Assembly (NCBI RefSeq): GCF_006345805.1 | Contig: NW_021825401.1 | Span: 1-15,755 of the forward strand | Direction: 5' to 3' | Origin: Octopus sinensis | Lineage: Eukaryota | Length of the DNA stretch: 15,755 nt | Shown here: in pieces, positions 1 to 15,755 of the stretch | Layout of the letters: each line of letters opens with the position of its first letter | How positions within the stretch are numbered: the first letter of the stretch is position 1 | The notes under the pieces: generated by a model | Database searches by the model: none | Told to the model about the DNA's origin: nothing | Seen by the model: the letters and a program-made list of their open reading frames with translations, nothing else | Position numbers and translations under genes: made by a program

Positions 1-820
1 TATGTACATGTATATATATATTTACATATATATATGTATATATATATGTACATGTATACATATGTACATGTATATATATATTTACATATATATATGTATA
101 TATATATGTACATGTATATATATATTTACATATATATATGTGTATATATATATGTACATGTATATATATATTTACATATATATATGTGTATATATATATG
201 TACATGTATATATATATTTACATATATATATGTATATATATATATGTACATGTATATATATATTTACATATATATATGTATATATATATATATATAATGT
301 ATATATACATATATATATTATATATACACACATATATGTATAATATGTATATATATGTGTATATATATATATGTAGATTATATGTGTATTATATATATGT
401 ATATATATGTATGTATATATATATATGTGTGTGTATATATATGTATATATATATATGTATATATATATATGTATATAATTATATATATGTATATATATAT
501 ATAGTGTGTGTATATATGTATATATATATATATGTATATATATATGGTATATATATATATGTGGTGTGTATATAATGTATATATATATATTAGTATATAT
601 GTATATATAATATAGTGTGTATATATATGTGTATATATATATATGTAGATAATTATACATGTGTATATATATATTGTATAATTATATATGTAGATATATA
701 TAGATGTGTATATATATATGTGTATATATATATGTATATATATATACATGTATATATATATATGTATATATATATATATACATACATGTTTATATATATA
801 TATATATTTGTATACATATA
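1..820. repeat. (TA)n/(TG)n/(CA)n-rich simple-sequence tract; positions 1-290 form a ~44-46 bp minisatellite
   Basis: Almost pure purine-pyrimidine alternation. GTACATG recurs at 4, 48, 64, 108, 154, 200 and 246, most copies followed by a TTTACA interruption. Confidence 0.95.
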
Positions 821-1250
821 ATGTAATTTCCAACTGTCCTGAAATATACAAACATCTATTTAAATTAATTTTCAATTTGGTAGCATTGCACACACACACA
901 CACATGAAACCCTGATTTTACGAGTCTTTTGTTGAAATGAAGAATGTCCTGATATTAATTTCTTAATTTTCAAATATGATGATTATTACTTTAAAATAAT
1001 GCAAAACAAACATTTTGTGTGTGTTTGTGTGTGAGGAGAAGAAGGAAATTTCAGTTTTGAATGGTGTTTTTAAAGGGAGAAATCTCAAGTGGAAAATGTT
1101 GAAAAACATAGATTTAGAACCTCTTGAAACTATTGAAGACCTTTGCATATTTCAAAATTACTTCTATTACTCTTAAAATTCTCTTCTTTATGGCTTTGAT
1201 AGTCTTCAGATTTTTTTCATTCCTTTTAATGTCTTTTTAATGTTTTTCAG

Positions 1251-1452
1251 GAAAGGCATGAAGTTAAATCCAGACTACAAGGAGTCTCACATTAACCAGA
1301 GGGCCGCTAAATCACTGGCATATGGCAGGAATTACAACTCTCTACAGTACGACGAGGTGGAGTGTCTTATCAACAAGGAGTACACAGTGAAGTGTCGCAG
1401 AGAAGGCAAAGAAACCTTCATTCCGTTTAGCTTCATTGAACGCTATTTTGAA
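1251..1452 (+). CDS. GLCE: D-glucuronyl C5-epimerase, first coding exon visible in the window (probably an internal exon; phase 2 start, phase 0 end)
   Basis: Pyrimidine tract plus tttttcAG acceptor ending at 1250. Encodes KGMKLNPDYKESH...YDEVECLINKEYTVKCRREGKETFIPFSFIERYFE, resembling vertebrate GLCE [35 protein letters not shown]. Donor GTAAGT at 1453. Confidence 0.92.
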
Positions 1453-1476
1453 GTAAGTATTTATCTGCGTGTGTTC

Positions 1477-1555
1477 TTGTTGATATTTAGCCCCAGGTCA
1501 GACATATTCAAAGTAACTTTTGATCAGAATCATTTCATTCATGATCAACTCCCCC
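1477..1555 (-). mobile_element. Repeat family B, 3' tail fragment
   Basis: Minus strand: ...GATCATGAATGAAATG...TCTGACCTGGGGCTAAATATCAACAA, aligning with CCAACCTGGAGTGAAACAACA at 5448-5468. Confidence 0.5.
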
Positions 1556-1574
1556 CTCCCCTCAACTATAGTAT

Positions 1575-1888
1575 CAGGACAATTTTCCAGCACATAAGTC
1601 CTTGGTTTCAATGGTTCCTGTGCACGATTGTGGCTTTATACTGGCTGATCACCCTCCCAATTCTGATTTGGCCTCATCTTACTATCATCCGTTTGTCAAA
1701 ATGAAAAAAACACTTGGCTGAGAACACAGTGATGTTGTTGTCTTTTTTTGACCCACAGAATGAAAGCTTCTTCCCCAATGGGATCCAAGCACTGATGGAA
1801 GAAGCATGTGGACTGCTGCAAAGGGAACTATGTTGAAAAATAATCCTCATTTGGTCAAATTCCATGACCATTTCTGCCAACCCTTGTA
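1575..1888 (+). mobile_element. Decayed mariner (DD34D-type) transposon, 3' fragment: transposase C-terminus plus right end
   Basis: From 1575 it reads QDNFPAHKSLVSMVPVHDCGFILADHPPNS-DLASSYYHPFVKMKK, matching mariner HDNARPH...HPPYSPDLAPSDYHLF. After frameshifts it reads FFDPQNESFFPNGIQAL..WKKHVDC..KGNYVEK* (TAA 1841-1843), matching mariner GIxxLxxRWxKCxxxxGxYVE. It ends ...CCCTTG followed by TA (1887-1888), like a mariner terminus with a TA target site. Confidence 0.88.
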
Positions 1889-1959
1889 TTTCGGATTACA
1901 TCATAATTTAAATGTGTATTTTCCCATGCTTGCATGTGTTTAAATTTGTTGAAATGAGT

Positions 1960-2262
1960 TTTCTACAGCCAAATGGCCTTTGTTACCAATCCTCACCTGT
2001 TTCCAAGTGAGATAATAATTTCTCCATGACTGGACATGATTTTGTAGAAGATTGGCAAGAAAAGATACTGCTTGCATTTCAGTAATACTCATTTACGACT
2101 ATCATGCAATGTCAAGGCAAGGAGACACTAATACACACACACATCTCACAAGGCTTTGGTTACCTGGGAATGCAATAGAAAATAACCCAAGGTGCCATGC
2201 ATTGGGACTGAACCTTTAACCATGTGGTTGGGAAGCGAACTTCTTATCACACAGCCATGTCA
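1960..2262 (-). mobile_element. tRNA-derived SINE, family A, degenerate
   Basis: Minus strand: A-box-like TGGCTGTGTGAT (2257-2246), B-box-like GGTTCAGTCCC (2214-2204), then GGCACCTTGGG (CORE-like) and a (TG)n spacer. The head aligns with 7955-8118 and 6720-6878. The left boundary is approximate. Confidence 0.7.
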
Positions 2263-2294
2263 TTATTTAGTATATTGTTGCTTCATTAAGGCAA

Positions 2295-2365
2295 TGAAGT
2301 TTGATTTGTGGGAGATCTTGTTGCTCGTTATTAGATTGAGTAACAATTAGAACCTTCCTTAAGTC
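2295..2365 (-). mobile_element. Repeat family B, degenerate head fragment
   Basis: Minus strand: AAGGAAGGTTCTAATTGTTACTCAATC...AGCAACAAGATCTCCCACAAATCAAAC, colinear with the other heads. Confidence 0.45.
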
Positions 2366-2426
2366 TATCTAAAACATAGCTGAACTGGTGGAGCATCAAA
2401 CTTTATTTTATGTGAAACCATCATTA

Positions 2427-2646
2427 TTGTTGTTATTTACCCTCAGATCTGTCTCGAACAAGTAGAGCTCTGACATAAAGACATTCCTGCATGAACATTG
2501 TGTTTTTTTTCTTTTCTGATAATGCATTGAAAGATAGACCTTATCTAGTACATCCTGTTTAAGACAATGGGTTGTGAGTTGAAGGAGCTGTGACTGCTTT
2601 TACTAGCAAATCTCATGACTATATAGACACTTTTCCATTGGCTCAA
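2427..2646 (-). mobile_element. Repeat family B, near full-length copy (structured head plus (AAC)n tail)
   Basis: Minus strand: TTGAGCCAATGGAAAAGTGTCTATATAGTCATGAGA-T-TTGCTA-GTAA-AAGCAG-TCACAG-CTCCTTC-AACTCACAACCC ... GATCTGAGGGTAAATAACAACAA. Confidence 0.7.
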
Positions 2647-2854
2647 AGGCTTCCAAAAATAAATATTTTGAAGTTATTTATTTGCATCAGTCAGAAACTC
2701 TAATCCAGTTTTGTTTCTTTGGTGTTGATGTTTGATTTACATCCTTCTAAAGTTGATTAAATTTTTACCAGTAATTCACTTGTGTTCATTATTTTTCAAT
2801 GAAAATCTATGGAAATAAGATTATCTCTTTGTTATCCTCCTACATTTGATCACG

Positions 2855-3030
2855 TTGTTATTGTTAGAAGACTATGATTAAGGATATTCCGAGTTAGATT
2901 GTTCTGGCTTTTAAAAAGCTATATTCTAATGTATCCCTTCCTTTATCAAATTGATAGATATATGATGTGATTTGAAGGAATTTGGCTGCTATTTCTAGCA
3001 GGATACCCTGTCATATAGAAGTGCTCTCTT
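2855..3030 (-). mobile_element. Repeat family B copy
   Basis: Perfect hairpin CTGCTA-GAAA-TAGCAG on the minus strand (3001-2986), followed by CCAAATTCCTTCAAATCACATC. Tail AACAATAACAA. Confidence 0.75.
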
Positions 3031-3259
3031 TATGTTGGTTCTTATCATTTGGTCATGTGAACTGTACTATTGGTTACCATGTAAACAAATAGGTACCCCG
3101 TGATTATTGTGTTTTGACAGTGCTGAAGGTAAAGTAAGGCAGAGGAACAGATATTCAGTAACTGACGACATCATAAACATGTTCAATATGTTTTTTACCA
3201 CTCTAATTTGTTACACTTTCCAATATATTTGTATTGATCAATCTTTGCCATCTTTCTAG

Positions 3260-3434
3260 GTGTATGGAACTGTGACACATTCTGATGGAGGGCTGGATCG
3301 ATTTGAGTGGCAGCACAGTTATTCTCAAGTTTATCCACAGAAGAAGAAATACACCCCTAGTGGTGTCTTTATGTCATTTGAACACTACAATGTTGAAGTT
3401 CGGGACCGAGTGAAATGCATCAGTGGTATGGAAG
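3260..3434 (+). CDS. GLCE: D-glucuronyl C5-epimerase, coding exon (phase 0 to 1)
   Basis: Acceptor tctttctAG ending at 3259. Encodes [58 protein letters not shown](G), with the GLCE motif [22 protein letters not shown]. Donor GTGAGA at 3435. Confidence 0.95.
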
Positions 3435-4478
3435 GTGAGAGTATTGATACTTAAATGTAATCCCTCACACGTAAATTCAGAATGCAAACTTTCACTTTAC
3501 TACTCCAGTAGTGTGGGATAGGCATGATTGTGTTAGGACATTTGGCTTGACTAAGGACACTCTTAAATTGAGATGCTATGAACACACTCACTCTTTCAGA
3601 AATATAAATAGACACCAGTTTGTTCAAATATAGTCACCAAAGGAGTAACAACACTATACCAGATTTAAAATTAAATGGGAGATCAAACAGTGATGTCATT
3701 CTGAAGTTCTAGAAATAGATTTTCATACATACTCTGAATCATGTTAGCTATCTTAGTTTGCAAATCATGTATAGAATTCAGATTAGTTAAATAAACAATG
3801 GTTTTTACATGTCACCATAGAGAGACGTCTAGTGGGTTCAAATCTTGTGACTGTACAGGTCGCTGCTAATTCATTTTTGCAGAAATCTTTCATTCAGAGA
3901 GCAAAGTGACAATGTGCACCATGGAGTTAAAACGTTTCTTCTGTCAGTGTTTTAGTCAGTAATGTGTAGCTGGCTGTGGTGTTAGAAATGTTGTATAACC
4001 AGCAGTGGTGTCTTCGTAAGTTATAGTGTGTAGCTAGTAGTAGTGTTGTGTAGTTGGTATCTGATAAATAATTGGTGTTGCATTTCAGTGACACCAGGCA
4101 GACAAAAAACAGTCAAATGTTGGCAGAATATGATGGTTGGATAAGTGGTATATTTTGGTTAGATATATAGCAATGAAAGTGTTAATCAAAATATTCGGAA
4201 ACATTTTATCTGATGTTTATTAGCTTCTAGCATGCTGCCACACCCATCTTATCTAAATAACGTTTAGATTTTGATGGATTAATTATTATCCACAACTAAG
4301 TGATTTTCCTTCACCAGCAACCCATTCAAGTATGAAGTAAGAGGAAGTAAACCTGTTGTTATTTATTGGTGAAGCAAACTGGTTTATGCAGAGTTACGCA
4401 CCTCAACGAAGAAATATCACAAGGATTGAAGCACTTGTAACACCACGTGCCAACTATCTTATCTTCTGTTTAGTATTA

Positions 4479-4694
4479 TTTTCATTTTCATCTTCATCTA
4501 GTTTCAGCTCACATGCTGGGGCACCGTCATTCGCGAAAGAGTACGGCAGGGATCGCCACCCACCCCTGCTGGAGCCTCTTGGAGCTTTAGGTGTTTTTGC
4601 TCTTTAAACACTCACAACACCCGGTCTGGGAATTGAAACCGCAATCCTACAACTGCGAGTCCGCTGCCCTAACCACTGGGCCATTGCACCTCTA
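4479..4694 (-). mobile_element. tRNA-derived SINE, relatively young, with (GAAAAT)n-like tail
   Basis: Minus strand: GGTGCAA-TGGCCCAGTGG (A box, 4683-4673)-TTAGGGCAGCGGACTCGCAG...GGTTTCAATTCCC (B box, 4640-4628), GC-rich body, ...GCCCCAGCATG...GCTGAAACTAGATGAAGATGAAAATGAAAA tail. Imperfect flanking direct repeats (see findings). Confidence 0.85.
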
Positions 4695-4799
4695 GAAGTA
4701 ACCTATAGTATTCTTACAGCTGATTTCTATGGCTCTCGTGCCATTCATTAATTAATCCATAGCTTTATCAGATACATACATGTATATTCTTTTGTTTTG

Positions 4800-4990
4800 G
4801 ATTTATTTTTTATTGGTTTTAGTCAAGAGTGTGTCTATGCTGGGATGCAACTTTCAAGGCTTTTATAGTTGGTCATATTGACTCCATTACTTACTTAATC
4901 TAGTCCTTTTTTTATTAATTTATTTGTCAAACTGCTAGTTTGCAAGCCATGAAAATCATAGGTTGTTAAAACCAGTATAACATACACACA
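4800..4990 (-). mobile_element. Highly degenerate SINE 3' half
   Basis: ATGCTGGG at ~4837 resembles the tail motif of the 4479-4694 SINE, and the block ends in (CA)n. The arrangement parallels 6255-6370. Judged by eye and from memory of octopus SINEs. Confidence 0.4.
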
Positions 4991-5292
4991 TGAAAGCTAG
5001 CATGAAAAAAAAAATTTGACATTGTATTTTTTTTTTTATGCAGATTGAAAAGTATTAATGGAAAGGGCTTTTGTTAGTTGGTTCTAATTTCTGGGAATTT
5101 TTTTCCCATCTTCATCTGCTCCCTGTTCCCATCTTTGCTTGCATGGGGTGGTTTATTATTTGAAGTAGTTGTTTTTACAGCTGCATGCCCTACAGTTTGT
5201 GGCAGAGTAAATTGGAGCAAGCAATTAGAGGATCATTCCCTTTGCTATCCCCAATGCTGGCTCTTCAAATGTTGGATACTATTTTTATAGGG

Positions 5293-5468
5293 ATGCTAGA
5301 AATAGCAACTGAATGTCCCTTAAATCATACCTTATAAAAGATGTACTTAAAACTGCATTAGATGTATTAATTAGGTACCTGGTATTGAAAAGACATGGGA
5401 TGGTTAGAGATGGAATTAATTTTGTTTGTAGGTCTGCTTTATCAGGTCCAACCTGGAGTGAAACAACA
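5293..5468 (+). mobile_element. Repeat family B copy, 5'-truncated
   Basis: ATGCTA-GAAA-TAGCAA (5293-5308)-CTGAAT-GTCCCTT-AAATCATACC ... GGGATGGTTAGAGATGGAAT...CAACCTGGAGTGAAACAACA tail. Confidence 0.75.
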
Positions 5469-5476
5469 GAATCTAT

Positions 5477-5555
5477 TGTGAGGCTCTGTGTGGTACTCAA
5501 CTTGCTAGAAATAGTAGGTGAAGTTTCCTCAGATCACACCCTATCATCTTAAAGA
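5477..5555 (+). mobile_element. Repeat family B head fragment, in tandem behind the 5293-5468 copy
   Basis: GTGAG-GCT-CTGTGT-GGT-ACTCAA-C-TTGCTA-GAAA-TAGTAG (hairpin 5502-5517)-GTGAAG-TTTCCTC-AGATCACACCC. Confidence 0.7.
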
Positions 5556-6254
5556 AACCATTGAAGAATGTTCTTTTAATCTTAACCTTTTGTTGCTCAG
5601 TGTCTCCTTTCTCTGAATGATGTCTTACAAATGCCTCCTCTCCATATCTTATGCACATGAGAAAACCAGCAGCTTATAGTAAATCCAGCAGAAGCTAATT
5701 TTACACAGTCATTTATCCTCTGTATGTTTTTATGATGTTCCCACTAACATATGCCTCCTCTTAGATATTTGTCTGGATTAATGCCTTCTATGTTACATAT
5801 TTATGGAAATTGCTAAAGGTGGAAACTGTTACTATATTACGTTGGACCTTGGCATATCTGTTATTTTTCTGATCACTGATATTACAATATCCTATTCACA
5901 TTCTAATCCCATCAACTTTTTTTTTTCAAAAGTTGTATTTTAAATGTAGGTATTGTACCTGATTTAAATATTTTATATTTTAGAAAAATCTCGACATCTT
6001 TAAACATCCAACATTCACTTGACATGGTTTATGGGTCTTCCATATTACAAAATTGTTGAAAAAAATAGGGGATCAGGGTTGACTTGGGGCCAAATATCAT
6101 GAAGAGTAATCGCAACCTTGTAATTAGGGCAAACAAGAATTTCCTGGATACAACACAATGACTGCTCAGAGTAAGATTTGAAACGTATATATTTATATTT
6201 AGTTAGTATTTCAATTACAGTCAGTCATTGCATTGTTGTTGTTCCCCTCAATAA

Positions 6255-6370
6255 TGAACTGTGACTATGATGAGGTCCTAACATTTAAGGGTTTTAACCA
6301 ATCATTTAAACCACAGTGCTTTTTTTGAGTATGGTACTTATTCTATCAAATGATTAAATTTTACTTATTT
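6255..6370 (-). mobile_element. Highly degenerate SINE 3' half
   Basis: tgtgactatgatgagg...aagggttttaa...ggtacttattctatc parallels 4825-4915. Judged by eye. Confidence 0.35.
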
Positions 6371-6419
6371 CGAAGGAACAGATATAACTTGATACATAGA
6401 CACATATTTACACTACATT

Positions 6420-6878
6420 ATCATCCTTCTGTGTTCACTTTTCCATGCTGGCATGGGTTGGACAAGTCAATGCAATCCAAGTCTGTTATTTGGTGTTCTA
6501 GACATGTTTTGGAGATCACATCTTTTTGTAGGGTTCATTTTTGTCTTGGTTTCTAAGGCTGAATGCCTTCCATGCAACAGAGTTTGTTGCCTGGTCTCTG
6601 CTAAGTGTAGAGAGTCCTCCTGCCTCTGATTTGTTGCCAATTGTTACCTGTCTGTGCATGTATATAAATGTACATATAAATACATACAAATGTGTTTGTA
6701 TGCGTCCCCCACTCCCGCAAACATGACAGGCTTCTGTGCAGTATCTCATCTTACACAAGCACACACGATATTCGTTCAACCTAAAGCAGCAGAAAAAAGA
6801 AATCAATCATGGTACTCTGTAGAAGGCTTGAATCCAGAACCATTAAGAAGCAAACTTGTTAACCTCATAGCTGTGCTA
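6420..6878 (-). mobile_element. Degenerate family A SINE (head 6720-6878) with retroposon-like 3' part (6420-6590)
   Basis: cttgaatccagaaccat..gaagcaaacttgttaacctcatagc aligns with actgaacctttaaccatgtggttgggaagcgaacttcttatcacacagc (2207-2255). gtttctaaggctgaatgccttcc (~6550) resembles ttttctacagccaaatggccttt (~1960). Confidence 0.5.
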
Positions 6879-7124
6879 TTTTTTAAAATTGTATTATATG
6901 TATATATCTATAAGTGTTGCATGTTTGGGATAGTTTATTTGTAAGAAGAATTGAATTTCATGTAGTTGTGTCACTCAATCCTGACGAAGGAGTGGAACTT
7001 ATCAGTCATGTTAACTGTAAACCAGTAGGTTAAGTGCTTACACAAAGGCAATTTCAAATTCATTTTGATATGGTCTGTAGTTTGAGCAGCTTATCCATCA
7101 CAATTACTTTGCTTATAACCTTCA

Positions 7125-7345
7125 CAACTCTTATATTGCCAAATTTCTAATGAAAAATACCGTTTTAATTAATTTTGAATATAATCAAGAATTTGAAGGG
7201 ATTTTGTAAAATAACTTTTTCATTAAAAATTGGTTTGTAAACTGAAGTTCATGATGAGAGGTTTTCACTTAGATACAATCATTTTAAAAGGATCAGTTTT
7301 ATATCATAGAAATAGATGTGGTCTCAGATGGTCTGTATCCCCAAA
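7125..7345. mobile_element. Older, end-eroded copy of a related MITE, inverted relative to 8628-8831
   Basis: Colinear matches to the reverse complement of 8628-8831: atttctaatgaa/atttctattgag, tgtaaaataactt/agtaaaacaactt, gagaggttttcactt/ggaagattttaata, ggtctcagatggtctgtatc/ggtttcagctgggttggtaac. Confidence 0.55.
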
Positions 7346-7407
7346 AATATTTGTATAATTTTCCTTGTATTTCAGTATCCAGTAATTTTCGCTTTTATCA
7401 TTTCCAG

Positions 7408-7641
7408 GTGTTCCTGTGTCAACTCAGTGGGGACCTCAAGGCCACCATTATCCAATTCAGATTGCCCAGTTTGGCTTAAGCCATTACAGTAAATTCCTGA
7501 ATGAGGACAAACCAGATGTTATCATCCTAGAAGATGGCAGCGATGAAAACCTGCAGAATTGGTACCTACCAAATTCTCGCACGCACATAAAAGTGGTTGA
7601 TGATCCTGAAGTTGGGAAAGTGATTGAATTTGATGCTCCTG
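7408..7641 (+). CDS. GLCE: D-glucuronyl C5-epimerase, coding exon (phase 1 to 1, 234 bp)
   Basis: Acceptor tttccAG ending at 7407; G+GT completes Gly. Encodes GVPVSTQWGPQGHHYPIQIAQFGLSHYSK...KVIEFDAP, with the GLCE motif STQWGPQGxxYPIQIAQxGLSHYSK. Donor GTTAGT at 7642. Confidence 0.95.
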
Positions 7642-7742
7642 GTTAGTTTTATTGAATTTCTCTGTTCACTCACTTTTCCATTTTTCTTAAATATTTACAC
7701 ATCTCTTCAGAGGTGAGATTTAGTTTTTTTTTTTTATTATTA

Positions 7743-7937
7743 GAGCAATAGACTGTAAAAATAGCTTGCAGTGTTTAGTTTCAGTCTTCAACATTCTGAG
7801 TTCAAATTCTGCTGAGGTCAACTTAGTTTCTCATTTTTGTGCAGCTGATAAAAGAAGATATCTGTCAAGAAATGGGGTCGATATAAGTGATAGTACCCTC
7901 TCTCCATATCTGTAGCCTTCTGTTCATATACAAAAGC
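7743..7937 (+). mobile_element. Degenerate tRNA-derived SINE, a separate family (central domain resembles the Meta-SINE type as I recall it)
   Basis: B-box-like GAGTTCAAATTC (7798-7809), followed by gaggtcaact..tttctcat...gataaaa and ggggtcgat. Confidence 0.55.
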
Positions 7938-7954
7938 GGCCAGCATTGTAATGG

Positions 7955-8118
7955 AGACAGGTGTGTTAAAATGTTTACTTTGTAACAATATGGTTTTAGG
8001 TTCAATCTCACTGCAGTGGACCAGGGCAAGTGTCTTCTATAGTTTCACAATAATCACCGTCTTGCGAGTGCAATTTGGAAGGAAGAAACTGCATGGAAGC
8101 CCATCATATATATATATT
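7955..8118 (+). mobile_element. tRNA-derived SINE, family A head
   Basis: B-box-like GGTTCAATCTC (7999-8009), CORE-like GGGCAAGTGTCTTCTAT (8024-8040), gaaactg..gaagcccatc, then (TA)n. Aligns in reverse complement with 2145-2260. Confidence 0.7.
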
Positions 8119-8627
8119 TCCCTGACATATATTAGGGAATAACAAACATTGTTGAAAACTAGAGCTCTTTTGGATGAATTTACTGCACTGAGTTATGGAC
8201 ACTGTGGTTGTTCTTGTCATTGGCAAACTAGTGATTGGCAAGTTGCAAAACTCCAACAAAATGGGATTATTGTTTGCTAATTGTGATATAAAAATTATAT
8301 TTTTTACATTTATTCTTAATACATTCCAGCAGATTTCAATGCAAAATATGCTAGTTGCTGTTGTGTATGTCACAAGACTTTTCTCCTTTCACAGCAACAG
8401 TGTTTGTGACACACTCAGCCCCAAATCTCTCACTAGCCAGAAGTACCTGGACCTTTGAGCCTGAACAAGCCAATGGCTTTGTTTATAATTTTTGCGAACT
8501 GTTTGTTGATTTGTACTTATATCTGCCAACTGATAAAAAAAAATAAATTGTGATTTGCTCTGTGATATAAATATAAATTGGTTTTGCAGTTTGATTCTCT
8601 TCTTAGTACTAATCATTGAACCGTTAG

Positions 8628-8831
8628 CCCTTTCGTTACCAACCCAGCTGAAACCGGCTCTGTAGTACAAAAGTCTTGTTTTCATAAGTTTTGTATTAAA
8701 ATCTTCCACTAAAACTTAGTCACAATTTATGTTCCTAACACTAGCTTAATGATAACTAAGTTGTTTTACTAATATCTAAAATAATAGAGAGAAACACAGA
8801 GCATCTCAATAGAAATACAGTAATGAAAGGG
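8628..8831. mobile_element. piggyBac-type MITE (204 bp)
   Basis: Terminal inverted repeats CCCTTTCGTTAC (8628-8639) and GTAATGAAAGGG (8820-8831), 11/12 match. Flanked by TTAG (8624-8627) and TTAA (8832-8835). CCC...GGG ends with a TTAA target are the piggyBac signature. AT-rich noncoding interior. Confidence 0.85.
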
Positions 8832-9212
8832 TTAAGGAACAGAAACTATTGCCTTGTCTAATTTTACAAATTCTAACTATTTTGTACCAATACTGACCAT
8901 TATTATGTTACTTAAGACAGGAAGAGTTATGTACCTTGTTGAAAAGTACAACAGTTTTAACCTTTCAAGTCTATTCACATACAAGATGTCTTATATGAAT
9001 ATTAAATTGCCTTGTACTCATTTATGTATTTTAATTGGCAAACTGTCATTAGTTGCAGATTCCCAATGGGACAATCTGCATTTGTAATTGCGAGAGTGAC
9101 GGGGGTGGGGTTTGCCTTATTGGGGAACAACTAACACAAAAGACTTTATTTGTAGAGCGCTGGTTTACACTCCTTCAATGTACATCATTGAGTGTGTTAA
9201 CAACAGTACTGT

Positions 9213-9430
9213 GTTGTTGGTATTTGTTGTTTTCTGTTGCTTGGTCCAAAACTGATATTGGAATGGACCTGAAATCCTTCCAGCTGTGACCAACTCATCA
9301 TTTTCCTTTAGGTATAGTGTATCTTGGACTGCATTTTTCAACATCTTTCATATTTTAAAGATGGCAGGACATGATTTAATGGAATTTATCTGCTATTTCT
9401 AGCAAACTGAAGGACTGCTAAGTAGTTGCA
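9213..9430 (-). mobile_element. Repeat family B copy
   Basis: Minus strand: TTGCTA-GAAA-TAGCAG (9405-9390)-ATAAATTCCATTAAATCATGTCC ... TGGTCACAGCTGGAAGG...AAAACAACAAATACCAACAACA tail. Confidence 0.7.
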
Positions 9431-9515
9431 TTTATAGATGGTAGTTGAACCCATGTATGCTGTTTTTGTTGTTCTGTTCTATTGTTCATTTTTGTTTTTT
9501 TGTTTTGTTTTTCAG

Positions 9516-10540
9516 AATCTCAAAATACCCCAGGGATATCCATGGATGTGGAAGAGGATTCGTTTCTTGTTTCCTTTGATTTTTTCTTTGTGAGCAATGG
9601 CTCAATAACAGTTTCTCTCAAAGTTCACAAGGACCGCATCTTTCACATTCATTATGTATTCAGCAACACGTTGATAACAATAGATAGAACAAACATCTAC
9701 TATGGTCTTGGAGACATTCCAATGTCATGGCGCCACATTACTCGAGACATAGCCATAGACTTCCAGAAAGGAATGGGATTACAGTACTCTAAAGTGAAGA
9801 AGGGCAAGTTACGCAACATAATTGTTCACCTCTCTGCAATTACTTTACACGGACAAGGTCAGATGGACAACATTACCGTTTCTTCAGCTGCACATCTTGA
9901 CCAGTTTTATGATGCTGCTAACTGGCTTGTCAAGCACCAGGATGATCGAGGTGGATGGCCTATTATGGTGGCTCGTAAATTAAGCATGCTTGAACTCGAC
10001 CCTGGTTGGTATTCTGCTATGGCTCAAGGGCAAGCCATGTCTCTCCTTGTCAGAGCCTATATAAGAACGAAAAACCCAGTCTATTTGAATGCAGCGGTCA
10101 ATGGTTTGAAACTCTATCAGGTGAGCAGTGCAGAAGGAGGTGTTATGGCCAAGTATGCAGGTGTATACACATGGTACGAAGAATACCCAACACAACCGAG
10201 TAGTTTTGTTCTGAATGGATTCATATACTCTCTGCTTGGTCTCTATGATGTGAAAGAGATTGCCACTGGAACAGGAAAGCATCTGGCTCAAATGCTCTTC
10301 GATACTGGCATGCATTCATTGAAGCACATGTTACTTCTATTTGACAATGGGTCTGGAACATTCTATGACCTTAGACATTTAACCCTTGGCATAACTCCCA
10401 ACCGAGCCCGTTGGGATTACCACACGACACATATCAATCAAATCCTCTTGTTATCTACGATAGATGATAATCCTTTATTTAAAAACACTGCAGAACGGTG
10501 GATATCATATATGAAAGGCAAACGAGCACCTCACAATTGA
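9516..10540 (+). CDS. GLCE: D-glucuronyl C5-epimerase, terminal coding exon (beta-sandwich and catalytic helical domain)
   Basis: Long T tract plus ttcAG ending at 9515; G+AA completes Glu, in frame with ORF 9482..10540. Contains GGWPIMV, GWYSAMAQGQA, WYEEYPTQPSSFVLNGFIYSLLGLYD, YDLRH, ARWDYHTTHINQ and C-terminal RAPHN, all C5-epimerase hallmarks including the active-site Glu/Tyr/His positions. Stop TGA at 10538-10540. Confidence 0.97.
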
Positions 10541-12524
10541 GTAAAGGAAATGTTATTACATTTAAAATATTTTTTTAAATATTCTTTAATAATAATTTAT
10601 CTTCCTCATAGTTTTATTTTTACCGTTTAGATTTCTACCAATTCCCCTTTCCTTAGCAGTTTTTTGTTTATCTTTCATTTTACGGTTACTAACTCATCAA
10701 ATACATTTTTGAAAGTAAGTTTCTTTTAACGTTTTAGTGATAATTAGTGGTGTTAATTTAGGTGATATCTAATGACAGAAATTCCTGTATGGTTTGGTTG
10801 ATGTTTTCTAGCTACCAAAGGCTACTTGTCAACAAGGCCAGACATGATCACTCTCTGACATTAAGATTTAAATTTTTCTATTTTTAAATTTTCAAAGCTA
10901 AAGGATTAAATGAAAAGGATTTTTCAGGATTTGCTTTTGAAGTCCCTTAGATCAATCAAAATGTAAGTTATTTTCACTATCTAATTACATTTCAAGCTAA
11001 ATTTATTTGCTTCTTCTAGCATTTTCCTACTTACGTTTTTGTTACTGTAATTCCTTATATTTTTCTTATAATTAATTTTACAAGGAAAGGAAAATAACAA
11101 AAAAATTTAAATAATTTCTAATCAATTCTTGCCCAAATTGAGAATTTAATGGTCGTGTTGATTTTTATCTCTTATGTTTGAATATTTCTTCAAAACTTTC
11201 AGTGACCTAGCTTTGAATTATTTCAAGTTCATGGCAACAGAACATTGTAGAAAATACCATTCCATACTTATCACCTAACCATATCATGTTTGGTTTCTTC
11301 TAATTATTATCGTTACCATTATTATTAATATTATTGCTGCTGCTGCTGCTTATGTGAAATAGAATGTTGGTGCTCTTCACACACTGATTTATTTTTTCCT
11401 CCCCATAATTTGTGGTGAGCACTAATGTGAAGAGAGAGGTTCCTGGAAATTTGAGTCTGCTATGCAGTTTTCATTCCAGGTTGTTTGTTACTCCTTTGGA
11501 AAAGAAATGAATGTCACAGCACTCCATTTCTCTTTATGACGAACCCAAAAGGCATGTGCCTCGTGGAAGAACCAATAGATATATCTGAAAATTAACAACT
11601 ATTGGTCCTTCTGTAGGTGTTCCCGTTGCAAGGGAACTAACTCCACACAGGCATACGATCAAATGCTTAGCATTGGGGGAAGGTCAGTTTTTCTTTTTTC
11701 CCCCCCACTGTTGATAACATATCCCTAAGCTCTTGTTATTTCTCCCTGTTAATATATTATATATCTTAAAAAGAAATTAAGTTTTAAAAAATACATTTAA
11801 ATACTTTTCCTTTTAACATTGGTGAAATAGTATTCTAAAAAAAATGTAACTAACCCCTGTATCCAAAATGTAAAAGGTGTCCTATTTCTTTAACTCTTCC
11901 CTTTCCATTGTATTAAAGAATAATTTATCCTAAAACACTGCAAAAGCTTTTCACAAAAACCTACTTTTCTATCTGTAAACAGTCTCTTGTAAGTTATGAA
12001 GTTATTTAATCATTTTGATACTAGCACAACCTTTAGATTTAAAATGCAGAACTTTGTTTTTAAAAAGTTTTTATAGCAAAATTAAAACCTTTGCTCTCAA
12101 GCTTCATCTTATTTAAGGAGAAAGTTATTTTACTTCATTCCTTGAAACTTTTGATTATTTTTTTAAAAAAAATAATTAAAAGACATAACCAAGTTTCTAG
12201 TGAAAAATATTGCATAAGATGAAGCAAGATGACTCAACCAGATCATGGGTCATGTATTTTTATTGCTGTGACATTATCCATGAAAGATTTTCATCATGTG
12301 GAGGTGTGGGCATATTGGAAAAAAAAATCCTATGAATTTGTATTGTTGGCTTTAAGTTGTGGTTAGTTATATCTCCTGTCGAGTAGGCCCTCTGTATTTG
12401 TAGTTTAGGCCTAAATGTATACTTTTGTAGGGAGTCTTCAAGCTAAGCATTCGTAACTTCCACACTTAGGAATTGAAGTGATGTCTAATTGTGAAACATG
12501 CCCAACATATTACTATTAACTTTC

Positions 12525-12750
12525 TTGCTGAGCAAATATTCAATGCCCGATCTAGCTCCTTCATGGATTTTCAGATCATTGTAATCACAGCTAATCTCCA
12601 AAGAAAAAATCAAAAAGTTACTTTTAAGATATTGCATACCTTATCTATGTATATCTCAGGACATGATTCATTATTCTAAAACAGTAGGATGTGATTTGAG
12701 AGATATTCAGCTACTGTTTCTAGCAGGTAAAACTAAATACACAGCTTAAT
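12525..12750 (-). mobile_element. Repeat family B copy in the putative 3' UTR
   Basis: Minus strand: CTGCTA-GAAA-CAGTAG (12726-12711)-CTGAAT-ATCTCTC-AAATCACATCC. The left boundary is approximate. Confidence 0.6.
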
Positions 12751-14435
12751 GGCAGTTTCTCTTTGATGTGTGAAATGTGAATTCTTTGCTAGGTTGTCAG
12801 TCACATTTCTTCTATGACTTTATTATAAATGAGAAATATCAAACATATTACCTCCCTTTTTTTTTTTTAAACCTTTTCTGATAAAGACCTTTGCTAAGTA
12901 CACCAGGATTATGGTCTCCCCCACATCATATACACTTAACCAAATTTGTAAAGTTTACTAAATAACTTACTAGGTAATTGTACTTTAGACTCCTGCTTTG
13001 AGTGATTGTGCTAAACTGAATCCTTCCCCTCCACACACAATCTTCTGCTTGAAACTTCATTCTATGTAACTAAAATATCTCTATTTTCCTAACAGCAAGG
13101 AACAAAAAGAAAAATATTTTAACAGACCTTCCCTCAATTTCTCTTATTTTATTTTTTTGGCTCAAAATCTTCTAATGCTTACGATGAAAATTTTATTCCC
13201 CTCTCCCAACATTTTTGGTGTATTTCTCAACTTTGTCACTCACTCTGCCCACTCTTACATTCTCTGACATGGCATGTAATATATCTTCATTCTGTTTATT
13301 TCTTTGTCAGAATCCTTTAACAACAAACAAAAGCAACTATTTTTCTACTGCTGTCACCTTGAATGCTATCGTTTTGATGTTTGTTTAGCTTGTGATAACT
13401 ATAATTATTTTATCATTATTTAAAAGAAAAAAAGTTTTTATCCACATCTCCTTTCCAAAATCTCTGTCTCTCTCACTCACACAAACAAATACACACAAAA
13501 TACTGATTCCAATAAGAAACCTTAAAATTTTACCCCACCTTTCCCAATTTTGGCTTTTTTTTTGTTCTTAGATTATCAAAATGTTTATTTTCTGTCTGTG
13601 ATCTCTTCTTTATTTAATATATAATTACAAATTCATAATTGCCCCACCTTCCTACTCATTAAATTGGCTGGAAGTAGTCATTCCTTCCCCTGATATAAAA
13701 ATGAAAAGAGAACAAAAAAAAAAAAATCTCTTAAATATTGGTTGTGACTAGTCTTCTGTTTATATTTACTTAGAAACACTAATTTCCCACCGATCCTGCC
13801 TATCTCTCAATATATATATATATAATACATTGTTTCATAATCTCTGAATATAGTATTTCTGTTAGTCCCATGGTACATATAAAAAGGGTCATAGCTACCT
13901 GTCAATCTGGTGGGGTTTACCTCTTTCCACGTTACATAAACCTACGGGTAGAGCCAAACTCAAACCTGCAAATTAGCAACATTGAGGGAGCTGTGTGAAC
14001 TGTATCAGTACTTGGTATAATATTTACCGCCAAATGAAGTAGGTTGTTGTCATTTAAGTTATCCATCCCTGAATGAGGTATGGACCACCAACCTTTTCAA
14101 CTACTTGCTTAGGCCACTCCATCCCCTAATCAAATGATTAAGCTTTCAAATATAATTTTACTAGATTTCTTCAATAATTAGATTATTCTTTCAGTTTGTA
14201 AATTCTTTGGGTCGTAACGACATAATCTGATTACTGACTTAGGTTTCCAGTTAGTGTATCTAGAAGTTAAAGCAATGAGTTCTGCCAGCCCAGGCTACCT
14301 ATTTTCGAGTAGAAGGATTGGATTACATTGCTTAAAATAATGGTACAACTTACATTTTAATGACACTCGTTAGTTTTTGAATTTAAAAATCAAAAATTAG
14401 TAAGTCATTTTGGGAAACATTTTGAAAATTTGTTC

Positions 14436-14607
14436 AATAAATATATATATATATATATATATTTTTTTTTTTTCTTAGCTGTTTGAATATAATACTGCAT
14501 AAAGTGGTATTAATAAAATAGAGAGGGACATATGTGAAGAAAAAGAAATGGAACTATCCAGGGCCTCAATCCTCCCTCCATATTTGTGAGGTGGATGGCC
14601 TAATAAA
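14436..14607 (+). promoter_or_regulatory. Cluster of three candidate polyadenylation signals (AATAAA)
   Basis: AATAAA at 14436, 14512 and 14602. The first is followed by (TA)n and a T run (14462-14473) that could act as a U-rich downstream element. Confidence 0.4.
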
Positions 14608-15558
14608 CATCACTTGTGCCACATTTCATTATGCAAATTATAGTGCTAATTGATTTTGGTTTAGGAGTTGCATAGGTTGGCTTGTGGAAATCCATATTAT
14701 CTTGGAAGGTGGGGGTCAGTGGATATGAAAATGTAAGTTGATTGTTGTGATATGTTCTGTGCCCTCATTTTATCAATTAGTATCAAGTTTTGAGGTGGGT
14801 GGGTGGGTTGTTTAAAACCAAGTTGAAGTAAGAGAACCTGCCCCCCCTTCACACAATATGAGTTACTCTATTTTAACCAGCAGTTTATAAGTAGGGAGCA
14901 TTAATTCCCCCACCTCCCCTCATTAACATCCTAATGTCCTGCACAAACTCATTAATTTCTATTTACAAAATTTCCTGCTGTAAAATATGTATAGTCCATA
15001 TCTTAAATATTATGTTTATATATATACATATATATATAAACTTTTTATAAAACTGAGTTTTAAATCTCTCTATATAAATATATATCTTGGTAACAGGGTA
15101 ATTGTTATATTTGTTATTAATTTTTAAACTTTGTCATTTTTGAATCTTATTTTTTTTTAAACATTGACTACATGTGGTTTCTATGGGTTCTTTTTTTTTT
15201 TTCTTTTTCTCTCCCTCAAATTTTTCCCCTAGCCCCATCCTCTCATCACACTTTTTAAAAAAAACCTACTCAAGAAACGTTCCATTGTACAATTTGACCA
15301 GTTCTTTGGTCACTTCATAAATCTGTTTGTTTATTGTTCTTCCCCTCTCTTCTATACTCCAGCTTCAATTTGTCAAAATTTGTCAGGTTGCAGTGAGTGT
15401 GCAACAGTAAACTGTTTTTAAAAAAAAATGTACATCGTTTTCCATGAAAACCCAACACTTGTGAGTGGAGTTTTATTCCACCAGTCCTGTGGAGTTCTAT
15501 CCACAACTCATGCTACTGACTTACTGCAACCGTTCTATTATGGATTACAAATTGGTTT

Positions 15559-15590
15559 TATATATGTATATATATATCTATCTATCTATC

Positions 15591-15632
<42 letters not shown>

Positions 15633-15640
15633 TACATATA
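15559..15640. repeat. Compound microsatellite (TA)n(TATC)n(TA)n(CA)n
   Basis: Directly visible in the sequence. Confidence 0.9.
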
Positions 15641-15755
15641 AATAACACATCATAACAACAAAAAAACATACATGATGTCTAAAATACATGCCACACTAAA
15701 ATAGTTGAGCCAGACACAATCGGTCACTGTTGTACTTACAGCAGCTTTTTCAAAG

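What the first reader, a model, noticed from the sequence alone, without database searches (positions are those of the whole stretch)
2295..12750. Abundant ~220 bp repeat whose 5' end reconstructs as an HDV/CPEB3-like self-cleaving ribozyme: candidate ribozyme-headed retroelement
Seen: about 8 copies (1477-1555, 2295-2365, 2427-2646, 2855-3030, 5293-5468, 5477-5555, 9213-9430, 12525-12750). They share an (AAC)n-type 3' tail and lack pol III A/B boxes. The head has a fixed order of parts: TTGAGC (seen only in the 2427-2646 copy), a purine block, a 7-nt segment TCTATAT/TCTGTGT, RGT, ACTCAA (from two other copies; complementary to TTGAGY), the hairpin YTGCTA-GAAA-TAGCAG, CCAAAT/CTGAAT, and a pyrimidine block (TTCCTTC/CTCCTTC/TTCCTC). 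The GNRA hairpin is the best-preserved part, and several of its changes are G.U wobbles. Inference: CCAAAT and CTGAAT are the two CpG-decay products of an ancestral CCGAAT, and TCTATAT/TCTGTGT point to TCTACGT. Established: HDV-family ribozymes are ordered P1-P2-P3-L3-P3'-P1'-P1.1-P4-J4/2-P2'. In CPEB3, L3 is UUCACGU and J4/2 is CGAA with the catalytic C. Such ribozymes head R2, RTE and other non-LTR retrotransposons. The match in order and in both key loops suggests a non-autonomous retroposon that makes its 5' end by self-cleavage from host transcripts rather than from a pol III promoter. Caveats: no single copy here folds completely, P3 is poorly paired in most copies, and P1.1 is not clearly resolved.
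Basis: partly seen in the sequence, partly recalled or inferred. Interest (0 to 1): 0.8.

Follow-up and report, generated by a model that had tools for sequence, protein, structure and literature searches.

The report
Ancient ribozyme-headed short retroposon family
This is an old, very abundant short mobile element whose reconstructed front end is predicted to fold as a self-cleaving HDV-like ribozyme starting at its first base, so it likely cut itself out of host transcripts instead of using a tRNA-type promoter, although none of the surviving copies examined still fits the fold.

Summary
The repeat is real: all 8 window copies align to one ~215-nt family, with 62 hits in 600 kb of sampled genome (about 280,000 copies, 1.4% of bases), about 30% diverged, ending in (AAC)n, with no tRNA head or A box. 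The column-majority head of 284 copies fits an HDV-like double pseudoknot whose P1 can start only at the element's own first base (0 of 200,000 shuffles; descriptor relaxed after seeing it). It is non-canonical: C at +1, 6-position P1 with a C.C mismatch, single-pair P1.1, short or slipped P2. 0 of 284 copies still fit, copies show no covariation, and Rfam HDV models do not hit. Three RNase H-bearing, Ingi-like LINE families in the genome also end in (AAC)n, but no shared head or tail body was shown. Best reading: an animal counterpart of trypanosome NARTc/RIME/SIDER, now dead. Cleavage is untested. The scan's earlier notes hold no match to this sequence.

The parts
2428..2645 (-). Full-length copy (about 215 nt); base +1 of the element at 2645
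   Evidence: profile positions 2-213, E 6.3e-26
2581..2645 (-). Decayed HDV-like head of that copy (element positions 1-65: P1, P2, P3, L3, P1', P1.1, P4, J4/2, P2')
   Evidence: segment read-out; family yardstick fits the descriptor; this copy itself does not
2594..2609 (-). P4 hairpin of the full-length copy
1478..1551 (-). 5'-truncated copy, 3' third only (positions 140-213)
   Evidence: E 7.1e-10
2261..2325 (-). Internal fragment (positions 48-112)
   Evidence: E 5.7e-6
2870..3031 (-). Near full-length copy (positions 7-176); P4 at 2986-3001
   Evidence: E 1.2e-15
5293..5469 (+). Copy from P4 to the tail (positions 37-211)
   Evidence: E 6.9e-22
5480..5577 (+). Second copy directly behind the previous tail (positions 14-119); P4 at 5502-5517
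   Evidence: E 1.6e-14
6071..6099 (+). Possible small 3' fragment (positions 182-210), weak
   Evidence: E 0.0022
9237..9427 (-). Near full-length copy (positions 15-208); P4 at 9390-9405
   Evidence: E 2.1e-23
12647..12732 (-). Partial copy (positions 31-127); P4 at 12711-12726
   Evidence: E 2.5e-13
1251..10540 (+). Host gene, D-glucuronyl C5-epimerase; most copies lie in its introns (context, not part of the element)
   Evidence: Pfam C5-epim_C E 6.3e-65 and Glce_b_sandwich on the last exon; splice joint 1452-3260 GT..AG in contigs of two runs guessed to be RNA

Best explanation
[quoted passage not shown] Shown: family, abundance, sharp 5' boundary, tail, 5'-truncated copies, absence of a tRNA head. 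Predicted from the column-majority yardstick: the fold (P1 1-5 with 30-34 plus a C6.C29 mismatch; P3 16-18 with 26-28; L3 19-25; P1.1 U21-A35; P4 37-42 with 47-52; catalytic C54; P2 12-15 with 58-61, or a slipped 7-pair register). Inferred: cleavage, co-transcription from host promoters, and the identity of the partner LINE. Present copies are decaying neutrally and none examined keeps the fold.
For: Yardstick fits the relaxed descriptor with the start fixed at +1; 0 of 200,000 dinucleotide shuffles fit at any start; with P4 and P1.1, or also the L3 letters, dropped, 0 of 40,000 fit, and 6 of 40,000 in the loosest version; no other window of the element or of its reverse strand fits. The family's 5' boundary, read independently from 56 anchored flanks, is the only start among the first 10 bases that pairs with P1'. 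Helix spacings are constant across copies. L3 U/C/G and J4/2 C-R-R-A are the fixed letters of a published HDV descriptor, and CAAA junctions occur in active designs (PMC6326823, passages). C at +1 and a single-pair P1.1 occur in active L1Tc-clade ribozymes (PMC3185411, PMC4035085, passages). R2 ribozymes have 6- or 7-pair P1, a quarter with mismatches at its top, and P2 often mismatched (PMC3774820 section 16). Retroposon marks: (AAC)n tail, 27 3'-only copies among 240 hits, short target duplications in 4 of 56 full copies against 0.6% in mismatched pairs. Three RNase H/CCHC LINE families in the genome end in (AAC)n, one with the same GCTAAAC junction before the repeat.
Against: The strict descriptor (7-pair P1, 6 contiguous P2 pairs) is not met, and the relaxed one was written after seeing the yardstick. 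C.C mismatches in P1 have been blamed for loss of cleavage except at high Mg2+ (PMC3774820 passage). Nested folding prefers the slipped P2 plus a rival hairpin that uses P3' and P1' (-21.0 kcal/mol; P1 pair probabilities 0.05-0.06; pseudoknots are not modelled). 0 of 284 heads fit; no compensatory covariation (P1 56 observed vs 51.8 expected, control ratio 1.0); P3/L3 is not better kept than expected (0.70 vs 0.70). No HDV-clan Rfam hit in the window or in the least-diverged copy. No LINE tail matches the element body at E<=1, no LINE 5' end was obtained, and 0 of 29 metagenome relatives showed a descriptor match upstream of the ORF (many contigs may lack the 5' end).
Confidence: 0.58

Rival explanations
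1. The head descends from a LINE's HDV-like ribozyme but was already crippled in the source element; the 5' end was set by an internal Pol II promoter in the same bases, as Pr77 is both promoter and ribozyme in L1Tc/NARTc.
For: C.C mismatch, P1 one position short, P2 register slip and a rival hairpin; Pr77 is an internal promoter and some SIDER consensus heads are misfolded or inactive (PMC3383444, PMC4035085, passages); the P4 region, not the catalytic P3/L3 core, is the best-kept part.
Against: All catalytic-core letters and the +1 pairing are intact in the yardstick; R2 ribozymes tolerate such defects; no promoter motif was tested.
Confidence: 0.27
2. The head is an unrelated structured sequence (for example from an unknown small RNA gene) and the HDV fit is a post hoc coincidence.
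For: Descriptor relaxed after the fact; no covariation; no Rfam hit; nested MFE gives another fold. An earlier scan note found such a chance fit in a diatom SINE.
Against: 0 of 200,000 shuffles, and at most 6 of 40,000 with most rules dropped; P1 starts exactly at the independently read boundary.
Confidence: 0.1
3. It is the internal or 3' domain of a tRNA-headed SINE, or a DNA-transposon derivative.
For: tRNA-type SINEs are abundant nearby (sequence read); one decayed head rides inside a younger, longer repeat.
Against: Flanks upstream of +1 are unrelated in 56 copies; ARAGORN finds nothing; no A box; microsatellite tail and 5' truncations fit retroposition.
Confidence: 0.05

Closest known systems
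NARTc, RIME and SIDER (non-autonomous retroposons of the trypanosomatid L1Tc/ingi clade, with the Pr77/L1TcRz head)
   Same: Short, non-coding, no tRNA head; HDV-like fold starting at +1 with C as first base and a single-pair P1.1 (PMC3185411, PMC4035085, PMC3383444, passages); a partner class with APE, RT and RNase H is present in the genome.
   Different: Animal genome, about 280,000 copies; P1 one position shorter with a C.C mismatch; (AAC)n tail rather than poly(A); no LINE sharing head or 3' end was shown, whereas NARTc shares its first 77 and last 30 bases with L1Tc.
R2 SIDEs and bipartite non-autonomous RTE/Ingi/Vingi LINE derivatives (PMC3414825 abstract; PMC5786205 passages)
   Same: Short elements mobilised in trans that can keep a LINE 5' ribozyme; only RTE, Ingi, Vingi and R2 are reported to give such derivatives.
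   Different: No site specificity; body and tail are not traceable to any LINE sampled here.
CPEB3 ribozyme and the CPEB3-like 5' end of Vingi-2_Gav (supplement of PMC5786205)
   Same: Seven-base L3 of the U-N-N-A-C-G-U type, C-N-A-A junction, compact P4.
   Different: Those start with G, have a full P1 and a CGAA junction; this family has CAAA and starts with C.
RTE-type HDV-like ribozymes (Rfam drz-agam-1, RF01787)
   Same: HDV order of parts; P3 with a CC/GG core.
   Different: RF01787 does not pick this family; its 8 sub-threshold hits in the genome are another repeat with a 7-position P1, GG for P1.1 and a J1/2 of 70-120 nt.

Membership tests
HDV-like ribozyme | P1 of 6-7 pairs starting at the cleavage site, directly after P3' | tested here: inconclusive
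   5 Watson-Crick pairs from +1 plus a C.C mismatch in a 6-position P1; strict 7-pair rule not met; within the R2 range
HDV-like ribozyme | P3 of 3 pairs closing a 7-nt L3 with U first, C fifth, G sixth | tested here: met
   yardstick of 284 heads, same in 152 unanchored copies; letters as in PMC6326823
HDV-like ribozyme | P1.1 (two C-G pairs in HDV; one pair in L1TcRz) | tested here: inconclusive
   one U21-A35 pair only; the two C-G pairs are absent; single-pair precedent
HDV-like ribozyme | J4/2 with catalytic C, C-R-R-A, directly before P2' | tested here: met
   C54-A-A-A followed by U58, which pairs with A15 next to P3
HDV-like ribozyme | P2 of at least 5 pairs crossing P1 | tested here: inconclusive
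   4 contiguous pairs plus one beyond a mismatch in the canonical register; 7 perfect pairs in a register slipped by 2
HDV-like ribozyme | Score against Rfam HDV-clan models | tested here: not met
   no hit in the window or in the least-diverged copy L010 at E<=10; all copies are at least 17% diverged; the yardstick itself was not submitted
HDV-like ribozyme | Compensatory covariation of the helices | tested here: not met
   observed/expected double changes 0.71-1.09, control 1.0; not expected among dead copies of one source
HDV-like ribozyme | Mg2+-dependent self-cleavage lost on C-to-U change | not testable with these tools
   bench assay needed
Bipartite non-autonomous LINE derivative (NARTc/RIME/SIDE type) | 5' end shared with an autonomous LINE | tested here: inconclusive
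   no full-length Ingi-like LINE 5' end obtained (longest copy breaks off in the endonuclease); heads of the other sampled LINEs do not match
Bipartite non-autonomous LINE derivative (NARTc/RIME/SIDE type) | 3' end shared with that LINE | tested here: inconclusive
   (AAC)n tail in three families and the same 7-base junction in one; no profile match at E<=1; marginal local matches, shuffle p 0.01-0.08
Non-LTR retroposon (target-primed insertion) | Simple-repeat 3' tail, 5' truncations, target-site duplications | tested here: met
   tail columns; 27 3'-only hits of 240; duplications 4 of 56 vs 0.6% (weak)
tRNA-, 5S- or 7SL-derived SINE | Small-RNA head with internal pol III boxes | tested here: not met
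   no shared upstream sequence, no A box, no tRNA or Rfam small-RNA hit

The most novel reading that the evidence does not exclude
One of the most abundant short retroposon families of this 2.7-Gb animal genome (about 280,000 copies, over 1% of the DNA) spread with no promoter of its own, releasing itself from host pre-mRNAs with an L1Tc-type HDV ribozyme of unusual build (C at +1, 6-position P1, single U-A P1.1): the trypanosome NARTc/SIDER strategy at Alu-like scale in an animal, which at its peak would have planted self-cleaving sites across host introns.
Probability: 0.5. Interest if true: 0.72.

Novelty: new variant of a known kind. Interest (0 to 1): 0.5.

Why it matters
Animal SINEs are nearly all headed by tRNA, 7SL, 5S or snRNA genes and made by pol III. 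A ribozyme-headed, promoter-free family with some 280,000 copies would show that the route known from trypanosome NARTc/RIME/SIDER and from rDNA-bound R2 SIDEs can scale to one of the largest repeat families of an animal genome. It would also add a natural HDV-like variant at the edge of the fold's tolerance, and predicts a testable scar: loss of sense-oriented copies from introns. The limits are that the idea has precedent, the family is dead, and activity rests on a reconstruction.

Tried and rejected
CpG-decayed CCGAAT junction: rejected. G.U enrichment in P4 as a sign of selection: rejected. Covariation among copies: none. A second 'family' with apparently compensatory P1 changes (L196-L229) proved to be a single decayed head, lacking P2', carried inside a younger and longer repeat; it is one lineage and was not counted as covariation, and these loci and L177, L182, L189 were dropped before the counts. 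Rfam on the window, on L010 and on a viral-contig motif: no HDV-clan hit. RF01787 in the genome found a different repeat. Partner search through RVT_1: 50 of 150 hits examined as loci; a CR1/L2-like family, RTE-like families and others; none shares head or tail. Upstream flanks of 27 3'-only copies showed no shared LINE sequence. L291, a head next to a LINE RNase H part, is an insertion of a LINE fragment at the element's tail, not a bipartite element. Young copies with intact CpGs: 1 hit only. Motif scan of metagenome contigs: 0 hits; of viral contigs: 2 unrelated hits. Sequencing runs: no RNA holder listed on record, and only contigs were available, which cannot show RNA ends. In one search an automatic CpG rule set L3 position 7 to C against the majority T; the descriptor does not constrain it, and the test was rerun with T. 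Ruminski 2011 and Kojima 2011 were not held.
Full report
Setting. The window is a whole small contig of a 2.72-Gb animal genome. The window holds a D-glucuronyl C5-epimerase gene on the plus strand (Pfam C5-epim_C E 6.3e-65; splice joint 1452-3260 in contigs of two runs guessed to be RNA), and most copies of the repeat lie in its introns.

Observation. A profile rebuilt from copies not chosen by an anchor motif finds all 8 listed copies, 6 on the minus strand, with two coordinate corrections. An exact 22-base word from the hairpin occurs 1,325 times in the genome, its reversed control 0 times. In 60 stretches of 10 kb taken at round coordinates of the large contigs there are 62 hits covering 8,167 of 599,900 bases, and 0 in the reversed control: roughly 280,000 copies and 1.4% of the genome if the sample is typical. 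The family is old: median divergence from the column majority is 30% in 125 unanchored copies, and the least diverged of 225 is 17%. Copies at 2428-2644 and 5293-5577 are also covered by near-identical contigs of runs labelled as two other organisms.

Anatomy. The element is about 215 nt: a 65-nt head, a body with two A-rich stretches, and an (AAC)n tail. Upstream of base +1 the flanks of 56 anchored copies are unrelated; conservation begins at a CpG at +1/+2. There is no tRNA, no A box within one mismatch and no small-RNA family hit. 27 of 240 hits are 3'-only. Target-site duplications are mostly gone but above chance: 4 of 56 full copies score 7 or more against 0.6% of mismatched pairs. These are the marks of a non-LTR retroposon without a pol III head.

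The head. From 284 heads (152 of them unanchored, same majority), with five clear CpG sites restored, the yardstick gives: P1, bases 1-5 paired with 30-34 and a C6.C29 mismatch at its top; P3, 16-18 with 26-28 (one G.U); L3, 19-25, UCUACGU; a single P1.1 pair, U21-A35; P4, six pairs with a GAAA loop; J4/2, C54-A-A-A; and P2, 12-15 with 58-61 next to the junction, or seven perfect pairs in a register slipped by two. Spacings between these parts are nearly constant among copies. A relaxed descriptor, written after seeing the yardstick, is met with the start fixed at +1, by 0 of 200,000 dinucleotide shuffles, and nowhere in 1.84 Mb of natural loci. Dropping P4 and P1.1, and then the L3 letters, still leaves 0 of 40,000 shuffles; the loosest version passes 6 of 40,000; no other window of the element or of its reverse strand passes. 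The strongest independent point is that +1, found from the flanks, is the only start in the first ten bases that pairs with P1': HDV-like ribozymes cut just before that base.

Against it. The strict descriptor fails. Nested folding of the yardstick prefers the slipped P2 plus a hairpin that takes P3' and P1' (-21.0 kcal/mol; P1+P3+P4 alone -14.3; pseudoknots not modelled). None of 284 natural heads fits. Double compensatory changes match expectation in every helix (ratios 0.71-1.09; control 1.0). P4 is the best-kept window (0.80 vs 0.71) but P3/L3 is not (0.70 vs 0.70), and pair-keeping changes are not favoured. So the copies decay neutrally and covariation gives no support, as expected for dead copies of one source.

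How the deviations compare with print. PMC6326823 (passages) fixes U, C and G in L3 and C-R-R-A in J4/2, as here, but also a 7-pair P1 with G1-Y and two C-G pairs in P1.1, which are absent here. PMC3185411 and PMC4035085 (passages) report active L1Tc-clade ribozymes with C at +1 and a single-pair P1.1, and call the earlier descriptors too restrictive. PMC3774820 (passages and section 16) gives R2 P1 as 6 or 7 pairs with top mismatches in a quarter of elements and P2 mismatches in a third, but also cites a C-C mismatch in P1 as a likely cause of lost cleavage. The head therefore lies inside the known range but near its edge.

Partner. Fifty RT loci from a Pfam RVT_1 search (CR1/L2-like, RTE-like and others; clade labels are mine) share neither head nor tail. 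An RNase H search found a LINE with RT, RNase H and a C-terminal CCHC motif ending in (AAC)n, and a protein search found two more such families, all 12 sampled ends of which run into (AAC)n, one family through the same GCTAAAC junction as the element. Their relatives are single ORFs of up to about 1,590 residues with endonuclease, RT and RNase H; I call them Ingi-like from that build (PMC3383444, PMC13708176, passages), without a tree. No profile match links their tails to the element body, local matches are marginal, the longest copy breaks off in the endonuclease, and 0 of 29 metagenome relatives show the descriptor upstream of the ORF. The partner is therefore a likely class, not an identified family.

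Mechanism. Likely: a source copy inside a host transcription unit was transcribed by read-through; the head folded and cut before C1, leaving a 5'-OH RNA that kept the whole ribozyme; an Ingi-like enzyme primed on the (AAC)n tail and inserted new copies, full length or 5'-truncated. Shown are the family and its ends; the fold is predicted; cleavage and partner are inferred. I put descent of the head from an HDV-like ribozyme at about 0.85 and use of cleavage by the source at about 0.58; the main rival is a crippled ribozyme with an internal promoter, as Pr77 serves both roles (PMC3383444, abstract and passages).

What is known. Non-autonomous retroposons with an HDV-like head are in print: NARTc, RIME, SIDER and R2 SIDEs, and PMC5786205 (passages and two supplement searches) names RTE, Ingi, Vingi and R2 as the clades that give bipartite derivatives; three short words of this element were not in its supplement. 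Nine full-text searches showed no description of such a family in a cephalopod; PMC9115989 and PMC8967140 (passages) do not contain the word ribozyme; PMC13282606 (parts 1-2 of 3 read) lists 893 unclassified SINE families among recent insertions, and its library, Dfam and Repbase could not be seen, so the repeat may already be catalogued without the ribozyme reading. PMC4758252 and PMC10879173 were seen as passages only. The scan's own notes hold no look-alike sequence and one contrary case in a diatom.

Verdict. Observation confirmed; interpretation partly supported, with one step refuted and the model shifted from CPEB3 to L1Tc. New variant of a known kind; interest 0.5, rising to about 0.7 if the reconstructed head cleaves.

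Noticed in passing
L106-L113, around 1400-1570 of each: Another repeat, RTE-like by its 5' sequence (my label), with a canonical HDV-like layout: 7-position P1 70-120 nt upstream, P3 ACC/GGT, GG for P1.1; best RF01787 score 34.4 bits, under the cut-off of 37. A better candidate for an active ribozyme family in this genome.
   Followed up: partly
L196-L229, around 1470-1540: A younger repeat (about 10% diverged, over 1 kb, 41 matches) carries one decayed head of the element internally, without P2'.
   Followed up: partly
L290-L293, L306-L329: Three low-copy LINE families with RT, RNase H and a C-terminal CCHC motif, ending in (AAC)n; Ingi-like by build; a full-text search for Ingi with octopus and retrotransposon gave only two papers on other molluscs.
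   Followed up: partly
L291:1311-1460: A 5'-truncated Ingi-like LINE fragment begins right at the (AAC)n tail of a copy of the element, suggesting a shared taste for such targets.
   Followed up: no
L194 and L195, 4001-4029: Two IMG/VR contigs hold the same L3/P3 word followed by a hairpin; no Rfam hit in L194 and neither fits my descriptor.
   Followed up: partly
window 2110-2257 (-) and 4500-4692 (-): Two high-copy elements that look like tRNA-headed SINEs of different families (read from the sequence; very high contig depth).
   Followed up: no
window 5293-5577: Two copies head to tail, the second starting just behind the first one's tail; similar clusters occur elsewhere (three hits within 500 bases on C4).
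   Followed up: no
window 11-820: TA-rich microsatellite of about 810 bases that draws spurious miRNA-family hits.
   Followed up: no
L294: Broken LTR-retrotransposon-like fragment with protease, RT, RNase H and integrase-like frames; only observed.
   Followed up: no
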